Virus record (IMG/VR): IMGVR_UViG_3300023174_000160 | Strand: one strand, 5' to 3' | DNA: 64,000 nt | Source: an uncultured virus (IMG/VR IMGVR_UViG_3300023174_000160) | Taxonomy: Duplodnaviria; Heunggongvirae; Uroviricota; Caudoviricetes | Position numbers and translations under genes: made by a program | Part shown: one piece after another, positions 1-64,000 of the stretch | Position numbering within the stretch: the first letter of the stretch is position 1 | How the letters are laid out: every line of letters starts with the position of its first letter | Notes under the pieces: model-generated | The model's database searches: none | What the model was told of the DNA's origin: nothing | The model's input: only the letters and a program-made list of their open reading frames with translations

Positions 1-1
1 T

Positions 2-1183
2 AGAAGACGAATACAACCATGCCGATGGACCACGAAGCCTATCAAGAAAAGTTTCTCCATAATAGCCGCCGGTGCGAGTTGCATTAATAAGCAAATCTGG
101 AGGAAATGACGCTCCAGTAACAGTTGCGTTTGCGCTTGTACCAGACCTAGTTGTTGGGTAAAACACACTCGTACCACTCGTAGGCACTTTCATCGGGCCG
201 CGACGGATGGCGATGTAGATGTAGGTAGCGGACGGAAAGACATTCGCGGCAATTGTGGAAAAACCAGTGGCGTTGATACGAATTGGACCACCCGCAGAGG
301 GGGGCTGTTCTCCCGTACTACCGTTTGCATATAAAACGGCTGAAGCATCAACGGTCAGTCCGCGCATAACGTCAGACATCTGCCAACTGGAAGCGTTGGT
401 GCTGCTTTTTACCATGACCCACTGCGGTTCATAACCAAGGTTCACCGTTGCGTCGCCAGAGCCATTAGTCGTAAACGACCCACACGAAATCACATTGTCA
501 TTACCCGTAAGACCAAAGCCACCTGCGTTGTGGGCAAAAATATAGGCGACGTAAGTACCACCAACGTCGTTCACATTTAGGTTTGCGCCTACGCTAAATA
601 CAGTGCTGGTGGGTGCAGTGCTATTCCACAGGGCAGAGTCAATACCCTCCGCGCTGGTCAAGTTTAACTGGATGCCATACGAAGCTGAGGTCAAACTGCG
701 GTGGTACACCTGCCAGTTGCCAGTGCTGTCGGTTCTCTTGACAATAATGCAGCCCGGCACAGAGCCGAGATTGTGGGCGATTGTTCTTGCGCTACCCGTC
801 CCCGTATACGTCACCACATCAAAGAACTTGGCCTGTTTGCGGAATGTCCATGAGGCGAAAGTGGCGGCGCTAACATTAATCTTCGCCAATGAGCCAATAG
901 AAAATCCAGTTGAGCCAAAAGAGGTCAAACCTGTTATTCGTGTGACTTGGTTGGTAGTATTATTTGAAGCCAAATCAAAAGTTGCCCCGCGCGCCGTATC
1001 GTACAGGGCATGGTCAGTTGCCCCTGAGCGGCCTTTCATCCACACCAACCCACCATTGGTGGACAAGTTAATACCATTGGTAATGGTCTGGTTAGCCCCA
1101 GTACCCGTATATAGGTAGGTGCTGAAGACATCTTCAATGTAGTTAGCGGCAGTGCTAACTTGCGATGCGTTTGTGCTAAACAT
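2..1183 (-). CDS. Tail fibre/receptor-binding-type repeat protein, runs off the window start
   Basis: Read by hand (not in ORF track): ATG at 1183, MFSTNASQVSTAANYIEDVFSTYLYTGTG..., with repeated YTGTG/HNLG/YIAI modules typical of phage fibre proteins; open to position 2. Confidence 0.75.
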   Translation of the reverse strand, partial: MFSTNASQVSTAANYIEDVFSTYLYTGTGANQTITNGINLSTNGGLVWMKGRSGATDHALYDTARGATFDLASNNTTNQVTRITGLTSFGSTGFSIGSLAKINVSAATFASWTFRKQAKFFDVVTYTGTGSARTIAHNLGSVPGCIIVKRTDSTGNWQVYHRSLTSASYGIQLNLTSAEGIDSALWNSTAPTSTVFSVGANLNVNDVGGTYVAYIFAHNAGGFGLTGNDNVISCGSFTTNGSGDATVNLGYEPQWVMVKSSTNASSWQMSDVMRGLTVDASAVLYANGSTGEQPPSAGGPIRINATGFSTIAANVFPSATYIYIAIRRGPMKVPTSGTSVFYPTTRSGTSANATVTGASFPPDLLINATRTGGYYGETFLDRLRGPSAWLYSSS

Positions 1184-1192
1184 AGCTACCCC

Positions 1193-2434
1193 TTACAGGT
1201 AATTTTGACCTGCGTTGGAACCCCACCAATAGGTGCCGTCAGCCGTGAATACAAACTTGTCACCCTTGCTTGCGGTGCTAGTAATCGTCGGTGCAGTACT
1301 GCTCGGCCACTTAACCGATGCAGGCCAAGTCACAGTGCGCGAACCAGTAGCGTCTTGCAGTTGGAACAAGGTGAACGACTTACCAGCAGTGGCGGTCGGG
1401 AAGGTGTAGGTGCAGTTACCGGTCAGGGTCAGAATCTGCAGCGTGCCGTTGGCGATGTTAATCGTGTAAGCAGTGCTGGTGTTAGCAGTGACCGTGGTTT
1501 CGGTGTAGCCCGTGATAGTCGGGTTGGTCAGCGTGGCCGTAGCAATTGTCGGGGAAGTAGCCAGAACAACCGAGCCAGTACCCGTGAACGAGTTACCAAA
1601 TGCACCGGCTTGAGCGTAGACCTGCCACGTCGTACCGTCGTACAGCATCTGAACACCAACACCGGTAATGTCGCAGACGAGGTCTTGTGCAACACCCTCA
1701 ATCGTCGAACCGTTGCGGCCAACCGTCAGGTTGTTAGTACCCCATGCGCCACCATCAGCCAGCCACACTTGAGCGCCAGTAGAAGGCGAAGCCGGCAGGT
1801 TAACCGTGAATGCACCAGCGGTGGTGTCAGCAATAACGCCTTGGTTGTTGGTCAGGGTCGTCGTCGAAGTGACGCGAGTGTAGGTAATACCACCAGCAGC
1901 AGCAGCGGCCCAAGTCGGGGCGCTAGAACCATTCGAGGTCAGAACCTGACCAGCCGTACCAGCAGCCGTATAAGCATGCGCAGTGCCCGTACCGTAGCCA
2001 ACACCACCAGCAGTGGCAGTAGCAGTGCTATTAGTACCACCGTTAGCAATCGGCAGAACACCAGTCACGCCAGTTGTGAGCGGCAGGCCAGTAGCGTTGG
2101 TCAGAGTGCCCGAAGTCGGGGTGCCCAAAGCACCACCGTTGACTACGAAGGCACCAGCAGAACCCGTGTTAACACCCAGAGCCGTCGCAACACCGGTACC
2201 AAACGATGTGATTCCCGTACCACCATTAGCCACCGGCAGGGTGCCAGTAACAGTGCTCAGCGGGGTGTTTTTGTAGGCGATGGTTTGAACGACACCGTTG
2301 TTGTCCTTATAGAACAACTTGCCGTCAGTAATGTTGATTGCCAACTCGCCGTTGGTGAGGTTTCCAGCCGTCGGCGTTGCGGAGACCGTGGTGGAATAGT
2401 AAAGAGAGATAGGCGTGGAGTTTGCGGCTGCCAT
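1193..2434 (-). CDS. Tail fibre protein, 413 aa
   Basis: N-terminal GELAINITDGKLFYK anchor-type domain, LPVANGGTG repeats, Thr/Gly-rich. Confidence 0.8.
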   Translation of the reverse strand: MAAANSTPISLYYSTTVSATPTAGNLTNGELAINITDGKLFYKDNNGVVQTIAYKNTPLSTVTGTLPVANGGTGITSFGTGVATALGVNTGSAGAFVVNGGALGTPTSGTLTNATGLPLTTGVTGVLPIANGGTNSTATATAGGVGYGTGTAHAYTAAGTAGQVLTSNGSSAPTWAAAAAGGITYTRVTSTTTLTNNQGVIADTTAGAFTVNLPASPSTGAQVWLADGGAWGTNNLTVGRNGSTIEGVAQDLVCDITGVGVQMLYDGTTWQVYAQAGAFGNSFTGTGSVVLATSPTIATATLTNPTITGYTETTVTANTSTAYTINIANGTLQILTLTGNCTYTFPTATAGKSFTLFQLQDATGSRTVTWPASVKWPSSTAPTITSTASKGDKFVFTADGTYWWGSNAGQNYL

Positions 2435-2443
2435 GATTATTCC

Positions 2444-5104
2444 TTAAAAAGTTCCACCCGAAACGGATGTTACACCGTAACCGGCCAGAGTGGTAGGTTT
2501 ATTGGTCAGGTCTGCGAACGAACCCGAGAACAGAGTGGGCTTATTAGTGAGGTCAGTATACGAACCCGAGAACAGCGTCGGCTTACCGGTCAAATCAGCA
2601 TACGCACCCGAGAACAGAGTGGGTTTGTTGCTCAGGTCATTATAAGAACCCGAGGTGGCCACAGTGGCCAGCGACGAGGTATTAGCCTTGCCAGAAACAA
2701 CCGTGGTCAACGCAGCAACAGCACTTTCATCACTAGCCAATTGAGCGGCGATTTCAGCCAAAGTATCCAAAGCTGCCGGAGCGGCACCAACCACTGCTTG
2801 GATTGCGGAGGTCACTTGAGCCGAGGTTTGATAGCCCGAGTCGTTAGTAAGCGCCGAAACAGCGGTCGGGATGGTCGGCTTGCCAGTCAGCGAAGCGTAG
2901 GTACCAGCGGTTGCCACAGAGGCGAGGCTGGACGGGTTGACTGGGGTATACCCAAGAGCCGTAGCAATCGAGCTAGAAGTGACAGAAGCATCAGTACCAG
3001 CCGGGCCTTGCGGACCAGTAGCGCCAGTAGCGCCGGTATCACCCTTCAGACCTTGAATGCCTTGCGGACCCTGCGGGCCAGTAGCGCCCGTATCACCCTT
3101 TGCGCCGGCGGCGCCAGTAGCACCCGTATCGCCTTGCGGACCCTGAGCACCGGTAGCACCCGTGTCACCTTTCAGACCTTGAATGCCTTGGGGACCAGTT
3201 GCACCAGTAGCGCCCGTATCGCCCTTCAAACCCTGCGGACCCTGAGCGCCAGTAGCGCCGGTATCACCCTTCAAGCCCTGCGGGCCTTGAGCACCCGTAG
3301 CGCCCGTGTCGCCCTTCAGTTGACTAACAACGCTTGACGGCAGGGTGGTGACATTCGACAAATCAGCATTGGCCTTGGTGCCAACAGCCGTATTAACGAA
3401 AGCCTCAGTGGCGATAGCCAGTTCGTTGTTGGTTTCGCCAAACTTCCACTTGCCTGCGGTTTCGTCCCAAATCAAACGCTGACGGGCCAAGTCACCGCGG
3501 TCAACATCAATACCGGCGTAGCGAACCGAAACACCGCTGCCATTCTCACCCTTGTTAACGGTGATGACGTTGTCCTTGATAGCAAGGTTCGTCGTGTTGA
3601 CGGTAGTCGTGGTGCCGTTAACGGTCAGGTTGCCAGTCACGGTCAGAGCACCAGAAACCGATTGGTCTCCGCTAATGTTAACGGTCGGGGCCGTCATAAC
3701 AATCTGCGTTGGGGCCGTAAAGCGAACTTGTGAGCCAGTACCAATCGACTGAACCACCACATCAGCATTGGTGCCGTTGGTTTGAATCGTCGTCGAGCTT
3801 TGGCTGTCCAGAGTCAGCGAGCCAGTACCAGTGGTGGCAATCCGCATGCCTTGGTTGGTATCGGCCGTGAAGTTAATCGTGTTGGACGAAATACCCAGAA
3901 CCGGCACCCCATCCACATACAGGGTGTTTGCGTCAATGCGCATTTCCTTGGTGTAGATAGCGTTAAATTTCTTGGTTGCCGAGCCAATGTTCGATACGCC
4001 AGATACAGCAGGCATGATGTCGCCAGTAGCCGAAGCGTTCAGCGGGGTATAGCCCAGAGCATTGGTAATAGAAGTTGTGGTAACAGAAGCGTCAGTACCA
4101 GCCGGGCCAGTAGCGCCAGTGTCGCCCTTCGGGCCTTGAGCACCCGCAGCGCCAGTAACACCTTGGATACCTTGCGGGCCAGTTGCACCCGTATCACCCT
4201 TCGGACCAGTAGCTCCGGTAGCTCCGGTATCACCCTTAGCGCCTTGCGCGCCAGTAGCGCCGGTGTCGCCCTTCAAACCTTGAATGCCCTGCGGGCCTTG
4301 AGCGCCGGTAGCGCCAGTATCACCCTTCGGGCCTTGGATACCTTGTTGGCCTTGTGCACCAGTTGCACCGGTAGCACCCGTATCGCCCTTCAAACCTTGG
4401 ATGCCTTGGTCGCCCTTCAGTTGAGCAACAACACCAGCCGGCAGAGTCGTGACGTTCGACAGGTCGGCGTTAGCCTTATTAGCCACAGTAGCCGTCAGAG
4501 CGGTAACTGCAGACTCATCGCTAGCCAGTTGGTCGGCAATTTCTTTCAGAGTGTCCAGAGCGGCAGGAGCGGCGCCAACTACAGCAGCAACTGCATCGTT
4601 AATCTGGGCAGTGATGCTGGCATTGGTCAGAACCGGGTTGCCATTCACATACACGCCAGACGTATCAATCGTCACACCAGTGCCGACCGAAATTGAGGTT
4701 GCCTTAACGGCCGGGACATCAATCGAGTCAGGAGCAACAACCACCACCGTACCGCGAACAGACTCAGTGAAGTTCAAGCGGAACGAATTGTTGTCAATGG
4801 TTTGCTTGCTGACGCTGACGATATTGCCATTAGTATCAAGGACTTGAATCCATACGTTGGATGTACCCAAGTTATGATTGACAGTCCAAGTCAGCGAATT
4901 TGCGCCTTGGACATGAATGTACGAGTTAGTCTTGTGACTAAACGGATACCAAGTCTCTAGGTCGCCAATTTTGACGTAGCCGTAGAGATTGCTATTTTTA
5001 ACAACAAAGGTGCCAATCGCAGGATTAGCAGGGAAGTCGGCATTGTCGGTCTCAAAGACCAGCGCGCCAACAAGGGACAAATCATTTAGAACGCGAGTTT
5101 CCAT
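2444..5104 (-). CDS. Collagen-like fibre protein, 886 aa
   Basis: Two Gly-X-Y blocks, [11 protein letters not shown] modules, C-terminal [12 protein letters not shown] repeats. Confidence 0.85.
2990..3313 (-). repeat. Collagen block 2 (36 Gly-X-Y triplets)
   Basis: Counted from translation, GDT...GTD. Confidence 0.9.
4091..4414 (-). repeat. Collagen block 1 (36 Gly-X-Y triplets)
   Basis: Counted from translation, GDQ...GTD. Confidence 0.9.
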
Positions 5105-5302
5105 TTACATTCCTTTTGGCGGCGAAATGCCACGCATGTAAGCTGTGCCTAGGGCGACTTTTCTCATCACGTTCAATACTTCATAGTTCTGTCTAATCAA
5201 ATCAAGTAAGTCGGCGGAACTACAGTCTTTTTGGCGCATGGAATTGACATCATCCGCCACCCGCAACAACCACTCTTTTATTTGTGCAGAACTACTTATC
5301 AT
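5105..5302 (-). CDS. Hypothetical protein, ~65 aa
   Basis: ATG at 5302 overlaps the upstream gene end; stop abuts the collagen fibre start. Confidence 0.5.
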   Translation of the reverse strand: MISSSAQIKEWLLRVADDVNSMRQKDCSSADLLDLIRQNYEVLNVMRKVALGTAYMRGISPPKGM

Positions 5303-5495
5303 CTCTCGCCAGAACTTCAGCGCGTTCGTAAAATCTTTTGATCCAGTCCAAATTCTGTACAAACTGCTGTACATCATCGTCGTCCATTGCACCGTCAATA
5401 TCATCAGACAGCCATCGGATGTTGTCCTCTAAATGCAGGAGAGTTTCATCCACGGTACTCAACGACGCAACATCAAAATTTGGCAGTGGCTTCAT
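5292..5495 (-). CDS. Hypothetical acidic protein, 67 aa
   Basis: Fills the gap in the operon; no clear RBS. Confidence 0.5.
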   Translation of the reverse strand: MKPLPNFDVASLSTVDETLLHLEDNIRWLSDDIDGAMDDDDVQQFVQNLDWIKRFYERAEVLARDDK

Positions 5496-5527
5496 AAAAG
5501 GCGGGAGGAGGTTTTTGCCTCCCCCCG
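5496..5527 (-). terminator. Possible intrinsic terminator/attenuator hairpin
   Basis: Minus strand CGGGGGGAGG-CAAAAA-CCTCCTCCCG followed by CCTTTT. Confidence 0.55.
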
Positions 5528-5535
5528 GTCCTCAA

Positions 5536-7086
5536 TTACAGCGAGGCAGCGCTACGGCAGATGACCTTAACCTTCAGCGCGGTGCTGAGGTAGACCTTGA
5601 CCGAGTTGCTGTCAACTTCTTCAACCGACACGATGTCGTTGTAGTACTTGCCGTTCGAGCGCTCAACCAGAACGCCAACATCAACGAACGAGCTGTTCAG
5701 ACCGTGGTTGATGGTGTGGACAGTAGCGGCGGCGCCGGCTTGAAACGTGAAGACAGTTGCGTTGTAGTCATCACGGATGGCGGTATCAGCAGCGGCACGG
5801 GCCGAGGCTTCAGCGCTTTCAGCAGCGGTAGCACGGGTGACTTCAGCAGCAAGGTCAGCAGCAATTGCGTTTTCAGCAGCGGTAGCACGGGTGACTTCAG
5901 CCGACAGGTCAGCAGCAATTGCATTCTCAGCAGCGGTAGCACGGGTAACTTCGCTGTCGATACGGCCGCCCAGTGCGGTGTCAGCGTTTTGACGGGCAGT
6001 GGCTTCAGCCGAGACAGCAGTCTGACGGTCCGAGATTTCCGTATCAATGCGGCCACCAAGAGCGGTATCAGCATTTTGACGGGCAGTAGCTTCGGCCGAA
6101 ACGGCAGCTTGACGGTCCGAAATTTCGGTGTCGATGCGGCCACCCAGAGCAGTGTCAGCGGCTTGACGGTCGCTAATTTCGGTGTCAATACGACCACCCA
6201 GAGCAACGTCAGCAGCAGAACGGGTCGTAGCTTCCGACGAGATGTCATCAGCCAGATTTTGTTCAGCGGTTTGGGCGCGGCTAATTTCGTCAGCAATGTC
6301 ATCAGCCAGATTGGCTTCAGCAGCAGCAGCACGGGCGGCTTCGTTGCTCAGACCGGTGTTGACTTCGTTGATTGCGCCAACCAGATTGCCCTTGAACGAG
6401 GTGTTAAGGTTGTTCAGGTCGCCAATCTTGCCGTTGACTTGGCCTTCCAGAGTGGTAACGCGACCATCCAGAGCGGTGTCAGCAGCGGCGCGGGCAGCAG
6501 CTTCGTCCGAAACGGCTTGGGCACGGGCAGTAGCTTCATCAGCGATGTCCGAAGCCAGACCAGCTTCAGCGGCGGTAGCACGGGTGGTTTCAGCGTCCAA
6601 GTTGCTTTGAACGTCGCCAATCATGCCTTCCAGAACGTTGATGATGTCCGGGTTGCCTTCCAGCGCGTCAGCGAGTTCCTTGATGGTGTCAAGGACAGCA
6701 GGCGGAATACCACCGAGAAGGTCGGCCTTGGTTTGGTCAATCTTGGCATCAAGAGCGGCTTCAGCGGCGAGAGCGCGGGTGACTTCGTCCGACAGGTCCG
6801 AGGCGATTGCGCTTTCAGCAGCGGCAGCACGGGTTTGTTCGGCAGTGATAGAAGCTTGGACAGCGGCCAGTTCGGTAGCGGCCGACTCAGCGTCCTTGAT
6901 GGTGCGGACAACGACAGCACCGGTGTTGTCCAGAGCCGAATATCGCACGACCTTGTCGGTCGAGTTAAACCACAGGCGGCCAGCAGCAACTGGCATCGGG
7001 TCCGACGACAGGATTTCGAGGTGAAGATTTTCTACGTAGGCATTGGCCGCAAGGGTAATGCCATGAAAGACGGGGAAGTTAGCCAT
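5536..7086 (-). CDS. Coiled-coil fibre protein
   Basis: RBS GGAG before MANFP; repeated E-TRATAAE and ADTALGGRIDTE units; C-terminal INHGLN domain. Confidence 0.8.
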   Translation of the reverse strand: MANFPVFHGITLAANAYVENLHLEILSSDPMPVAAGRLWFNSTDKVVRYSALDNTGAVVVRTIKDAESAATELAAVQASITAEQTRAAAAESAIASDLSDEVTRALAAEAALDAKIDQTKADLLGGIPPAVLDTIKELADALEGNPDIINVLEGMIGDVQSNLDAETTRATAAEAGLASDIADEATARAQAVSDEAAARAAADTALDGRVTTLEGQVNGKIGDLNNLNTSFKGNLVGAINEVNTGLSNEAARAAAAEANLADDIADEISRAQTAEQNLADDISSEATTRSAADVALGGRIDTEISDRQAADTALGGRIDTEISDRQAAVSAEATARQNADTALGGRIDTEISDRQTAVSAEATARQNADTALGGRIDSEVTRATAAENAIAADLSAEVTRATAAENAIAADLAAEVTRATAAESAEASARAAADTAIRDDYNATVFTFQAGAAATVHTINHGLNSSFVDVGVLVERSNGKYYNDIVSVEEVDSNSVKVYLSTALKVKVICRSAASL

Positions 7087-7144
7087 GTGTTTCTCCAAGA
7101 AACTTTGTATATAAAGGTTTTCTCGACACGGCTCAGGGTTCCTA

Positions 7145-7351
7145 CTATACCACAAACCGCCGCAAAACTAAAAGCTCTTGGTCTACCCGAAGAGCGTCGC
7201 TTCCGGCGTGTTTCACTCGCCATTCCGTTTCTGGAAGGGCGCTGTCAAAGTAAAATTTACCATCCCGGTACTCTGTAAGCTCGGCACCGTGGGCCTTCAT
7301 GTATGATGCCAGATGGATGTCTCGCTTAGCAACTACAATTTTATACTTCAT
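7145..7351 (-). CDS. Small hypothetical protein (DUF5659-like)
   Basis: RDIHLASYMKAHG...GKFYF motif; ATGA overlap with upstream gene. Confidence 0.55.
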   Translation of the reverse strand: MKYKIVVAKRDIHLASYMKAHGAELTEYRDGKFYFDSALPETEWRVKHAGSDALRVDQELLVLRRFVV

Positions 7352-7629
7352 AGACCGAACGCCACAAAGACTGAGCCAGCCGTCGGCTCAGTTAGATAAA
7401 CAACGAATTGGTTTTTACTAACAGCGGTTATTTTGGCAAAAAACTGATTGTTGCTAGTATCTACTAGCGTTGCGTAAAAGTTATACGTCCCAAGATTATG
7501 CGTCACTACCCAAGTTAGCGCAGGCACTGCGAAGTTATAAACCCGCAATATCCCGCTATACTCTGATGCTGCCGCCGCTCCCGTCCCGTATACTTTACCA
7601 TACGACTTGGCAAAGTATTGAGCTGTCAT
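7348..7629 (-). CDS. Small fibre-associated protein
   Basis: TWVVTHNLGT domain shared with neighbouring fibres. Confidence 0.65.
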   Translation of the reverse strand: MTAQYFAKSYGKVYGTGAAAASEYSGILRVYNFAVPALTWVVTHNLGTYNFYATLVDTSNNQFFAKITAVSKNQFVVYLTEPTAGSVFVAFGL

Positions 7630-7949
7630 TAAATCCCCGCTTGGATTACCTTAAAAGTAGCAGTCCCCTGCCCATATTCAATTACACGAACCCGAACGCC
7701 AGTAATTGGAAATGCGTAATACCCGTCTGCATTTGCCGTTTGGTTTTCAATAAACGGAAACCATACAAAATTTTCTTGACTTTTGTTCTGCCAAACATCT
7801 TCGTACGTATGTTCAACAGTGTACTTCATGATGGCGCCGTCGCTTAGCATCACCGCAACAGCCACATTTACTGGACTTTCGTTAATATTGATGCCAATAG
7901 TGTTGGTGACGCCAAGGCCAGAAATCGACGCTGTAACCTGTCGTGCCAT
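7629..7949 (-). CDS. Putative virion structural protein, 106 aa
   Basis: Beta-rich; coupled TAATG junctions. Confidence 0.65.
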   Translation of the reverse strand: MARQVTASISGLGVTNTIGININESPVNVAVAVMLSDGAIMKYTVEHTYEDVWQNKSQENFVWFPFIENQTANADGYYAFPITGVRVRVIEYGQGTATFKVIQAGI

Positions 7950-8410
7950 TAAAACGTACCCCCCTGAATCCCGTTCCCCACAACCAACCCGGGCAAGTAA
8001 TCTAGCGACGGGTGAACATTCGTACCATCAGCATAAAGCGAGACAACTTTACCAGTAGGCACCGTTGTCCCAGTACCTAGAGCTGTTTTTACCACAATGC
8101 TTTGGCCGCCGGTAGTGTTATTTTCAATAATGTATGGCTTATTGATTGTGGGCACAATCAGGTTGCGGGTAGCAGTAAGACTAACCGAAGAAGTCACATT
8201 CAGAATGTAGTTACGGGCAACCTGTGTTGCGTTCGTATTCGTCAGCGTGATTGTAAGGTCGGAGTCAACAGTAAAGTTCGCGTTAGCTCTACCAACAATT
8301 GCTTCTTCGATAGCGGTGCCAAGATTAGTATTGGTAGTGTCGCCCCATACGCCGGACTGCTCTCCGTTCCCAATAAGCTCAATCTTAATGCTCGAATATG
8401 TGCTTGCCAT
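7949..8410 (-). CDS. Putative fibre-anchoring virion protein, 153 aa
   Basis: GEQSGVWGDTTNTNL N-terminal motif typical of fibre anchors; ends GGTF. Confidence 0.7.
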   Translation of the reverse strand: MASTYSSIKIELIGNGEQSGVWGDTTNTNLGTAIEEAIVGRANANFTVDSDLTITLTNTNATQVARNYILNVTSSVSLTATRNLIVPTINKPYIIENNTTGGQSIVVKTALGTGTTVPTGKVVSLYADGTNVHPSLDYLPGLVVGNGIQGGTF

Positions 8411-8420
8411 TTGATATTCC

Positions 8421-9131
8421 TTATGCTGCTATAACTTGCCAATTAGGGAATTGGCTGTCGTCTATAAGTCCCCAGACTAGCGTAGGCCCAATCCTACCAA
8501 CAGCCGATACCCCAGAGACATTTACTATTGAGCTTCCTGTCGCGGATACATTACCAACCGCCCCGTTTGCTACAAGTCCTGTTACATACGCCGTTTCATC
8601 TAGGTATACATCCGGCGTGCCTACAGCCCCAGTTGCCACAACCCCAGTAACGGTAAAGATTGCATCTGTATCAACTCTAACTGCACCAACTGCCGAGGTA
8701 GCCACCGTTCCTATGGCATCTACTTGGGCTTGGCCGGTCACTGCTACAGTACCAATACTGCCGGTGGCATCTACTCCAGAGCCGTCTACAATGGCATCAC
8801 CAGAAAATACCAAGTAGCCTACATCGCCAAAGCCTTCTACTCCGATTACTGAAACTACAACATCAGTAACAACTGCGATGCTTCCTACTTGCCCAGTGGC
8901 TTGGTTGCCAGAAACACTTACATCTGCACCGGAGCTTGTACTTACTGACCCTAGTTGCGAAGTTCCAACAACACCGACCAAATTTATAGAAGCATCTGCG
9001 GTTACTGAAACACTACCAACCGACCCAGTGGCCGATACTCCCACTACATCTGCGGCTAATACATCCGTGCCCCATCCGTCTCGGCTCCAAGGACCAGACC
9101 CCCAGCCAATGTAATCGACGGAAAAAAGCAC
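8421..9131 (-). CDS. 22-aa-repeat beta-rich virion protein
   Basis: About nine GVSATGSVG-type repeats; N-terminal GWGSGPWSRDGWG. Confidence 0.75.
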   Translation of the reverse strand: MLFSVDYIGWGSGPWSRDGWGTDVLAADVVGVSATGSVGSVSVTADASINLVGVVGTSQLGSVSTSSGADVSVSGNQATGQVGSIAVVTDVVVSVIGVEGFGDVGYLVFSGDAIVDGSGVDATGSIGTVAVTGQAQVDAIGTVATSAVGAVRVDTDAIFTVTGVVATGAVGTPDVYLDETAYVTGLVANGAVGNVSATGSSIVNVSGVSAVGRIGPTLVWGLIDDSQFPNWQVIAA

Positions 9132-9140
9132 GGAGTACCT

Positions 9141-9569
9141 TTAGGCAATACGAATGATGGCATTAGACGCGTCTGGGACCGGGAACACAATGGTAAAATT
9201 GCCAGCGGTAGAAGTCTTATCCGAACCAAAGTCCAGAATACAAACCGCTTTGTTCGACTTGCTGCTGTTGTAAATCATAGCGCCGCGAGCGGTGATAGTA
9301 GCCGTGCTCCACGTGGTGTCAGCAAAGTCGGTAAGTGCAGTGGTGCCCGAGGACGTGGGGGTGACGTTGGTCAGCGTGTTGCCGCCTGCAGTGTACCCAG
9401 TACCAACAACTTCGTTAGAAGTCGTATAAGCAGTGGTGGTCGCGTCCAAAGAAGCCGACGAGGTGTACAGAGCAATTTTGAAAACGTCGCCGGTAGAGGC
9501 GGTGAAGTTGTGCGTCGCGGTCAAAAGTTCAACCTTAAACGAAGTGCACATAGCTTGGCTGATTGCCAT
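9141..9569 (-). CDS. Putative virion structural protein, 142 aa
   Basis: AMCTSFK-ELL...FKIALYTS...GYTAGG, a common phage structural family; RBS GGAG. Confidence 0.75.
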   Translation of the reverse strand: MAISQAMCTSFKVELLTATHNFTASTGDVFKIALYTSSASLDATTTAYTTSNEVVGTGYTAGGNTLTNVTPTSSGTTALTDFADTTWSTATITARGAMIYNSSKSNKAVCILDFGSDKTSTAGNFTIVFPVPDASNAIIRIA

Positions 9570-9578
9570 AATAAGCTC

Positions 9579-9863
9579 CTAATCTAAAAGTTTTACAAGT
9601 TCGGGATGCCCTGCATCCACGAGTCTATTTCCAATGGTTACATTGTGACATGCAACCGCTTCTTTCATATACGCAAGAAGAACGCCCTTGATTTGAAAAC
9701 GAAATGCTTCTGCTTGTTCTTTAATCACTGGGTGTGCGTTCTTGCCCACATAAATAATTTTATCCAACAGCCGTTCAGTAAGTTCTTCGGGGGTAAATCC
9801 ACGATTATTGGAGGTATGTACTGTAACCCCACCCAACAACATCGGAATTTCTGAAGTAAACAA
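9579..9863 (-). CDS. Hypothetical protein, 94 aa
   Basis: TTG start with AGGAG RBS. Confidence 0.65.
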   Translation of the reverse strand: MFTSEIPMLLGGVTVHTSNNRGFTPEELTERLLDKIIYVGKNAHPVIKEQAEAFRFQIKGVLLAYMKEAVACHNVTIGNRLVDAGHPELVKLLD

Positions 9864-9872
9864 TTATTTCTC

Positions 9873-10502
9873 CTATTGTACCGGGTACCGAACTTGACCA
9901 CTGCGATAGGCATCGCGCCTGTTTTTACCATCGCCCAGTTGTTTGAGAAGCTGCATAGCTTCGTCATACCGAGCTTTATACACCTGAAGCATTTCCTGCT
10001 CGCCCTTCAAGAACGTATACGCTTCTACCAATGCACCGTACAGCAGCACCGTATCGAAATTATCGCCAACCCAGCTAGTACCAGCCGTAACAATTGACTG
10101 CGGGTAGTAAAAATAATGTAGCTCGATGTTGTACGCGATATTCGGCGTGGGGCCTAGGATAAACGTGTTTTGGTCAAACAATGCGTAATAAATAGGCTCA
10201 CCAGTATCGGCGGGCATTGGATACGCTTCTCTAATAAAGTTTACGTCTTTATTTAGCATGTACTTGAAGCCACCTTGCCCGTCAATAACACCCATAGAGT
10301 ATGTAGCCAACCAATCAGATGGGGCTGCTAGGTATTTATTGCCGGCTGTAGCATTACCAGTAACATTTTTACGCAAGGCTGGTAGCTGCACCGAGTTGTA
10401 AATCCGCTGTTCAGCCTGTTCAATGAACGTATTAATGTCCGTTGTCGAGAACGTATTCTCGCAGTAATCCTGAATAGCGGTTACAAGTTGGTTGTAGTTC
10501 AT
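9873..10502 (-). CDS. Putative head-tail adaptor
   Basis: FIEQAEQRIYN...LGPTP...LLYGALVEAY motifs. Confidence 0.7.
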   Translation of the reverse strand: MNYNQLVTAIQDYCENTFSTTDINTFIEQAEQRIYNSVQLPALRKNVTGNATAGNKYLAAPSDWLATYSMGVIDGQGGFKYMLNKDVNFIREAYPMPADTGEPIYYALFDQNTFILGPTPNIAYNIELHYFYYPQSIVTAGTSWVGDNFDTVLLYGALVEAYTFLKGEQEMLQVYKARYDEAMQLLKQLGDGKNRRDAYRSGQVRYPVQ

Positions 10503-10696
10503 TATTGCGTGTTGTTGCTGTGTTTGTTGCCTTTAGTGGCAGCGCCCGTGCCGCGAGTCTTCACGGTTTGGGTTTTGTCGATGCTTTCCGGGTATCCATT
10601 ACCACCCAAGTCCACCGAGTATTCTTTCGGCTGAACGTACTTCTCCAGCGGGTTCGGGGTAGTAGCAGGGAAATATTCAAACTTATCGGAGTTCAT
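10502..10696 (-). CDS. Small hypothetical protein
   Basis: Start MNSDK; C-terminal RGTGAATKG motif. Confidence 0.65.
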   Translation of the reverse strand: MNSDKFEYFPATTPNPLEKYVQPKEYSVDLGGNGYPESIDKTQTVKTRGTGAATKGNKHSNNTQ

Positions 10697-10706
10697 ATTT
10701 GCTCTC

Positions 10707-10871
10707 TTACCGGCCACGGCCGGTGCTGCGCTGGTTCATGACTCGGGCCATATTGCGGCCGTACTTCTTCATATCAGCAGTGGCAACGCCGCCTTTTTTC
10801 ATACCGTGCATGCGCTTTTCGTGAGCTTTGACTTCCACGTCAGCAATTTTTTTAACAGTCTTCTTGTCCAT
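10707..10871 (-). CDS. Small basic protein, 54 aa (not in ORF track)
   Basis: MDKKTVKK...HGMKKGGVAT...GRGR; RBS GGAG. Confidence 0.7.
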   Translation of the reverse strand: MDKKTVKKIADVEVKAHEKRMHGMKKGGVATADMKKYGRNMARVMNQRSTGRGR

Positions 10872-10880
10872 GAAGCACTC

Positions 10881-11267
10881 CTAATTTGTTGTTACTGTTA
10901 CTGTTCCTACTTGCCCTTCAGCAAGAAGGTTGTTTGGGATGGGTAGGTCTAAAGAATTATTAAATCCTACAGGGTCCCACCCCCACTGAATTATTCTACT
11001 GCCCTCACCAATGGTGCCTGTTGCTGTTAATCCTGACTGGTAATAACTCACATCAGGTCTAGGATTTCTTACTGCTTGCGGGTCGTTGACCGGGTACAAA
11101 CCTAAAGATAACTGCGGTTGGTCAGGTTCCCAACAGGTTGGGCATACGAGTATGTTAATGTTTTTTGTCTTAATAACCAACCGCTTTAGTTGTTTTAGCT
11201 TATACCTAAAGCCGCAACGGTCGCACTCCGCAATACTGTTCTTGCCGGACGAAAACTTCGAGGCCAT
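10881..11267 (-). CDS. Zn-ribbon virion-associated protein
   Basis: CDRCG...CPTC, DPQAVRNPRPD. Confidence 0.7.
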   Translation of the reverse strand: MASKFSSGKNSIAECDRCGFRYKLKQLKRLVIKTKNINILVCPTCWEPDQPQLSLGLYPVNDPQAVRNPRPDVSYYQSGLTATGTIGEGSRIIQWGWDPVGFNNSLDLPIPNNLLAEGQVGTVTVTTN

Positions 11268-12023
11268 TTACCAACCACCGCCACCAACATACCCAACACG
11301 GGGCGCCAGTCTAATAGCTGCCTTCTCGCGGTCTTCGTCTGCAGCGAGTTGAAATTGTTGTTCGTAATCAGATTTAAGCATCTCGATGCGGTTCATAGCA
11401 TCGGGGATTTTCATAGACATGTAGTAAGCCAGCCCAGCAACCATAGCCGGCAAGAACCGGAACGGGATGTCTTGAGTAGTAACGCCGTTGCCTGCGTCCT
11501 GAATCCGGCGCATGCGCCAGTAGATAAACGTGTAGTAGTTATCCAAGTTGGCTGTCGGCCAAATATTAATCTTAGGACTATCTACGCCGGTAATCGGATT
11601 TGTTCCTGCAGGCTGGCCCCCGACCGGATAAGTAGCACCCGACTGGCGGTTAATCCACACCTGAATCGGGCGGCCTTGGGCGTTTTTATTAGGAATCATT
11701 GCGTACGTAGATTCGGAAATACGCGTGATGTTGATGTCGATTTGGTTCTGGCCGGTGCCGTTACGGATAACGTGGTCAAGCAGGTCAATAGTGTCCGCCG
11801 GAATGTCGTAGGCGATGGTGCCTTGAGTTAGCGGAATGCTACCTTGCTCAATAGTCCAGAGGTTGATGCCTCGGTTTGCCCACTCAATAGTCAGCAGATT
11901 CAACGACCTACGTGCAGTACGCATATCATAGCCGGTACGCAGTTCAGCACCGCAACGCTCAAAAGCTTCTTCTACAAGGCTGTTGAGGTCTAGATTAAAT
12001 CCTGTTGTGCCGGAAGTGGTCAT
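11268..12023 (-). CDS. Putative tail/adaptor protein, 251 aa
   Basis: EEAFERCG...ARRSLNL...WANRGINLW, PFRFLPAMVAGLAY. Confidence 0.7.
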   Translation of the reverse strand: MTTSGTTGFNLDLNSLVEEAFERCGAELRTGYDMRTARRSLNLLTIEWANRGINLWTIEQGSIPLTQGTIAYDIPADTIDLLDHVIRNGTGQNQIDINITRISESTYAMIPNKNAQGRPIQVWINRQSGATYPVGGQPAGTNPITGVDSPKINIWPTANLDNYYTFIYWRMRRIQDAGNGVTTQDIPFRFLPAMVAGLAYYMSMKIPDAMNRIEMLKSDYEQQFQLAADEDREKAAIRLAPRVGYVGGGGW

Positions 12024-13447
12024 TTGTTTTTCAACTGCTTCTTGAGTTTAGAGGTCATGCCCTTGTGGACAATAATCGCGCCACCTTTGGCTTTTTTGCT
12101 GGATTTAGAGCCTGTGAAAATAGATGCCGGTGCCGGGGCAGGTGCTGCCGCTGCTGGTTGGAAAATAGACGCCGGAGATGCTCTAGGTGCGGGTGCGGGG
12201 GCGGGTGCCGGGGCGGGTCTAGGGGCAGAAGCTGCTGGTGCAGGTGCCGGGGCGGGTGCTGGTGCCGAAGTTGTTGGTGCTGGAGCTGGGGTTGCCGCAA
12301 CAGGCGCGGAATATACTTTGGCTTTACCCATCTGAGTTTGGGTAGTCTTTTGGTCCGTTTTGATTTGCGCTGCTTGTTTGTTTGCGGTTTCTAGAGCAGC
12401 ATTAGCAGCCTTCATTTGCTCAGGCGTTTTAGCATTTTTTACATCTTTTTTAGCTTGGGCAATATCTTTTGAAGCCGTAGTTGCGCTTGCTTTGTACAAC
12501 GAATCAATTTGGCTCTTGTTAAGGCCCGATAGCTGGTCCGTAGTAAAGTTTTTATATGTGCTGTACTGATACTTTTCCTTGCCAGTAGCGGGGTCAATCT
12601 TTGCGGCGGCGGCCGCGGCGGCGTCAGCGGAAGCTTGCTGTCCTTTTTGTATATCTTCATTAGAAAGCGTCGCATTTCCGGGAACAAATGCTTGGGAGCC
12701 TACGCCTGTAGCCTCTCTACCGGGGTCAAATTTACTAATAACTTCGCCAGTATCTGTAAGTTCAGAATCCGCAGCGGGTTTGGCGCCCGCTTGTTGTTGG
12801 CTAATCAGTTTATCTAGCCGTTCCTGAAGCGCCGCTATTTGGTCAGAACCGTCCGCGGGTTTAGCACCGGCTTGTTGTTGGTTAACTAACTTATCTAGCT
12901 GCGCTTGAAGCGCAGCAAATTGGTCAGAGTTCGCTGTAGATTTGGCCTCAGCTTGCTGCTGCGGCTGTTGTTGATACTGCGGTTGGTACTGCTGTTGGAA
13001 AAACTGAGGTTGGTAGCCATACCCACCGTACGGGTCATATGAACCATAAGGGTTATATCCACTGCCGCCGCCCTTGCCGCCAAAAGGATTTTGGAATGTA
13101 TCTTGGGGTTGGTATTGCGGTTGGAATGTATCTTGCGCTTGGTATTGCGATTGGTCTTGGGTCTGCTGGGTATTGTCCCCGGGCAGGGTAGCGGAGGGGT
13201 CCATGAGGGCTGACAGCCGGTTCATGTTGTACCCAAAAATATTAGGGCCGGTTGGCTGATATTTTTGCGGCGGTTGAAATTTAGTGGTGGACGACTGAGA
13301 TGGTTGTTGAAGCCGGGGCGGGGTGCCCGTACCGCCGCCTTTGCCGCCGTATTGTTGGCCCATAGACTGAGATTGGCCTGTGGTTGTAGGGGATGCACCA
13401 ATACCGGTGTTCCCTTGAGACTGTCCGAATCCTCCGCCCATACCCAT
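12020..13447 (-). CDS. Low-complexity Q/G/Y- and P/A-rich protein, 475 aa
   Basis: Long ORF coupled to both neighbours; internal repeats. Confidence 0.7.
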   Translation of the reverse strand: MGMGGGFGQSQGNTGIGASPTTTGQSQSMGQQYGGKGGGTGTPPRLQQPSQSSTTKFQPPQKYQPTGPNIFGYNMNRLSALMDPSATLPGDNTQQTQDQSQYQAQDTFQPQYQPQDTFQNPFGGKGGGSGYNPYGSYDPYGGYGYQPQFFQQQYQPQYQQQPQQQAEAKSTANSDQFAALQAQLDKLVNQQQAGAKPADGSDQIAALQERLDKLISQQQAGAKPAADSELTDTGEVISKFDPGREATGVGSQAFVPGNATLSNEDIQKGQQASADAAAAAAAKIDPATGKEKYQYSTYKNFTTDQLSGLNKSQIDSLYKASATTASKDIAQAKKDVKNAKTPEQMKAANAALETANKQAAQIKTDQKTTQTQMGKAKVYSAPVAATPAPAPTTSAPAPAPAPAPAASAPRPAPAPAPAPAPRASPASIFQPAAAAPAPAPASIFTGSKSSKKAKGGAIIVHKGMTSKLKKQLKNK

Positions 13448-13448
13448 A

Positions 13449-13856
13449 TTACAAATCCTTTAAAATCATCATGTGGTCTGGTTTATACCCACGATTTTTA
13501 AGTTTGCTTCTGCTCCAGCCAATCCGGCCAGAAAACGTAAGCATATCGCAGCCCTGTGACCTAGCCCAACTAAACACAGACTCTTCCATATTGATTAGTT
13601 CATCAATATTGCCACCCGCTAGAAAAATATGAATCGACTTTCTTTTGGGGTAGTTAATGAGCTGCGAGACTAGCGCTGTTTCTCTGGCCGGCCACAACTG
13701 CAGCTCACCTTTGGAAATCTGGTCCGCCACGTCCTGTAACTCATGCGTCCCGTTACAATATTCCAACGCGTCACTAATATACTTCTCACACTCTTTGAAC
13801 TTCACCGCCCATTCAGGCATGGTTCCGTCCTCGTCCCGATACCGCTCGTAGTCCAT
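13449..13856 (-). CDS. Possible GNAT-fold protein, 135 aa
   Basis: IHIFLAGG...WARSQGCDMLTFSGRIGW pattern. Confidence 0.5.
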   Translation of the reverse strand: MDYERYRDEDGTMPEWAVKFKECEKYISDALEYCNGTHELQDVADQISKGELQLWPARETALVSQLINYPKRKSIHIFLAGGNIDELINMEESVFSWARSQGCDMLTFSGRIGWSRSKLKNRGYKPDHMMILKDL

Positions 13857-14114
13857 TTATTTCCCCGTGTTTCTAAAAGATTTGGTCTTTTTAGAGATAC
13901 TTTTTGGTTGTGCTACGAATTGCTTTCCTGCTCTTTTTCCCGCTCTCTTCGCTCTAGTCGTTGCAGCATATTCTGACGGAGATAACGACTTAATTGCCGC
14001 CTCCGGAAGATATCGCTCTCCGGTTGCTTTGGGGCCTTGCGTTGACGGCTTACCACTTTTAGTTCTCCACTTCTGCTCCGTCCAAGCCTTTAGGCTCTGT
14101 TGGGGCTTCTTCAT
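13857..14114 (-). CDS. Small basic phage protein
   Basis: QQSLKAWTEQKWRTKSGK...ERYLP. Confidence 0.7.
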   Translation of the reverse strand: MKKPQQSLKAWTEQKWRTKSGKPSTQGPKATGERYLPEAAIKSLSPSEYAATTRAKRAGKRAGKQFVAQPKSISKKTKSFRNTGK

Positions 14115-14115
14115 A

Positions 14116-14397
14116 TCAATCCTTATACCCGCCGCCACGCTTTTTGTACTGCAGTGCCAGCATCTGTGCTTTGCGGGCCGACCATTGCCCCGGGGAGCCG
14201 CCTTTACCGCCAGCCTTGATGCTATTAAACAACGACTTGCGCATGCTTGGCTTGGTGTAATTACCGGCTTCGTTGACTTTGCTTAGCCCGCCCTTCTTAT
14301 ACTGAGTTACTTCGTTGGGGTTATCCTTGCGCTGAATGGTCTTAGCCTTCGGCATCTTGGAAGGTTTGATACAACCCATGCCGCGACTAGCTCTCAT
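14116..14397 (-). CDS. Small basic phage protein
   Basis: GNYTKP-MRK...GQWSARKAQMLA. Confidence 0.7.
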   Translation of the reverse strand: MRASRGMGCIKPSKMPKAKTIQRKDNPNEVTQYKKGGLSKVNEAGNYTKPSMRKSLFNSIKAGGKGGSPGQWSARKAQMLALQYKKRGGGYKD

Positions 14398-14804
14398 ACC
14401 ATCCGACCTTTAGTTTTACCGCGTTGTGCGCAACCATCACCGCGCTTGGATGCAGAGCTAACTGAACCGCCTTTTTTCATACCGTGGACTTTATCGCGAC
14501 GGTTAACTGCTCTTTCCATTAAACGTAACGCTTCAACATCTCCTGCACCCAAACGCTTAGCCATAGTTTTTGAGTCCGGGTCAGAAGCGCCTTTGTTTTT
14601 CTCGTAAAGGCTACGCATACCTTCAACATCAGAATTAAAAGCTTTCTGTGCGCCTCGGGCAGTATTCATTCCTTTGGTATACGCCTCTGGATAATCTGCG
14701 TACGAGTACCCGGCAAACGGGTCTTCTTTTTTCTTTCCCTTCTTACTAACCGTAGGCGGTCCAGTCAAATCTCCCAAACCTTCAGCACCAAAATCTTTAG
14801 CCAT
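14394..14804 (-). CDS. Basic protein with MKKGG motif
   Basis: Ends MKKGGSVSSASKRGDGCAQRGKTKGRMV. Confidence 0.7.
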   Translation of the reverse strand: MAKDFGAEGLGDLTGPPTVSKKGKKKEDPFAGYSYADYPEAYTKGMNTARGAQKAFNSDVEGMRSLYEKNKGASDPDSKTMAKRLGAGDVEALRLMERAVNRRDKVHGMKKGGSVSSASKRGDGCAQRGKTKGRMV

Positions 14805-14813
14805 GATTACGCC

Positions 14814-15479
14814 TTAAATGATTTTGCCCTTGGTCTTACCTTTTTTGGTAACACCGTCAGCAGCGCGGACATAACCGCCACCGGCCATGCACTTCACTCG
14901 GCCGCCCTTCTTCATGTTCATCGAACCCAAATCCTTAGCAGTCGGCAGTTCCTTCTTAACGCCACCAGCCTTCATGCCACAGACCTTGCCACCTTTTTTC
15001 ATAGCGGGAGCGGGAGCAAATTGGCTCATGTCAACGCCCTTAGGAGTACGGGTGCGGTCCATTGGCGCCATAGTTTCACCCGCAGAAGCGGCTTTTTTAG
15101 CGGCGTCGGCTTTTTGAGTAGCGGCTTTAAAGGCGGCGGCCTTGTCTGTGGCGGGTTTAGCTGCAGGGGCAGCGGCCTTACGGGCACCCATACCAAACAT
15201 TCCCATGCCGGGTTTAGCGCCGCCTTTTTTCATGCCGGCTTCAGCCTTCTCGTGCTTAACCATCGACTTCGGGGCGCCCTTAGCCTTCATAAAATCTACT
15301 TCCTTCTTAACCATCTTCTTGGATTCAGCCATTTCACCACCTCGTTTAAATTGTTTGCCTTTATCGGCTTTGTTAAATTCTTTCCCAACACTTTGCGGGA
15401 TACCGACCTTCTTGGCAAACTTCGGGTTATGAGCCACCGCTGCCATAAGGTTATGTTGCTTTTTACTTACGCTAGGCAT
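14814..15479 (-). CDS. Basic protein with multiple MKKGG motifs
   Basis: MPSVSKKQHNLMAAVAHNP start; six phi-x-x-GG motifs. Confidence 0.75.
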   Translation of the reverse strand: MPSVSKKQHNLMAAVAHNPKFAKKVGIPQSVGKEFNKADKGKQFKRGGEMAESKKMVKKEVDFMKAKGAPKSMVKHEKAEAGMKKGGAKPGMGMFGMGARKAAAPAAKPATDKAAAFKAATQKADAAKKAASAGETMAPMDRTRTPKGVDMSQFAPAPAMKKGGKVCGMKAGGVKKELPTAKDLGSMNMKKGGRVKCMAGGGYVRAADGVTKKGKTKGKII

Positions 15480-15483
15480 AATT

Positions 15484-15744
15484 TCAACACTTCCAAGCTT
15501 TTAAGGACAGAGCTTTTCTAGTCGGCTTGCCTTTTTCGTCCTTCATCGCCCCCGGCATACCGGACATACGAGCACAGAACGATTTACGGCGAGCTGCGTC
15601 CTTCTTTGTTTTAGGGTTAGGCGCCGGCGGTTTCAAACCCGGCTTGCCCGGATTAGCAGCGTTATAAGAGGCACGGCCCTTGGCGTTCAAACCACCTTTA
15701 GGGTTCTTACCTTCCTTACGAGTCCACGCCGGAGTCTTAGCCAT
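15484..15744 (-). CDS. Small basic protein (DUF6321-like)
   Basis: AWTRKEGKNPKGGLNAKGRAS...RRKSFCARM...WKC. Confidence 0.7.
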   Translation of the reverse strand: MAKTPAWTRKEGKNPKGGLNAKGRASYNAANPGKPGLKPPAPNPKTKKDAARRKSFCARMSGMPGAMKDEKGKPTRKALSLKAWKC

Positions 15745-16526
15745 TACGCCACCAGATATCCATTTTGAATCAAGATACCGCCCGCATACATGCTGCAAGT
15801 AAACGGACTACCAGTATTTGACTTCACACAAAACTGAATGTCGGTTTTTTCCAAATGCGGAATGGGTACAGTAAACGGAATCTCTTGCTTTTGCACAAAA
15901 GTTGTTTGGTTAAGCAACGTAATAAGGCCGTTTCTATCTCCGCTATTAGTCTTGTTGTACTCCTGAGCAGTCATGTAGTTGCTAGAAGTAAACCCGATAC
16001 TTGCGTCATACTGAACATACGACAGATAGAACGTATAGCCTGCCGGCACCGTATAAATAGACATCTGGGTCTGGCCGACGCCCGCGTTAATCTTTGCGTA
16101 AGTCGAAGCGCCAATCTTTGCCGTGATGTTTCCGGTGTTGGTGCTGTTGAGCATAGACATCTGATTGATACGCAGGAACGAATTGGTCGTGGTGACGTTC
16201 GTTACCCCATTCAGCGCAATCGTTTCAACAAGCGGTACGAAGTTAGCGTCCAGCCCTTCAATCACAACCGAACGGGTCGAATTGTCAGAAGCTGAATCAC
16301 TAACCAACACTAGCGGAGCAGCAGAAGCTGGCGGGGTATACAACCCGCCGGAAAGAGTTTGTCCTTCCCACATCGGCCCCTGAGCCGTGCTACCAATAGC
16401 AGTGCTGTATCCGAAGATTTCTAGGCCGGTGTGGCCGACAACCTGCCCACGAGCCACCTGCAATTCAAATGGCTCAAACGACCCCATGCGCGTGACCGAC
16501 GACGGGACACCCATCAAGTTAGCCAT
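15744..16526 (-). CDS. Putative virion structural protein, 260 aa
   Basis: PFELQVARG, GQTQMSIYTVPAG; beta-rich. Confidence 0.7.
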   Translation of the reverse strand: MANLMGVPSSVTRMGSFEPFELQVARGQVVGHTGLEIFGYSTAIGSTAQGPMWEGQTLSGGLYTPPASAAPLVLVSDSASDNSTRSVVIEGLDANFVPLVETIALNGVTNVTTTNSFLRINQMSMLNSTNTGNITAKIGASTYAKINAGVGQTQMSIYTVPAGYTFYLSYVQYDASIGFTSSNYMTAQEYNKTNSGDRNGLITLLNQTTFVQKQEIPFTVPIPHLEKTDIQFCVKSNTGSPFTCSMYAGGILIQNGYLVA

Positions 16527-16538
16527 AATGGCCCCCGA

Positions 16539-17000
16539 TTAGACGTTCTGTTGGCCGACCAGCGGGTCTTGGACGAAGTACGTAATGTAGCCGCCGACAG
16601 TACCCGAACCCAGAGTATCGATAGTCACGGTAACATACGACAACGCCGAAACAGGCGTGCCAGTAACTGCCGAGCCAATGCTGGTGGTGCCGACAGAAGC
16701 CACGCTAAGATTGTTAGCAATAGCTGTGCCAGTAACGGCGCCAGTCGTATAATTACGCGTGCCGAGGTCGATAGAGCCAGAGCCAGCATCATTGATGCTA
16801 ACCGACAGAACAACAGCACCAGCCGGCAGAATCAGCGCCGGAGCACCAGCAGCCGAAGAAACAGTAACGTTGGTAGCCGTAGCAACCGAAGCGTCAGCGA
16901 TATAGAATTGAGCAGCCATAACGCCCGAGCCACAATAAGCAGTGCGGGTTTGGTCGCCGCCGCCCGAGCGCCAAATAGATTGAGTAGTAGACAGAGCCAT
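16539..17000 (-). CDS. Putative capsid decoration/spike protein
   Basis: RBS GAGGA before MALST; ILPAGAVV motif. Confidence 0.65.
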   Translation of the reverse strand: MALSTTQSIWRSGGGDQTRTAYCGSGVMAAQFYIADASVATATNVTVSSAAGAPALILPAGAVVLSVSINDAGSGSIDLGTRNYTTGAVTGTAIANNLSVASVGTTSIGSAVTGTPVSALSYVTVTIDTLGSGTVGGYITYFVQDPLVGQQNV

Positions 17001-17013
17001 AATATTCCTCGTG

Positions 17014-17082
17014 TTGTAGCACATCGCCGCACCGTCTCTACAAAGTCTGCTAGGTCAGTCGGTGGGGCTAAAATTCCTAGGT
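17014..17082 (-). ncRNA. Structured leader RNA with three interleaved helices (Mu-gpT-DE-like)
   Basis: CUAGG/CCUAG, GCCCCACCG/CGGUGCGGC and UUGUAG/CUACAA in double-pseudoknot order, between a promoter and an RBS. Confidence 0.6.
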
Positions 17083-17088
17083 CTTCGT

Positions 17089-17117
17089 GTTATACTACGA
17101 TGGCTTTTATCCGTCAA
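17089..17117 (-). promoter_or_regulatory. Sigma70-type promoter
   Basis: TTGACG-N17-TATAAC. Confidence 0.65.
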
Positions 17118-17132
17118 CATCAAAGGAACGTC

Positions 17133-17504
17133 ATGTTAGGAATGCGTAATAGACACGCGCCGCACATAGATTTTAGTGAACTTGCAGGGGCTATAGAGGA
17201 AAAACCTAGTTTTATACCTTCTAATATCGATATGGTTTACGAAAGAAACGGGTCGTTTCTTTTTGCGGAGTGGAAGCGGGAAGGTGAAACGTTTAGTACA
17301 GGGCAGAAAATTCTACTGTTTGCACTAAGCAAACTTCCCGGGGTCTTTGTTTTAATAATTACCGGCGACACTGACGACGGTATGAGAGTCACAAACATTC
17401 AAAAAATTACAAAAAACGGCTCACTAAAGCCCGTAGGGTCTTCTGTAGAAGACTTAAAAAATTTAGTTCGTAAATGGTACGACTTCGTAGATAGCAAACA
17501 ATAA
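17133..17504 (+). CDS. PD-(D/E)XK-like nuclease, antisense to the structural operon
   Basis: RBS AAGGA; PSNIDM...FLFAEWK...STGQK. Confidence 0.65.
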   Translation: MLGMRNRHAPHIDFSELAGAIEEKPSFIPSNIDMVYERNGSFLFAEWKREGETFSTGQKILLFALSKLPGVFVLIITGDTDDGMRVTNIQKITKNGSLKPVGSSVEDLKNLVRKWYDFVDSKQ

Positions 17505-17524
17505 AAAGGCCCCGAAGGGCCTTT
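17503..17524. terminator. Terminator between convergent genes
   Basis: AAAGGCCC-CGAA-GGGCCTTT; UUCG loop and U-tract on the minus strand. Confidence 0.8.
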
Positions 17525-17526
17525 GC

Positions 17527-17673
17527 TTACTTCTTCCAGAACGACATCCAGTCCGGCTTGGCTTGCATCTTGGTTTCGGCGTTTTTCCACGCATCCATAG
17601 CATAGCCAAATTGCGTAGCAACGATATCGCGGCAAGCGGCCGACCACTGGGCAAAAACAGTTTGGTAATCCAT
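17527..17673 (-). CDS. 48-aa amphipathic protein (not in ORF track)
   Basis: GGAGG RBS; MDYQTVFAQWSAACRDIVATQFGYAMDAWKNAETKMQAKPDWMSFWKK; terminator follows. Confidence 0.7.
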   Translation of the reverse strand: MDYQTVFAQWSAACRDIVATQFGYAMDAWKNAETKMQAKPDWMSFWKK

Positions 17674-17712
17674 AAGAACCTCCGTTGAGTTAAAAAATGC
17701 TGCAGTGCAATA

Positions 17713-18276
17713 TTAATCGTGTTTGTTGGACTTGGCAAGGTTTTCTTCTTGCGTAATAACACGCAGGTTCCAAGGCACGTGTAGGCCGCAAACGCCGTCG
17801 TTTATAAGGGGCACGATGTGGTCAACCACATACCGCTCTCCAGTAAGTTTGGTCAGGCTCTGGGCCTGTAGATAAAGCTGCCGCATCTGGAGTTTCTGTT
17901 CTTTAGTAATCCACGGCGGCGTAGCTGCGCGATGCCGACGTTTCCGCACGCTTGTAAGAGCTTTGTATAGTTCTGGGTGTTCTTGTTTGTATTTGGCTTT
18001 GTGTCCTTGTTTTTCTTCTTTAGGCCTTGCCATAGCCCTAGCTTTTACAAGCTCCTTGTTTTTTTCGTAATATCTTTTTCCCGCGGCCCTTGAAGCCTCT
18101 GATTTAGGTTTCTCTTTGCGTTTCTCGTTATCAACGGCCCAATCTTCTTTTATGCACTCAACGCACGCGCCCTTAGTTTTGCGTAACGCGATGTGTCCTC
18201 TGGTACAGGGCTTGCCTGTGAAGTAGTGGGTTGCTCCAGTTGCTTTGGCTTCCGCCCGCGTGTTTGGGTAGTTCAT
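17713..18276 (-). CDS. HNH endonuclease
   Basis: YFTGKPCTRGH...CVEC, VDHIVPL...GLHVPWNL...EN; AGGAG RBS. Confidence 0.85.
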   Translation of the reverse strand: MNYPNTRAEAKATGATHYFTGKPCTRGHIALRKTKGACVECIKEDWAVDNEKRKEKPKSEASRAAGKRYYEKNKELVKARAMARPKEEKQGHKAKYKQEHPELYKALTSVRKRRHRAATPPWITKEQKLQMRQLYLQAQSLTKLTGERYVVDHIVPLINDGVCGLHVPWNLRVITQEENLAKSNKHD

Positions 18277-18304
18277 ATCGGCTCCTGTGAATACGACACG
18301 GGGA

Positions 18305-18333
18305 ATTATATACCAATAAAAAACCCCGCGCAA
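18305..18333 (-). promoter_or_regulatory. Sigma70-type promoter for the HNH gene
   Basis: TTGCGC-N17-TATAAT overlapping the capsid terminator. Confidence 0.6.
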
Positions 18334-18342
18334 GGCGGGGTT
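18318..18342 (-). terminator. Intrinsic terminator after the capsid gene
   Basis: AACCCCGC-CTTGC-GCGGGGTTTTTT. Confidence 0.8.
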
Positions 18343-18373
18343 CCAATCAACGTAAGTTGTTGATTTATAAGGC

Positions 18374-19282
18374 TTAGGCGCCCGGCGAACCGAACATGCC
18401 CAGCGGGTCAGACCAGCCAAAGCTGTAGCGCTCACGGGCCTTGTAGCGAACGTTCCCTGTATCGAAGTCCCCGTCCATTGACGTAGCCAGCGGGGTACGA
18501 ACGAAATGCTTCATACCATTCGGCACATCCGTGGTCAGGAACCAAGCGTTGGTGTCGGTCAGGAAGTGGTTAACGGTATAGCCTTCCGGAATCGAACCAT
18601 TGTTCATGATGGCGTTGATGTCGTTGTCGTTGGTACCAACACGCAGTTGGGTTTCCAGCAAACGGGTAGCGACGAACATCAGTGCCGGCGGAACAATCAG
18701 CTTACGCGGCTTAGCGGCAATCAGCAGACCACGTTCGTCAGTCCACGCAGCGATTTGAATCACGGCGTTTTCCAGCGAGGTTTCGTTCAGGTCAGCGGCG
18801 ACGGCCGGGGTGTTGCTGTTGGTGCCACCAGAGACAAGCGGGTGCGCGGTGTTGAACAGTTGGACGCCATCACCACCCGGGTAGGTAGCCGAGAAGCCGT
18901 TGTTCAGAACGTTAGCAGCCTTAACTTGCTTGGTGTAAGCCATAGCACGAGCCAGAGCCTTGGTATAACGAGCCGACAGGGTGTCGTACAGGTTATCTTC
19001 CACTGCTTCTTCAGTCAGCGAGAAGCCAAGAGCGATGGTTTCGTGGTTGTATCGGGCGGTCCAAGCTTCTTGCGCGTTGTCGTATGCGATTGCAGCGCCT
19101 TCGTTCTTGACCGGAGCAGCCGAGAAACCGGACAGCTTGGTTTCTTCTTCAAAGCTACGTTCCGAGGTTTCGGTTTCGTAGATTTCTTTATGCTCTTCAC
19201 CGTATTTGTTGTACTCCAAACCAAACAGCGCGTTCAGGCCGGGCAGGAGTTCTTTGAGTAGCTGGGCACGAGAAATTGCCAT
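18374..19282 (-). CDS. Major capsid protein (Mu gpT-like family)
   Basis: MAISRAQLLKELLPGLNALFG...YKARERYSFGWSDP; position after scaffold; AGGAG RBS. Confidence 0.9.
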   Translation of the reverse strand: MAISRAQLLKELLPGLNALFGLEYNKYGEEHKEIYETETSERSFEEETKLSGFSAAPVKNEGAAIAYDNAQEAWTARYNHETIALGFSLTEEAVEDNLYDTLSARYTKALARAMAYTKQVKAANVLNNGFSATYPGGDGVQLFNTAHPLVSGGTNSNTPAVAADLNETSLENAVIQIAAWTDERGLLIAAKPRKLIVPPALMFVATRLLETQLRVGTNDNDINAIMNNGSIPEGYTVNHFLTDTNAWFLTTDVPNGMKHFVRTPLATSMDGDFDTGNVRYKARERYSFGWSDPLGMFGSPGA

Positions 19283-19293
19283 GATTTATCTCC

Positions 19294-19935
19294 TTAGATG
19301 CCGGTGGCGTTGTTATACGAGTGATAACCGGCGTTGAACTTGACGACCAACTCCGTGAAGTTACCAGACGAGTTGGCGGTGTCCGGCACAACGTCAATGA
19401 CGCGCATCGGGGTGCTAGCAGTACCAGCGCCGCCCGGGGTGTACACACCAATCTTCGAGTTACCAGTGGTGGTCGAGCCGGTGTTTTGCACAACGGTGAC
19501 GTTGCTACCGATAACGGTCAGACCCAGATAAGCCGGGGTGAGCGCGTTAGCGCTATCTTCAACGTCGCCAGCAACCAGAACAACCTTGTACAGAGCGTTC
19601 GGGTCATCAGAAACGTAAGCGGTAGCGTCGGTAACGCCCGACAGGCCCGGCCAATATTGCGAGAACAGCTTTTGCTTGGTCGAGGGGTTGGTGTACGAAC
19701 AGCCGAGGAAAACGCCAACCAGACCGGCGACCGGGCTAGCTTCGTCTTGGATGTTCGACTTTGCCACAGTACCGCTGGAGGTAAGCGTAACGATGTCACC
19801 GTTGAAAATGTTGGTGCCGTACGAAACCGAAGTGGTAGTGATGGCGAATTGACGAGTTGCACCAGCGAACGGCAGGCCACCAACGAGGTTGATAGGCTTT
19901 AGGCCGTACGGGGCAGAAACAGTCGGGTATGCCAT
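19294..19935 (-). CDS. Putative minor capsid/cement protein
   Basis: APYGLKP...IFNGD...GVFLGC...DDP; lies just upstream of the capsid gene. Confidence 0.7.
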   Translation of the reverse strand: MAYPTVSAPYGLKPINLVGGLPFAGATRQFAITTTSVSYGTNIFNGDIVTLTSSGTVAKSNIQDEASPVAGLVGVFLGCSYTNPSTKQKLFSQYWPGLSGVTDATAYVSDDPNALYKVVLVAGDVEDSANALTPAYLGLTVIGSNVTVVQNTGSTTTGNSKIGVYTPGGAGTASTPMRVIDVVPDTANSSGNFTELVVKFNAGYHSYNNATGI

Positions 19936-19956
19936 ATTCTTGCTCCTAATTAAAAG

Positions 19957-20406
19957 TTACTTGCCTTTTCCGAAGGAAGTGGTCGATTTGCGTTCACGGA
20001 AGAGCGGCATGCGAGCATCGTTCTCTTTCATAAAGCTGTTATCGACCGCGTCGGTTTGGGCTTGCGCTTGTGCCGCATAGTGGCTGTTGCGCTGGTCCAC
20101 AAACTCCTTCGGGGTTTTACAGAGAAGTAGTCCACCGATTTCAATAAAGTCCTTGAACTTACTTTCGGCGTCTACAAAGAATTGCATTTCGGGGTGGTCC
20201 GTCAGTTTGACCGGTTCCCAACCTTCACGCATTTTAGAGGAGACATTGCGGGCGTCAGATTGACCCACCATGCTTGTACGAATCCACCGATATGACCAAC
20301 CCGGCTGCTGCTTAATTTCCGGAAGAAGCTCGGGCGGCTTCCATGCTTCAGGACGCCGATAGGTTTCAGTAGTTTCCAATTCACGTGCGAGACGATTTTC
20401 AGCCAT
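19957..20406 (-). CDS. Conserved head-module protein
   Basis: YRWIR...REGWEPV...GGLLLCK. Confidence 0.7.
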   Translation of the reverse strand: MAENRLARELETTETYRRPEAWKPPELLPEIKQQPGWSYRWIRTSMVGQSDARNVSSKMREGWEPVKLTDHPEMQFFVDAESKFKDFIEIGGLLLCKTPKEFVDQRNSHYAAQAQAQTDAVDNSFMKENDARMPLFRERKSTTSFGKGK

Positions 20407-21385
20407 TTGCATTCTCCATCTTAATCAGTTCACGAGCATATTGCTCCGGGGTAAGTCCAAGCTTTTTAGCAAGATTAACTTGCGTCTTGGTTAGCACAAT
20501 CTTCTTTGGCGCGGTGCTACGCGTTGCCGGTGCAACTACTGTGGACGGCTTTGCGCGAGGAACGGGTTTAGCCTCTTCCTGCGTACTCTCCCCAAAATAC
20601 TCGGGGAATCTTTTGCGCATCGTAGTGTTAATACGACGGTAATAGTCGTCAGACCTAGGGTCTACGCCTGTTTTAACCAGCTTTTCGTGCAGCCCCAAAG
20701 CCAAGCTGGTCATTTCTTCATCGCTTCCAAACCAAGGATTTTGCTCTTGCCACAAAACCGCTTTATGGTCCGGCTGACGAACTTGGGGCCGTTGTGATTC
20801 TGTATTTACTACATTTTCTTCATTTTGTACAGGCGTTTGTTTAGAAACATACAAGGGTTTATACCCCGTAACCTGCTGTACTTTCATTTGAGCGCTAGTC
20901 AAACGCTCTTGTGCCTGAATAACTTTTTCAGTATCGCCGGCATCGTATGCGTCACGATATTCACGCTTGGCAATATCAAACTCGCGTTCGGCAGCTTCTT
21001 TCATGGTGCTCATGAGCATTTCTTCGCCAGACGACAGCGTTGCTCGGAGCTTTTTATTCTCCTCCATGATTTGCTGGGCTACCCGCAGAGCTTCTTCCCG
21101 CTCACGCAGCGTTGCTTCTTTGGCTCGGCGTTCGTCATGCCAAACCTTTTTAAGCTGCGACATGCGAGTGCGTACGCGCTCGGAATAATCGTTTAGTTCG
21201 TCTTTTTCGAGGTCGTCCACTACCTCTTGGGGTAGCGGCTCGCGGCCGCGGTCTTCCTCAGGGGTGTCGTCCTCAATCTCGTAAGGGTCTTCGTCTTGGC
21301 TTACTACTTCCTCTTCAGCCACATTTTCTTGCTCGTCCGGAAACTCGTATTCGACCATTTCCATACTATTCTCTTGTCCCGCCAT
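20399..21385 (-). CDS. Putative scaffolding protein
   Basis: Acidic coiled coil, W--QNPWFG, C-terminal AKKLGLTPEQYA. Confidence 0.7.
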   Translation of the reverse strand: MAGQENSMEMVEYEFPDEQENVAEEEVVSQDEDPYEIEDDTPEEDRGREPLPQEVVDDLEKDELNDYSERVRTRMSQLKKVWHDERRAKEATLREREEALRVAQQIMEENKKLRATLSSGEEMLMSTMKEAAEREFDIAKREYRDAYDAGDTEKVIQAQERLTSAQMKVQQVTGYKPLYVSKQTPVQNEENVVNTESQRPQVRQPDHKAVLWQEQNPWFGSDEEMTSLALGLHEKLVKTGVDPRSDDYYRRINTTMRKRFPEYFGESTQEEAKPVPRAKPSTVVAPATRSTAPKKIVLTKTQVNLAKKLGLTPEQYARELIKMENANG

Positions 21386-21395
21386 TCTCTTCTCC

Positions 21396-21764
21396 TTATG
21401 CGCGTGAATACCCACGCGGGTCATCCACAACGGCCTCTACCGAATCATCGTTAATAATCCGGAACTCACGTCCATGAATCTTAATGCGGGTGCCGGCATA
21501 TGCTCGGGTGAGAATAAAATCGCCTTCCTTACACCAAGGTCCGGTGGGGAAACGACTTTCGTCTTTAAAGCACATATTGCCCATTTTCAAAACAAACAGG
21601 ACTACCGTAGAGGTTGCTTCAATCTCTTTGGTCTTATCTGCTTTAAGCAGACCATTTTCAAACGTATCGCCAACATCAGGGATGGCGCACAGCATGCGAT
21701 AGCCTTTCGGCTCGGGAAGTTGCGTAGGCATTTGGCCTTCGTTTTGCGTGACTTCTTCAGTCAT
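21396..21764 (-). CDS. groES: GroES-like co-chaperonin
   Basis: PKGYRML...WCKEGD...YAGTRIKIHGREFRIINDD. Confidence 0.8.
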   Translation of the reverse strand: MTEEVTQNEGQMPTQLPEPKGYRMLCAIPDVGDTFENGLLKADKTKEIEATSTVVLFVLKMGNMCFKDESRFPTGPWCKEGDFILTRAYAGTRIKIHGREFRIINDDSVEAVVDDPRGYSRA

Positions 21765-21945
21765 CGTCTTGCTCCAAAGTTGATGCGAGGTCTTTGATAA
21801 TCGATTGTGCAATCAGCAGACCCCGAGACTGACCACACAAATACTGATAGTGCGCAAAATCTTTTGCGTTTCCTTCGACCAAGCTCTCGCTAATAGCTTT
21901 CTGCTCTTCGTTAAGCTTGGAAATCAAAAACTCAATCGCGTCCAT
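21757..21945 (-). CDS. Small conserved hypothetical protein
   Basis: Coupled between portal and GroES. Confidence 0.7.
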   Translation of the reverse strand: MDAIEFLISKLNEEQKAISESLVEGNAKDFAHYQYLCGQSRGLLIAQSIIKDLASTLEQDDD

Positions 21946-24497
21946 TACTCACCTTTATTCTGGTCGGTGGGTTTTTTCTCAGACTTATTACCTGCTTGGT
22001 TATATGCCTGAATGCGAGACTGCAACGACTGGTGCTCCATCTGGTTAGTCGATTGTTCCTTCTGGTGGGCAAGCTGTTTCTCATGTTTGCTTGCGTCCAA
22101 CCCCATCCGCATGCCCTCGCTACGTTGCGACGCTGCCAACTTCTGTGCGTCCGTAGCTGCCTTCAGACCAACGTCAATACCCTTCTGGCGTTCTTGTGAC
22201 GCGATGCGCTCACGCTCAATCTCCAAGCGTTGTTGTTCAATCTGCACATCGGCCATCGCCTTCTGTTCTTTCATCGTCTGCTCGCGCTCTTTAATCTCCA
22301 GTTCTTTCTGCTGAATCTGGACGAGCGGGTCTTGCTGCTGTTGTTGCGCTTGTGCCTGCTGGGCTTCGGCGGTGTTCTTCTGGTTGAGCTTTTGAGCGGC
22401 TTGGGCAATCAAGCGGGACAGGTCCACTTCAACGTCTTCCGGCAGTTCTTCGTCCGGCGGCGGTAGCGGTACACCCAGTTGCTCTTCAATTTGCGTCCGG
22501 TAGGCAAAGGCTAGGTGCTCAGCAATATGCGCTTGGATTGCAGCTTGGATGCCCTGAGCGTTCGGAGACTGCCCAACCATTTGTGACAGCTTCGGGTCTT
22601 GCATGAACATCATGTGCGTTTGAATATGCGCCTCATGGTCCTGATAGATAAATGCCTTGTTCGGCGTGCTATTCAGGAAGTTCATGTTCTCCGTAACCGG
22701 GTCTTTGGGCTTTTGTTCCTCGTCCGGCGGAATTAGCTTGTCAACGTTTTTGACCCCGAGAACTTCGCACATCTGGCGATTAAGTTCTTTTTGGTTGTAT
22801 ACCTGCGGTGCGTTCGCTGCCATCTGCATAACTGCTTGCATTTGAACGACTTTTTGCGACATAGTCGCCGCATTCGGGTCAGATACCGGGATAACTTCTA
22901 CGTTGTCGTAGTCATCTTTGCGGGCCTTGCGGTCGCCTTCTTCCGGGTCAAAGTCGTACTCTTCCGGGGCGTAATCACGAATAATCGCGGCCAACAGCTT
23001 AAATTCTTGCTTCATCGCGTAGTGGATACGCGCCTGCACTGCCGACATAATCTTCAGCGTGCGTTCAAGAATAGCCAGAGTCGTACCCACCGGGGCTTGC
23101 GCCGACATATCCGAGACCTTCATATCAGCCGCACTAGCAAAGCGACGGCCTTCTTCGATAATCTGGTTCATCAACGCCATAAGAACTTGACTGGGTTCTT
23201 TGTACGGCAGGGGCATGATGTTATCCCGGATGGTGCCGCTGGGCACATCCACATCTCTAAACTCGGCCGGAGCAATCGGGGTGTCGTCGCCTTTAATACG
23301 CAAACCACGGGCCTTGAAGCCGCCGGGGAGGTTAGACAGAGTGCCTGCATCCACCAACTGACGAATCAGCATGGTGCCCGACTTGGCGTAAGCGCCAATA
23401 AGGTGGATTAGACCGAGGTTGTAGAAGCCAAAGCCGGGGATATAGCCGTAGTGCACAAAGTGCTGACGCTTCTGTTTGGTATCGTCTTCCGGGTCCCAGT
23501 TGCGGCGAATAGCCAGAATAGTCTGGGTGCCCTTCTCAATCGTTACCACATACGGCAGAGCCACACCGGTCTCTTCACCAGACTCATCCGTATCTTCGTC
23601 GCCCGCAAGAATCAAATCTACGTGCATCTCAAGCAGCTTGAACCGCTCATCGGACGTAGCGCGAAAGCCCATCTTTTCGGCAATCTTTTTCTCTACTTCG
23701 TCCAACACAGCCACCGGCTCGCCAAGGTCTACATCTCGATAGAACCCAGCCACCTGAAGCTTACGAATCTCATTAGATGTTTTGCGCATAACATGAGTAA
23801 CGCGCTCTGCTGTTCGTAGGTCTGATGCCCCGTACGGCACCAACATATCTTCTGCTGGTACGTAGACAGCCGCTTGACGGCCAAGGTACGGGTCAAAATA
23901 AATTTTCTTGAAGGCGTTGCCAGCAAGGCCCAGACCCCACAAAAGACGCTCATGCTCAGGGCGATACTCCGGCATATTCTCGGTGAGCTGGTAGTTCATG
24001 TCCTCACGCACGCGGTCTGCGGCGTCGGCTTTCTCCGGGGTTTCCTTGCCGAGAATCTTGGTCTTGACCGGACCTGCAGCGGGGAAGGTCTCCATAATCG
24101 TTTCCGACTGGAACTTAACTAGGGCTTCTGCCAGCAGGGGGTGATATACAGAGCATGCACCGGGCCACGGTTCAGTGCGGTCTTCCAAGCGGATACCCAG
24201 CAACTCAAGGCCATCGACGTAAGTCTCAAGCCAATCCCGACGCGACGCGACATCTGTATCAAAATCTGCCAGAAGTTCCCCAGCAAGATGCGTCAGTTGG
24301 CCCTCGTCCATCTCATCGGCGAGGTTTGCGTTAAATTCATCATCCGCTGCCGTGTCTGGCTCGATAGTAACTTCCATGCTGCCGTCGCTAAGCGTCACAC
24401 TTTCCGGGTCTTCGATTTGGATTTCGAGGTCGGGTTGTAGTGTTTCGTCACCAGTCAGCCCCTGCGGAGCCGGATTAATTGCCTTATCAATTGCCAT
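21945..24497 (-). CDS. Portal protein, 850 aa
   Basis: Follows terL; LVDAGTLSNLPGGFK; Q-rich coiled-coil C-terminus as in podovirus portals. Confidence 0.85.
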   Translation of the reverse strand: MAIDKAINPAPQGLTGDETLQPDLEIQIEDPESVTLSDGSMEVTIEPDTAADDEFNANLADEMDEGQLTHLAGELLADFDTDVASRRDWLETYVDGLELLGIRLEDRTEPWPGACSVYHPLLAEALVKFQSETIMETFPAAGPVKTKILGKETPEKADAADRVREDMNYQLTENMPEYRPEHERLLWGLGLAGNAFKKIYFDPYLGRQAAVYVPAEDMLVPYGASDLRTAERVTHVMRKTSNEIRKLQVAGFYRDVDLGEPVAVLDEVEKKIAEKMGFRATSDERFKLLEMHVDLILAGDEDTDESGEETGVALPYVVTIEKGTQTILAIRRNWDPEDDTKQKRQHFVHYGYIPGFGFYNLGLIHLIGAYAKSGTMLIRQLVDAGTLSNLPGGFKARGLRIKGDDTPIAPAEFRDVDVPSGTIRDNIMPLPYKEPSQVLMALMNQIIEEGRRFASAADMKVSDMSAQAPVGTTLAILERTLKIMSAVQARIHYAMKQEFKLLAAIIRDYAPEEYDFDPEEGDRKARKDDYDNVEVIPVSDPNAATMSQKVVQMQAVMQMAANAPQVYNQKELNRQMCEVLGVKNVDKLIPPDEEQKPKDPVTENMNFLNSTPNKAFIYQDHEAHIQTHMMFMQDPKLSQMVGQSPNAQGIQAAIQAHIAEHLAFAYRTQIEEQLGVPLPPPDEELPEDVEVDLSRLIAQAAQKLNQKNTAEAQQAQAQQQQQDPLVQIQQKELEIKEREQTMKEQKAMADVQIEQQRLEIERERIASQERQKGIDVGLKAATDAQKLAASQRSEGMRMGLDASKHEKQLAHQKEQSTNQMEHQSLQSRIQAYNQAGNKSEKKPTDQNKGE

Positions 24498-24506
24498 GTC
24501 GCGCCC

Positions 24507-26024
24507 TTAAATTGCGTAAAACCGCTTCTCGCGGCTACTTTTAAATCCCGGAATCTCGTCTTTATAATCAGAATCTAGACGGATAAACCCACCCCTACGG
24601 AAGCGCAGCAGCGCTTGGGTCATGCTATCCACCATGTCGTCGTGCTCGCCTGATGGAAACGAAGCAACTTCTTCTACTAATTCTTCCGCCCAATTAGTAT
24701 TAGGCACCCATACCTTGCTAGAAGCAAAAATATCTGCTACGGCATTAAGTCTGGCGATTTTATCGTTACCTCTTGACGGGGTAAACTCCTGTACCGGTAT
24801 GCCCCGGGCGCGTAATTCAAACACCAACGGTGCGCCGGCCGCTTTTGCTTCGATAATCAGGCTATCTGGTTCCCATTCGGTGTAACACTCGTACGCCATT
24901 TCTTTTAGTTCTGGGAACTCCATACGCTTTTTGAACGCGTCTAGCAAGATAATGTTGGCATCGTTCTCATCTTCGTTGTTATAGAAGACACCCCACGTCG
25001 TACAGGCGGAATAGTCAGCCCGTTCGTGCTTTAAGAACGCGGTATCCCAAGATTGGATAATAAATTCACAGCGCGGCGGGCGTTCGTCTTCCCAAATCTG
25101 CCACCATTCGCGTTTAATAATCGCGCTTACGTCGCTGGTAGGGTCTTGTTGGTACTGCGCCATCCATTTTGGGTGCGGAAGTTCGGCTTTTAGCGCTTCA
25201 AGTTCCTTCAAAGACCAAAACTGAGGCCATAGGGGGCGCCCAGACGGCAGCAAAGCCGGGAACTCGATAACTTCCCATTCTTCTCCACTGCGTTGAGCAG
25301 CGGCCTTCAAAACCTGCCCTGTGAGGTCTTTCTTTGACCATCGTGTCATCACAACTACGATAGAACCACCCGGCTGCAGACGCTGACGAGGGCCAGATGT
25401 GTACCACTCGTAGGTTTTGTCGTAGATTTCGGGGTTGGTTTCGGACAGTGCTGCTTCTTGTTCGCTGTGCGGGTCGTCAATAATCAGTAGGTCAGCACCT
25501 TTACCAGTAACTGCGCCCCCCACACCAATAGCAAAGTACTCTCCACCTCGGTTAGTAGCCCAGCGACCAGCGGCCTTAGAGTCAGCTTGTAGAGAAACAT
25601 CAGAAAAGATTGTTTTATAGACATCGCTATCCACCAAGTTACGGACTTTCCGGCCAAAGCCAACCGCCAGCTCAGCAGTGTGGGATGTCTGAATGACTTT
25701 CTTGCCGGGAAAATTACCCAGAAACCACGATGGCAGCAGATAAGACGCAAATTCTGACTTAGTATGCCGTGGCGGCATGTTGATGATAAGGCGTTTAATC
25801 TCGCCTCGGGCCACCCGCTCGAACGCAGCGGCCATTTTCTTGTGGTGTGCGCCGTCAATGAAGCTAGGCCATACGGTATGCACGTACTCCATGAACTCTA
25901 CTTGGGCTTTTTCGGTCTTTTTCTTGCCTTCGTACTCTTCCAGCAGCGCCAAAATGTTTTGTCGTTCGTGCTCTGGCATTAGCGGCAGTGCTAATTTGAG
26001 CTTTTTGGCGAGTTCAGGCGTCAT
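24507..26024 (-). CDS. terL: Terminase large subunit
   Basis: Walker A PPRHTKS, Walker B LLIIDD, nuclease SWDTA...HDDMVD. Confidence 0.95.
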   Translation of the reverse strand: MTPELAKKLKLALPLMPEHERQNILALLEEYEGKKKTEKAQVEFMEYVHTVWPSFIDGAHHKKMAAAFERVARGEIKRLIINMPPRHTKSEFASYLLPSWFLGNFPGKKVIQTSHTAELAVGFGRKVRNLVDSDVYKTIFSDVSLQADSKAAGRWATNRGGEYFAIGVGGAVTGKGADLLIIDDPHSEQEAALSETNPEIYDKTYEWYTSGPRQRLQPGGSIVVVMTRWSKKDLTGQVLKAAAQRSGEEWEVIEFPALLPSGRPLWPQFWSLKELEALKAELPHPKWMAQYQQDPTSDVSAIIKREWWQIWEDERPPRCEFIIQSWDTAFLKHERADYSACTTWGVFYNNEDENDANIILLDAFKKRMEFPELKEMAYECYTEWEPDSLIIEAKAAGAPLVFELRARGIPVQEFTPSRGNDKIARLNAVADIFASSKVWVPNTNWAEELVEEVASFPSGEHDDMVDSMTQALLRFRRGGFIRLDSDYKDEIPGFKSSREKRFYAI

Positions 26025-26574
26025 TCTTCAGCCCTAATTCCGCATCCAAATCTAGTGCCAGCAAATCAAGCGGCTTTTGTACTACTTCCGCTTCAATATA
26101 GTTGTCCAACTTCTTCAAAATCTCTGCTTCGATGTCGGTGGACTTGCGGTGAGTTATATCAATCTGCACCTTTTCGGCGAACAGACCAACATCAGAAATC
26201 TTACCCAGCAGTTCTAGGGCGCGTAGGCGGTCGCTGGGCTTCTCGTTTTCGGTTTCTTCAATAAGCCGATTGGTTACAAACGTGCGCAAACGTTGAGCAG
26301 CATTAAGTAGCTCGTGGTCGTAGGCAGAAAGAAGCGCTTCTAGTTTGAGCACCGTGCCCGGCGTGATTCTTTTGGTCAGGGGCTTTTGTTCGGTGAAGAG
26401 TTGGGCGGCGTCTTCTTCGTCTTCTGGTGTGATTTCTACTTCTGCGCCGTTCTTAATTAGTTCTTGCACGGTCTCGCAGAACGCGCGTGCCTTTTCTCGG
26501 AAGTCTTCGATTTCTTCCGGTGTAGTGTTGATAGGCAAAGGTATGCCTAATTCTGGCGTAACTACTAGTGGCAT
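26014..26574 (-). CDS. Terminase small subunit (putative)
   Basis: Overlaps the terL start; RLRALELLGK...GLF motif. Confidence 0.75.
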   Translation of the reverse strand: MPLVVTPELGIPLPINTTPEEIEDFREKARAFCETVQELIKNGAEVEITPEDEEDAAQLFTEQKPLTKRITPGTVLKLEALLSAYDHELLNAAQRLRTFVTNRLIEETENEKPSDRLRALELLGKISDVGLFAEKVQIDITHRKSTDIEAEILKKLDNYIEAEVVQKPLDLLALDLDAELGLKNDA

Positions 26575-26644
26575 TTTTTAAATGCGTGGTTCCATCCACG
26601 GGGGGTGTTTCTAGCCGCGACTAAAACACATATTAGGAAATAAA

Positions 26645-26989
26645 TCAAGGGGGTGGGGGGTCTTTTTTATTTTTCTTTTCGTCGTAGTGATGAATACGGT
26701 GGCAATTAGCGCAGAGCACGATGCACTTGCTTGCTTCTTCGTAGGCACGTTTGAACTGGCCGTTGGAGCTGTATTTCTGCACCGAGCTTTCTTTTTGTTT
26801 TGGGTCGGGATGATGGAAATCTAATGTCGCGGGGTGGTTCTGGCCGCATTGAGCACAGGCTAGGGACGCTTTGTATTGCCGCCATTCTTCGCGCTTTATA
26901 GCCTTGTTGCGGGTTGTTGCCTCTATACATTTTTGTTTGTTCTTCTCGTACCACTTCTTGCCGTAATTTTCGTATGTAGGGGTGGGCAT
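26645..26989 (-). CDS. HNH endonuclease
   Basis: CAQCG...LDFHH...KCIVLCANCHRIHH. Confidence 0.85.
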   Translation of the reverse strand: MPTPTYENYGKKWYEKNKQKCIEATTRNKAIKREEWRQYKASLACAQCGQNHPATLDFHHPDPKQKESSVQKYSSNGQFKRAYEEASKCIVLCANCHRIHHYDEKKNKKDPPPP

Positions 26990-27125
26990 ATGTGGGAGGT
27001 AATGTCAAGTGACGGGGGTAGTCTACAGAATTGCGGTTCGACTGTGTGGATTACAGTGCATAGCAGAACGGGCGGAGTCCCAAAGCCTATCTGGGGGGTC
27101 GGGGTAAGGTGGGGTCGGCCAGATG

Positions 27126-27142
27126 TACTAAATCGCTTAGTA
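27126..27142. promoter_or_regulatory. Operator-like palindrome TACTAA-N5-TTAGTA
   Basis: Perfect copy 4 bp upstream of a -35; recurs in the early arm. Confidence 0.75.
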
Positions 27143-27146
27143 ACAC

Positions 27147-27174
27147 TTGACATTGGGCGCAATTGCTGTAGAAT
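27147..27174 (+). promoter_or_regulatory. Early sigma70 promoter 1
   Basis: TTGACA-N16-TAGAAT. Confidence 0.7.
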
Positions 27175-27244
27175 GTAACACATGGACGACATACGTCCTG
27201 CTGACTAGGCGGCTTACCTAGTGTGACTAAAAGGATTTAGTAAA

Positions 27245-27748
27245 ATGGACGCAAACTATAGCGCGATGGTCGAATCGGTCAAGGCTGCAATCAAGGCTAG
27301 CAAGACAGCGGATAGCGGGTGGGACGCTGCGGGTAAACACATTCTAGCTTTCTATAAATCACCCGAGGCGCTCAAAGAGGTCAAGGTTCAATTCTGCGCG
27401 GATATCATTATCCCAATGCTAGAAAAGCGCCACCGCGATGCACTAATGGCTAATGTGAAGGATACAGACGCAAAGAGTCCAGAGGGCATTGCAGTACGCG
27501 CAGCGAAAAAAGACGCCACCGCAACACGTGACACGATGTTTATGCACGCGCTGAAAAAGGCTTGGCCAAACTATGGTAAGACAGCGGACGCCGCCACTGC
27601 GCCCAAGGTGTCGGACTCTGACAAATTCCGCAACACGCTGACCACGCTCATCAAGCAAATCGAAGACAAGCAGGATTTGGATTTTGCGCCGGATATGGCA
27701 ACCAAACATCTGCGCGCCGCGCTCGCTGCGATGGTGGCGAAATACTAA
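27245..27748 (+). CDS. First early gene, hypothetical 167 aa
   Basis: Has its own promoter, RBS and terminator. Confidence 0.8.
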   Translation: MDANYSAMVESVKAAIKASKTADSGWDAAGKHILAFYKSPEALKEVKVQFCADIIIPMLEKRHRDALMANVKDTDAKSPEGIAVRAAKKDATATRDTMFMHALKKAWPNYGKTADAATAPKVSDSDKFRNTLTTLIKQIEDKQDLDFAPDMATKHLRAALAAMVAKY

Positions 27749-27759
27749 ACTACTTAGTA
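27743..27759. promoter_or_regulatory. Operator-like palindrome TACTAA-N5-TTAGTA
   Basis: Perfect copy overlapping the stop codon. Confidence 0.7.
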
Positions 27760-27765
27760 CATCAC

Positions 27766-27788
27766 GCCCCGCTCCGGCGGGGCTTTTT
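27766..27788 (+). terminator. Intrinsic terminator
   Basis: GCCCCGC-TCCG-GCGGGGC-TTTTT. Confidence 0.85.
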
Positions 27789-27884
27789 ACGTCCGCGCTT
27801 TGCGTGTCCAAAAACTGGCATCGGAATGGCACAGCAGCAGGCGGCCGACTCGACTATGTTTTGCTGCATCGCAACAAAATGGGC

Positions 27885-28260
27885 AATGTTACAACTTTTT
27901 GCGACATGAACTTTGCAGCATTGGCGCGGGTAAAAACGGCACTAATGATACTTTGACGCGCATCGTGTTGCATGCTTGTAACATGATTTGTAACATGAAC
28001 TTTGCAGCATCCATGCGGGTTTAGAAGGCCTTAATGATATTCTGTTACAAAATTAAGAAAAAATGAACCACCACCAAAAAATTTTTTCTCGCTGCGCGAG
28101 TGTCAATTGACAATGTAAAGTGTAAAGTGATTTCGAAAAATTTATTTTTTCTGGCGAGTATAGGAAAAAAGTGTAACATTGCAACAGAGTATCACTAAGG
28201 CCTCGACAGACAATGGTTTGCCTAGATTCTTCATGTCGCAAAAAATGTTACAAAGTATCA
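27885..28260. repeat. Two direct and one inverted ~75-bp units around an AT-rich core (putative origin)
   Basis: CATGAACTTTGCAGCAT at 27905 and 27994; inverted pairs 27896-27910/28230-28244 and 28026-28050/28180-28204. Confidence 0.75.
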
Positions 28261-28436
28261 CTAATCCGCGACATTGTAACATGACAGCTCAAATTTTGAG
28301 CAATTTCCCTCATTCCTGCCCTTGTCAAGTGTAAAGTAAACAAAATTTCATCGCGTTTTTTATTTGACGCCACGCGTGTAAAGCAAAATCTTCGATGTAG
28401 CAACACACCAAAACAAATTATTTCTTTCTAAAATAC

Positions 28437-28465
28437 TTGACATTGTCAAGTTTGTGTGGTATGAT
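28437..28465 (+). promoter_or_regulatory. Early sigma70 promoter 2
   Basis: TTGACA-N17-TATGAT with extended -10 TG. Confidence 0.85.
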
Positions 28466-28539
28466 GGTCCTGTCAAGTGGGATTTCGCTTGGCACGTTTG
28501 CTGTACTTACTAAATCGTTTAGCAAATTGGAGGTGTGAG

Positions 28540-28752
28540 ATGGCTAAGTATTGGGTGAAGTGTGAGATGCAGGTGACGATTCCGTTTTATATGGAAGAAG
28601 TTATTGAGGCGGATAGTGAAGAATTGGCTATGGCTATCGCCGTCAACAACGCAGAGGCCGAGGCAAAAGCGGAACTCAGGTACACGGATGGCACGGGGCA
28701 TTTCGTCATCAACAACGTGCGTCCTGTCAAAGCGGAGGTGTGGTATGACTAG
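28540..28752 (+). CDS. Hypothetical early protein
   Basis: GGAGG RBS. Confidence 0.7.
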   Translation: MAKYWVKCEMQVTIPFYMEEVIEADSEELAMAIAVNNAEAEAKAELRYTDGTGHFVINNVRPVKAEVWYD

Positions 28753-28966
28753 GATGCTGCATTGTGTAGATTGCGGCGACTTCATCGAGGACGCCCGCTC
28801 GTTGCTTGGGTACAAACATTGTCTTGAGTGCGGCGAGTTCTACGCTGCGCTGGAACGTGGTTCGTGGTGTGTGGTGCAAGAGTATGGCAAGGGCGGCTAT
28901 CAATACGTGCCCCAGAGTGCTGCGTTCACCACGCTGCGCGAGACTAACCAAAAGAATCCGAGGTAG
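28745..28966 (+). CDS. Zn-finger protein (DksA/TraR C4-like)
   Basis: CVDCG...R..LGY..CLECG. Confidence 0.6.
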   Translation: MTRMLHCVDCGDFIEDARSLLGYKHCLECGEFYAALERGSWCVVQEYGKGGYQYVPQSAAFTTLRETNQKNPR

Positions 28967-28969
28967 ACC

Positions 28970-29134
28970 ATGAGGCGCGAATACTTTGTGCGAACCAAAG
29001 ACTTACTAAAAGTTTTAGACATTGTCGGCAACCACAGCAGATGCCGAAAGATTGCACGTGATTTGTACGTGCTGATGCTGGAAGAAACCGTCGCAGGTAG
29101 AGCGGGCCAATTGATATGGGAGAAAACAAAATGA
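28970..29134 (+). CDS. Hypothetical protein, 54 aa (not in ORF track)
   Basis: GAGG RBS; ATGA overlap with the next gene. Confidence 0.6.
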   Translation: MRREYFVRTKDLLKVLDIVGNHSRCRKIARDLYVLMLEETVAGRAGQLIWEKTK

Positions 29135-29325
29135 CTACATCGGGCCAAGCGATGTCTGAGGCGCTGCGCCTGCACAATGAAACAGGGAACAACTACATCG
29201 TTGCTGAAAAGAACGGCAAGCACAACGTCTACCTCGACTCTGAATTTAGTCGGGAACTCATCAAAAAGAACGTGGAGAAAATTATCTACGTAACGCCACG
29301 CCAACAAGGAGACTGCAATGGATGA
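29131..29325 (+). CDS. Hypothetical protein
   Basis: GGAG RBS; coupled. Confidence 0.6.
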   Translation: MTTSGQAMSEALRLHNETGNNYIVAEKNGKHNVYLDSEFSRELIKKNVEKIIYVTPRQQGDCNG

Positions 29326-29506
29326 GCTTCAACGGATTAGCAAAATAGATTGTTTTTGTATTGGTGCGCTGGCCGGTGCTGTCGCCGCTGTGTTTGCGAT
29401 TGTCTTAATGAATCAGGCGAACGTCGCGTTTCAATTAAAGGCTTTGTCGTGCCACGAATCAGTGAGCACCGGAGTCAATTCATATATCTGCTACGTGGAG
29501 AACTAA
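29318..29506 (+). CDS. Small membrane protein
   Basis: Hydrophobic stretch IGALAGAVAAVFAIVLM. Confidence 0.6.
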   Translation: MDELQRISKIDCFCIGALAGAVAAVFAIVLMNQANVAFQLKALSCHESVSTGVNSYICYVEN

Positions 29507-29534
29507 ATGCACAAGCAACCGGTAGTGGAAACAC

Positions 29535-29563
29535 TTGACATTGTCAAGTAGATGTGGTATGAT
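29535..29563 (+). promoter_or_regulatory. Early sigma70 promoter 3
   Basis: TTGACA-N17-TATGAT, near-identical to promoter 2. Confidence 0.85.
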
Positions 29564-29629
29564 GTAGTCGTTGTCGTGGTACGTGTGTTTTACCTGTGTT
29601 GTATTTACTAAACCGTTTAGGAGATTGTG

Positions 29630-30703
29630 ATGTCTGTGATTAATTTCGGCAGTTCTGTTTCGCTGAATGAGTTTGCGAATTTGGTATCTACTGTAGGCAA
29701 GTCGGTGACTGTGATTGGTCAGGGCGAGCCGGGTATCGGTAAGAGTGCGATGCTCAACAAGATTGTAGAGATGAACCCCGAGCACGAGCCTGCATACATC
29801 GACTGCACGCTGTTGGACCTAGGCGACTTTGCCCTGCCGTATACGGTAGATGCTGCTGGTATTGGCAAAGTGACTAAGTTCGCACCCAATGCGCGGTTCA
29901 AACTGCAAGCCGACAAGCCTGTGGTGGTGATGCTCGACGAGATTGGCAAAGCGATTAAGTCTGTGAAGAATGTCTTGCTGACTCTGATGCTTGAGCATCG
30001 CATTGGTGATGTGTATCTGCCCGAGGGCAGTATCGTGTTCGGTACGACTAACCTAGCAAGTGATGGTGTGGGTGACTCGCTCGAAGCGCATGCACGGAAT
30101 CGTGTTTGCTTTGTTACTGTGCGTAAGCCTGATGATGAGCAGTGGATTGATTGGGCATTGAACAACAACATCGCACCGGAGATTATCGCATGGGTCAAGC
30201 AATTCCCGCAGGCACTGGCATCGTATGCGGACGAGGGGCAGCGAGACAATCCCTACATTTTCAATCCGACTCGGGCCGGCCAGACGGCTTTCGTCACGCC
30301 ACGTTCATTGGAGAAGGCATCCGATATTGCAAAGCAGCGCGCTATTCTTGGCGACAACCTTACCATCACAGCATTGTCTGGCACGATTGGTGAGTCTGCG
30401 GCCCGCGATATGCAAGCCTTTTTTACGGTGGTCGATAAGCTCCCGACGTGGGACGTAGTCATTAAAGACCCTGAGAACACCAAAGTTCCCGAGGATACGG
30501 TTGCCAAATGTATCTTTGTTTTCAGTGCCTTGGTGAAAGTTCAGAAAGATACGTTCGCTTCGTTCATGAAGTATTTGCAGCGGCTCGACCCCGAGTGGCA
30601 GGCTCTATTTGCTAAAAGCATTATCAAGTCGGAGAAGCAGACGATTGCGATTAGCAATAAGGAGTTCAAAGATTGGGCACTGAAGAATCAGTATCTGTTC
30701 TGA
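29630..30703 (+). CDS. AAA+ ATPase (MoxR/AAA_5-like)
   Basis: GEPGIGKS, VMLDE, TPRS. Confidence 0.85.
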   Translation: MSVINFGSSVSLNEFANLVSTVGKSVTVIGQGEPGIGKSAMLNKIVEMNPEHEPAYIDCTLLDLGDFALPYTVDAAGIGKVTKFAPNARFKLQADKPVVVMLDEIGKAIKSVKNVLLTLMLEHRIGDVYLPEGSIVFGTTNLASDGVGDSLEAHARNRVCFVTVRKPDDEQWIDWALNNNIAPEIIAWVKQFPQALASYADEGQRDNPYIFNPTRAGQTAFVTPRSLEKASDIAKQRAILGDNLTITALSGTIGESAARDMQAFFTVVDKLPTWDVVIKDPENTKVPEDTVAKCIFVFSALVKVQKDTFASFMKYLQRLDPEWQALFAKSIIKSEKQTIAISNKEFKDWALKNQYLF

Positions 30704-30927
30704 GAGAAGGCGACCTGTGTGCGTGGAAGAGTTATGTGGTCGTGGTGTACATGGATTTCGGTACGGGCTATGTCATGGGTAAATACCAAACCACGAAGCA
30801 CAGCGCATTCACGCACCTGTCTATACCAAAAGATGAATTAGTTTTAATTGACCCGGTGTTATACCCGCTGTACGGGTACGAAAGGAAAGATGATGAAGGT
30901 GTTGCTAGGGAATATCGAATTTGGTGA
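30673..30927 (+). CDS. Hypothetical protein (start uncertain)
   Basis: Fills the operon gap. Confidence 0.45.
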   Translation: MGTEESVSVLREGDLCAWKSYVVVVYMDFGTGYVMGKYQTTKHSAFTHLSIPKDELVLIDPVLYPLYGYERKDDEGVAREYRIW

Positions 30928-31123
30928 GTTTGTTTGCGACGGCGAGATTGTCGAGATGGCAATGCTGCATAGGCCGTATCGGATGCTTACACTGGATGAT
31001 GATGTAGCGGAAACAGTTGCTAAGAGTCTGGTGGCCGAGGGCAAGTATGCACAGTATGTAATCCCTGACTTGTTTGATGGCGAAGTATGCGTATCGTGGA
31101 GGAAAGAAGATGGAGCCGACTGA
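30890..31123 (+). CDS. Hypothetical protein
   Basis: AAGGA RBS. Confidence 0.55.
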   Translation: MMKVLLGNIEFGEFVCDGEIVEMAMLHRPYRMLTLDDDVAETVAKSLVAEGKYAQYVIPDLFDGEVCVSWRKEDGAD

Positions 31124-31343
31124 TGCACGGGTAGCACAAGAATGTTGTGATGAGATATTCCACAGTCTCAACAAGCACTACCGAGACAGCCCAGACATGG
31201 CGATATCGTTACTAATTTATTTAGTAGTCAGGGCATCGACCAGTATCAACGCAGACCCGCAGCAAATCATCGAAGCACTAACGCAGGCGTTTCAGATTCA
31301 GGCGTTGATTGACTTGGAAATCCCAAGCGATTTCGTAAACTAG
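31110..31343 (+). CDS. Hypothetical protein
   Basis: GGAGG RBS; contains a perfect palindrome at 31210-31226. Confidence 0.6.
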   Translation: MEPTDARVAQECCDEIFHSLNKHYRDSPDMAISLLIYLVVRASTSINADPQQIIEALTQAFQIQALIDLEIPSDFVN

Positions 31344-31349
31344 GAGAGT

Positions 31350-32492
31350 GTGATGGCAAAACTTACTGCTGAGCAGCGGATTCAGCGTGCTCACGTGTGG
31401 CTGATGAACGAGCCAAGATATTGTTTGTATTCAGGTATTTTCATGCTTGGCAAGACTAGCGTGGACGATGCTGTGCCGACTGCTGTAACCAATGGTCGAG
31501 ATGTTATGTATGGTCGCAAGTTTGTAGAGGGGCTGACCGACCAAGAGATTCGTGCGTTAGTGCTGCACGAGAATCTGCACAAAGCATTTCGCCATCTGAC
31601 CACATGGAAGAATCTGTACAAACAGAACGCGCGGAAAGCAAACATGGCGTGTGACTACGTTATCAACCTGATGATTTATGACTCTGACCCAAGCGAGCGT
31701 GACGTTAAGTTGCCAGAGGGTAGGTGTCTGGACGAGCAGTACCGCAGCATGAGCGCCAAGCAAGTCTTTGATGTGTTGTCAGATGATGACGGCGACGAGG
31801 GCGGCAATGGGTTTGACGAGCATGATTGGGACGGGGCAAGCGAGTTGTCCAAGGAAGCACAAGAAACTCTGTCCAAGGAAATCGACCAAGCTCTACGTCA
31901 AGGCATGATTCTCGCAGGTAAGATGAAGGGCGATGTGGATAGAAGTATTACGGAGTTGCTGACCCCGAAGGTTGATTGGCGTGAGGCACTGCGGGACTTT
32001 GTTACTTCGTTCTGTCAGGACAAAGATGTATCCACATGGCGCAAACCAAACCGACGGTGGGTGGACCAGAATGTTTACTTGCCGTCGCTTGTCGGTGAGT
32101 CGGTCGGGCCGCTAGTAGTTGCTGTAGATACATCAGGTAGTATCGATGGGCCTGTGCTGAACGAGTTTTTGACCGAGGTAGTTAGTATCTGTAACACCGT
32201 GGTGCCGGGGTGTATCGACCTGCTGTATTGGGACACTCAAGTTGCACGCCACGAAAAGTATGAGCCGGACAGTTTCAGTAGTATCATGCAGTCAACCAAG
32301 CCGCGCGGTGGTGGCGGTACTAACGTATGTAGTGTGTTTGAGTATGTGAAGGGCAAGGGCATGAAGCCCGAAGCTGTTGTTGTGTTGACCGATGGCTACA
32401 CCCCGTGGCCTGAGTCAGTTGATGTACCTGTGTTGTTTGCAATCAATACGGATAAGGTCGCACCTGTCGGTAAGACTGTGCGTGTTGGTTGA
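31350..32492 (+). CDS. DUF2201-type metallopeptidase-VWA protein
   Basis: HExxH (LHENLH), MIDAS DTSGS, GGGGT, LTDG. Confidence 0.85.
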   Translation: MMAKLTAEQRIQRAHVWLMNEPRYCLYSGIFMLGKTSVDDAVPTAVTNGRDVMYGRKFVEGLTDQEIRALVLHENLHKAFRHLTTWKNLYKQNARKANMACDYVINLMIYDSDPSERDVKLPEGRCLDEQYRSMSAKQVFDVLSDDDGDEGGNGFDEHDWDGASELSKEAQETLSKEIDQALRQGMILAGKMKGDVDRSITELLTPKVDWREALRDFVTSFCQDKDVSTWRKPNRRWVDQNVYLPSLVGESVGPLVVAVDTSGSIDGPVLNEFLTEVVSICNTVVPGCIDLLYWDTQVARHEKYEPDSFSSIMQSTKPRGGGGTNVCSVFEYVKGKGMKPEAVVVLTDGYTPWPESVDVPVLFAINTDKVAPVGKTVRVG

Positions 32493-32527
32493 TTTACTAA
32501 ACCGTTTAGCAAATTGGAGAATTAAAA

Positions 32528-33373
32528 ATGATTCAAGATAAATCAATGCTCGTTGACCTGTCGATTTCCGCATGGTCGGGCAAGAAGATGGACAAGCAAG
32601 TATCGCAAGAGATTGACGCTGCCAAGAACACGAAGACTAAGGCGGGCAACTACTCTAAACATCTTTTGGCAGGTACCGACAAGCTGGAAGTCGTAACGAA
32701 GATGGCCGCCAACATTCGCAATTGGCATTGTCAACAGACACTACCTTGGTCGGACTTAGGTTCGCGCTTGTTGCCGATGAAGAACTTCTTTGACTACAAA
32801 CAGATTCTTAATTACCACGAGCAGCAGTTCAACGATGCAGTCGAAGACTTTCTTAATGAGTACCCGACCCTTGTGTCTGCCGCTGCGTTCCAGTTGGGCG
32901 ACTTGTTCAATCGTGACGAGTATCCAGACGTAGAGACACTGCGCAGTAAGTTTCGTATCAAGTATGTGTTCTTGCCCATCGCAGACGTTGATGATTTCCG
33001 CGTGAAGGCAGGGGATGATACCGCCCAAGAGCTTCGGGAACAATATGAAAAGTTCTTTTCAGATAAGTTGGAGGAAGTCACCCGCGACTTGTGGGGGCAG
33101 TTGCATGGCACCCTGACCAAGATTAGTGAGCGATTGGATTACGACGAAGGCAGCAAGAAAATATTCCGTGATTCTATGTTCACCAATGCTATGGACCTGT
33201 GCGCCATGCTTACCAAGCTGAACGTAACCGAAGACCCGAAGTTGGAGCAAGCCCGTCAGCAGTTGGAGAAAGCTATCGCAGGTGTAGATGCTAGGGATGT
33301 GCGCGATAGCGATGCTATTCGTATGGATGTAAAGAAGAAGGTTGATGACATTCTCAGTGCGTTTGACTTTTAA
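32528..33373 (+). CDS. DUF3150-like protein
   Basis: TLPWSD-G-RLLP...LGDLFN-DEYP; follows AAA-VWA. Confidence 0.7.
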   Translation: MIQDKSMLVDLSISAWSGKKMDKQVSQEIDAAKNTKTKAGNYSKHLLAGTDKLEVVTKMAANIRNWHCQQTLPWSDLGSRLLPMKNFFDYKQILNYHEQQFNDAVEDFLNEYPTLVSAAAFQLGDLFNRDEYPDVETLRSKFRIKYVFLPIADVDDFRVKAGDDTAQELREQYEKFFSDKLEEVTRDLWGQLHGTLTKISERLDYDEGSKKIFRDSMFTNAMDLCAMLTKLNVTEDPKLEQARQQLEKAIAGVDARDVRDSDAIRMDVKKKVDDILSAFDF

Positions 33374-33384
33374 GGGGACCAATC

Positions 33385-33570
33385 ATGTACGGACGTGAAG
33401 CGACGAAGCAGGAGTATTCAGTACCGCGTAGTACCAAGGAAGCGTATGGCCGGTATCTAAAGTTTGAAGACCCGGTGCCTTGGTATAAGCGCGAGAAAAC
33501 ATTGGTGGTCTGTATGTGCGCTGTAATTTTAGTTATCGCGTTTGGAATTTTTAAGGGGTATATCCTGTGA
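33385..33570 (+). CDS. Small membrane protein
   Basis: PRSTKEAYG plus C-terminal hydrophobic helix. Confidence 0.6.
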   Translation: MYGREATKQEYSVPRSTKEAYGRYLKFEDPVPWYKREKTLVVCMCAVILVIAFGIFKGYIL

Positions 33571-34418
33571 TTAAGTGGACTGGAGAAACTGGCATCGAGA
33601 ATTGCCGGTACAAAAATCTTATTGACTTTTACAACGCTATCAAATCAAACGCGGTTTATCCTGTGCATATCAATGCCGAGCCGCGAAGCGTAAACATAAT
33701 GGATAATAAATTCGGCGCGATTTGTTTTTATGATTCGCGCGTTAGCCCGCCGTTTCTAGTGGGCACAATTGATTACGACAGCGAGAACTATATTGTCGTT
33801 TCGGGCTTGATTAAGAACGAGAAGTTTGCGAGATATAACAGTGACTTCCACAGCAAACGGTCAAAAGATTTTAAGAAAGCTCTGAAGGTGGCGCTGACTT
33901 ATATTCGTCCGGCGTCTTGGGAATCAGTAGCACAAAGCTCACGCAGAGATATTAGTGGGCATCTAGTCGAATGGAGTAACAAACCGGCGCAAGCAATTAA
34001 TAATCACATTAGATATAAGATTTCAAGAGAGGATGTTTATGGAGAAATTACTCACGCAATTGAGATGAATGCGAGATTCAAAACCGATGTATTTAACGAC
34101 GCGATAAAAGTAATTCTTGAGAACCGCGAGGAAGCCAAACGCCGCGAAGCACTGAGCCTTACGCACTTGTTTGTTTTTATAAACGCGCAGGGGATGTACG
34201 AATCAAACGTATGGACTGGGGCCAAGTCGGACGATGAGTTACCGGAAGAAGTTCGCATGAAGCTAGGCATGCTCAGGCTGCTCGACGAGCCAAAAACAAA
34301 CAGCAGTGGCGCGATTCTGGACGAGGTAGGTACTCGATGCGGTAACTATTTCTGGGTTTTTGTTGAAGAATCTACTCACAAACTATTGACCGGCGGCGCA
34401 AATGCGGATAGAGTTTAG
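33567..34418 (+). CDS. Hypothetical protein, 283 aa
   Basis: Long ORF, GTGA-coupled. Confidence 0.7.
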   Translation: MIKWTGETGIENCRYKNLIDFYNAIKSNAVYPVHINAEPRSVNIMDNKFGAICFYDSRVSPPFLVGTIDYDSENYIVVSGLIKNEKFARYNSDFHSKRSKDFKKALKVALTYIRPASWESVAQSSRRDISGHLVEWSNKPAQAINNHIRYKISREDVYGEITHAIEMNARFKTDVFNDAIKVILENREEAKRREALSLTHLFVFINAQGMYESNVWTGAKSDDELPEEVRMKLGMLRLLDEPKTNSSGAILDEVGTRCGNYFWVFVEESTHKLLTGGANADRV

Positions 34419-34441
34419 TTGTAAATTCTATGGGGACTACC

Positions 34442-34744
34442 ATGTTTGAAGAATTGGAAGAGCGGGTCCGGGAGTGGGCGTTTGAGCGAAACATTCCACA
34501 ACATTCCACGCCCAAGGCGCAGTTACTAAAAGCAGTTAGTGAATTGGGCGAGTTGTGTGATGCAGAGATTAAGGATGACCGCTACGGTCAGATTGATGGT
34601 ATTGGCGATGTGCTTGTGTGCTTGATTATTTATTGCCAGATGCGTGAGTACACAATGACTGGATGCTTGCAGTCGGCGTATGAAGAAATCAAAAACCGCA
34701 AGGGCAAGATGGCGCAAGGTGGCGCCTTCGTTAAGGAGCTGTGA
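34442..34744 (+). CDS. mazG: MazG-like NTP pyrophosphohydrolase
   Basis: SELGEL...DGIGDVLV...AYEEIKNRKG. Confidence 0.85.
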   Translation: MFEELEERVREWAFERNIPQHSTPKAQLLKAVSELGELCDAEIKDDRYGQIDGIGDVLVCLIIYCQMREYTMTGCLQSAYEEIKNRKGKMAQGGAFVKEL

Positions 34745-35130
34745 TGACTGCTAAGAACCCGTATCTGCGAGGGATGGACGGTGAAGAGCCGCTCGAACTT
34801 GCTGATGACGCAGTATGTTTGTCTGACCACAGCATGACGTTCTTGATGAACCACAAGTGCAAGGACAAGCTACCCAAAAAGATTGCACATGTAAAAGATA
34901 TTTGTGGCACCACGCGCAGGCTGATGGTCAAGGTCTGGGTGGCTGCAGAGAAGGGACCAATGAAGTACTGGGCAGACATGACAACAGGCACGCTGTACAC
35001 CGACGATGGTGTATGTATGTCTTCAATAAAGCGTGAAGTAGTTAAGTGGGTGCGGTATCGTAAAGATGAATGGGAGCGGCGCAAGCGCGTCGCATATGGC
35101 GAAGTACCAGTATGGAACGAGGGTATTTGA
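34741..35130 (+). CDS. Hypothetical protein
   Basis: AGGAG RBS; WAD--TGTLY. Confidence 0.65.
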   Translation: MMTAKNPYLRGMDGEEPLELADDAVCLSDHSMTFLMNHKCKDKLPKKIAHVKDICGTTRRLMVKVWVAAEKGPMKYWADMTTGTLYTDDGVCMSSIKREVVKWVRYRKDEWERRKRVAYGEVPVWNEGI

Positions 35131-35131
35131 G

Positions 35132-35374
35132 ATGCGAGTAACTTTTGAGATGGAAAGCGAACAACTAGACGCCATAATTATTAAAGAATTAGAAAACCGC
35201 ATAGAAATTTGCTATTCCGATAGCAGTTGGTGCGAAGACGACGATGGGTACAACGAAGAACTTAAAGAAGCATTGTGGATTGTGCTCGAATACTACACTA
35301 GCGAAAACCAACTAATACAGTTCAAGAACTTTATTGAAGCTAAATATGGGGACGGAGAACAAGATGAAATTTGA
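35132..35374 (+). CDS. Hypothetical acidic protein
   Basis: Tight operon packing. Confidence 0.6.
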   Translation: MRVTFEMESEQLDAIIIKELENRIEICYSDSSWCEDDDGYNEELKEALWIVLEYYTSENQLIQFKNFIEAKYGDGEQDEI

Positions 35375-35537
35375 TGTGCTCAACTGTATTGAGACTGACC
35401 GCGGACTAATTGTTAGTCTTGATGTTGACGAGGAAGGCCGACAGTATTTGATTGAACGTGGGTTCAATGCTTTGCTGATTGATGTAATCAATCAAATGGA
35501 GAATAGCCATGAACGAGAAACGCCGGAAGGCATTTGA
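35364..35537 (+). CDS. Hypothetical protein
   Basis: GGAG RBS. Confidence 0.55.
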   Translation: MKFDVLNCIETDRGLIVSLDVDEEGRQYLIERGFNALLIDVINQMENSHERETPEGI

Positions 35538-35673
35538 TGATTGGTGGTTGTTACATGCAACGCCCGAAGGTCGGACTACACCCAGTGCAATTTGGGAAGC
35601 TGCATGCGACTGGATGCTAGAAGAAGTACGGTGGAAGGTTGAGAAGATGATGGAACGTGACCCGCATGAGTGA
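35509..35673 (+). CDS. Hypothetical protein, 54 aa (not in ORF track)
   Basis: GGAG RBS; MNEKRRKAFDDWW...AIWEAAC. Confidence 0.55.
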   Translation: MNEKRRKAFDDWWLLHATPEGRTTPSAIWEAACDWMLEEVRWKVEKMMERDPHE

Positions 35674-35902
35674 AAAAGTAAATTATCCGGCACACTACAC
35701 AGCAGGTAAGGTGGAGTGCATCGATGCGATTGAGTCTGCTACGATAGGTTTGCAAGGTATTGAAGCTGTTTGCACGGCCAATGCTATTAAGTATCTGTGG
35801 CGATGGAAGTTTAAGAATGGGATTGAAGACTTGAGCAAAGCCAAGTGGTACATTAATAAACTGGCTAAACATCTATCGGAACACGACCATGAGCAGAGTT
35901 GA
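35666..35902 (+). CDS. DUF3310 protein (T7 gp1.7-like)
   Basis: VNYPAHYT-G-VECIDAI...NAIKYLWR..KNG-EDL-KA-WY. Confidence 0.85.
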   Translation: MSEKVNYPAHYTAGKVECIDAIESATIGLQGIEAVCTANAIKYLWRWKFKNGIEDLSKAKWYINKLAKHLSEHDHEQS

Positions 35903-36071
35903 ATACGCCCTCGCCGAAGCACAGACAGCAGATGACGTTGTCATTATTTGTTTTGATGAGGTAGGCGAGATGTCTTTGCATTCCACGATTACTCGTGGGC
36001 CAGAGATTCTTTGGGCACTTGAACTTGCTAAAGCACAAATTCTTGAGATGGGACAACCGGAGGACGCGTAA
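35889..36071 (+). CDS. Hypothetical protein
   Basis: Coupled ORF. Confidence 0.55.
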   Translation: MSRVEYALAEAQTADDVVIICFDEVGEMSLHSTITRGPEILWALELAKAQILEMGQPEDA

Positions 36072-36253
36072 TGTCTGATTTTATGCAGCGCCAATTTGAT
36101 ATCAGCCAAGAACTTATTCGGTTGATGAACCGCGAACACGAGCAGCGCAGCCGTATCTTTGAGAAGTACGAAAGTGAACTGCAAGAAAAAGACCGATACA
36201 TCGCAAAGCTAGAGGCCACTGTCCAAGCACTGGAAGTTCTGACCAAAAAGTAG
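36071..36253 (+). CDS. Small coiled-coil protein
   Basis: GGAGG RBS; TAATG junction. Confidence 0.6.
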   Translation: MSDFMQRQFDISQELIRLMNREHEQRSRIFEKYESELQEKDRYIAKLEATVQALEVLTKK

Positions 36254-36261
36254 GAGCTATC

Positions 36262-36420
36262 ATGTACATCTGGTTTAATCTATTGTTATTTAGCAGTGGG
36301 CACTGGATGTACATAGATGTATTTGAAACTTTGGAAGAGTGCCAAGACGAGCGCAAGATGCAGGAAATTATTAACCCCGGCGACTATTATTGTTTTCCGG
36401 CACAAGTGAAGAAGTCATGA
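36262..36420 (+). CDS. Hypothetical protein, 52 aa (not in ORF track)
   Basis: AGGAG RBS; F-TLEEC motif. Confidence 0.55.
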   Translation: MYIWFNLLLFSSGHWMYIDVFETLEECQDERKMQEIINPGDYYCFPAQVKKS

Positions 36421-36635
36421 AACACGTAATTAAAAAGAACACACCCGAAGTACAAGTAGGGCAGCGATACCGTATGCCGTCCGGCGCGATTGCAGTGGTA
36501 AAACATTTGCGGGGCGAAGCAGAAGTTGGGCTAGAGTATGAGTCCCGTAGGTACAAAGGGCGTGCCGAAGAAGTGGCTATGAGTATGTCTAACGTGAGGT
36601 CTATTTGCACTTATGTCGGAACTTCCGAAGTTTAA
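36417..36635 (+). CDS. Hypothetical protein
   Basis: ATGA-coupled. Confidence 0.55.
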   Translation: MKHVIKKNTPEVQVGQRYRMPSGAIAVVKHLRGEAEVGLEYESRRYKGRAEEVAMSMSNVRSICTYVGTSEV

Positions 36636-36792
36636 GTATGTTGTGCACGATGAAGACGGGCCAGTCAGAAAGTTTGCCAGCAGAACAGAAGCCAAACGAT
36701 GGGTAGCGGGTAGAAATGAATTGACGTTGTTAAAAATCCCGCAGGATAAAACACCATCTATATTTGAAACTTCGGAAGAAGCATTATTTTAA
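36613..36792 (+). CDS. Hypothetical protein, 59 aa (not in ORF track)
   Basis: DEDGPVRKF...EEALF; stop abuts the next start. Confidence 0.55.
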   Translation: MSELPKFKYVVHDEDGPVRKFASRTEAKRWVAGRNELTLLKIPQDKTPSIFETSEEALF

Positions 36793-36793
36793 T

Positions 36794-37108
36794 ATGGCAA
36801 AGACGCCCGAGAAGAAAGTAAAAGACCAAGTTACTAAAATGCTTAGTAACAGTAACGCATACTGGTTTTATCCTGTGATGGGTGGGTATGGGTCTTCCGG
36901 TATCCCGGATATTGTCGCGTGCTATCGCGGCGTGTTTATCGGTATTGAGTGTAAGGCTGGAGACAATAAGCCAACAGCGTTGCAGATGAAGAATCTAAAT
37001 CAGATTTCCGATGCTGGCGGGTACTCCGCAGTTATTAACGAATCAAACATTGAAGACTTAAATGCACTCCTCGCCAGAATTGACGCAGAAAGAAAAGCAT
37101 TTAATTAA
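36794..37108 (+). CDS. VRR-NUC nuclease / possible junction resolvase
   Basis: GIPDI...FIGIECKA...PTALQ. Confidence 0.85.
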   Translation: MAKTPEKKVKDQVTKMLSNSNAYWFYPVMGGYGSSGIPDIVACYRGVFIGIECKAGDNKPTALQMKNLNQISDAGGYSAVINESNIEDLNALLARIDAERKAFN

Positions 37109-37394
37109 GGCCCGCCACAAGTACAAAACGCGGCGCTTGGACATACTGGAATTTTTAATTAAACGACCGCTTGGGTCTAGCACCTTGCAGATTGCGCAGG
37201 GTATTGGGGTCAGTTTGATTTCAGCTAAACGCTATATAGCCAAGCTGAAAAACGATGGGGATATTGTGCTGCTGCGGTCAGAACCCATCAAGGGCGTATC
37301 AAGGAAGCCAATAAACTATTACGTAATATCGAATGAAGGAATGGTTGTATTAACCGAAGGGGAATTAGATGGATTACTTAAAAAATCTTACTAG
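37062..37394 (+). CDS. Winged-HTH protein
   Basis: ILEFL...STLQIAQGIGVS--SAKRYIAKLKNDG. Confidence 0.7.
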   Translation: MHSSPELTQKEKHLIKARHKYKTRRLDILEFLIKRPLGSSTLQIAQGIGVSLISAKRYIAKLKNDGDIVLLRSEPIKGVSRKPINYYVISNEGMVVLTEGELDGLLKKSY

Positions 37395-37695
37395 CCAGTT
37401 GGATTTGTTGAACGACGAGTTTGATTTGGACGTAATCGACCTGAAAATCCTTATGGTTCTTGCAAACTGTTGGAAAGACGATAGGAAAATCCGCGTAACC
37501 GACATCACTTTGGGCGGTAAAATAGCCTCACCCGCGACACTTCAGAATAGGGTTACTAAGACTCTGGTTGACGCCGGACTCATAGAACTACAAACAAACC
37601 CTGACGACGCGCGAGAAAAGCTGATTGTCCAAGGCCCGCACTACGAGCGGTTCGAGGATTTTCTAAATGACATTTACATGAAAGGCATCACATGA
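37369..37695 (+). CDS. MarR-like winged-HTH protein
   Basis: ASPATLQ...LVDAGLI...PDDAREK. Confidence 0.7.
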   Translation: MDYLKNLTSQLDLLNDEFDLDVIDLKILMVLANCWKDDRKIRVTDITLGGKIASPATLQNRVTKTLVDAGLIELQTNPDDAREKLIVQGPHYERFEDFLNDIYMKGIT

Positions 37696-37880
37696 ACGCA
37701 ACCAATAACGACGGTCTCTTTGATTACGCACCCATTCTTCTCAAGATGGACAAGCTATCCAAAGAACTTCACGAAGCCTGCCTGCATAAGAAGTACGACG
37801 GGGCTTTGGAAATGACTAATGAGATGGTTGTGCAGACTCGCATGCTCCGTGCTTGGTTACTTGACAAAGAGGCCGCATAG
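37692..37880 (+). CDS. Hypothetical protein
   Basis: ATGA-coupled. Confidence 0.6.
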   Translation: MNATNNDGLFDYAPILLKMDKLSKELHEACLHKKYDGALEMTNEMVVQTRMLRAWLLDKEAA

Positions 37881-37883
37881 AAA

Positions 37884-38153
37884 ATGGACGAAAACAGCGT
37901 ATCAAACGAGGTACGCGCTCTGCTGGAGAGGATGGATAATTTTCCGCATGAGTTCTATGGCCCCCGCGCACACTGGCGGGAAGAATTTATGGACACGTTC
38001 TGCAGTGACATGCAAACACCTTTAGCTTTCCTCCTCACAGCAGAGGAATTCGTTCTGTTAAAACAAGCATATAGACGCTTACTGCGTAAATACTTCTCTG
38101 AGGAAGTGGTTGAGAGAATTATCAATCCGACTCAAAGGGGGCTTGAGTATTAG
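37884..38153 (+). CDS. Hypothetical protein
   Basis: Operon packing. Confidence 0.6.
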   Translation: MDENSVSNEVRALLERMDNFPHEFYGPRAHWREEFMDTFCSDMQTPLAFLLTAEEFVLLKQAYRRLLRKYFSEEVVERIINPTQRGLEY

Positions 38154-38214
38154 TTGCCACAACCGCAAAGTATGTAGTACACTCCAAGCAACAAAGTAAT
38201 ATATAGGAGGGTGT

Positions 38215-38826
38215 ATGCGCGGAAAAGACCTTACAGGTAAAACTTTTGGGCGTTGGACAGTTATAAAGAAAGCGCCCCGCACATATCAAACTATGTGGGA
38301 GTGTAGATGTTCTTGCGGAACGGTAAGAAATGTTTCCTACGCAAACTTAGCGAACAGCAAATCGAAGTCTTGCGGGTGTTTGAGAGATGAGCTTAGGCCG
38401 ACGTACGCACGCAAAAGGGATTTCTCTGGATTAAACAACCCAAGAGCTAGGAACAGCGCGAAAGAAAACGGTGGGGTATGGCTGCCGTCATCTAGCGTTT
38501 GGTATAAACGGGCCGCAAGTATATTTCATGGTGCGAAAAACAACGGAATACCCCTAGGATTTAATAGTGCTGCGGAACTAGCTTTGTACATTAAAGATAT
38601 AGCCCCAGCAAAATGCCCCGTGTTTAATGTAGAGTTTGTTGAGCGGGGAAATGGATACAGCAGGTTTTCCCCCAGCGTGGATAAAATAAATCCGAAACTG
38701 GGGTATGTTCGCGGCAATATGCAAGTTATAAGTTTACTTGCTAATTGTATGAAGAGAGATTCAACGGAAGAAGAGCTTAGATTATTCGCTGAATGGGTTG
38801 TAAAAGGACTCAAATGCAAATCGTAA
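38215..38826 (+). CDS. Homing-endonuclease-like protein
   Basis: DLTGKTFGRWTV...CRCSCG...SCGC and CPVF...SVDKI...GYVRGN...ANCMK; GGAGG RBS. Confidence 0.75.
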   Translation: MRGKDLTGKTFGRWTVIKKAPRTYQTMWECRCSCGTVRNVSYANLANSKSKSCGCLRDELRPTYARKRDFSGLNNPRARNSAKENGGVWLPSSSVWYKRAASIFHGAKNNGIPLGFNSAAELALYIKDIAPAKCPVFNVEFVERGNGYSRFSPSVDKINPKLGYVRGNMQVISLLANCMKRDSTEEELRLFAEWVVKGLKCKS

Positions 38827-40625
38827 CCATAGACTTCGAGACATATTATGATAAAACATATAGCCTCAAAAATAAAACTACTGAAGAGTACCTCCGAGAC
38901 CCAAGGTTTGAAGTCATTGGCGTCGCCGTCAAAGTCGGAAACCATCCAACTGACTGGATTAGCGGCACTCACCCCGAAATCCGAAACACGCTGCACGGGA
39001 TTGATTGGTCGAACAAAGCTGTGCTGGCGCACAATACAATGTTTGATGGCGCGATTCTGTCATGGTTGTTCGGCGTTCGCCCAAAAGTTTTGCTGGACAC
39101 TCTCTGCATGGCACGGAGTATTCACGGAGTCGAAGCTGGCGGCTCGCTTAAAGCACTGGCCGAGCGATACGGAATCGGCGAAAAAGGAACAGAAGTAATC
39201 AATGCGCTAGGTAAACGCAGGGTAGATTTTACGGCTGAAGAACTTGCGCGATATGGCGAGTACTGCAAGAACGATGTCGAGCTTACCTATAAGTTGTTTG
39301 AGATTCTGTCGGAAGGCTATCCGAGGCAAGAGCTGAAGGTCATCGACGCTACGCTCAAAATGTTTACTGAACCGGTGCTGGAGCTGGACATCCCGTTGCT
39401 TGAGCAACATCTGCTGGACGTGAAAACTAAAAAAGAAAAGCTGTTAGAGGCAGCGACGGCAGACAAAGATGTCCTGATGTCAAACGATAAGTTTGCAGAG
39501 TTATTGCAGCAGTTGGGAGTTCAGCCCCCGACCAAGATTAGTGCGCGTACTGGCAAGGAAGCATGGGCGTTCGCCAAGACTGATGAAGAGTTCAAAGCAT
39601 TGTTGGAGCACCCCGACGCTAGAGTGCAGACCCTTGTTGCTGCTCGCCTTGGGACCAAGACAACGCTGGAAGAGTCACGAACTGAACGCTTCATCAACAT
39701 TGGCCGCCGAGGATTGATGCCAGTACCCTTGCGATACTATGGGGCTAAAACCGGCCGCTGGTCAGCCGAGGGGTCAATCAATTTACAAAACGTACCACGA
39801 GGGTCTAAGTTAAAGCAATCTATTATTGCGCCTAAAGGGTATGTTTTGGTAGGCGCCGATTTGTCAAACATTGAACTGCGCGTTGGGTTATGGCTGTCCG
39901 GGGAGACAAAACAGCTTCAAGCCTTGGGCGAAGGTAAGGATTTGTATAAAGATTTTGCTTCGCAAGTGTTTGAAGTGCCGTACGCAGAAGTTACAAAAGA
40001 CCAACGCTTTGTGGGCAAGACCAGCCAGCTATCGCTTATTTACGGCACTGGCGCGACAAAGCTACAAACGGCAATTAAAACTATGGCTGGTGTGGATATC
40101 GGCGGGTCGGAAGCCGCTCGGATTGTAGAATTGTATCGTACTCAATACGCCAAAGTGAAATCTACATGGGCGCAAGGCGGGCAGGCACTAAAAGCCATTG
40201 CTTCAAATAATGGCTACGAGTTGGGTTACGAGGGATTTGCTCAAGTGCACGGGCAAAAGGGAATTCGCTTAGCGTCGGGGCTATATCTTCAATACCCAGA
40301 CCTACAAAAACACGAAACAGAAAAGGGTGTCGAGTGGAGCTACGCCTTGCGTCGCGGGCGTGACCGTATTTATGGCGCCAAAGTATTTCAAGGACTAACA
40401 CAAGCAACAGCGCGTTGCATCATGTCCGAGCAACTTGTAAAAATAAACAAGCGATACAAGTGTGTCTTAACCGTGCACGATGCTTTATACGTGCTTGTAC
40501 CTGAAGCGGAAGCGGATGCCGCGCTAGAGTTTGTTTTGGATACTATGCGCACTACGCCAGATTGGATGCCGGGAATTCCTCTCGACGCTGAAGGCGCGTA
40601 CGGTAAAACCCTAGGAGATTGCTAA
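38814..40625 (+). CDS. polA: Family A DNA polymerase with 3'-5' exonuclease
   Basis: Exo DFETY/HN--FD; TGRWS; motif A DLSNIELR, B GKTSQLSLIYG, C VHD. Confidence 0.95.
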   Translation: MQIVTIDFETYYDKTYSLKNKTTEEYLRDPRFEVIGVAVKVGNHPTDWISGTHPEIRNTLHGIDWSNKAVLAHNTMFDGAILSWLFGVRPKVLLDTLCMARSIHGVEAGGSLKALAERYGIGEKGTEVINALGKRRVDFTAEELARYGEYCKNDVELTYKLFEILSEGYPRQELKVIDATLKMFTEPVLELDIPLLEQHLLDVKTKKEKLLEAATADKDVLMSNDKFAELLQQLGVQPPTKISARTGKEAWAFAKTDEEFKALLEHPDARVQTLVAARLGTKTTLEESRTERFINIGRRGLMPVPLRYYGAKTGRWSAEGSINLQNVPRGSKLKQSIIAPKGYVLVGADLSNIELRVGLWLSGETKQLQALGEGKDLYKDFASQVFEVPYAEVTKDQRFVGKTSQLSLIYGTGATKLQTAIKTMAGVDIGGSEAARIVELYRTQYAKVKSTWAQGGQALKAIASNNGYELGYEGFAQVHGQKGIRLASGLYLQYPDLQKHETEKGVEWSYALRRGRDRIYGAKVFQGLTQATARCIMSEQLVKINKRYKCVLTVHDALYVLVPEAEADAALEFVLDTMRTTPDWMPGIPLDAEGAYGKTLGDC

Positions 40626-40626
40626 C

Positions 40627-41292
40627 GTGGCAAAGTACACATGGTCGTACAGTAATTTGAATCTGTTCTTGCAGTGTCCGCATAAGTACTACCGACTGCG
40701 CATTAAGAAGGATATTAAAGAACCTGACAGCGAACACCTGCTGTACGGCAACGCCGCGCATAAAGCCTTTGAAGAGTACATGCAGAATGACACTCCGCTA
40801 CCAGAGAAGTTTTCGCAATACAAGGTACAGCTTGACCCGTTGAAGGCTATTGAGGGCACTCGGTATTGCGAACACAAGCTGGGCCTGCAGGAAAATCTAA
40901 AGCCGTGCGGATTCTTCGACCCGTTGGTGTGGTGGCGCGGTATCGCCGACCTGCTGATTGTGAATGGAGAAAAGGCATATCTTGTGGACTACAAGACAGG
41001 TAAGAGCAGCAAGTACGCCGATAGCAAACAGTTAGAGATTTTATCTTTGGCAGTGTTCAAACACTTCCCCGAAGTCAAGAAAGTAAAGGCGGGCCTGCTG
41101 TTCGTCGTGCCGGAAGAATTTATTAAGTCCAACTACGATAGCGACCAGCAGCACGTGTACTGGATGAAGTGGTTGGAAGACACGAAGCGGTTGGAAGTGG
41201 CTATCGAGAAAGATGTCTGGAATCAAAAACCGAACTTTACTTGTCGTGGGCATTGCCCTGTAGTAGACTGTCCGCACAATGGACGCGCTTAA
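40627..41292 (+). CDS. PD-(D/E)XK exonuclease (Cas4/RecB-like)
   Basis: SYS...CP...GIADL...VDYKTGK...C--CP---C. Confidence 0.85.
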   Translation: MAKYTWSYSNLNLFLQCPHKYYRLRIKKDIKEPDSEHLLYGNAAHKAFEEYMQNDTPLPEKFSQYKVQLDPLKAIEGTRYCEHKLGLQENLKPCGFFDPLVWWRGIADLLIVNGEKAYLVDYKTGKSSKYADSKQLEILSLAVFKHFPEVKKVKAGLLFVVPEEFIKSNYDSDQQHVYWMKWLEDTKRLEVAIEKDVWNQKPNFTCRGHCPVVDCPHNGRA

Positions 41293-41297
41293 TTACG

Positions 41298-41552
41298 ATG
41301 CCTTACACTAAGTCACCACGCCCTTACAAGCATGAATATGAAATGCAGAAAAAGCGTGGGGAGCATGACGACCGTATGGAACGTCAGCGGGCGCGTAGGA
41401 AATTGGATAAGAAAGGCGTTGACCGCAAGGGCAAAGACATCGACCACGTTAAGATGTTGAGCAAGGGTGGTAGCAACGCAGATGGTATTCGTTTGGTATC
41501 CCCGTCCAAGAATCGTGCACGTAATGGGCACAAGAAGGGCGAGAAGAAGTAA
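41298..41552 (+). CDS. Small HNH-like protein
   Basis: DIDH--LSKGG-N...NRARN. Confidence 0.7.
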   Translation: MPYTKSPRPYKHEYEMQKKRGEHDDRMERQRARRKLDKKGVDRKGKDIDHVKMLSKGGSNADGIRLVSPSKNRARNGHKKGEKK

Positions 41553-41626
41553 GCTGTAAAGCGGGTAAGTAGTCTGCTGGAGCCAATCGATACGTCGATT
41601 TGGTTCTATATGCTATTGGGAAAACG

Positions 41627-43174
41627 ATGCAGATAATTGAAGACAAAGGGCTTTTGCTCCGGCTTAAAAACCCCGAGCGAGTCACAGCAGTAATCCCCAA
41701 AAGTAAACTTCTAGATGATGGTTCATTGCTAGTGAAGTGGGGTCTAGAAGAAGCACAAGTATTAAAAAATCTTAGAATCAAGAACGTACCGTCTCCTATC
41801 GAGGCGCACTACGACTGGCCCGGCCTACATAGACCGTTTGCCCACCAAAAGAAAACCGCATCATTCTTGACCCTGCACCGCAAGGCGTTTTGTTTTAACG
41901 AACAAGGCACGGGCAAGACATCGAGCGTCATTTGGGCTGCGGACTACTTGATGAACATAGGGCAGGTCAAACGGGTACTGGTTATTTGTCCGCTGTCTAT
42001 CATGCAGTCAGCTTGGCAGAACGACCTGTTTAAGTTTGCGATGCACCGAACCACCGCGATAGCACATAGCCATTCCAGAGAGAAGCGCATCGAGGCTATC
42101 AAGAGCGGTGCCGAGTTCGTGATTATTAATTTTGACGGCACAGAGATTGTGTTCGACGCACTGGACGAAGCGAACTTTGACTTGATTGTTATCGACGAGT
42201 GCAACGCGCTGAAGAACCCCAACACAAACAGATGGAAAATAATAAATAAGTTAGTAAAACCAAGAACTTGGCTGTGGATGCTGACAGGTACTCCCGCGGC
42301 TCAGTCGCCGATGGACGCATACGGGCTGGCTAAAATGGTCAACCCAAGCGGCGTGCCTAAGTTCTCTGGTGGGTTCAAAGACATGGTGATGCAGCGCGTC
42401 ACTCAGTTCAAATGGGTTCCTCGCCCAAGGTCCGAAGATGTAGTCCACCAAGCCCTGCAACCGGCTATCCGGTTCACTAAGGAAGAGTGCTTGGACCTAC
42501 CGGAGATGACCTACACCACTAGAGAAGTACCGCTTACCCCGCAGCAGAGAAAGTATTACAAGCTAATCAAGCAACAAATGATGGCTACCGCGGCAGGGGA
42601 AGAGATTACGGCGGTCAACGCTGCAGCTACTCTAAACAAACTTCTACAACTGTCTTGTGGCGCCGTGTACTCGGATACTGGCGAGATTGTTGCGTTTGAT
42701 GCTAAGAATAGAGTAGACGCACTAAAAGAAGTTATTGAAGAAGCATCCAATAAGGTCTTAGTATTTGTTGCATATACACATGCTATACATATCATTCATG
42801 AAGAACTAACCAAGGCAGGGATTTCTGCAGAAGTTATCAACGGGAAAGTTCCCGTCACAAGACGCACCGACATATTCAATAAGTTCCAGACCGAGCATGA
42901 CCCGCAAGTTCTAATCATCCAACCGCAAGCCGCAGCACATGGTGTGACTCTTACAGCCGCCAACGTCGTGGTGTGGTGGGGTCCGATTACGTCGTGCGAA
43001 ATCTACATGCAAGCCAACGCCAGAGTGCATCGTTCTGGCCAAAGAAACCCATGTACGGTGGTGCACCTGCAGGGGTCGGAAGTAGAGAAAAAGGTGTACA
43101 CGATGCTGCAAGGGAACATTGACGTTCATTCACGTGTGGTCGATTTGTACAAAAATCTTGACTCTGATGCTTGA
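41627..43174 (+). CDS. SNF2-family helicase
   Basis: QGTGKT, IDE, LTGTP, QANARVHRSGQ. Confidence 0.9.
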   Translation: MQIIEDKGLLLRLKNPERVTAVIPKSKLLDDGSLLVKWGLEEAQVLKNLRIKNVPSPIEAHYDWPGLHRPFAHQKKTASFLTLHRKAFCFNEQGTGKTSSVIWAADYLMNIGQVKRVLVICPLSIMQSAWQNDLFKFAMHRTTAIAHSHSREKRIEAIKSGAEFVIINFDGTEIVFDALDEANFDLIVIDECNALKNPNTNRWKIINKLVKPRTWLWMLTGTPAAQSPMDAYGLAKMVNPSGVPKFSGGFKDMVMQRVTQFKWVPRPRSEDVVHQALQPAIRFTKEECLDLPEMTYTTREVPLTPQQRKYYKLIKQQMMATAAGEEITAVNAAATLNKLLQLSCGAVYSDTGEIVAFDAKNRVDALKEVIEEASNKVLVFVAYTHAIHIIHEELTKAGISAEVINGKVPVTRRTDIFNKFQTEHDPQVLIIQPQAAAHGVTLTAANVVVWWGPITSCEIYMQANARVHRSGQRNPCTVVHLQGSEVEKKVYTMLQGNIDVHSRVVDLYKNLDSDA

Positions 43175-43199
43175 CATTGTAAAGTGAAGGTACTAGAAT
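43171..43199 (+). promoter_or_regulatory. Sigma70 promoter for replication genes
   Basis: TTGACA-N17-TAGAAT. Confidence 0.8.
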
Positions 43200-43224
43200 T
43201 TAGTCGTAACGTTTAGGAGGGTTT

Positions 43225-43614
43225 ATGGAAGCCACTGCTGACCGACTGGTCAAGGTGTACGTAAAAATCCGCGATAAGCGGAGCGAGCTTGCCCAAGAGT
43301 ACGACAAGAAAGACGCCGAACTCAAAGAGCAGCTTGAGATGATTGAAAGAGAATTGCTGGAGATGTGTAAGTTAGTAGGTGCAGATAGTCTGCGTACCGA
43401 GCACGGTACAGTTAGCCGCAAGGTTCATAAGAAGTTTTGGACTAGCGACTGGCACTCGTTTCACAATTTTGTCAAGGAACACAATGCACTGGATTTGTTT
43501 GAGCGGCGCATTAGCCAATTGAACATGCAGCAGTTTCTTGAAGAAAACCCCGACCTCTTGCCTGCAGGTCTTAACGTAGACAGCAAATACACTGTCTCTA
43601 TTCGCCGTAAATAA
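43225..43614 (+). CDS. Conserved replication-module protein
   Basis: AGGAGG RBS; coiled coil then RTEHGTV...DW--F. Confidence 0.75.
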   Translation: MEATADRLVKVYVKIRDKRSELAQEYDKKDAELKEQLEMIERELLEMCKLVGADSLRTEHGTVSRKVHKKFWTSDWHSFHNFVKEHNALDLFERRISQLNMQQFLEENPDLLPAGLNVDSKYTVSIRRK

Positions 43615-43626
43615 GGAGCATATCTA

Positions 43627-44532
43627 ATGTCTGAACTGACTATTTTTAGCCAGAATCTTCCCGCGCACTTGCGCTCCCTGCAACTGGACGATACTACCAA
43701 AGCTATCATGGGCGGCGGCCCTACCAGCAAGCGTATCTCTATCAAAGGTGGCGTGTTCCGCATGATTGTTGGCGGTGAAGAAGTCGCCAAGAACGAAGAA
43801 CGCTCGATGAATGTAGTCATCGTTGCTGCTGCACCGAAGGTGTCCCGTACTTACTACGAAGGCACGTATGAAGAAGGCGTCAAGATGGCGCCGGTTTGCT
43901 GGTCGTCCAATGGCGATAAGCCAGAAGCAGATGCTAAGAACCCGCAGTCCAGTGCCTGTGCGACTTGCCCGCAGAATGTTAAAGGTTCTGGGGCTGGCGA
44001 CTCGCGTGCATGCCGGTTCTCGCAACGGCTGGCTGTGGTGTTGGAGAATGATATCGACGGTAGCGTGTACCAACTGGCTCTGCCGGCAGCGTCTATTTTT
44101 GGTAAGGGTGAGGCCGGGAAGTGGCCCCTGCAAACCTACGCGCAAATGATTGCAAGCAAGGGCGTTCCTATCACGTCGGTAGTTACTGAGATGCGTTTCA
44201 ATACTGCAGCAGCAGTGCCCCAACTGACGTTCAAGCCGGTGCGGTTCTTGGAAACCGACGAGTTCATGGCGGCTGTGGAGCAGGGTAAAACTCCTGATGC
44301 AATTCGTGCAATTACTATGACTGTCTCGCAAAACGATGGTGTAGAATCATCAACCCCCGCCCCGAAACTGGAGAAGCCCAAGGCCGTAGCCGCGCCAAAG
44401 GTTGAGGAGCCGGAAGAAGTTGAAACGGTAGAAGAAGAAGAACCTAAGAAAGTCAGCACCAAGAAAACGCAAGAAGAACCCGCGCCAAAAAAGGATGTAA
44501 GCAAGCTGCTGTCGGAGTGGGATGATGAGTGA
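43627..44532 (+). CDS. Putative ssDNA-binding/annealing protein
   Basis: RISIKGG-FR, C-S--G, CATCPQN, acidic C-terminus WDDE; sits in the replication block. Confidence 0.55.
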   Translation: MSELTIFSQNLPAHLRSLQLDDTTKAIMGGGPTSKRISIKGGVFRMIVGGEEVAKNEERSMNVVIVAAAPKVSRTYYEGTYEEGVKMAPVCWSSNGDKPEADAKNPQSSACATCPQNVKGSGAGDSRACRFSQRLAVVLENDIDGSVYQLALPAASIFGKGEAGKWPLQTYAQMIASKGVPITSVVTEMRFNTAAAVPQLTFKPVRFLETDEFMAAVEQGKTPDAIRAITMTVSQNDGVESSTPAPKLEKPKAVAAPKVEEPEEVETVEEEEPKKVSTKKTQEEPAPKKDVSKLLSEWDDE

Positions 44533-44770
44533 AACGAATACTCGTGGGTATAGCCCAGCTATGGTGACTGCCGTACAAAATGCCGCTACGGATAGTATCG
44601 GAGTTAAGCTGGGCAAGCTGTGCATTGAGAAAAACATCCCAGTAATTGATGTAGCTTCGTTCTTTGGCGTATCTCGGCAGGCCGTATATATGTGGTTCAA
44701 AGGTCAGGCCAAGCCTAAGGCTAGCTATCAAGAAAAGATGAACAAGCTAGTAGCCAAGCTGTCGGCGTAA
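44522..44770 (+). CDS. Cro-like HTH protein
   Basis: VASFFGVSRQAVYMWFKG. Confidence 0.75.
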   Translation: MMSETNTRGYSPAMVTAVQNAATDSIGVKLGKLCIEKNIPVIDVASFFGVSRQAVYMWFKGQAKPKASYQEKMNKLVAKLSA

Positions 44771-44778
44771 TAAGTTTC

Positions 44779-44836
44779 GGAAGGGGTTGGGTTTTTATCA
44801 ACAAGGGGTTGTCGGTAGAGCAGCTCAATCCCTTCC
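44779..44836 (+). other. Long G-U-rich RNA hairpin before the primase gene
   Basis: GGAAGGGGTTGGGTT pairs with AGCTCAATCCCTTCC, plus an inner stem. Confidence 0.65.
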
Positions 44837-44862
44837 ACCTACTATCAGCGTGCGGGAAGTAA

Positions 44863-47703
44863 ATGCGAACGAGAGAAGAGTTTTTGAAGTTTGTTTTGCC
44901 CACACGCGGCAAATATTGTTTGTGGGTTTGCCAAGGTAAAGACGAAAATGTTCGGCAAAATTTATACAACAGCATCGATGAACTGCTAGCCAAAGTAGAT
45001 GGTTGGGTCGAGAGCAAATACAATGTGTTCTTTGGCGTTAATAGCTTTAAGACCACAGAAAACCGCACTCAACAAAACGTAGAGTTTGCTAAATCTTTTT
45101 TCCTAGATATTGATGTAGGAATAGACAAAAAGAACGCATACCCTACGACCGAAGAAGCACTTGAATCCTTAAGGGCATTTGTCAAAAGCACGGGTTTGCC
45201 CAAACCCAACATCATTAAGTCTGGACGCGGCCTACACGCATACTGGGTATTTGACCGGGAAATTCCTAAAGAAGAGTGGCAGCCGTACGCCGACGGGTTT
45301 AAGCAGCTATGCGAAGATAGCGGGCTTATCATTGACCCTGCCGTGCCTGCTGATTCTGCGCGAATCCTACGGGTTCCGTACACCTTCCATGTAAAAGACG
45401 CCGCTAATCCGATAGAGGCTGTCCCGTTACTTGAATCGGAAGCGACTTCGTTTCATTTACTAAAGACTTTAATAAATCCCATACAAAATGATATGTGGGC
45501 TAACAGGCCTTCATACGCAAAGGTAGACGAGACCACTCGTGCCTTGATGGGAAACTTTGAGCATTCGTTTAAGAACATTCTTGTAAAAAGTGTTCAAGGT
45601 AATGGCTGCGCACAACTTGCGTATATCTACGAGAATCAAGACTCATTGCCTGAGCCGCTGTGGCGGGCGGGGCTATCTATTGCTGCGCATTGTTCAGACA
45701 AAGACAAAGCCATCCACGTCATATCGAAGGACCACCCAGAATACTCAGCGGAAGCCACTGAAGCTAAAGCTAACGGCACCAAAGGCCCGTACACATGTGA
45801 CACGTTTAAGAAGCTAAACGCAGCAGGTTGCGCAAATTGTGAGCACCGGGTATCTAGCCCGATTATGTTGGACTCCACTATTGTGAAGTCTGAAGAGACT
45901 ACGATTACGCATGAAGACCCTGATACCGGCGAGACGGTAGAAACACCTATTCCCGAGATTCCGTTTCCATACTTTCGTGGCAGGCACGGCGGCATCTATA
46001 AAACCGTTAAGGCTACGGACGAGGACGAAGAAGCAATCCCACTGCTGGTATGCAGTCGAGACTTTTATGTAGTTCGCCGCATCAAAGACCCAGAGTTTGG
46101 CGAATCGGCTTTGCTGCGTCTTATCAGACCAAAGGACGGGGTGTCTGAATTTCTAGTGCCGCTCAAAGACATTATGTCAAAAGATAAGTTTCGGGACTAT
46201 ATTGGACGCGAAGGCATACCGGCATTGGATAAACAAATATCGGAACTTATGGCATACGTTACGAAGTGCATTGAGCACCTACAAAATACATCCGCTGCAG
46301 CTATTGGTAAGACGCAGATGGGCTGGCAGAACGGACACCGCTCGTTTGTGATTGGGGATAAGGAAGTTTTTGCTGACCGGGTAGACTACAGCCCGCCAAG
46401 CTCCCCAATTATTGCGCACGTGCCTAGGTTCAAAACCGCGGGCAACTTCCATGACTGGAGAGAAATTATCAACTACTACGTGGGAGAAGACTTTGTGCAG
46501 CGCGCCTACGTATTCTTTCATGGGTTTGGTAACGTGTTTATGAAGGACATGCCGAACACTAAGGGCTTTTTGGTTTGCTCTTACGGTGAAGGCTCTGGTA
46601 CGGGTAAGACCACAACATTGGAAGCAATCGCTAGTATTTTTGGCGACCCTACAAAACTTCTTATGTCCCCAAGGTCAACCTCTAACTCAATCATCAACCG
46701 TCTAGGCACGTGGCAAAGTATCCCGGTGCTTATTGATGAAATCACAGAACTGCCCGTTGAAGGTAAGGCCAGCCTTGTATATGCCGCTACGATTGGGCAG
46801 GGTGCCGAGCGTCTTGAAGCCGGTAGAAACGTCGAACGCGAGAATAATGTTACTTGGCAGAACTGCGTTATTACGTCATCCAACAAGGCGCTAGACGAAG
46901 AGATATTGTCTTTCCGCGCCAACCCCGACGGCATCCTTAACCGCATGATGTGTCTGGCTGCGTATGAAGATGTGAACACTGACCCGGCCAAGGCACGGCA
47001 CCATTTCGACCGGCTGTATAAGAATTTCGGCCATGCGTTTGAGCCGTTTCTTCAGTACGTGATTGCCAACAAGCCTGAGTGTGACAAGCTTCTTGAGCAG
47101 GTCCGGTTGCGTCTAGAAGCAGAAGCAGAACTTACTAGCCGTGAGCGGTTCTGGGCAAACGATGCAGCGGCCACCATCACTGGCGGTATCATTTCTAACA
47201 AGCTGAACCTGCACAATATTCCTATCGAGCCGGTGTTTAAATACGCCGTTGAGCAGATTAAGCTCAAGCGCAAAGAAAAGAAGACCTACGCGCTGGATAG
47301 CAATGACGTTCTGTCACAATATCTATACGACAATATCGGCCGTATGGTTATCGCTAACGGCAAGCCGGACAAGCGTGGGTTTGATACTGTCGCTCTTGGT
47401 AGCCCGAGAGGCAGCGACTTGGCTATTCGCATCGAGCCGGATACCGGCCATGCGTTTATTTCGATTACCGACTTCCGCAAGTACTGCACCAAGAAGGGCG
47501 TCAACCTAAGTCAGTCTTTGAAGCCACATGAAGAAACGGGCGCGCTTGTAGAAACTAACCGGCACAAACGTCTAGGCGCTGGCACTCAATGGGTAGTGTT
47601 GCCCGCAATTAGATGCTATGTTTTCGACTGCACCAAGCTCAAAGATTTTGACATGGAGGCGGTTAAGAGTGCTGCGAGTGTTCAATCTACCGATAGCGAT
47701 TGA
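44863..47703 (+). CDS. Primase-helicase (AEP-like primase, DUF927, P-loop)
   Basis: FLDID, SGRGLHAYW, ARILRVP, GSGTGKTT, VLIDE. Confidence 0.9.
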   Translation: MRTREEFLKFVLPTRGKYCLWVCQGKDENVRQNLYNSIDELLAKVDGWVESKYNVFFGVNSFKTTENRTQQNVEFAKSFFLDIDVGIDKKNAYPTTEEALESLRAFVKSTGLPKPNIIKSGRGLHAYWVFDREIPKEEWQPYADGFKQLCEDSGLIIDPAVPADSARILRVPYTFHVKDAANPIEAVPLLESEATSFHLLKTLINPIQNDMWANRPSYAKVDETTRALMGNFEHSFKNILVKSVQGNGCAQLAYIYENQDSLPEPLWRAGLSIAAHCSDKDKAIHVISKDHPEYSAEATEAKANGTKGPYTCDTFKKLNAAGCANCEHRVSSPIMLDSTIVKSEETTITHEDPDTGETVETPIPEIPFPYFRGRHGGIYKTVKATDEDEEAIPLLVCSRDFYVVRRIKDPEFGESALLRLIRPKDGVSEFLVPLKDIMSKDKFRDYIGREGIPALDKQISELMAYVTKCIEHLQNTSAAAIGKTQMGWQNGHRSFVIGDKEVFADRVDYSPPSSPIIAHVPRFKTAGNFHDWREIINYYVGEDFVQRAYVFFHGFGNVFMKDMPNTKGFLVCSYGEGSGTGKTTTLEAIASIFGDPTKLLMSPRSTSNSIINRLGTWQSIPVLIDEITELPVEGKASLVYAATIGQGAERLEAGRNVERENNVTWQNCVITSSNKALDEEILSFRANPDGILNRMMCLAAYEDVNTDPAKARHHFDRLYKNFGHAFEPFLQYVIANKPECDKLLEQVRLRLEAEAELTSRERFWANDAAATITGGIISNKLNLHNIPIEPVFKYAVEQIKLKRKEKKTYALDSNDVLSQYLYDNIGRMVIANGKPDKRGFDTVALGSPRGSDLAIRIEPDTGHAFISITDFRKYCTKKGVNLSQSLKPHEETGALVETNRHKRLGAGTQWVVLPAIRCYVFDCTKLKDFDMEAVKSAASVQSTDSD

Positions 47704-47869
47704 TTGGCGCGACTTCAAAGTAGGCACCAGCCTGTTCATACCGTGCATAGACCGCGGTGCTGTAGAGGCTTGGCTTGAGCAGGAGTGTGCCAGACTTGGA
47801 TACACAGCAACTATAAAACAAGTTATACGCAACCGTATGTACGGCGTCCAAGTCTGGCGTACTGATTAG
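47669..47869 (+). CDS. Small hypothetical protein
   Basis: GGAGG then GTG; W--F-VG-S-FIPC...GVQVWR. Confidence 0.65.
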   Translation: MLRVFNLPIAIDWRDFKVGTSLFIPCIDRGAVEAWLEQECARLGYTATIKQVIRNRMYGVQVWRTD

Positions 47870-50800
47870 TCTTCTTCGTCCGCAGTGCCGTACAAATCGT
47901 CGAGTCGGCGGCGTAGGTTTTTGTTAATGTGAACCCCATCAACCATTTCCCGCTCGCGTTGCTTGTGGCTACGCTCGGACCGGCTGATTGTATCTGAGGT
48001 AATACGTAGAGATTTTTCAGGGTTCTTTTGGCTAAATACTTGGATGCGTTCAGTTATTTCCCGCACCCCTTCTGTATCGCCGTTCTGTTTAGCGACGTGA
48101 AGCAAATCAAGCAGGGCGGTACGCCGTTCCAGTAGGGCTTTTTCTGTAGTCTTTTTAGCGCCCGCGCGTGCATATGCTTCGGCCAAATCCGCCGGGGCAA
48201 AACCCCCAAGCTGCATAAATGCGTTATACAGACTCACATCCTGCACGATAGGCACACCGTCTTTGTTTGTAGCGCCCTCGGCGATATACCGCATACCCTT
48301 CATTACGTTCTTGACGGCGACTGGGGACATGGACTCAAACCCGCGGTAGACGTAGCCATCAGAAATCATTCCAAAAGCTTTCTGCGCGTTAACGGCGGCA
48401 GAGAAACTAGGCCCGGCGGCTTGTTCCAACAAATACGTCAGAGTACCTACCTCGGAACGGCGCTTGGGGTTGTCCCGCCAGAACATACCATTGAAACCAG
48501 TTCGGCTTGCAATATCGATATTCAATAGCTGGTTGATTGGTCCTTTGTACGCCATATCCCCAATCGCTTCAGTAATGATGGCATCAGTATCTACTGGTTC
48601 ATCGTCGTCGCCCATAACCATGCCGGCAAGCAAACTAAGCGCACCATACAGCGGCAAGCCTTGAGCACCGGCAAATGTGAACGCCATTAAATAAATACCA
48701 AACAACTGTCTCTGTGCTATTTCCCGTACTTTTTCATCTGAATCACGGAAGGCTTGGTTAAACAGCTTGCCCATTAGATACAACTGGGATGTAGCAAACC
48801 GTTTGAAAGTAAATACTACGCGCCCTATGTTTCCTTGGAAGTATCTCGGCCCTGTGCTGGATAGTGCACCGCCGTGGGCTTCTGTTACCAAGTTCATAGC
48901 TTCTTGGCGAGCGGCTTCAGGAGACGCGCCTCCTTTACGAGCTAGGTCGTACGCAGCCAGCAGGGTAATTTCTCGGTTAGCTCGTTCTGAGTTCTGGAAC
49001 ATCCATCCCAAAGTAGTTCTAACTTTGGCGCCCATACCGGTGTAGTCGCCGGCTGTATGTTTACGCAGGTCTACAAGTTCATGTGCCGTAGAGCGACGAA
49101 TAATTCCGTATTTAACCGCGTCTTCGTACAGAGCTTTGTGTTCAGCAGATACATTCTTGCCCGTAACAAAAGTCCGGTCGGGTAGGAAAGTACTATTATC
49201 GTCCTTGCCGCCATTCAAATACATACTGGTAGCTTTAGACATTGCGTTAAACGCGTCCGTAAATCCGTATTTGCCGCCCAACAAGCTGTACACAACAATC
49301 GGCAACTGGGTTAAGTTGACAAGCGCAGACGAAGCGTTACCCGCGATATACATGTAGTAACTTGCAGAACTTGCTGCCGAACTTACATCAGACGCCAATT
49401 TATTTGTAGGCGGTGCGGTGACATTTTTAATACGCTCAGCAATATCAAGCACCACATCCCTAGCTTCTATAGACCCATTGGCATTAGCCTCTTGGGTAAT
49501 ATTGTTTACCGATTCGTCAATAGATTTTGCGTGTGTGAGGTTGCCTAGCTGATTAGCCAAACGACTACCAATATTTGCGTAAACCTCCACTGCGTCTTTG
49601 TTTGCACCGGCGATACCTTTGCGGGCACGGGCCATTTGGCGTATAGATTCGGCGGGGAATAGTGACAGATACGCAGAGTAAACTTCGTCCAACACAAGCG
49701 GCGATACTTGTTCGTCTTTCAGGGTCTCCATAATTTTGGATACAAACCCTACCGGCGGCACACCGTTCGTGCGGCTAGTGATGTCCTCAAACCGAGCAAA
49801 TTCTCTAATCTCTTTCATGCCCGTACTACGCGCACGTTGTACTTCTAGCTGGCGCTCTCGCTCACTGGGGAACGCCATAACAACAGGTTCTCCAGCTTTA
49901 TCTTGGTACGACAGCCAGTATTCACCCTGACGAAAAAGGGGCAGATATACCTTGATGCGGCGAAGCTCAAATTGAGTGCGGAGTTTTGCGGCCGTGCCGG
50001 GGGTTACGTCCTTAGTGATTAGCTTTTCAAATTCATCTGCGGATTCATCGTAAGTCTTACGCAAATCCATGTAGGCTTCTTGCACATCTTTAGGCATCGC
50101 GTAGAACTGTTTTACAAGCGGGTTAGCCGCATTAGCCGTGCTCGGCTTGAGTTCATATGTGCGCGTGCGCTGTGCTTGGCCGTTTGAATTAATGGTTTCT
50201 TTGACGGTTACTGTTAGCGGGTCAATCTGGTCCAGCGTGGTGTTCTGGAAAATAGTAAAAAACTTTTCTTTTTGCGCGGCAGTATATTTGCTAAATACCG
50301 CATGCAAGGCCTTGACCTTTTGCCCAACGAGTTCTTGGCGCTTACTAATATCTGTATCACGTACCGTCAGTGCATTATCAAGTGCTTTAATCGACGGAAT
50401 GATGCCGCCGTAAGTTTGGTACATTTGATACAGCGATAGAGCACCCAACCATGCGCGACGAAGAACGCGCGGTAATCCAGACGCAGTATTTAAAACTTCC
50501 CCCGCCAGCTTTTGCGTCATTGGCGGCATGTTGTCTACGTTAGCGTTTGCAATTTTTTCAAATACGTTTTTGTTTTCTTCGCGTTGTTTTGCGGGGCTAA
50601 TTGGTTTAGCTTCTGCTGCTTTGGCTACTTGGTCGTGGGCAGTTTTGTATGCTGTATCCGGCACGTATTTAGCCAAGTCACCTAGTTCTTCAGTAGCGCG
50701 CTTCTTAGCAAGCGGTAAAGCTTGAGCAAATGTCTTAGCCCCGGACTTCACAAGTTCATACATCAAGTTACCGAGCGCAGACATGAATCTGCCAAGCGAT

Positions 50801-53025
50801 GCTTCTTCTTCGGGCATAAGGTTTTGTTTAGCACCGATAGAGTTGGCAAGTTTGCTTAGTTCTTCACCTACTTGATTAAAAGCCTTCTTCAAATCCGAGT
50901 CTTCAAACTCAGCAGCTTCGCGTTCGCCAATATCAAGTGGTTCTTCAAGTACAGGTTTTTTACGGCTAATTTCTTTTTTAGCAATACTATTACGCGCAGC
51001 AATATCATCCGCACGTTCCTGCGTAGACATTCTAGACTTAACTGCTTCCACCCAAAGTTCTTTGTTCTCTTTGCTCAGGTCAGCGTAAGGCACGCCGGTA
51101 TCCTTATCGTCCCAAACTTCTTCAGGAGAATATTGCATAGGCACTAAGGGTTTGGGCGCCGCAATAGTAGTAACAGGTTCTTCAATGGGTTCTTCAACGG
51201 GTTCTTCAATGGGTTCTTCAACGGGTTCTTCAACCGCTGGTTGTTCTTGAGGTGCAACGGGTTCGGGTACTGGGGCGGCTTGTTCTTCCGGCGCAACGGG
51301 TTGTTCTGGCGCGTTAAAATCAAACGCCATTTGTTCTTTTGGAACTTCCGTTGCGGCGGGTTGTACAGGTTCTTGTGCTGGTGCAGCACGTTCTGCTAAC
51401 GACTCAGGTGTAGGTTGCGTCAATGTCAGCGGCACTTGGCCTTCTAAACTTTGAAGCGCAGCAATAGTAGTTTTGGCTAGATTTGGATTAGCAGCAGCCT
51501 TGTCAATTTCAGAGCGGAGTTCCTCCGCGTTAGCAACTAAATCTTTATCCACCAACCGTTTAAAAATACCCGCCCGGGGGCTAAGCCCCATGCCTTTAAG
51601 TCGTTCAGCGGTTAAAACTGTAGGCGCAATTGGTTTTGCTAATTCAGCTTCTTTGAGTTTCTTTTCAAGTACGCGTACGTCAGCTTCAGGTGTCGGCTTA
51701 GGTTGGGTTTTAGGATTAGTTTGCGGAGCAAACAGTTCCATCTGTCCACTAGGTTGTATGGCTTCTTCGACGGGTGCTGGCTTTATGGTGCTAGGAAACT
51801 CAAGCTGCGACGGAAGCTTTGGTAGTTCTCCCGGCTGGAACAAAGGTAGTTGTTCGCCTTGGCCTGTTGCACGGGCAAGTTCTTGTTCGGCTTGGATTTG
51901 AGCTTGGGCTTCTTGTTCTGCGGCTACTCGGGCTTCTTCAGCTTGTTGGGCTTGTTGGATTTGGCGGTCACGACTACGCTCACCCATTCTTTCGCCGACA
52001 GCTTGCACGCCACCAAACGGACCACCAGCAACAGCACCGCGCACAGCGGATTCCATGTACCGACTGAAATGCTCGCTGTCCCAAATGTCTTGATGGTCAT
52101 CTACAAACTTCTCGGCCATTGCCGTGATGACTTCTTGAGCGCCTTCGGTTAGGCCTTCTTTTGCCGCAGTTTGCGGGATAGTTGCCGTTGCTTTGCGCAA
52201 CAGGCTTGGTTTCATGCCGGAACGTTCTAGGATTTTTTCGGCAACTGAAAGCTTCTCAGTCTGCGTCATGGACTTCAACAACTGTCCGGGCAGAACCGCA
52301 TCAAGAGCCGCAACGGCACCGCCAAACAACAACGACGCACCGGGGGCTAGTTGGTTAGTATTTTCGTAGATACTTTGGAATACATCAGGCGTATTAGTAG
52401 CGTAAGACCCAAGGTAAACACCCGCTGCTTGGCCCGTAGCTTGAGCTTTCTGAATGGCCGGTGCGGCTTCACGTACGGCGGCTGCTTCTAATTCTGCGGC
52501 CCGCGCCGCGCTAACCCCACCCGGAAGTACGTCCCGAATAGCTTCACGCTTGGCGATGTTTTCAGCGAGTTGTTCTGCACCCTTTACTGCAGCGCGTTTG
52601 CCTAGGGCACCACCAATACCGCCCGTACCAATAATCCCTAGAATGTCCGTGGCCGATTCGCCAAGGGTTTCAGCACCAAAACGAAGTGCGTCACCAAGAC
52701 CTTCTACTTGTTTATAAGAAGTGAATTGTGCAGGATTAGTGCGCTGAAGTTCGGCTTCTTTTTGCGCGGCTTCTTCTAGTTGCCGTTTAGCGTATTCGTC
52801 TTTACCTAAAGCACTACCAATAAAGGCCGGTATGGTATCCGTAATCATAGACCCCATGCGCGATGCACCGCGCTTCAATCCCTTGATTCCAGACTCAATT
52901 ACGCCGTACTCGGGGCGTTGGTAGTTGGGGATAATGTCAGTTTCAATAGCCCGCAGGATTTGTTCCTGCGACATGGTTTCTGGAAACTCTACAATCCCAA
53001 CTCGCGGGATATCTACTTTTGGCAT
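47866..53025 (-). CDS. Large internal virion/ejection protein, 1719 aa
   Basis: Size, helical Ala/Gly-rich N-half, last gene of the virion operon. Confidence 0.75.
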   Translation of the reverse strand: MPKVDIPRVGIVEFPETMSQEQILRAIETDIIPNYQRPEYGVIESGIKGLKRGASRMGSMITDTIPAFIGSALGKDEYAKRQLEEAAQKEAELQRTNPAQFTSYKQVEGLGDALRFGAETLGESATDILGIIGTGGIGGALGKRAAVKGAEQLAENIAKREAIRDVLPGGVSAARAAELEAAAVREAAPAIQKAQATGQAAGVYLGSYATNTPDVFQSIYENTNQLAPGASLLFGGAVAALDAVLPGQLLKSMTQTEKLSVAEKILERSGMKPSLLRKATATIPQTAAKEGLTEGAQEVITAMAEKFVDDHQDIWDSEHFSRYMESAVRGAVAGGPFGGVQAVGERMGERSRDRQIQQAQQAEEARVAAEQEAQAQIQAEQELARATGQGEQLPLFQPGELPKLPSQLEFPSTIKPAPVEEAIQPSGQMELFAPQTNPKTQPKPTPEADVRVLEKKLKEAELAKPIAPTVLTAERLKGMGLSPRAGIFKRLVDKDLVANAEELRSEIDKAAANPNLAKTTIAALQSLEGQVPLTLTQPTPESLAERAAPAQEPVQPAATEVPKEQMAFDFNAPEQPVAPEEQAAPVPEPVAPQEQPAVEEPVEEPIEEPVEEPIEEPVTTIAAPKPLVPMQYSPEEVWDDKDTGVPYADLSKENKELWVEAVKSRMSTQERADDIAARNSIAKKEISRKKPVLEEPLDIGEREAAEFEDSDLKKAFNQVGEELSKLANSIGAKQNLMPEEEASLGRFMSALGNLMYELVKSGAKTFAQALPLAKKRATEELGDLAKYVPDTAYKTAHDQVAKAAEAKPISPAKQREENKNVFEKIANANVDNMPPMTQKLAGEVLNTASGLPRVLRRAWLGALSLYQMYQTYGGIIPSIKALDNALTVRDTDISKRQELVGQKVKALHAVFSKYTAAQKEKFFTIFQNTTLDQIDPLTVTVKETINSNGQAQRTRTYELKPSTANAANPLVKQFYAMPKDVQEAYMDLRKTYDESADEFEKLITKDVTPGTAAKLRTQFELRRIKVYLPLFRQGEYWLSYQDKAGEPVVMAFPSERERQLEVQRARSTGMKEIREFARFEDITSRTNGVPPVGFVSKIMETLKDEQVSPLVLDEVYSAYLSLFPAESIRQMARARKGIAGANKDAVEVYANIGSRLANQLGNLTHAKSIDESVNNITQEANANGSIEARDVVLDIAERIKNVTAPPTNKLASDVSSAASSASYYMYIAGNASSALVNLTQLPIVVYSLLGGKYGFTDAFNAMSKATSMYLNGGKDDNSTFLPDRTFVTGKNVSAEHKALYEDAVKYGIIRRSTAHELVDLRKHTAGDYTGMGAKVRTTLGWMFQNSERANREITLLAAYDLARKGGASPEAARQEAMNLVTEAHGGALSSTGPRYFQGNIGRVVFTFKRFATSQLYLMGKLFNQAFRDSDEKVREIAQRQLFGIYLMAFTFAGAQGLPLYGALSLLAGMVMGDDDEPVDTDAIITEAIGDMAYKGPINQLLNIDIASRTGFNGMFWRDNPKRRSEVGTLTYLLEQAAGPSFSAAVNAQKAFGMISDGYVYRGFESMSPVAVKNVMKGMRYIAEGATNKDGVPIVQDVSLYNAFMQLGGFAPADLAEAYARAGAKKTTEKALLERRTALLDLLHVAKQNGDTEGVREITERIQVFSQKNPEKSLRITSDTISRSERSHKQREREMVDGVHINKNLRRRLDDLYGTADEED
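51176..51232 (-). repeat. 12-bp tandem repeat encoding EEP(V/I)
   Basis: GGTTCTTCAA(T/C)G about five times. Confidence 0.85.
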
Positions 53026-53039
53026 AGGACTTCCAAAAA

Positions 53040-54836
53040 TTATTCTTCGGTTAGACTATACCGCGAAACACCGTCTTTACCCGGAATGAGGCTACCAGAA
53101 GGAGTATATCCACTACCGCCGCTACCGCCCATAGTAGCAATATAATTTTGTTTGTAGGCTTCTCTAGGAATTAAAGTCTTATTTTTATTAGCGGGGTCTT
53201 GTGCATAGGCGAGGTATGCTTCTTCTGCTAGTTTGTCGAGCTTACCTTTTTCTAGCGGGCTAAGCTGCTGCCCCGCCAAGATTCTTGCAATTGCGGCTTT
53301 AGTTGATGCGTCAGCGCTGATTTGGGCAGCTTGGATATGCGCGTTAATTTGAGCCTGTGCCCGACGGTTTTCCTGCGTCTGTTGGGCGCTAAACTTATTA
53401 GCTTCTGTTACCTGCCCGGCATTGTATTGGTCTGCGCTATTTTTAAGGACTATATTTTGCGCATCGATACTTTGAATTTTATCTCTACGCCCTTGTACAC
53501 GGTCAAATGCTGTTTGATATTCCGCGTTGTCCCCACGTACTCTAGCCTCCAACATATTTTGCTGGTCGCGTTCAAGTGCGTTGCCTTCTTTACGAAGGTC
53601 TTTTTCGTTTTGTTTAATTTCTTTAAGGGCGTCTTTGTAAGAACTAATTCCTTTAAGAGCGCCGACACCTAAGTTTTTCAGTGCGTATGGAGAATCCCCA
53701 GCAGTTATTGACAATCCGGCTTCGAGGGCAGCCATCCATGCAGAAGTTGCTTTATCTTCGGCTAGTTTATTTTTTTCTGCAACAATATCCGAAAATTGTT
53801 GGCCGTAAACATCTTTGATGCCGGCAGCTTCACGTTCTTTTTTCTTATTTTCCATAAACTCGGCTTTATCTTTTCCCGCGAGTTTCTGGGCCTCTGCAAG
53901 TTCTGCTTCTGCCTGAGTTTTTGGGATTTCCGTCGGGGTAAAAGTATTAATTTTATATGGGGCTACTTCGCCACCTAACGACGGCGCGCGCGGGCTAGCC
54001 GGTACTGATGGTGCAGCCTGTGGTTTTTGCTCGGCAGCGGGAAGTCCACTTTGTTTTTGAATTTGCCCAATAGCATTGTTAATATTTGCAAGCTCTTCAG
54101 TCAATGCTTGAGCTTTAGATGCCGGTGCAGATTCGCGCCCGTAATCAATATTTGTTTTATATTCCGGTTTGCCTGACAGCAAATTACGTACGCGGCCTTC
54201 TAGATTGCCAAGTCCGGCAGCTATTCCAGTATATGTATTACGCGCAAACCTGCCCGGCGCACCAAAAGTTTGTGCAAATGCGGCCCTATCTTCTTCAAGC
54301 TGCCCTGCTGGAGTGCCCGATAAACGGGCCAACTCTTTTTCAATTTGCGCGCGGCGCGCCAAATATTGGTTTAAAGCAAAATCATTAGAAGTACCACCAA
54401 CCAAACTACCATTTGTATTACCAGCGTAGCGCGGCACGTGGCCGCCCTCATCAAACGCAACGATACCGCCACCAGCCATATTGTGTTCTTGGAACATGTG
54501 GTCGGGCACATTGAGGTCGGCTAGGCCACCGGCGGCTGCTTGCACTACGGGCTGTTCTTCGCCTTGTGGTGCTTCTTGTGGTGCTTCTTGTGGTGCTTCT
54601 TGAGGTGCTTCTTGTGGTGCTACAGACCCCAGTCCCTGTTCCAAATCTTCTGCTACGGTTGTTTGCGGGGCTTGCGCTTGGCTTTGTTGATACTCTTCCC
54701 GCATGGTCTTACGGCGCTGCAACTCGCCCAGAACTAGATACTGCGGCACCTGACCGTTGGGACTTTGTGCGTATTGGATAAGGGCGTTATCCGGCAATCC
54801 TTTGAGGTCGTCCTGCAGTTTGAGGATGTTAGCCAT
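53040..54836 (-). CDS. Putative ejection protein, 598 aa
   Basis: Helical, MAGGGIVAF motif, position. Confidence 0.7.
   Translation of the reverse strand: MANILKLQDDLKGLPDNALIQYAQSPNGQVPQYLVLGELQRRKTMREEYQQSQAQAPQTTVAEDLEQGLGSVAPQEAPQEAPQEAPQEAPQGEEQPVVQAAAGGLADLNVPDHMFQEHNMAGGGIVAFDEGGHVPRYAGNTNGSLVGGTSNDFALNQYLARRAQIEKELARLSGTPAGQLEEDRAAFAQTFGAPGRFARNTYTGIAAGLGNLEGRVRNLLSGKPEYKTNIDYGRESAPASKAQALTEELANINNAIGQIQKQSGLPAAEQKPQAAPSVPASPRAPSLGGEVAPYKINTFTPTEIPKTQAEAELAEAQKLAGKDKAEFMENKKKEREAAGIKDVYGQQFSDIVAEKNKLAEDKATSAWMAALEAGLSITAGDSPYALKNLGVGALKGISSYKDALKEIKQNEKDLRKEGNALERDQQNMLEARVRGDNAEYQTAFDRVQGRRDKIQSIDAQNIVLKNSADQYNAGQVTEANKFSAQQTQENRRAQAQINAHIQAAQISADASTKAAIARILAGQQLSPLEKGKLDKLAEEAYLAYAQDPANKNKTLIPREAYKQNYIATMGGSGGSGYTPSGSLIPGKDGVSRYSLTEE
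54564..54621 (-). repeat. 12-bp tandem repeat encoding APQE
   Basis: TTGTGGTGCTTC about five times. Confidence 0.85.
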
Positions 54837-54845
54837 GCGTATGCC

Positions 54846-55889
54846 TTACTTAGTCAGATTGTACAAAGACAGACCGGCGAGACCCAAACCACCTAGTTGC
54901 GAACCCAAAGAAGGCGCCGGAGTTTTTGTAGATTGCACGGTCCCATACAGCGGCGCGTTACCCCGAACAAGGTCAGAATAGAACGCAAGCTGTTGCTTGC
55001 CGTAGTCACGCTGGTTAAGAAAGTCTTGGTACTGTTGGTCCCGAATCTTTTGATTCTGGGCTTGGATTTGTTGGGCGGCTACGTTTTGCGCGTTAAGACG
55101 AGCGAGGTTAGCTTCTTGCGACTGCCCAGCCAATTGCCCCAGACCCAACGCCGATTGAAGCGACGTACCAAGACCTGAAGTGCCAACCTGAGCACCCAAA
55201 CCCGCAGCCTGTGCAGCGGCTGCACGGTCACGTTCATATTGTTGTTGGGCGTTCAAGAACCCAGCTTCGCTACCCTTAGCTTGGATATCCGACAGTTGGG
55301 TGCCAAGGTTCCGTTGCAGTTCAGCCTGCATCAGCGCGTTACGCGCGCCACCATAAGTACCCCGACCGACAGACGCCAAATTAGCATCCCTAGCAGCTTG
55401 GGCACCAGACCGTTGTGCTTCGCGCAGTGCAATATCGGTTACGTTTTGTTGGTATGGGTCAGCGTAGTACGCAGCATCACGGGAGCTAAATGTTCCGGGG
55501 TTATATCCGAGAGCGCGCGACAGGCCAGTTTGTGCGGTACCATAACCAAGGGCGCCCGTACCCTGAGCGCCAGCCATAGCTGTATCAAACTGTTTCGGTT
55601 GCTGCAAGCCAAATACTTGTTGCTGAACAGCTTTTTGTTCCGGAGTAAACCCAGCGATACGTTGGCCTTGGTAGGGAACATACGGGGTTTCACGAAGCTG
55701 ACGACCAAGGTCAATACTTTCTTTTACGTACGGTATGAGTTCTTTAGGAATTGATTGTTGGACCGTAGTTGTACTACCACCACCGCCCTTGCCGCCCCCA
55801 CCGCCTTCAGGTTTAATGCGCTTGTCCCCCACATGCTTAAAAGCATTAATGGGTAGGTCGGGGATATCACAAAGAAGTCGGCGGTCCAT
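54846..55889 (-). CDS. DNA pilot/ejection protein (P22 gp7-like organisation)
   Basis: Leader-PE-GGGGGKGG, Q/A-rich, PYQQNV, hydrophobic Gly-rich C-terminus. Confidence 0.65.
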   Translation of the reverse strand: MDRRLLCDIPDLPINAFKHVGDKRIKPEGGGGGKGGGGSTTTVQQSIPKELIPYVKESIDLGRQLRETPYVPYQGQRIAGFTPEQKAVQQQVFGLQQPKQFDTAMAGAQGTGALGYGTAQTGLSRALGYNPGTFSSRDAAYYADPYQQNVTDIALREAQRSGAQAARDANLASVGRGTYGGARNALMQAELQRNLGTQLSDIQAKGSEAGFLNAQQQYERDRAAAAQAAGLGAQVGTSGLGTSLQSALGLGQLAGQSQEANLARLNAQNVAAQQIQAQNQKIRDQQYQDFLNQRDYGKQQLAFYSDLVRGNAPLYGTVQSTKTPAPSLGSQLGGLGLAGLSLYNLTK

Positions 55890-55898
55890 ATTTATTCC

Positions 55899-56783
55899 TT
55901 AAGCGGGCATGTACTTGTTAGGATTAATTTGACGACCTTGTTTTGTCGTTCCCGTACGTGCCTTGCGAACTTTATCCATCATAGAGTAGAGTCGTTGGGC
56001 GCCAGCTTTAGTTGAGCCATTACCCAAATGCGATACCACATCGGCCGGTATTACGAACTCACCATCCGCCAAACGTGCGGGCTGTTTATTAGCAATAGTG
56101 GCAGGAATTGAATCGCTCATACCGTCACCGGGGCCATCCAAATAACCGCCCTTGGCATAAGTATCCATAGGTTCATCATACGCCGGAAGCTTAGTACGTG
56201 CATCAAAAGCACCGCCACCAGCCATGCCCAAATCAGTAATGCCACCTTCAGCATACCCACGAACCCGGCGGCGCAAATCTTCTACAGATTCAGACGGCCC
56301 ACTCCAATAGCTTTCTTGTGTGGGAGCAACCGCTAGGTTAGTAGGAGACATAGCACCCACAAGAGCACCAGCGGCGGGCATACCCAAAGACGAAAGGGCG
56401 GAATTACCAGTAGCTGTTTTAAACGCGGCCGCCCCACCTTCTTTGGTTAAACCTTCTACACCAGCACCTAATTTGTCGTACAAAGACGGAGAAAACGTAC
56501 CAGCAGCATCAACAGCGTTTGATGCCCCACCAAATATATCCCCCGCAGCGCCAGAAGCAAGCTGCTGATTACCAAATTTAGCCAAGTCCCCGACACCACT
56601 CGCGCCACCATATCCACCCAGTGCATCTAAACCAATACTAATAGGGTCTTTACCTTGGATAAGGCTAGTAAGCCCAGCTACGCCGGCGCCCAATTGTCCA
56701 GTAGACAAGCCTAAAACAGTGCCACCTATTGCGCCTTCTATCATTGGGGCACTCAACATTCCGACAAGGGGGGCAAGGGCCAT
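55899..56783 (-). CDS. Putative internal virion protein
   Basis: Gly-zipper N-half; GPGDGMSDSIPA...LADGEFV domain. Confidence 0.7.
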   Translation of the reverse strand: MALAPLVGMLSAPMIEGAIGGTVLGLSTGQLGAGVAGLTSLIQGKDPISIGLDALGGYGGASGVGDLAKFGNQQLASGAAGDIFGGASNAVDAAGTFSPSLYDKLGAGVEGLTKEGGAAAFKTATGNSALSSLGMPAAGALVGAMSPTNLAVAPTQESYWSGPSESVEDLRRRVRGYAEGGITDLGMAGGGAFDARTKLPAYDEPMDTYAKGGYLDGPGDGMSDSIPATIANKQPARLADGEFVIPADVVSHLGNGSTKAGAQRLYSMMDKVRKARTGTTKQGRQINPNKYMPA

Positions 56784-56800
56784 CTTAAATCCTTTAATTC

Positions 56801-57097
56801 TTATGTATTAACTACAACCGTTCCAACACTAGCAGTTGCAGCAAAGCTAGGTGCGTATACTAAATCGGCTAAAACTATTTTTAGAATATCTCCGTCCCGA
56901 TACACACTACCCACAGGCAAATTATACCCGCTAGTAGGTACGTTTGTTAACACAATGCTTTCAACTTGTATAGGGGTAGTTGAGTCAAGCCGGTCAAAAT
57001 ACAAACGCAAGGCACGGTTAAGTTGTTGCTGCTGTCCTTCGTTATATTCGCGGCTGGGAATCGGAAGCGCCGGGGCTTTGAATCGAATCATCCCCAT
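56801..57097 (-). CDS. Small tail protein
   Basis: PALP-P--EY...LRLYF; position after the tail hub gene. Confidence 0.6.
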   Translation of the reverse strand: MGMIRFKAPALPIPSREYNEGQQQQLNRALRLYFDRLDSTTPIQVESIVLTNVPTSGYNLPVGSVYRDGDILKIVLADLVYAPSFAATASVGTVVVNT

Positions 57098-57099
57098 GC

Positions 57100-58656
57100 T
57101 TAACCCCGGTGTCCGTCAGGCTTAGCATCAATACGCGGCATACCTAACTGCCACTGCACGCCTAATCCAGTAGATGCAATCTTGAAACTAATCTGCCGGC
57201 CGCGGGCGCGAATAAATACTTGCTCTGTATATTGGTCTACCGGAACGGTGGCGGTGCGTACTACGCTCTTTGTGAGACCCGTGTTTTCTGCATTATTGGT
57301 TTGATACGCAGCGCCGGGGAAATTCCTAGGACTTATCGTAAGGTCAACCGTTGGATTAGCTGCGGTAGAGTTGGTGAAGTTAATGTCCGGGACAACGCGG
57401 CGAATAAGCATAAACTTGTCACCGTCTTCGATATCAATATCTCCAGACGAAATAAAGGACTGCATTGGCAGAATATCATCATTAACCCCGCGCTCGTGGT
57501 CGTACAAGTAACCGTTTGGTTTAGCCGCCTGCGGGAATTCGCGCAGCGGGGAATCGCTCCATGCCGTCCGGTCTATCTGACCGTAGTACCAAATTTGTTC
57601 TACATGGTTATAAATTACGTAACGGTTAATTTCATTCGAGTTGGCGCTAGGATAGAACCAAACAACTTCGTTAAACTGTTCGTTTGTACCGCTAATTATT
57701 TGCACCTCGGCGCCGCGGTTAATGTCTTGGAATATGTATTGGCGAAGCGTGCAGGGGAGCGTATCAACTCGGCCGTTGTACATATAGAACTTGTCGATGC
57801 CCATCCAGAACGTAACGTTGTTCACCGTAACCGGCGACGCCGGCGACATAATAGAAATAGTATCCGCAAGTTCCTGCACGCCAAATACTTCTTGGTTTCC
57901 TAAGAACTGCAGGGAATACAGGGTGGTATCAGTGAACACCAGAATTTCTTGGCGGGTGCGGAGCGCGCGTACAATCTCAGACCCGTTGGTTACACGAAGG
58001 AACCCTGCGCTGTTGGTTTGTGTAGGCGTGAAGTTCCACGGCTCGTCTTGGTTAGACCAGCGGATAAGTAGTGGGTCGTATGTATTCGTCAGGTAGTTGG
58101 TACCGCCAAACGCCAGCAAATGTCTATCTTGTTGTGAAAACAAAATACTGCCAACTAATTGGGGAACGTCCGAAGCCCCCGGTAACGATGCAAGCCGCAC
58201 AGCTCTGTTACTAAACGTACTATCGTAAATCCAGTAGTATATGTCCGCGTTGCGGATACAGAAGATTAGGTCGTCGTTGTACCGGTCTTGCGAATACAGT
58301 CTGGGCGGGATAAAGATAGGCACCGTGGCCGAAGAACCCCAACCACTTCTACCCCAAGGCCCAGCACCCCAGCCATAGCCGAATGTAGATAGCTCTGCGC
58401 CCGAATGAATATCAAACGTAGCTGTTATTACGCCGTTGTATGTTGCAGAGGATGTGGCCGCCGTGGTGGTAGTAATCTTAAACGTGTTCAGCGTGGCGTT
58501 AGAGATGAGATGGTCGCCGTTGAGTTCCGACGCCGGGATGCCGCCCACTGCAGAAGTGATACCCGCAAAAAGAACGTAGTCGCCGTTAAGCGCACCATTG
58601 TTTGGAATGGTTACAAGAACTTCGTTTGAGTTGAGGGTTGTAGTAAGAACGCTCAT
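57100..58656 (-). CDS. Tail hub/stabilisation protein, C-terminal part
   Basis: IRWSNQ, WFYPS, WYYG---RTAW, R-RGRQ; beta-propeller-like. Confidence 0.75.
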   Translation of the reverse strand: MSVLTTTLNSNEVLVTIPNNGALNGDYVLFAGITSAVGGIPASELNGDHLISNATLNTFKITTTTAATSSATYNGVITATFDIHSGAELSTFGYGWGAGPWGRSGWGSSATVPIFIPPRLYSQDRYNDDLIFCIRNADIYYWIYDSTFSNRAVRLASLPGASDVPQLVGSILFSQQDRHLLAFGGTNYLTNTYDPLLIRWSNQDEPWNFTPTQTNSAGFLRVTNGSEIVRALRTRQEILVFTDTTLYSLQFLGNQEVFGVQELADTISIMSPASPVTVNNVTFWMGIDKFYMYNGRVDTLPCTLRQYIFQDINRGAEVQIISGTNEQFNEVVWFYPSANSNEINRYVIYNHVEQIWYYGQIDRTAWSDSPLREFPQAAKPNGYLYDHERGVNDDILPMQSFISSGDIDIEDGDKFMLIRRVVPDINFTNSTAANPTVDLTISPRNFPGAAYQTNNAENTGLTKSVVRTATVPVDQYTEQVFIRARGRQISFKIASTGLGVQWQLGMPRIDAKPDGHRG

Positions 58657-59186
58657 GATATAGTTACCGTGACCGTGCCGGTTGCGGCAGTTGCAGAAAC
58701 ACTAAATACCGGGATGCCTTCAATAGCTTGCACGGTGCCAACTGAACCGGTACTGGAGACTCCAGAAATTATTAGGGGTATTTGCACAGTACCAACGCGT
58801 CCAGTCGCAGTTACGCCGTAAACAGGGATGCCCGGAATTACCTGCACGGTGCCAACTGAGCCGGTACCGGAGACGCCTGATATGCCGCTATTAGTAAATA
58901 CCAAACGCACGGGGGTGATATCAAACAAGTTGCCCGCAACGTCAACGTATACTTTTTTGTTTGTAGCAACACCCATAAGGTTGTTGCCGTCGGAAGTTAC
59001 CCATACGAATAGAGACCGGCACACGCCGACAAACTGGGTATACGAATACTTTAGCCAGCCGCCTAGTTTCTCTGGGAACCCAGAACGAAACCTGATTTTG
59101 TCACACTCGTACCAGCCCCCTTCAGACGCATAATTTGTCTGGTCGCGGTTAATACCCGGCTTAAATACGAGCTTCGATAACGGCAT
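58653..59186 (-). CDS. Tail hub/stabilisation protein, N-terminal part plus repeats
   Basis: FKPGINR...RFR-G-PEKLGGW followed by GVSxTGSVGTV repeats. Confidence 0.7.
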   Translation of the reverse strand: MPLSKLVFKPGINRDQTNYASEGGWYECDKIRFRSGFPEKLGGWLKYSYTQFVGVCRSLFVWVTSDGNNLMGVATNKKVYVDVAGNLFDITPVRLVFTNSGISGVSGTGSVGTVQVIPGIPVYGVTATGRVGTVQIPLIISGVSSTGSVGTVQAIEGIPVFSVSATAATGTVTVTIS

Positions 59187-59194
59187 CGCACATC

Positions 59195-59638
59195 CTAAGA
59201 CATATATAGCGCCGCTTCATCTTTGCGCCTTTTTACTAATCCCGGCAATACTTTACCACCGGCTTTGCAATATTTCATCAAAGATGATACAGCACCCTCT
59301 TTATCACCTCTATTGGTTTTCATTCTCACAGAACTTCGCTGTAAACAGCCTAGCCCCAGATTGAATGAAAATGAAACAAGTGCGTCAAATTGGCCTTGAG
59401 TAAGAGGAACAGGGCACAGTCTAGAAACACCACGCTCAAACCTATCAAGGTCGGCCGCAAGAATCGCATCGACTTCCTCCCGTGTGAAAGTTCTATTCCA
59501 CTCCGGCGGCAAAGACTTACCATCGCCGATTAGATGTCCCACGCCCACCGTCCACAATCCAGCAGGACACTTGTACGGGCGCAGCCTCACACCCTCATGG
59601 TGTGCAATCAATGCCCTGCCCTTGGCAGAGATTTTCAT
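59195..59638 (-). CDS. Endolysin, GH24 lysozyme
   Basis: HEGVRL-PY-CPAG-WTVG-GH, QFDALVSF-FN-G, GLVKRR. Confidence 0.92.
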   Translation of the reverse strand: MKISAKGRALIAHHEGVRLRPYKCPAGLWTVGVGHLIGDGKSLPPEWNRTFTREEVDAILAADLDRFERGVSRLCPVPLTQGQFDALVSFSFNLGLGCLQRSSVRMKTNRGDKEGAVSSLMKYCKAGGKVLPGLVKRRKDEAALYMS

Positions 59639-60120
59639 TTTTTACCGAACGCTTGGGACCCGAACCAAAAGGAAATGATAGACGCCCAGATTGCTTGGGT
59701 TTCATCGTCCCATACGGTGTCCATCATGACTTTGAAGTCCGCGCCGTGCGCCCATGCGTAGGCAATACCAGCGATATCAACGATTACCAGAAGCGCAAAA
59801 AGACCGAACGTAATTGTTGGCCGCACCATTGCACGCATGTTGATAACCCACTGAGCTGCACCCTTGCCAATCTCAATGTCGTGCTGATAAAGGCTTTGAC
59901 GTTCTGCATAGAATCCCTCTACCTGAGTCTGCTCCAGCTTGATTTCTTCTGCCTTCTCTTGGGCTTGGTAGCCAATCTCTGCTAGGTTCAGTTCCCGCTC
60001 GGTCTGCATGCGCGCAAGCTCAAGCTCATGCTTCTTGTCCGACTTGTCTTGGAAGAAATCAATAATCTTCGGCAGGCCAGAGGACAGGAAACCAATAAGG
60101 GTAGAGAGCAGAGTAAGCAT
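59635..60120 (-). CDS. Holin-like membrane protein (GTA 3TM type)
   Basis: VRPTIT, FWFGS; adjacent to the lysozyme. Confidence 0.7.
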   Translation of the reverse strand: MLTLLSTLIGFLSSGLPKIIDFFQDKSDKKHELELARMQTERELNLAEIGYQAQEKAEEIKLEQTQVEGFYAERQSLYQHDIEIGKGAAQWVINMRAMVRPTITFGLFALLVIVDIAGIAYAWAHGADFKVMMDTVWDDETQAIWASIISFWFGSQAFGKK

Positions 60121-60130
60121 TTTTATCCCT

Positions 60131-60448
60131 TTAGGTCAGGCCCAAGACCTTCAGAACGACCATACCGAAAGCACCGGCAGCGGCCCATGTTGCACCGAAA
60201 ACCCAACTTACCGCCAGACTTTGGCGGCGGTCATCTTTTTCAAGCTCGTTAATGCGCTCGCCGTGGTTGTCCAGCAACTTGAAGATACGACCCTGAGTCT
60301 CCGACATCTTTTCCTGACGCTCATCAATGATTGCAAGTTTAGTCAGTGCATTAGCAATGTCCCGCATCACCACTTTCATCTCAGACATGTCTTCGTGCAG
60401 AGATTGGACTTTGTTGGTCAGCAGGGCGATTTCGGTTTCTTGGCTCAT
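60131..60448 (-). CDS. Coiled-coil protein with C-terminal TM helix
   Basis: Heptads then hydrophobic tail. Confidence 0.65.
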   Translation of the reverse strand: MSQETEIALLTNKVQSLHEDMSEMKVVMRDIANALTKLAIIDERQEKMSETQGRIFKLLDNHGERINELEKDDRRQSLAVSWVFGATWAAAGAFGMVVLKVLGLT

Positions 60449-60600
60449 GGCTTCTTCTCGTTGAACAGCTCAAACAGGGTCCTAACTTTCTCTTTCAACT
60501 GCTCAATGTCTGAATGTGACTTTGCTAGCCAGAACACCAATGCCGTGAAACCAACCGCAATCGGCCACAGAGTATTGATGACGGCTAGCAAGTCTTCCAT
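60445..60600 (-). CDS. 51-aa membrane protein (not in ORF track)
   Basis: MEDLLAVINTLWPIAVGFTALVFWLAK...LKEKV; ATGA-coupled. Confidence 0.7.
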   Translation of the reverse strand: MEDLLAVINTLWPIAVGFTALVFWLAKSHSDIEQLKEKVRTLFELFNEKKP

Positions 60601-60605
60601 GATTT

Positions 60606-60839
60606 TTATGGATTATTAATTGTTGCGGTTGATGTTTCTCGGTCCAACTTTAAAACGCCATAACAGCAGACGTTCCAATCTTCACTATTTTCTTCTTTTT
60701 CGCTAAACGAATCTACGTTCAACTTGAAGTTTTTGACCAAGTATTCTTTGTCACCTTCAAAGACACGCCATACATGGTCCATCGTTCCACGCCCTTCTTG
60801 ACCTCTGCTTTTGTTAAAGCGGATGCGGTACTTGTTCAT
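60606..60839 (-). CDS. Hypothetical protein
   Basis: GGAG RBS; IRFNKSRG..GRGT..HVWRVFE. Confidence 0.65.
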   Translation of the reverse strand: MNKYRIRFNKSRGQEGRGTMDHVWRVFEGDKEYLVKNFKLNVDSFSEKEENSEDWNVCCYGVLKLDRETSTATINNP

Positions 60840-61546
60840 ATAATCTCCGCTGCGGGCGGAACAAAACATGTCTGCGGCGCCATTTGAACGTTTAGATTGA
60901 AGTGAACAAATTTAATAGGTTTATCAGAAGCGTGACGAGTAAATGAATGTGCAAGCCAAGCATTTGCAAAGATAAACAAGCCCGGCTTGGGTTCAAAGTT
61001 AATCATCTTGCTTGCCACAGTTGCTAGATTCGGGTCGTGTTCGGGCAAATCAATCATAGACTTACCCATACGCGGGTCATGAAATACTACGCGCGATGAA
61101 TTTTCCGGTGCTTCTAGAAAATAAAAACCAACAATCTGCGAACCATACCCGTGGGTGTGCTGCTCCATAGAAGATTGCTTGTGATGCTCTTGAGTCCACA
61201 TTTCTGTAAATTGCACCACCTTGTCTTGCATAAAATAACCCTGTTCATTAAGGATATTCCACGCGGTAGCACCAACAAACTCAGTAAAGTCAGCAACCCT
61301 AGGGTCGGCAAAATAATTACCACTCATCATTACAGGATAGATTTCATCAATCTTTTGCTCTTTGTGCTGCTGAGCTAAAAATTCTTCAGAAACCTCATTA
61401 ACCTTTGCCAAAAAGTCAGGACGCTCAATCAGGTAGATTGGGCAAGGAAAATGATAGGCCACTTGCAGTTGGGTGTTTTGAACCACCTCCTTAACCTGCT
61501 CCGCGGCCTTGCATTCTTTTTGAGCCTTCTTGGCTACTTTGGTCAT
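60836..61546 (-). CDS. 2OG-Fe(II) oxygenase (TIGR02466-like)
   Basis: HxH (HTH), FHDPR, F--WL-H. Confidence 0.8.
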   Translation of the reverse strand: MTKVAKKAQKECKAAEQVKEVVQNTQLQVAYHFPCPIYLIERPDFLAKVNEVSEEFLAQQHKEQKIDEIYPVMMSGNYFADPRVADFTEFVGATAWNILNEQGYFMQDKVVQFTEMWTQEHHKQSSMEQHTHGYGSQIVGFYFLEAPENSSRVVFHDPRMGKSMIDLPEHDPNLATVASKMINFEPKPGLFIFANAWLAHSFTRHASDKPIKFVHFNLNVQMAPQTCFVPPAAEII

Positions 61547-62031
61547 GCCGCTACCCACGCCCATGCAAGGAAGTCAAACTTGTAATTGCCTTCGGGGCGA
61601 ACCGGGGTGTCTTTCCAGTTGTTGTCAGCACCGCACCAGAAAGGCATGATGCCTTGGCTGACTTTGGCTTCGTCAACTTCCGGGCGGGCAACGGGCGGCA
61701 CCATAGCGCAGGTTGCTTCATCAAATGTCCAAGCAGCCCAGTTTTCGACTTGTTCACGAGCGTTAAATGCATCACGAACAGATTGCTGAAGCGCGGTCTT
61801 TTCTTCTTGGGTCATCGGGCGCACCATCCAGACATCCGTCCAAGTGCCGTTTACTTTTTCATAGGCCGGCTCATTGGATTCCAGCACATCATAAACACCC
61901 GGAGTGGGGCGCTCAACGCGAATGAACGGCTCCCAATGTGCAGGGATTGAACCAAACGCTTGTAAGAGGTTGTCCTCAAAAGCGGGATGATTTTTGATTT
62001 GACCGTTTTCGGTTTCAATAAACAGATTCAT
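61543..62031 (-). CDS. Fibre-associated hypothetical protein
   Basis: W-FDE-TC...PPV-RP, W...W motifs. Confidence 0.65.
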   Translation of the reverse strand: MNLFIETENGQIKNHPAFEDNLLQAFGSIPAHWEPFIRVERPTPGVYDVLESNEPAYEKVNGTWTDVWMVRPMTQEEKTALQQSVRDAFNAREQVENWAAWTFDEATCAMVPPVARPEVDEAKVSQGIMPFWCGADNNWKDTPVRPEGNYKFDFLAWAWVAA

Positions 62032-62043
62032 CACTTCTCCTAA

Positions 62044-63003
62044 TTAAAGATTGCCAGTGTTTGTTGAGGGGAACGAACGTGTGTTACCCGGCCAAATAAT
62101 GCGGACTGCGCCGCCGGAACCATTACCAGCAGACACGCCAAGAGCTTTACTCCTGCCACCACCAGCACCACCATATGCCCCGCCAGCCGCACCGTTTCCA
62201 CAAATACCAACAGCGGTGCTTCCATTGCTTCCACTACTCCCACCGCCGCCACCGCCGCCCTGTCCGGTACCCGTGCCACTTCCACCAGAGCCAGACAATC
62301 CGCCTGAACCATTAGAGCCTTGACCAAGAAGACCAACACCACCGCCACCACCGCCGCCTGAATAGGCTGTTGCACCGCAAGATATACCGCCCCCACCAGC
62401 GCCACCACCACCAGCGCCGCCGGTTCCTGCATTACCATTTAATTGGCCTCTAGACCCGCCGCCACCATTACCAGCATAACCGCCAGCACCGCCGCCGCCG
62501 CCGCCCGCATTTGCTAGTTGCGGGGCGCCACAGCTTTTTATTGGCACACCACCACCGCCGCCGGACCCGCCACCGTTTCCTGTATACCCGCCCCCTGCTG
62601 GGGAACACGGTCCAGTTGTACAAGCGCCTGACCCACCTCCACCACGTACCACGGAAGTTGAGCAAAAATAACTACTCCCACCGGCTCCACCAAACGCAAC
62701 GCCAGCCGCGCCAACAACAACCGTATAAGAGTTACCGGGTGTGACCGAATATCCGTTTTTATAACCCAGTCCGCCACCGCCACCCCCTTTTCCAGAAATT
62801 GTGGTACCGCATCCGGAAAATGTATTACCGCCGCCGCCACCGCCGCCAATCGCAACGATAGAAACCGAAGTCACTCCAGTAGGAGCTACCCAAGAGTAAG
62901 TTCCAGCGGTTGTATAAGCCTGCTGGCCCGGAGGTACAGCCACTACTCCCCCAAACCCAAACCCACTAGCTGATGCTGCTCCACGAGTACCGAGTAACGG
63001 CAT
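62044..63003 (-). CDS. Glycine-rich fibre-tip protein
   Basis: YTTAGTYSWVAPTGVTSVS...GGGGG...GAVRIIWPG. Confidence 0.75.
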   Translation of the reverse strand: MPLLGTRGAASASGFGFGGVVAVPPGQQAYTTAGTYSWVAPTGVTSVSIVAIGGGGGGGNTFSGCGTTISGKGGGGGGLGYKNGYSVTPGNSYTVVVGAAGVAFGGAGGSSYFCSTSVVRGGGGSGACTTGPCSPAGGGYTGNGGGSGGGGGVPIKSCGAPQLANAGGGGGGAGGYAGNGGGGSRGQLNGNAGTGGAGGGGAGGGGISCGATAYSGGGGGGGVGLLGQGSNGSGGLSGSGGSGTGTGQGGGGGGGSSGSNGSTAVGICGNGAAGGAYGGAGGGRSKALGVSAGNGSGGAVRIIWPGNTRSFPSTNTGNL

Positions 63004-63013
63004 GGCTTACTCC

Positions 63014-63481
63014 TTAGGCAAACTTGGTCTGCGAAGCAAAGATGGTGAACGCAGCGCTACCCGTCTTCACGATGGTGTACGAGTACACGTCAATGCTCGA
63101 TGCGTTACCGGCGCTGGGTGCAGTGCCACCTTGCCACTTCGGGGTGACAGAAGCGCCGTCAACCTGCACTACGTTGTTGTAGTAAGCGGTAGCACCTTGG
63201 GTAACAAGGAAAGCAACGGTAATCGACTGGCCGGTAGACATCAGAGTGTTCAATGACGTACCCGACGAGCCACGGAAGTTAGTGGTCCAGTTAGCCGAAG
63301 CGTTGCTGGTGTAGTACAGAACCGACTGGGTGCTGACATCATAGTTAATCGTGCCGGTAGCAGCAGTGGCCGAGATAGTTACGGTTTCACTTGCCGTCTG
63401 CAGGTTCTTGTTGGTCATCGTCTGCGTGTTGGTCGCAGTCGTGACGTTGTTTGGGGCGATGATGCTCGAAAGAGTTGCCAT
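63014..63481 (-). CDS. Fibre-associated protein, 155 aa
   Basis: TQTMTNK, KWQGGTAP...IDVYS; resembles the C-domain of 1193-2434. Confidence 0.7.
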   Translation of the reverse strand: MATLSSIIAPNNVTTATNTQTMTNKNLQTASETVTISATAATGTINYDVSTQSVLYYTSNASANWTTNFRGSSGTSLNTLMSTGQSITVAFLVTQGATAYYNNVVQVDGASVTPKWQGGTAPSAGNASSIDVYSYTIVKTGSAAFTIFASQTKFA

Positions 63482-63484
63482 GAT

Positions 63485-63928
63485 TTACTCCGGTTGGGTC
63501 GGCCACTGAACTTCCCACGGGAAGCCGGCCTGTGTAGGAATGTCACGAAGAGCTTGACGGTAGGTTGCCCATGCAGCCTTATTCTCCGGGCTGTCGGCGA
63601 GTTGCGTCCAGTCAGAATCAGAGAGCTTTTGGTTGCGTTGGTCACGCATGCTCTTGGCTTGCTCTGCATCCTTGGCGGCTTTGGTCTCGTCATCCATGTC
63701 AGCCACGCTGTACTTGGTGAACCACTTGCCATTAACTTCTTCCACGCCATCACGGAAAGCAGTCTGATAACGAGTCGGTTGAGCTTGCGGGCCTTCAAGG
63801 ACCACATCAAAGCCCATGTCACCAATCAGACCAACCGTCAGTTGTTCCGGGAAGGACGTGTTAGGGAAAGCAGCACGGAACTCAGATTCCGTAATCACTG
63901 CACCAGTTTCTTTGTTACGAAGTTCCAT
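63485..63928 (-). CDS. Tail fibre assembly chaperone
   Basis: RNQKL--SDWTQL-D-P...YRQALRDIP...WP. Confidence 0.85.
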   Translation of the reverse strand: MELRNKETGAVITESEFRAAFPNTSFPEQLTVGLIGDMGFDVVLEGPQAQPTRYQTAFRDGVEEVNGKWFTKYSVADMDDETKAAKDAEQAKSMRDQRNQKLSDSDWTQLADSPENKAAWATYRQALRDIPTQAGFPWEVQWPTQPE

Positions 63929-64000
63929 GTTTGCTCCTAAGCAATTGCGAGGTTATTACCGTAACTAAAACCAAACTTGTTGTGCCTTGCTCGCCATTCA

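What the first reader, a model, noticed from the sequence alone, without database searches (positions are those of the whole stretch)
17006..17117. Compact double-pseudoknot leader RNA with its own promoter, downstream of the capsid gene
Seen on the minus strand: TTGACG-N17-TATAAC, then P1 (17076-80 with 17050-54), P2 (17060-68 with 17026-34, one mismatch) and P3 (17038-43 with 17014-19). The order P1a-P2a-P1b-P3a-P2b-P3b forces two pseudoknots, and P3 ends 3 nt before the GAGGA RBS. From memory, the Mu-gpT-DE motif of unknown function occurs downstream of gpT-like capsid genes, which fits this location. Inference: a riboswitch-like, ribozyme-like or protein-binding switch that sets the ratio of decoration protein to capsid. 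It stayed with the downstream gene despite ~1.2 kb of intervening genes, which points to a 5' cis role.
Basis: partly seen in the sequence, partly recalled or inferred. Interest (0 to 1): 0.75.

Follow-up and report, generated by a model that had tools for sequence, protein, structure and literature searches.

The report
Double-pseudoknot leader RNA of phage cement gene
The RNA just ahead of this phage's capsid-cement gene folds into a knotted four-helix shape that is kept across hundreds of lake and ocean phages, so it is a real and so far uncatalogued regulatory RNA, most likely one that controls how much cement protein is made.

Summary
All three helices and both promoter hexamers sit at the stated coordinates.

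The single sequence proves nothing (fold z -0.57), but comparison does:
- 94 distinct homologous leaders keep the pairs through many two-sided changes: 95.2% of cells paired against 17-44% with slid partners, and 21 of 23 pairs changed on both sides.
- A fourth helix, Px, encloses the 3' strand of P1.
- A model of the motif hits once per source, always ending at the start codon of the gene after the capsid gene.
- The same architecture occurs in cultured Pelagibacter phage HTVC023P.

It is not a member of Rfam Mu-gpT-DE (RF03012): no hit in the window and 14 bits or less in relatives, against a 49-bit cut-off. A true Mu-gpT-DE in Roseobacter phage CRP-902 holds the same position and shares the element order and junction residues, so the two look like relatives.

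The most likely function is cis control of translation initiation, because the Shine-Dalgarno always abuts the last helix, with 5'-end protection as a possible second role. Riboswitch and ribozyme readings are untested and less likely.

The parts
17112..17117 (-). -35-like hexamer TTGACG
   Evidence: Read. A -35/-10 pair scoring 10 of 12 with a 17-nt spacer was found by script. The scan tool did not call it. This segment lies inside the insertion relative to L001 and L002.
17089..17094 (-). -10-like hexamer TATAAC. It ends 8 nt before P1a, so the predicted transcript start is near 17082 (inferred).
   Evidence: Among relatives, 127 of 129 parsed leaders have a pair scoring 8 of 12 or better, and in 125 of them the -10 ends 6-12 nt before P1a.
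17001..17082 (-). The whole leader RNA, from the predicted 5' end to the base before the AUG.
   Evidence: Model R1 hits window 16998-17093 (-) at 57.3 bits, E 4.4e-14. It is the only hit in the 64-kb window.
17076..17080 (-). P1 5' strand, CUAGG
   Evidence: Covaries as CCGGG/CCCGG, CCGGA/UCCGG, CUGGG/CCCAG, CCAGG/CCUGG, CGGGGG/CCCCCG, CCUAG/CUAGG and ACUAUAC/GUAUAGU.
17050..17054 (-). P1 3' strand, CCUAG, lying in the loop of Px
17060..17068 (-). P2 5' strand, GCCCCACCG
   Evidence: All 9 P2 pairs change on both sides in A2.
17026..17034 (-). P2 3' strand, CGGUGCGGC (C.C mismatch at 17029 with 17065)
17059..17059 (-). Junction A between P2a and Px
   Evidence: Invariant column A34 in the MAFFT alignment A1.
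17056..17058 (-). Px 5' strand, CUG (the new fourth helix)
   Evidence: 100% of cells paired. Seen as CUG/CAG, CAG/CUG, UUG/CAA, CAGGC/GCCUG, UAGGC/GCCUA and UGGC/GCCA.
17047..17049 (-). Px 3' strand, CAG
17044..17046 (-). Junction ACU after Px (the A is invariant; the second base is C or U)
   Evidence: A47 is invariant in A1. AC occurs in 112 and AU in 17 of 129 parsed leaders; the parse grammar itself imposes A[CU].
17038..17043 (-). P3 5' strand, UUGUAG
   Evidence: 6 of 6 pairs in 94 of 94 leaders. 13 distinct P3 helices.
17035..17037 (-). Junction AGA between P3a and P2b (the last A is invariant)
   Evidence: A58 is invariant in A1. AGA 80, CGA 31, CAA 17, UUA 1 of 129.
17014..17019 (-). 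P3 3' strand, CUACAA
17006..17010 (-). Shine-Dalgarno GAGGA, 3 nt after P3b
   Evidence: Among relatives, an SD-like tetramer starts at -4 to 0 relative to the end of P3b in 120 of 129 leaders.
16539..17000 (-). The regulated gene: a 153-aa putative capsid cement or decoration protein (AUG 17000-16998).
   Evidence: No Pfam or PHROG family. The AF2 model is all-beta with pLDDT 59. Best fold matches are weak: Pam1 capsid chain 7eel_H (E 5e-3), and the KHP30, KHP40 and GP4 cement chains. The positional counterpart in DSL-LC04 is annotated 'cement protein'.
17068..17072 (-). Segment B, UUUAG: possible alternative partner of P1a in a 5' hairpin (weak)
   Evidence: 85.9% paired, but the covariation score of 0.208 barely exceeds the slid control of 0.189. 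The hairpin is absent in L089, L142 and the marine clades.
18374..19282 (-). Context: the Mu-gpT-like major capsid gene upstream
   Evidence: Pfam Phage_capsid_4 at 6.9e-15 and Mu-like_gpT at 1.1e-9.
18320..18344 (-). Context: intrinsic terminator after the capsid gene

Best explanation
Window 17082-17001 (minus strand) is a genuine cis-acting 5' leader of the mRNA for the gene that follows the capsid gene, a putative cement protein.

Structure (shown by comparison):
- It folds into four helices. P2 encloses a small hairpin, Px, and the 5' strand of P3.
- The loop of Px pairs with the extreme 5' end of the transcript (P1).
- The 3' strand of P3 comes back from downstream of P2.
- The result is two interlocked pseudoknots around a junction with conserved A, A-C/U and N-R-A residues.

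Transcription (inferred):
- It is made from its own sigma-70-like promoter, so P1 begins within a few bases of the 5' end.

Relationship (shown for the shared core):
- It is a larger relative of the Mu-gpT-DE motif.

Function (inferred):
- It most likely controls translation initiation. The Shine-Dalgarno always lies at or inside the 3' edge of P3.
- The folded knot would set 30S access, either constitutively or as an operator for a trans-acting factor that recognises the conserved junction.
- The buried 5' end may also protect the mRNA from 5'-end-dependent decay.
For: The structure is real:
- A2, 94 distinct leaders: 95.2% of cells paired against 17-44% with slid partners; 21 of 23 pairs changed on both sides; covariation score 0.617 against 0.129 or less; 0 of 500 shuffles reach it. 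A1 gives the same picture.
- A strict script grammar for the full architecture fits 82 of 95, 11 of 55 and 36 of 39 unique leaders upstream of three divergent protein groups. It fits 6 of 945 shuffles and 0 of 189 reversed leaders. The parsed leaders give 73 distinct helix sets.
- U-G pairs are tolerated on this strand (36 of 94 at one P2 pair). That points to RNA rather than a DNA feature.

It acts in cis on this gene:
- Model R1 gives exactly one hit in each of 94 of 95 sources, all ending at the start codon, and none elsewhere in 485 kb.
- There is one copy per genome in 5 near-complete genomes.
- It stays with the gene whether the capsid stop is 116-160 nt away (83 loci) or 202-1149 nt away (19 loci). 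It also stays with it in this window, despite two insertions.

Link to the ribosome-binding site:
- The 3' end of P3b lies 8-16 nt before the AUG in 129 of 129 parsed leaders. An SD-like tetramer starts at -4 to 0 from the P3b end in 120 of 129.
- In the UCAUGC/GCAUGA class, P3 extends 2 bp into the SD. In the second pelagiphage leader type (helices ACUAUAC/GUAUAGU and GCCUAG/CUAGG), P3b CUAGG overlaps AGGAGG.
- In the sister Mu-gpT-DE type, P2b CAGG overlaps the SD. The conserved UAGCCA is complementary to UGGCUA at the start codon: 87 of 96 cells against 41 or fewer when slid, with GCC:GGC changed to CCC:GGG.

Promoter and 5' end:
- 127 of 129 leaders have a -35/-10 pair scoring 8 of 12 or better; in 125 the -10 ends 6-12 nt before P1a.
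- RNA-library contigs from lake water runs of four studies cover the gene. In three of them the contigs stop inside the leader at 17061-17068 with no loose ends. This is a weak hint only.

Precedents:
- The E. coli alpha-operon leader is a double pseudoknot through which S4 represses translation (PMC3616713, passages read).
- P22 scaffolding protein shows translational autoregulation (bioRxiv 10.1101/2022.12.13.520362, one passage read).
Against: - No experiment or probing data exist. The function is inferred from anatomy alone.
- In the window's own type the SD and AUG are not themselves paired (3-nt spacer CAC), so occlusion may be slight. The knot could equally enhance or insulate translation.
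- No conserved anti-SD or alternative SD-sequestering pairing was seen (by eye).
- The cement protein has no lysine and few arginines. That makes it a poor candidate for binding RNA, and no other factor is identified.
- Homologous genes carry very different leaders: Mu-gpT-DE; a shorter form that keeps P1, P2 and Px but has no P3b (L231/L252 type); and minimal hairpin forms. The exact fold is therefore dispensable.
- The window's -10 lacks the consensus T at position 6, and the scan tool does not call the promoter.
- The nested fold energy is not better than shuffles.
- The RNA-library contigs cannot prove transcription or a 5' end.
Confidence: 0.5

Rival explanations
1. It is mainly a 5'-terminal mRNA stabiliser. 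P1 stacks on Px and buries the triphosphate end, which would block RppH and RNase E entry and prolong the life of the late structural mRNA. Translation would not be regulated.
For: - The predicted transcript start lies 0-5 nt before P1a in 125 of 129 leaders.
- Every leader type starts with a helix close to the promoter.
- The RNA contigs stop near the leader's 5' part.
- That 5'-terminal stem-loops stabilise bacterial mRNAs is established knowledge (recalled; no paper read here).
Against: - A simple hairpin would be enough. Conserving four helices and the junction residues is not needed for end protection.
- It does not explain why P3b always abuts the SD.
- It does not explain why the Mu-gpT-DE type pairs with the SD and the start codon.
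Confidence: 0.2
2. It is a strict member of Rfam family Mu-gpT-DE (RF03012).
For: - It holds the same genomic position: between a gpT-like capsid gene and the next gene's AUG.
- It shares the blocks CUGAC.CUAGC and, in some classes, GGAGAU.AACAUG.
- It has the same element order under the relaxed grammar.
Against: - RF03012 gives no hit at E <= 10 in window 16960-17140 or 16400-19400.
- It gives none at gathering score in 15 related loci.
- The best score in 5 related genomes is 14.1 bits, against a 49-bit cut-off.
- Conversely, model R1 does not hit CRP-902.
- The lengths (53 against about 82 nt), the number of helices and the placement of P2b and P3b all differ.
Confidence: 0.05
3. It is a small pseudoknot riboswitch. 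A metabolite or ion would stabilise the knot and change access to the adjacent SD, tying cement synthesis to the state of the host.
For: - The SD sits at the 3' edge of a pseudoknot, as in known SD-sequestering pseudoknot riboswitches (recalled).
- The junction residues A, AC and NRA are conserved.
- There is a possible alternative 5' hairpin.
Against: - Only about six unpaired positions are conserved.
- Homologous genes use quite different leaders, which argues against a fixed ligand pocket.
- No Rfam riboswitch model matches.
- The alternative hairpin is weakly supported.
- A late structural gene has no obvious metabolite logic.
Confidence: 0.07
4. It is a self-cleaving ribozyme that cuts read-through transcripts at the 5' edge of P1, releasing a separate cement mRNA.
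For: - The fold is a double pseudoknot with P1 at the extreme 5' end, which superficially recalls HDV-like ribozymes.
- It lies just after a terminator that may be read through.
Against: - The strand order does not match the HDV-like, twister, pistol or hatchet architectures (compared by hand from recalled consensus structures).
- No Rfam ribozyme model matches.
- Few nucleotides are conserved.
- A conserved promoter already provides the 5' end.
Confidence: 0.03
5. The helices are chance complementarity, or they reflect a DNA-level or coding constraint.
For: - The single-sequence fold energy is no better than shuffles.
- An in-frame AUG at 17024 extends the ORF on paper.
Against: - Massive two-sided covariation.
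- The grammar passes 0.6% of shuffles.
- U-G pairs are specific to this strand.
- By eye, the upstream AUG does not recur in the other leader classes printed.
Confidence: 0.01

Closest known systems
Mu-gpT-DE RNA motif (Rfam RF03012; 53 positions; listed by Rfam as 'Gene; sRNA')
   Same: - Same position: immediately after a Mu-gpT-like capsid gene and ending at the AUG of the next gene, which encodes about 150 aa (CRP-902, 72.3 bits).
- Same order of elements: P2a, A, Px hairpin, AC, P3a, [A/C]GA, P2b. Seventeen unique Mu-gpT-DE-type leaders fit the relaxed grammar, against 5 of 945 shuffles.
- Shared CUGAC.CUAGC block.
- The downstream proteins align over their full length at 19-28% identity.
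   Different: - The RF03012 model does not detect the window leader or its relatives, and R1 does not detect CRP-902.
- Mu-gpT-DE is shorter, and no P1 could be established for it (not tested formally).
- Its P2 is only 4 bp and its 3' strand is part of the SD.
- Its P3 partner appears to be the start codon region.
- In the window type, P2b and P3b are separate strands upstream of a free SD, and a 5' P1 is added.
E. coli alpha-operon (rpsM) leader, the S4 translational operator
   Same: A complex double pseudoknot in a 5' UTR next to the ribosome-binding site, which controls translation initiation (PMC3616713, passages read).
   Different: - The S4 operator contains the start codon and part of the coding region, and it is bound by a known RNA-binding protein.
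- Here the AUG is outside the fold and no binding protein is known.
- There is no sequence or model similarity (no Rfam hit).
Phage T4 gene 32 leader pseudoknot
   Same: A phage 5'-leader pseudoknot upstream of the RBS, used for autogenous translational control (as summarised in PMC10690425, passage read).
   Different: - gp32 is a single-strand nucleic-acid binding protein. The cement protein shows no such character.
- The T4 element is a single H-type pseudoknot with no Rfam model, so no comparison could be computed.
Candidate structured RNAs (csRNAs) of IMG/VR viruses (Fremin et al. 2023, PMC10690425)
   Same: That study mined the same collection for covarying intergenic RNAs. It includes RNAs within 25 nt upstream of genes and pseudoknotted gp32 leaders (passages read).
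   Different: I could not establish whether this motif is among them. The alignment archives could not be searched, and the main text discusses only csRNAs upstream of genes with known domains.

Membership tests
Rfam RF03012 Mu-gpT-DE | Covariance-model score at or above the gathering score of 49 bits | tested here: not met
   - No hit at E <= 10 in window 16400-19400 or 16960-17140.
- 0 of 15 related loci at gathering score.
- Best 14.1 bits in 5 related genomes; 12.3 bits on the RBS part of L019 only.
- Positive controls: CRP-902 scores 72.3 bits, and 8 of 20 other loci pass.
Rfam RF03012 Mu-gpT-DE | Lies directly downstream of a Mu-gpT-like capsid gene | tested here: met
   - The capsid gene matches Pfam Mu-like_gpT and Phage_capsid_4.
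- In 83 of 102 related loci, the capsid stop to cement AUG distance is 116-160 nt.
- In the window itself the distance is 1373 nt because of two insertions.
Rfam RF03012 Mu-gpT-DE | Consensus of two nested stems (CCUG/CAGG around CAGcc/ggCUG), then ACAcUAGCCAcGA, ending AGAUuaACAUG | tested here: not met
   The consensus was seen. The window has a 9-bp P2, a 3-bp Px, and P3a UUGUAG in place of UAGCCA. Only CUGAC.CUAGC and the junction residues correspond.
Proposed wider family (window type plus Mu-gpT-DE type) | Element order P2a-A-Px-A[CU]-N1-2-P3a-NNA-P2b...P3b, next to or overlapping the RBS | tested here: met
   Relaxed grammar: 89 of 95, 26 of 55 and 17 of 39 unique leaders in the three protein sets, including 17 of the Mu-gpT-DE type, against 5 of 945 shuffles. 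This is my own script, not a curated family.
Known self-cleaving ribozyme classes (HDV-like, twister, twister-sister, pistol, hatchet, hammerhead) | Match to the class covariance model, and the strand order of the class | tested here: not met
   No Rfam hit at gathering score or at E <= 10. The strand order was compared by hand with recalled consensus structures and does not fit. Cleavage itself cannot be tested here.
Known riboswitch classes | Match to a class model; a conserved ligand pocket | tested here: not met
   No Rfam hit. A new class cannot be excluded with these tools.
Sigma-70-type promoter | -35 and -10 hexamers with a 16-18 nt spacer, and A at position 2 and T at position 6 of the -10 | tested here: inconclusive
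   - The window has TTGACG-N17-TATAAC (10 of 12), but C at position 6, so the tool does not call it.
- Relatives have TATATT, TATAAA or TATAAT at the same distance in 125 of 129.
- The start site has not been mapped.
Protein-bound translational operator (S4, S15 or gp32 type) | Specific binding of a repressor protein that blocks or traps the 30S subunit | not testable with these tools
   No RNA-protein prediction is available, and no candidate binder has been identified.

The most novel reading that the evidence does not exclude
The window leader, the two pelagiphage leader types and the orphan Mu-gpT-DE motif form one superfamily of RNA operators or switches. A still unknown trans-acting factor would recognise their conserved A / AC / NGA three-helix junction. 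That factor could be a phage or host protein, unassembled capsid material, or a small molecule. In this way the most abundant aquatic podophages would couple cement-protein synthesis to capsid assembly. In the window type, competition between the 5' hairpin and P1 would make the fold bistable.
Probability: 0.2. Interest if true: 0.8.

Novelty: new variant of a known kind. Interest (0 to 1): 0.62.

Why it matters
- It adds a strongly supported four-helix, double-pseudoknot RNA to the short list of complex cis-regulatory folds in phages.
- It is widespread. Each protein query finds about 450-470 IMG/VR relatives in the window's group. The fold also occurs in a cultured Pelagibacter phage.
- It gives the orphan Mu-gpT-DE motif a concrete reading. 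That motif would be a 5' leader that pairs with its own Shine-Dalgarno and start codon, not a 'downstream element' or small RNA.
- It offers a natural series of related leaders, from RBS-sequestering to RBS-adjacent, on which to test how phages tune the dose of a capsid accessory protein.

Tried and rejected
Database and membership checks
- Rfam membership of any family: no hit.
- Hand mapping onto the HDV-like, twister, pistol and hatchet strand orders (recalled consensus structures): no fit.

Energy and alignment
- Single-sequence thermodynamics: z = -0.57, uninformative for a pseudoknot.
- Both MAFFT and the P1+P3 model alignment misalign P2b and P3b in the window's own small class. I therefore parsed helices by geometry in scripts. 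The tool counts are conservative for that class.

Negative or weak comparisons
- Pag-Yong1-type 'minor capsid' loci (27 loci): the protein is unrelated by BLASTP. Only a terminator hairpin lies upstream, and R1 finds nothing there.
- Alternative 5' hairpin (P1a with segment B): 85.9% paired, but covariation of 0.208 barely exceeds the slid control of 0.189, and it is absent from several classes. I keep it as a weak idea only.
- Search by eye for a conserved anti-SD or for pairing of the window-type leader with AUGGCU: none found.

Promoter, protein and expression
- The promoter scan tool does not call the window promoter.
- Protein family scans of the downstream gene: nothing in Pfam or PHROGs, and one sub-threshold NCBIfam match (18.9 bits against a 242-bit cut-off). 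No significant PDB sequence match (E 0.82). The structure model has low confidence.
- RNA runs: there is no cover between 17069 and 18367. This cannot be interpreted, because relatives lack those insertions and contigs show neither absence nor ends.

Prior work
- Earlier findings of this scan: none.
- Literature searches for 'cement protein + phage + pseudoknot', 'pelagiphage + pseudoknot' and a six-term capsid/RNA-motif query: nothing relevant.
- The supplement of Weinberg 2017 was unreadable. The alignment archives of Fremin 2023 could not be searched. The supplement of Rivas 2020 does not mention the motif.
Full report
**What is in the window.** Everything below reads on the minus strand.
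- P1 is CUAGG 17080-17076 with CCUAG 17054-17050.
- P2 is GCCCCACCG 17068-17060 with CGGUGCGGC 17034-17026, with one C.C mismatch.
- P3 is UUGUAG 17043-17038 with CUACAA 17019-17014.
- Then come CAC, the Shine-Dalgarno GAGGA (17010-17006), and AUG at 17000.
- The gene that follows (17000-16539) encodes 153 aa.
- Upstream lie a Mu-gpT-like/Phage_capsid_4 capsid gene (19282-18374), its terminator (18344-18320) and an HNH endonuclease ORF (PHROG endonuclease VII).
- Further down are a bidirectional terminator (17524-17505) and a 123-aa ORF on the opposite strand (17133-17504) with no known family.
- Compared with the closest relatives L001 and L002, the HNH gene and the opposite-strand ORF are insertions. 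Homology resumes at the -10 hexamer or at P1.

**Is it more than chance?**
- On this sequence alone, no. The nested fold is no better than shuffles (z = -0.57), as expected for a pseudoknot.
- The comparative evidence decides it. Protein-guided searches of IMG/VR found 454-470 relatives of the downstream protein.
- Of the 211 loci then held, 164 had at least 100 nt upstream of an intact start. These gave 92 distinct leaders.
- On a plain MAFFT alignment of 52 of them, the four-helix structure has 93.8% of cells paired against 22-43% with slid partners. Twenty of 23 pairs change on both sides, and 0 of 500 shuffles reach the covariation score.
- A covariance model built on P1+P3 hit 94 of 95 sources exactly once. 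Each hit ended at the start codon, and there was nothing else in 485 kb. The window hit is 16998-17093, 57.3 bits.
- On that 94-row alignment, 95.2% of cells pair against 17-44%, and 21 of 23 pairs change on both sides.
- U-G pairs, which would be A.C on the other strand, occur 36 times at one P2 pair. The constraint therefore acts on RNA of this strand.
- Five near-complete genomes each carry a single copy. One genome shows it twice, at its terminally repeated contig ends.

**Refined anatomy.**
- A geometric parse found a fourth helix, Px (CUG 17058-17056 with CAG 17049-17047). It closes a loop whose bases form the 3' strand of P1.
- Px covaries: CUG/CAG, CAG/CUG, UUG/CAA, CAGGC/GCCUG, UAGGC/GCCUA and UGGC/GCCA. 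It is 100% paired.
- P2 thus encloses Px and P3a. The Px loop pairs with the extreme 5' end, and P3b returns from beyond P2b.
- The unpaired positions that stay constant are an A between P2a and Px, A-C/U after Px, and N-R-A before P2b (invariant columns; counts).
- A one-base link from Px to P1b and a zero-base link from P1b to Px' fit a loop helix stacked on the 3' strand of its stem, as in fully paired kissing loops. This is inference from recalled structural knowledge.
- A possible alternative 5' hairpin (P1a with the bases just before P2a) is only weakly supported.

**Breadth.**
- The model also hits cultured Pelagibacter phage HTVC023P just upstream of gp41 (39.7 bits). There P1 is CCUAG/CUAGG, P2 is AUUUUGUAG/CUACAAAAU and P3 is GUAUAG/CUAUAC.
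- A strict script grammar for the whole architecture fits 82 of 95, 11 of 55 and 36 of 39 unique leaders upstream of three protein groups: the window type, the CRP-902 gp56 type and the HTVC023P gp41 type.
- The same grammar fits 6 of 945 shuffles and 0 of 189 reversed leaders. The parsed leaders give 73 distinct helix sets and 13 different P3 helices.
- The 13 window-type failures visibly have the same layout. They fail on P2 bulges or a first-pair mismatch.
- The three protein groups align end to end at 19-28% identity.
- The structure model is of low confidence (pLDDT 59). Its best fold matches are weak but consistent: Pam1 capsid chain 7eel_H (E 5e-3, TM 0.46-0.49), and cement chains of phages KHP30, KHP40 and GP4. 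The counterpart in metagenome-assembled phage DSL-LC04 is annotated 'cement protein' (PMC10611076, listing only).
- Loci with the unrelated Pag-Yong1-type minor capsid protein have only a terminator hairpin upstream.

**Position, promoter and RNA evidence.**
- In 83 of the 102 loci where a capsid end was found, the capsid stop lies 116-160 nt before the cement AUG. In 19 it lies 202-1149 nt away because of insertions. The leader always stays with the cement gene.
- It is therefore a 5' leader, not a 3' element of the capsid gene.
- A -35/-10 pair scoring 8 of 12 or better is present in 127 of 129 parsed leaders. In 125 of them the -10 ends 6-12 nt before P1a. P1 should then begin 0-5 nt from the transcript start (inferred).
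- In many relatives the -35 lies in the loop of the capsid terminator (read by eye).
- The window's own -10 (TATAAC) lacks the consensus T, and the scan tool does not call it.
- Contigs from lake-water RNA libraries of four studies cover the cement gene. They end inside the leader at 17064, 17068, 17061 and 17034, with no loose ends. This is a weak hint only, since contigs cannot prove a start and DNA carry-over is possible.

**Relation to Mu-gpT-DE.**
- The family id RF03012 was confirmed from a passage in PMC7657543. That the motif is found downstream of gpT genes, and that its cis or trans nature is unresolved, is recalled. The 2017 paper's main text does not mention it and its supplement could not be read.
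- By the family's own model, the window leader is not a member.
- A true member (72.3 bits) lies in Roseobacter phage CRP-902. It spans exactly the 53 nt that end at the AUG of gp56, the gene after the gpT capsid gene. Eight of 20 further loci also carry it.
- Its consensus can be read with the same grammar: P2a CCUG, A, Px, AC-NN, P3a UAGCCA, [A/C]GA, P2b CAGG. Seventeen unique leaders fit, against 5 of 945 shuffles.
- In that type P2b is part of the SD (CAGGAG).
- The conserved UAGCCA is complementary to UGGCUA of AUGGCUA: 87 of 96 cells pair, against 41 or fewer when slid. Compensatory GCC:GGC to CCC:GGG changes occur in three leaders, and L241 shows CUUG/CAAG with ACCCA/UGGGU.
- The two types therefore look like variants of one ancestral leader. 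One has its 3' strands inside the RBS. The other, the window's type, has dedicated 3' strands just upstream of a free RBS plus an added 5' helix.
- Genes of the CRP-902 gp56 group carry still other leaders: a shorter form that keeps P1, P2 and Px but has no P3b (L231/L252 type), and minimal 'A-hairpin-AC' forms (read by eye).

**How it most likely works.**
- Shown: the fold, its cis position, and its fixed juxtaposition to the RBS. P3b ends 8-16 nt before the AUG in 129 of 129 leaders, and an SD-like tetramer starts at -4 to 0 from the P3b end in 120 of 129.
- Inferred: the knot governs 30S access. It may act as a constitutive tuner or insulator, or as an operator for a factor that reads the conserved junction.
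- Precedents are the S4 alpha-operon double pseudoknot (PMC3616713, passages) and assembly-linked translational autoregulation of the P22 scaffolding protein (bioRxiv 10.1101/2022.12.13.520362, one passage).
- The 5'-terminal P1 may also shield the mRNA end.
- Against direct autoregulation by the cement protein: it has no lysine and few arginines.
- Against a riboswitch: few unpaired positions are conserved, and leader types turn over freely among homologous genes.
- Against a ribozyme: no known class fits, and a promoter already supplies the 5' end.

**Novelty and limits.**
- No Rfam family matches.
- My literature searches found nothing on such a leader.
- Fremin et al. 2023 mined IMG/VR for more than ten thousand candidate structured RNAs, and their alignment files could not be searched here. 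The motif may therefore already sit unnamed in that catalogue.
- I rate it a new variant of a known kind: a larger, double-pseudoknotted relative of Mu-gpT-DE. The structure is near certain, and the mechanism is about even odds.

Noticed in passing
L213:2277-2335 (Roseobacter phage CRP-902) and L218, L223, L239, L250, L255, L265, L268, L285, L241: In true Mu-gpT-DE (RF03012) leaders, the conserved UAGCCA segment is complementary to UGGCUA of the start region AUGGCUA. Pairing is 87 of 96 cells against 41 or fewer when slid, with GCC:GGC to CCC:GGG compensation. The outer stem's CAGG is also part of the SD. The motif thus looks like an RBS-sequestering pseudoknot leader, not a 'downstream element' or small RNA.
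   Followed up: partly
window 17709-18368 (HNH ORF 17713-18435, minus strand): An HNH (endonuclease VII-like) gene is inserted between the capsid gene and the leader, compared with L002. Among related loci, 19 of 102 have 202-1149 nt of extra DNA at this same intergenic site, which suggests a hotspot for homing endonucleases.
   Followed up: partly
window 17094-17500 (+ strand ORF 17133-17504): A roughly 406-bp low-GC cassette (about 40-42%) carries a 123-aa ORF on the opposite strand, with no Pfam, PHROG, NCBIfam or PDB match. It is inserted between the terminator and the leader, compared with L001 and L002. It replaced the ancestral -35 region, so the window's TTGACG hexamer comes with the insert. 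Its own promoter would overlap the leader DNA.
   Followed up: partly
window 17500-17709: A stretch of about 210 nt between the HNH stop and the bidirectional terminator is conserved in L001 and L002 (94%). It holds only a 48-aa ORF (17673-17527) with no family. Its function is unknown.
   Followed up: no
L225, L230, L231, L242, L246, L252, L253 (upstream of CRP-902 gp56-like genes): A shorter leader type keeps P1, P2, Px and the GCCAAGA/ACCCAAGA segment but has no P3b. A pyrimidine run (UUUUCCUUU) sits directly before the SD AGGAGGG instead. The partner of the P3a-like segment was not found.
   Followed up: no
L221, L224, L227, L245, L256, L257, L262, L276, L293, L295: Minimal leaders consist of 'A - short hairpin with a UUCG or GNRA loop - AC' a few tens of nt before the SD. 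They may be reduced versions of the Px core.
   Followed up: no
L090:3404-3510 (Planktothrix phage Pag-Yong1): The capsid-to-minor-capsid spacer contains two GC-rich hairpins. The loop of the second (ACCGUCUCC) is complementary to the SD region GGAGACGG, so it may be an unrelated SD-sequestering pseudoknot. Seen by eye only.
   Followed up: no
window 17068-17080: The 5' strand of P1 can also pair with the bases just before P2a (CUAGG-AAU-UUUAG; CCGGG-GUU-CCCGG in relatives). That would give a competing 5' hairpin. Covariation support is weak, and the hairpin is missing in DSL-LC04, L142 and the marine clades.
   Followed up: yes
window 12020-15800 (minus strand): Downstream of the cement gene lie several low-complexity, Lys/Ala/Gly- or Gln/Pro-rich proteins, including a DUF6321 protein (15484-15798) and a 475-aa Q/P/A-rich protein (12020-13447). 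They may be internal virion or ejection proteins. Not examined.
   Followed up: no
L229:2202-2278: One extra weak R1 match (20.2 bits, E 0.003) lies downstream of the cement-like gene in one locus. It is probably spurious and was not examined.
   Followed up: no
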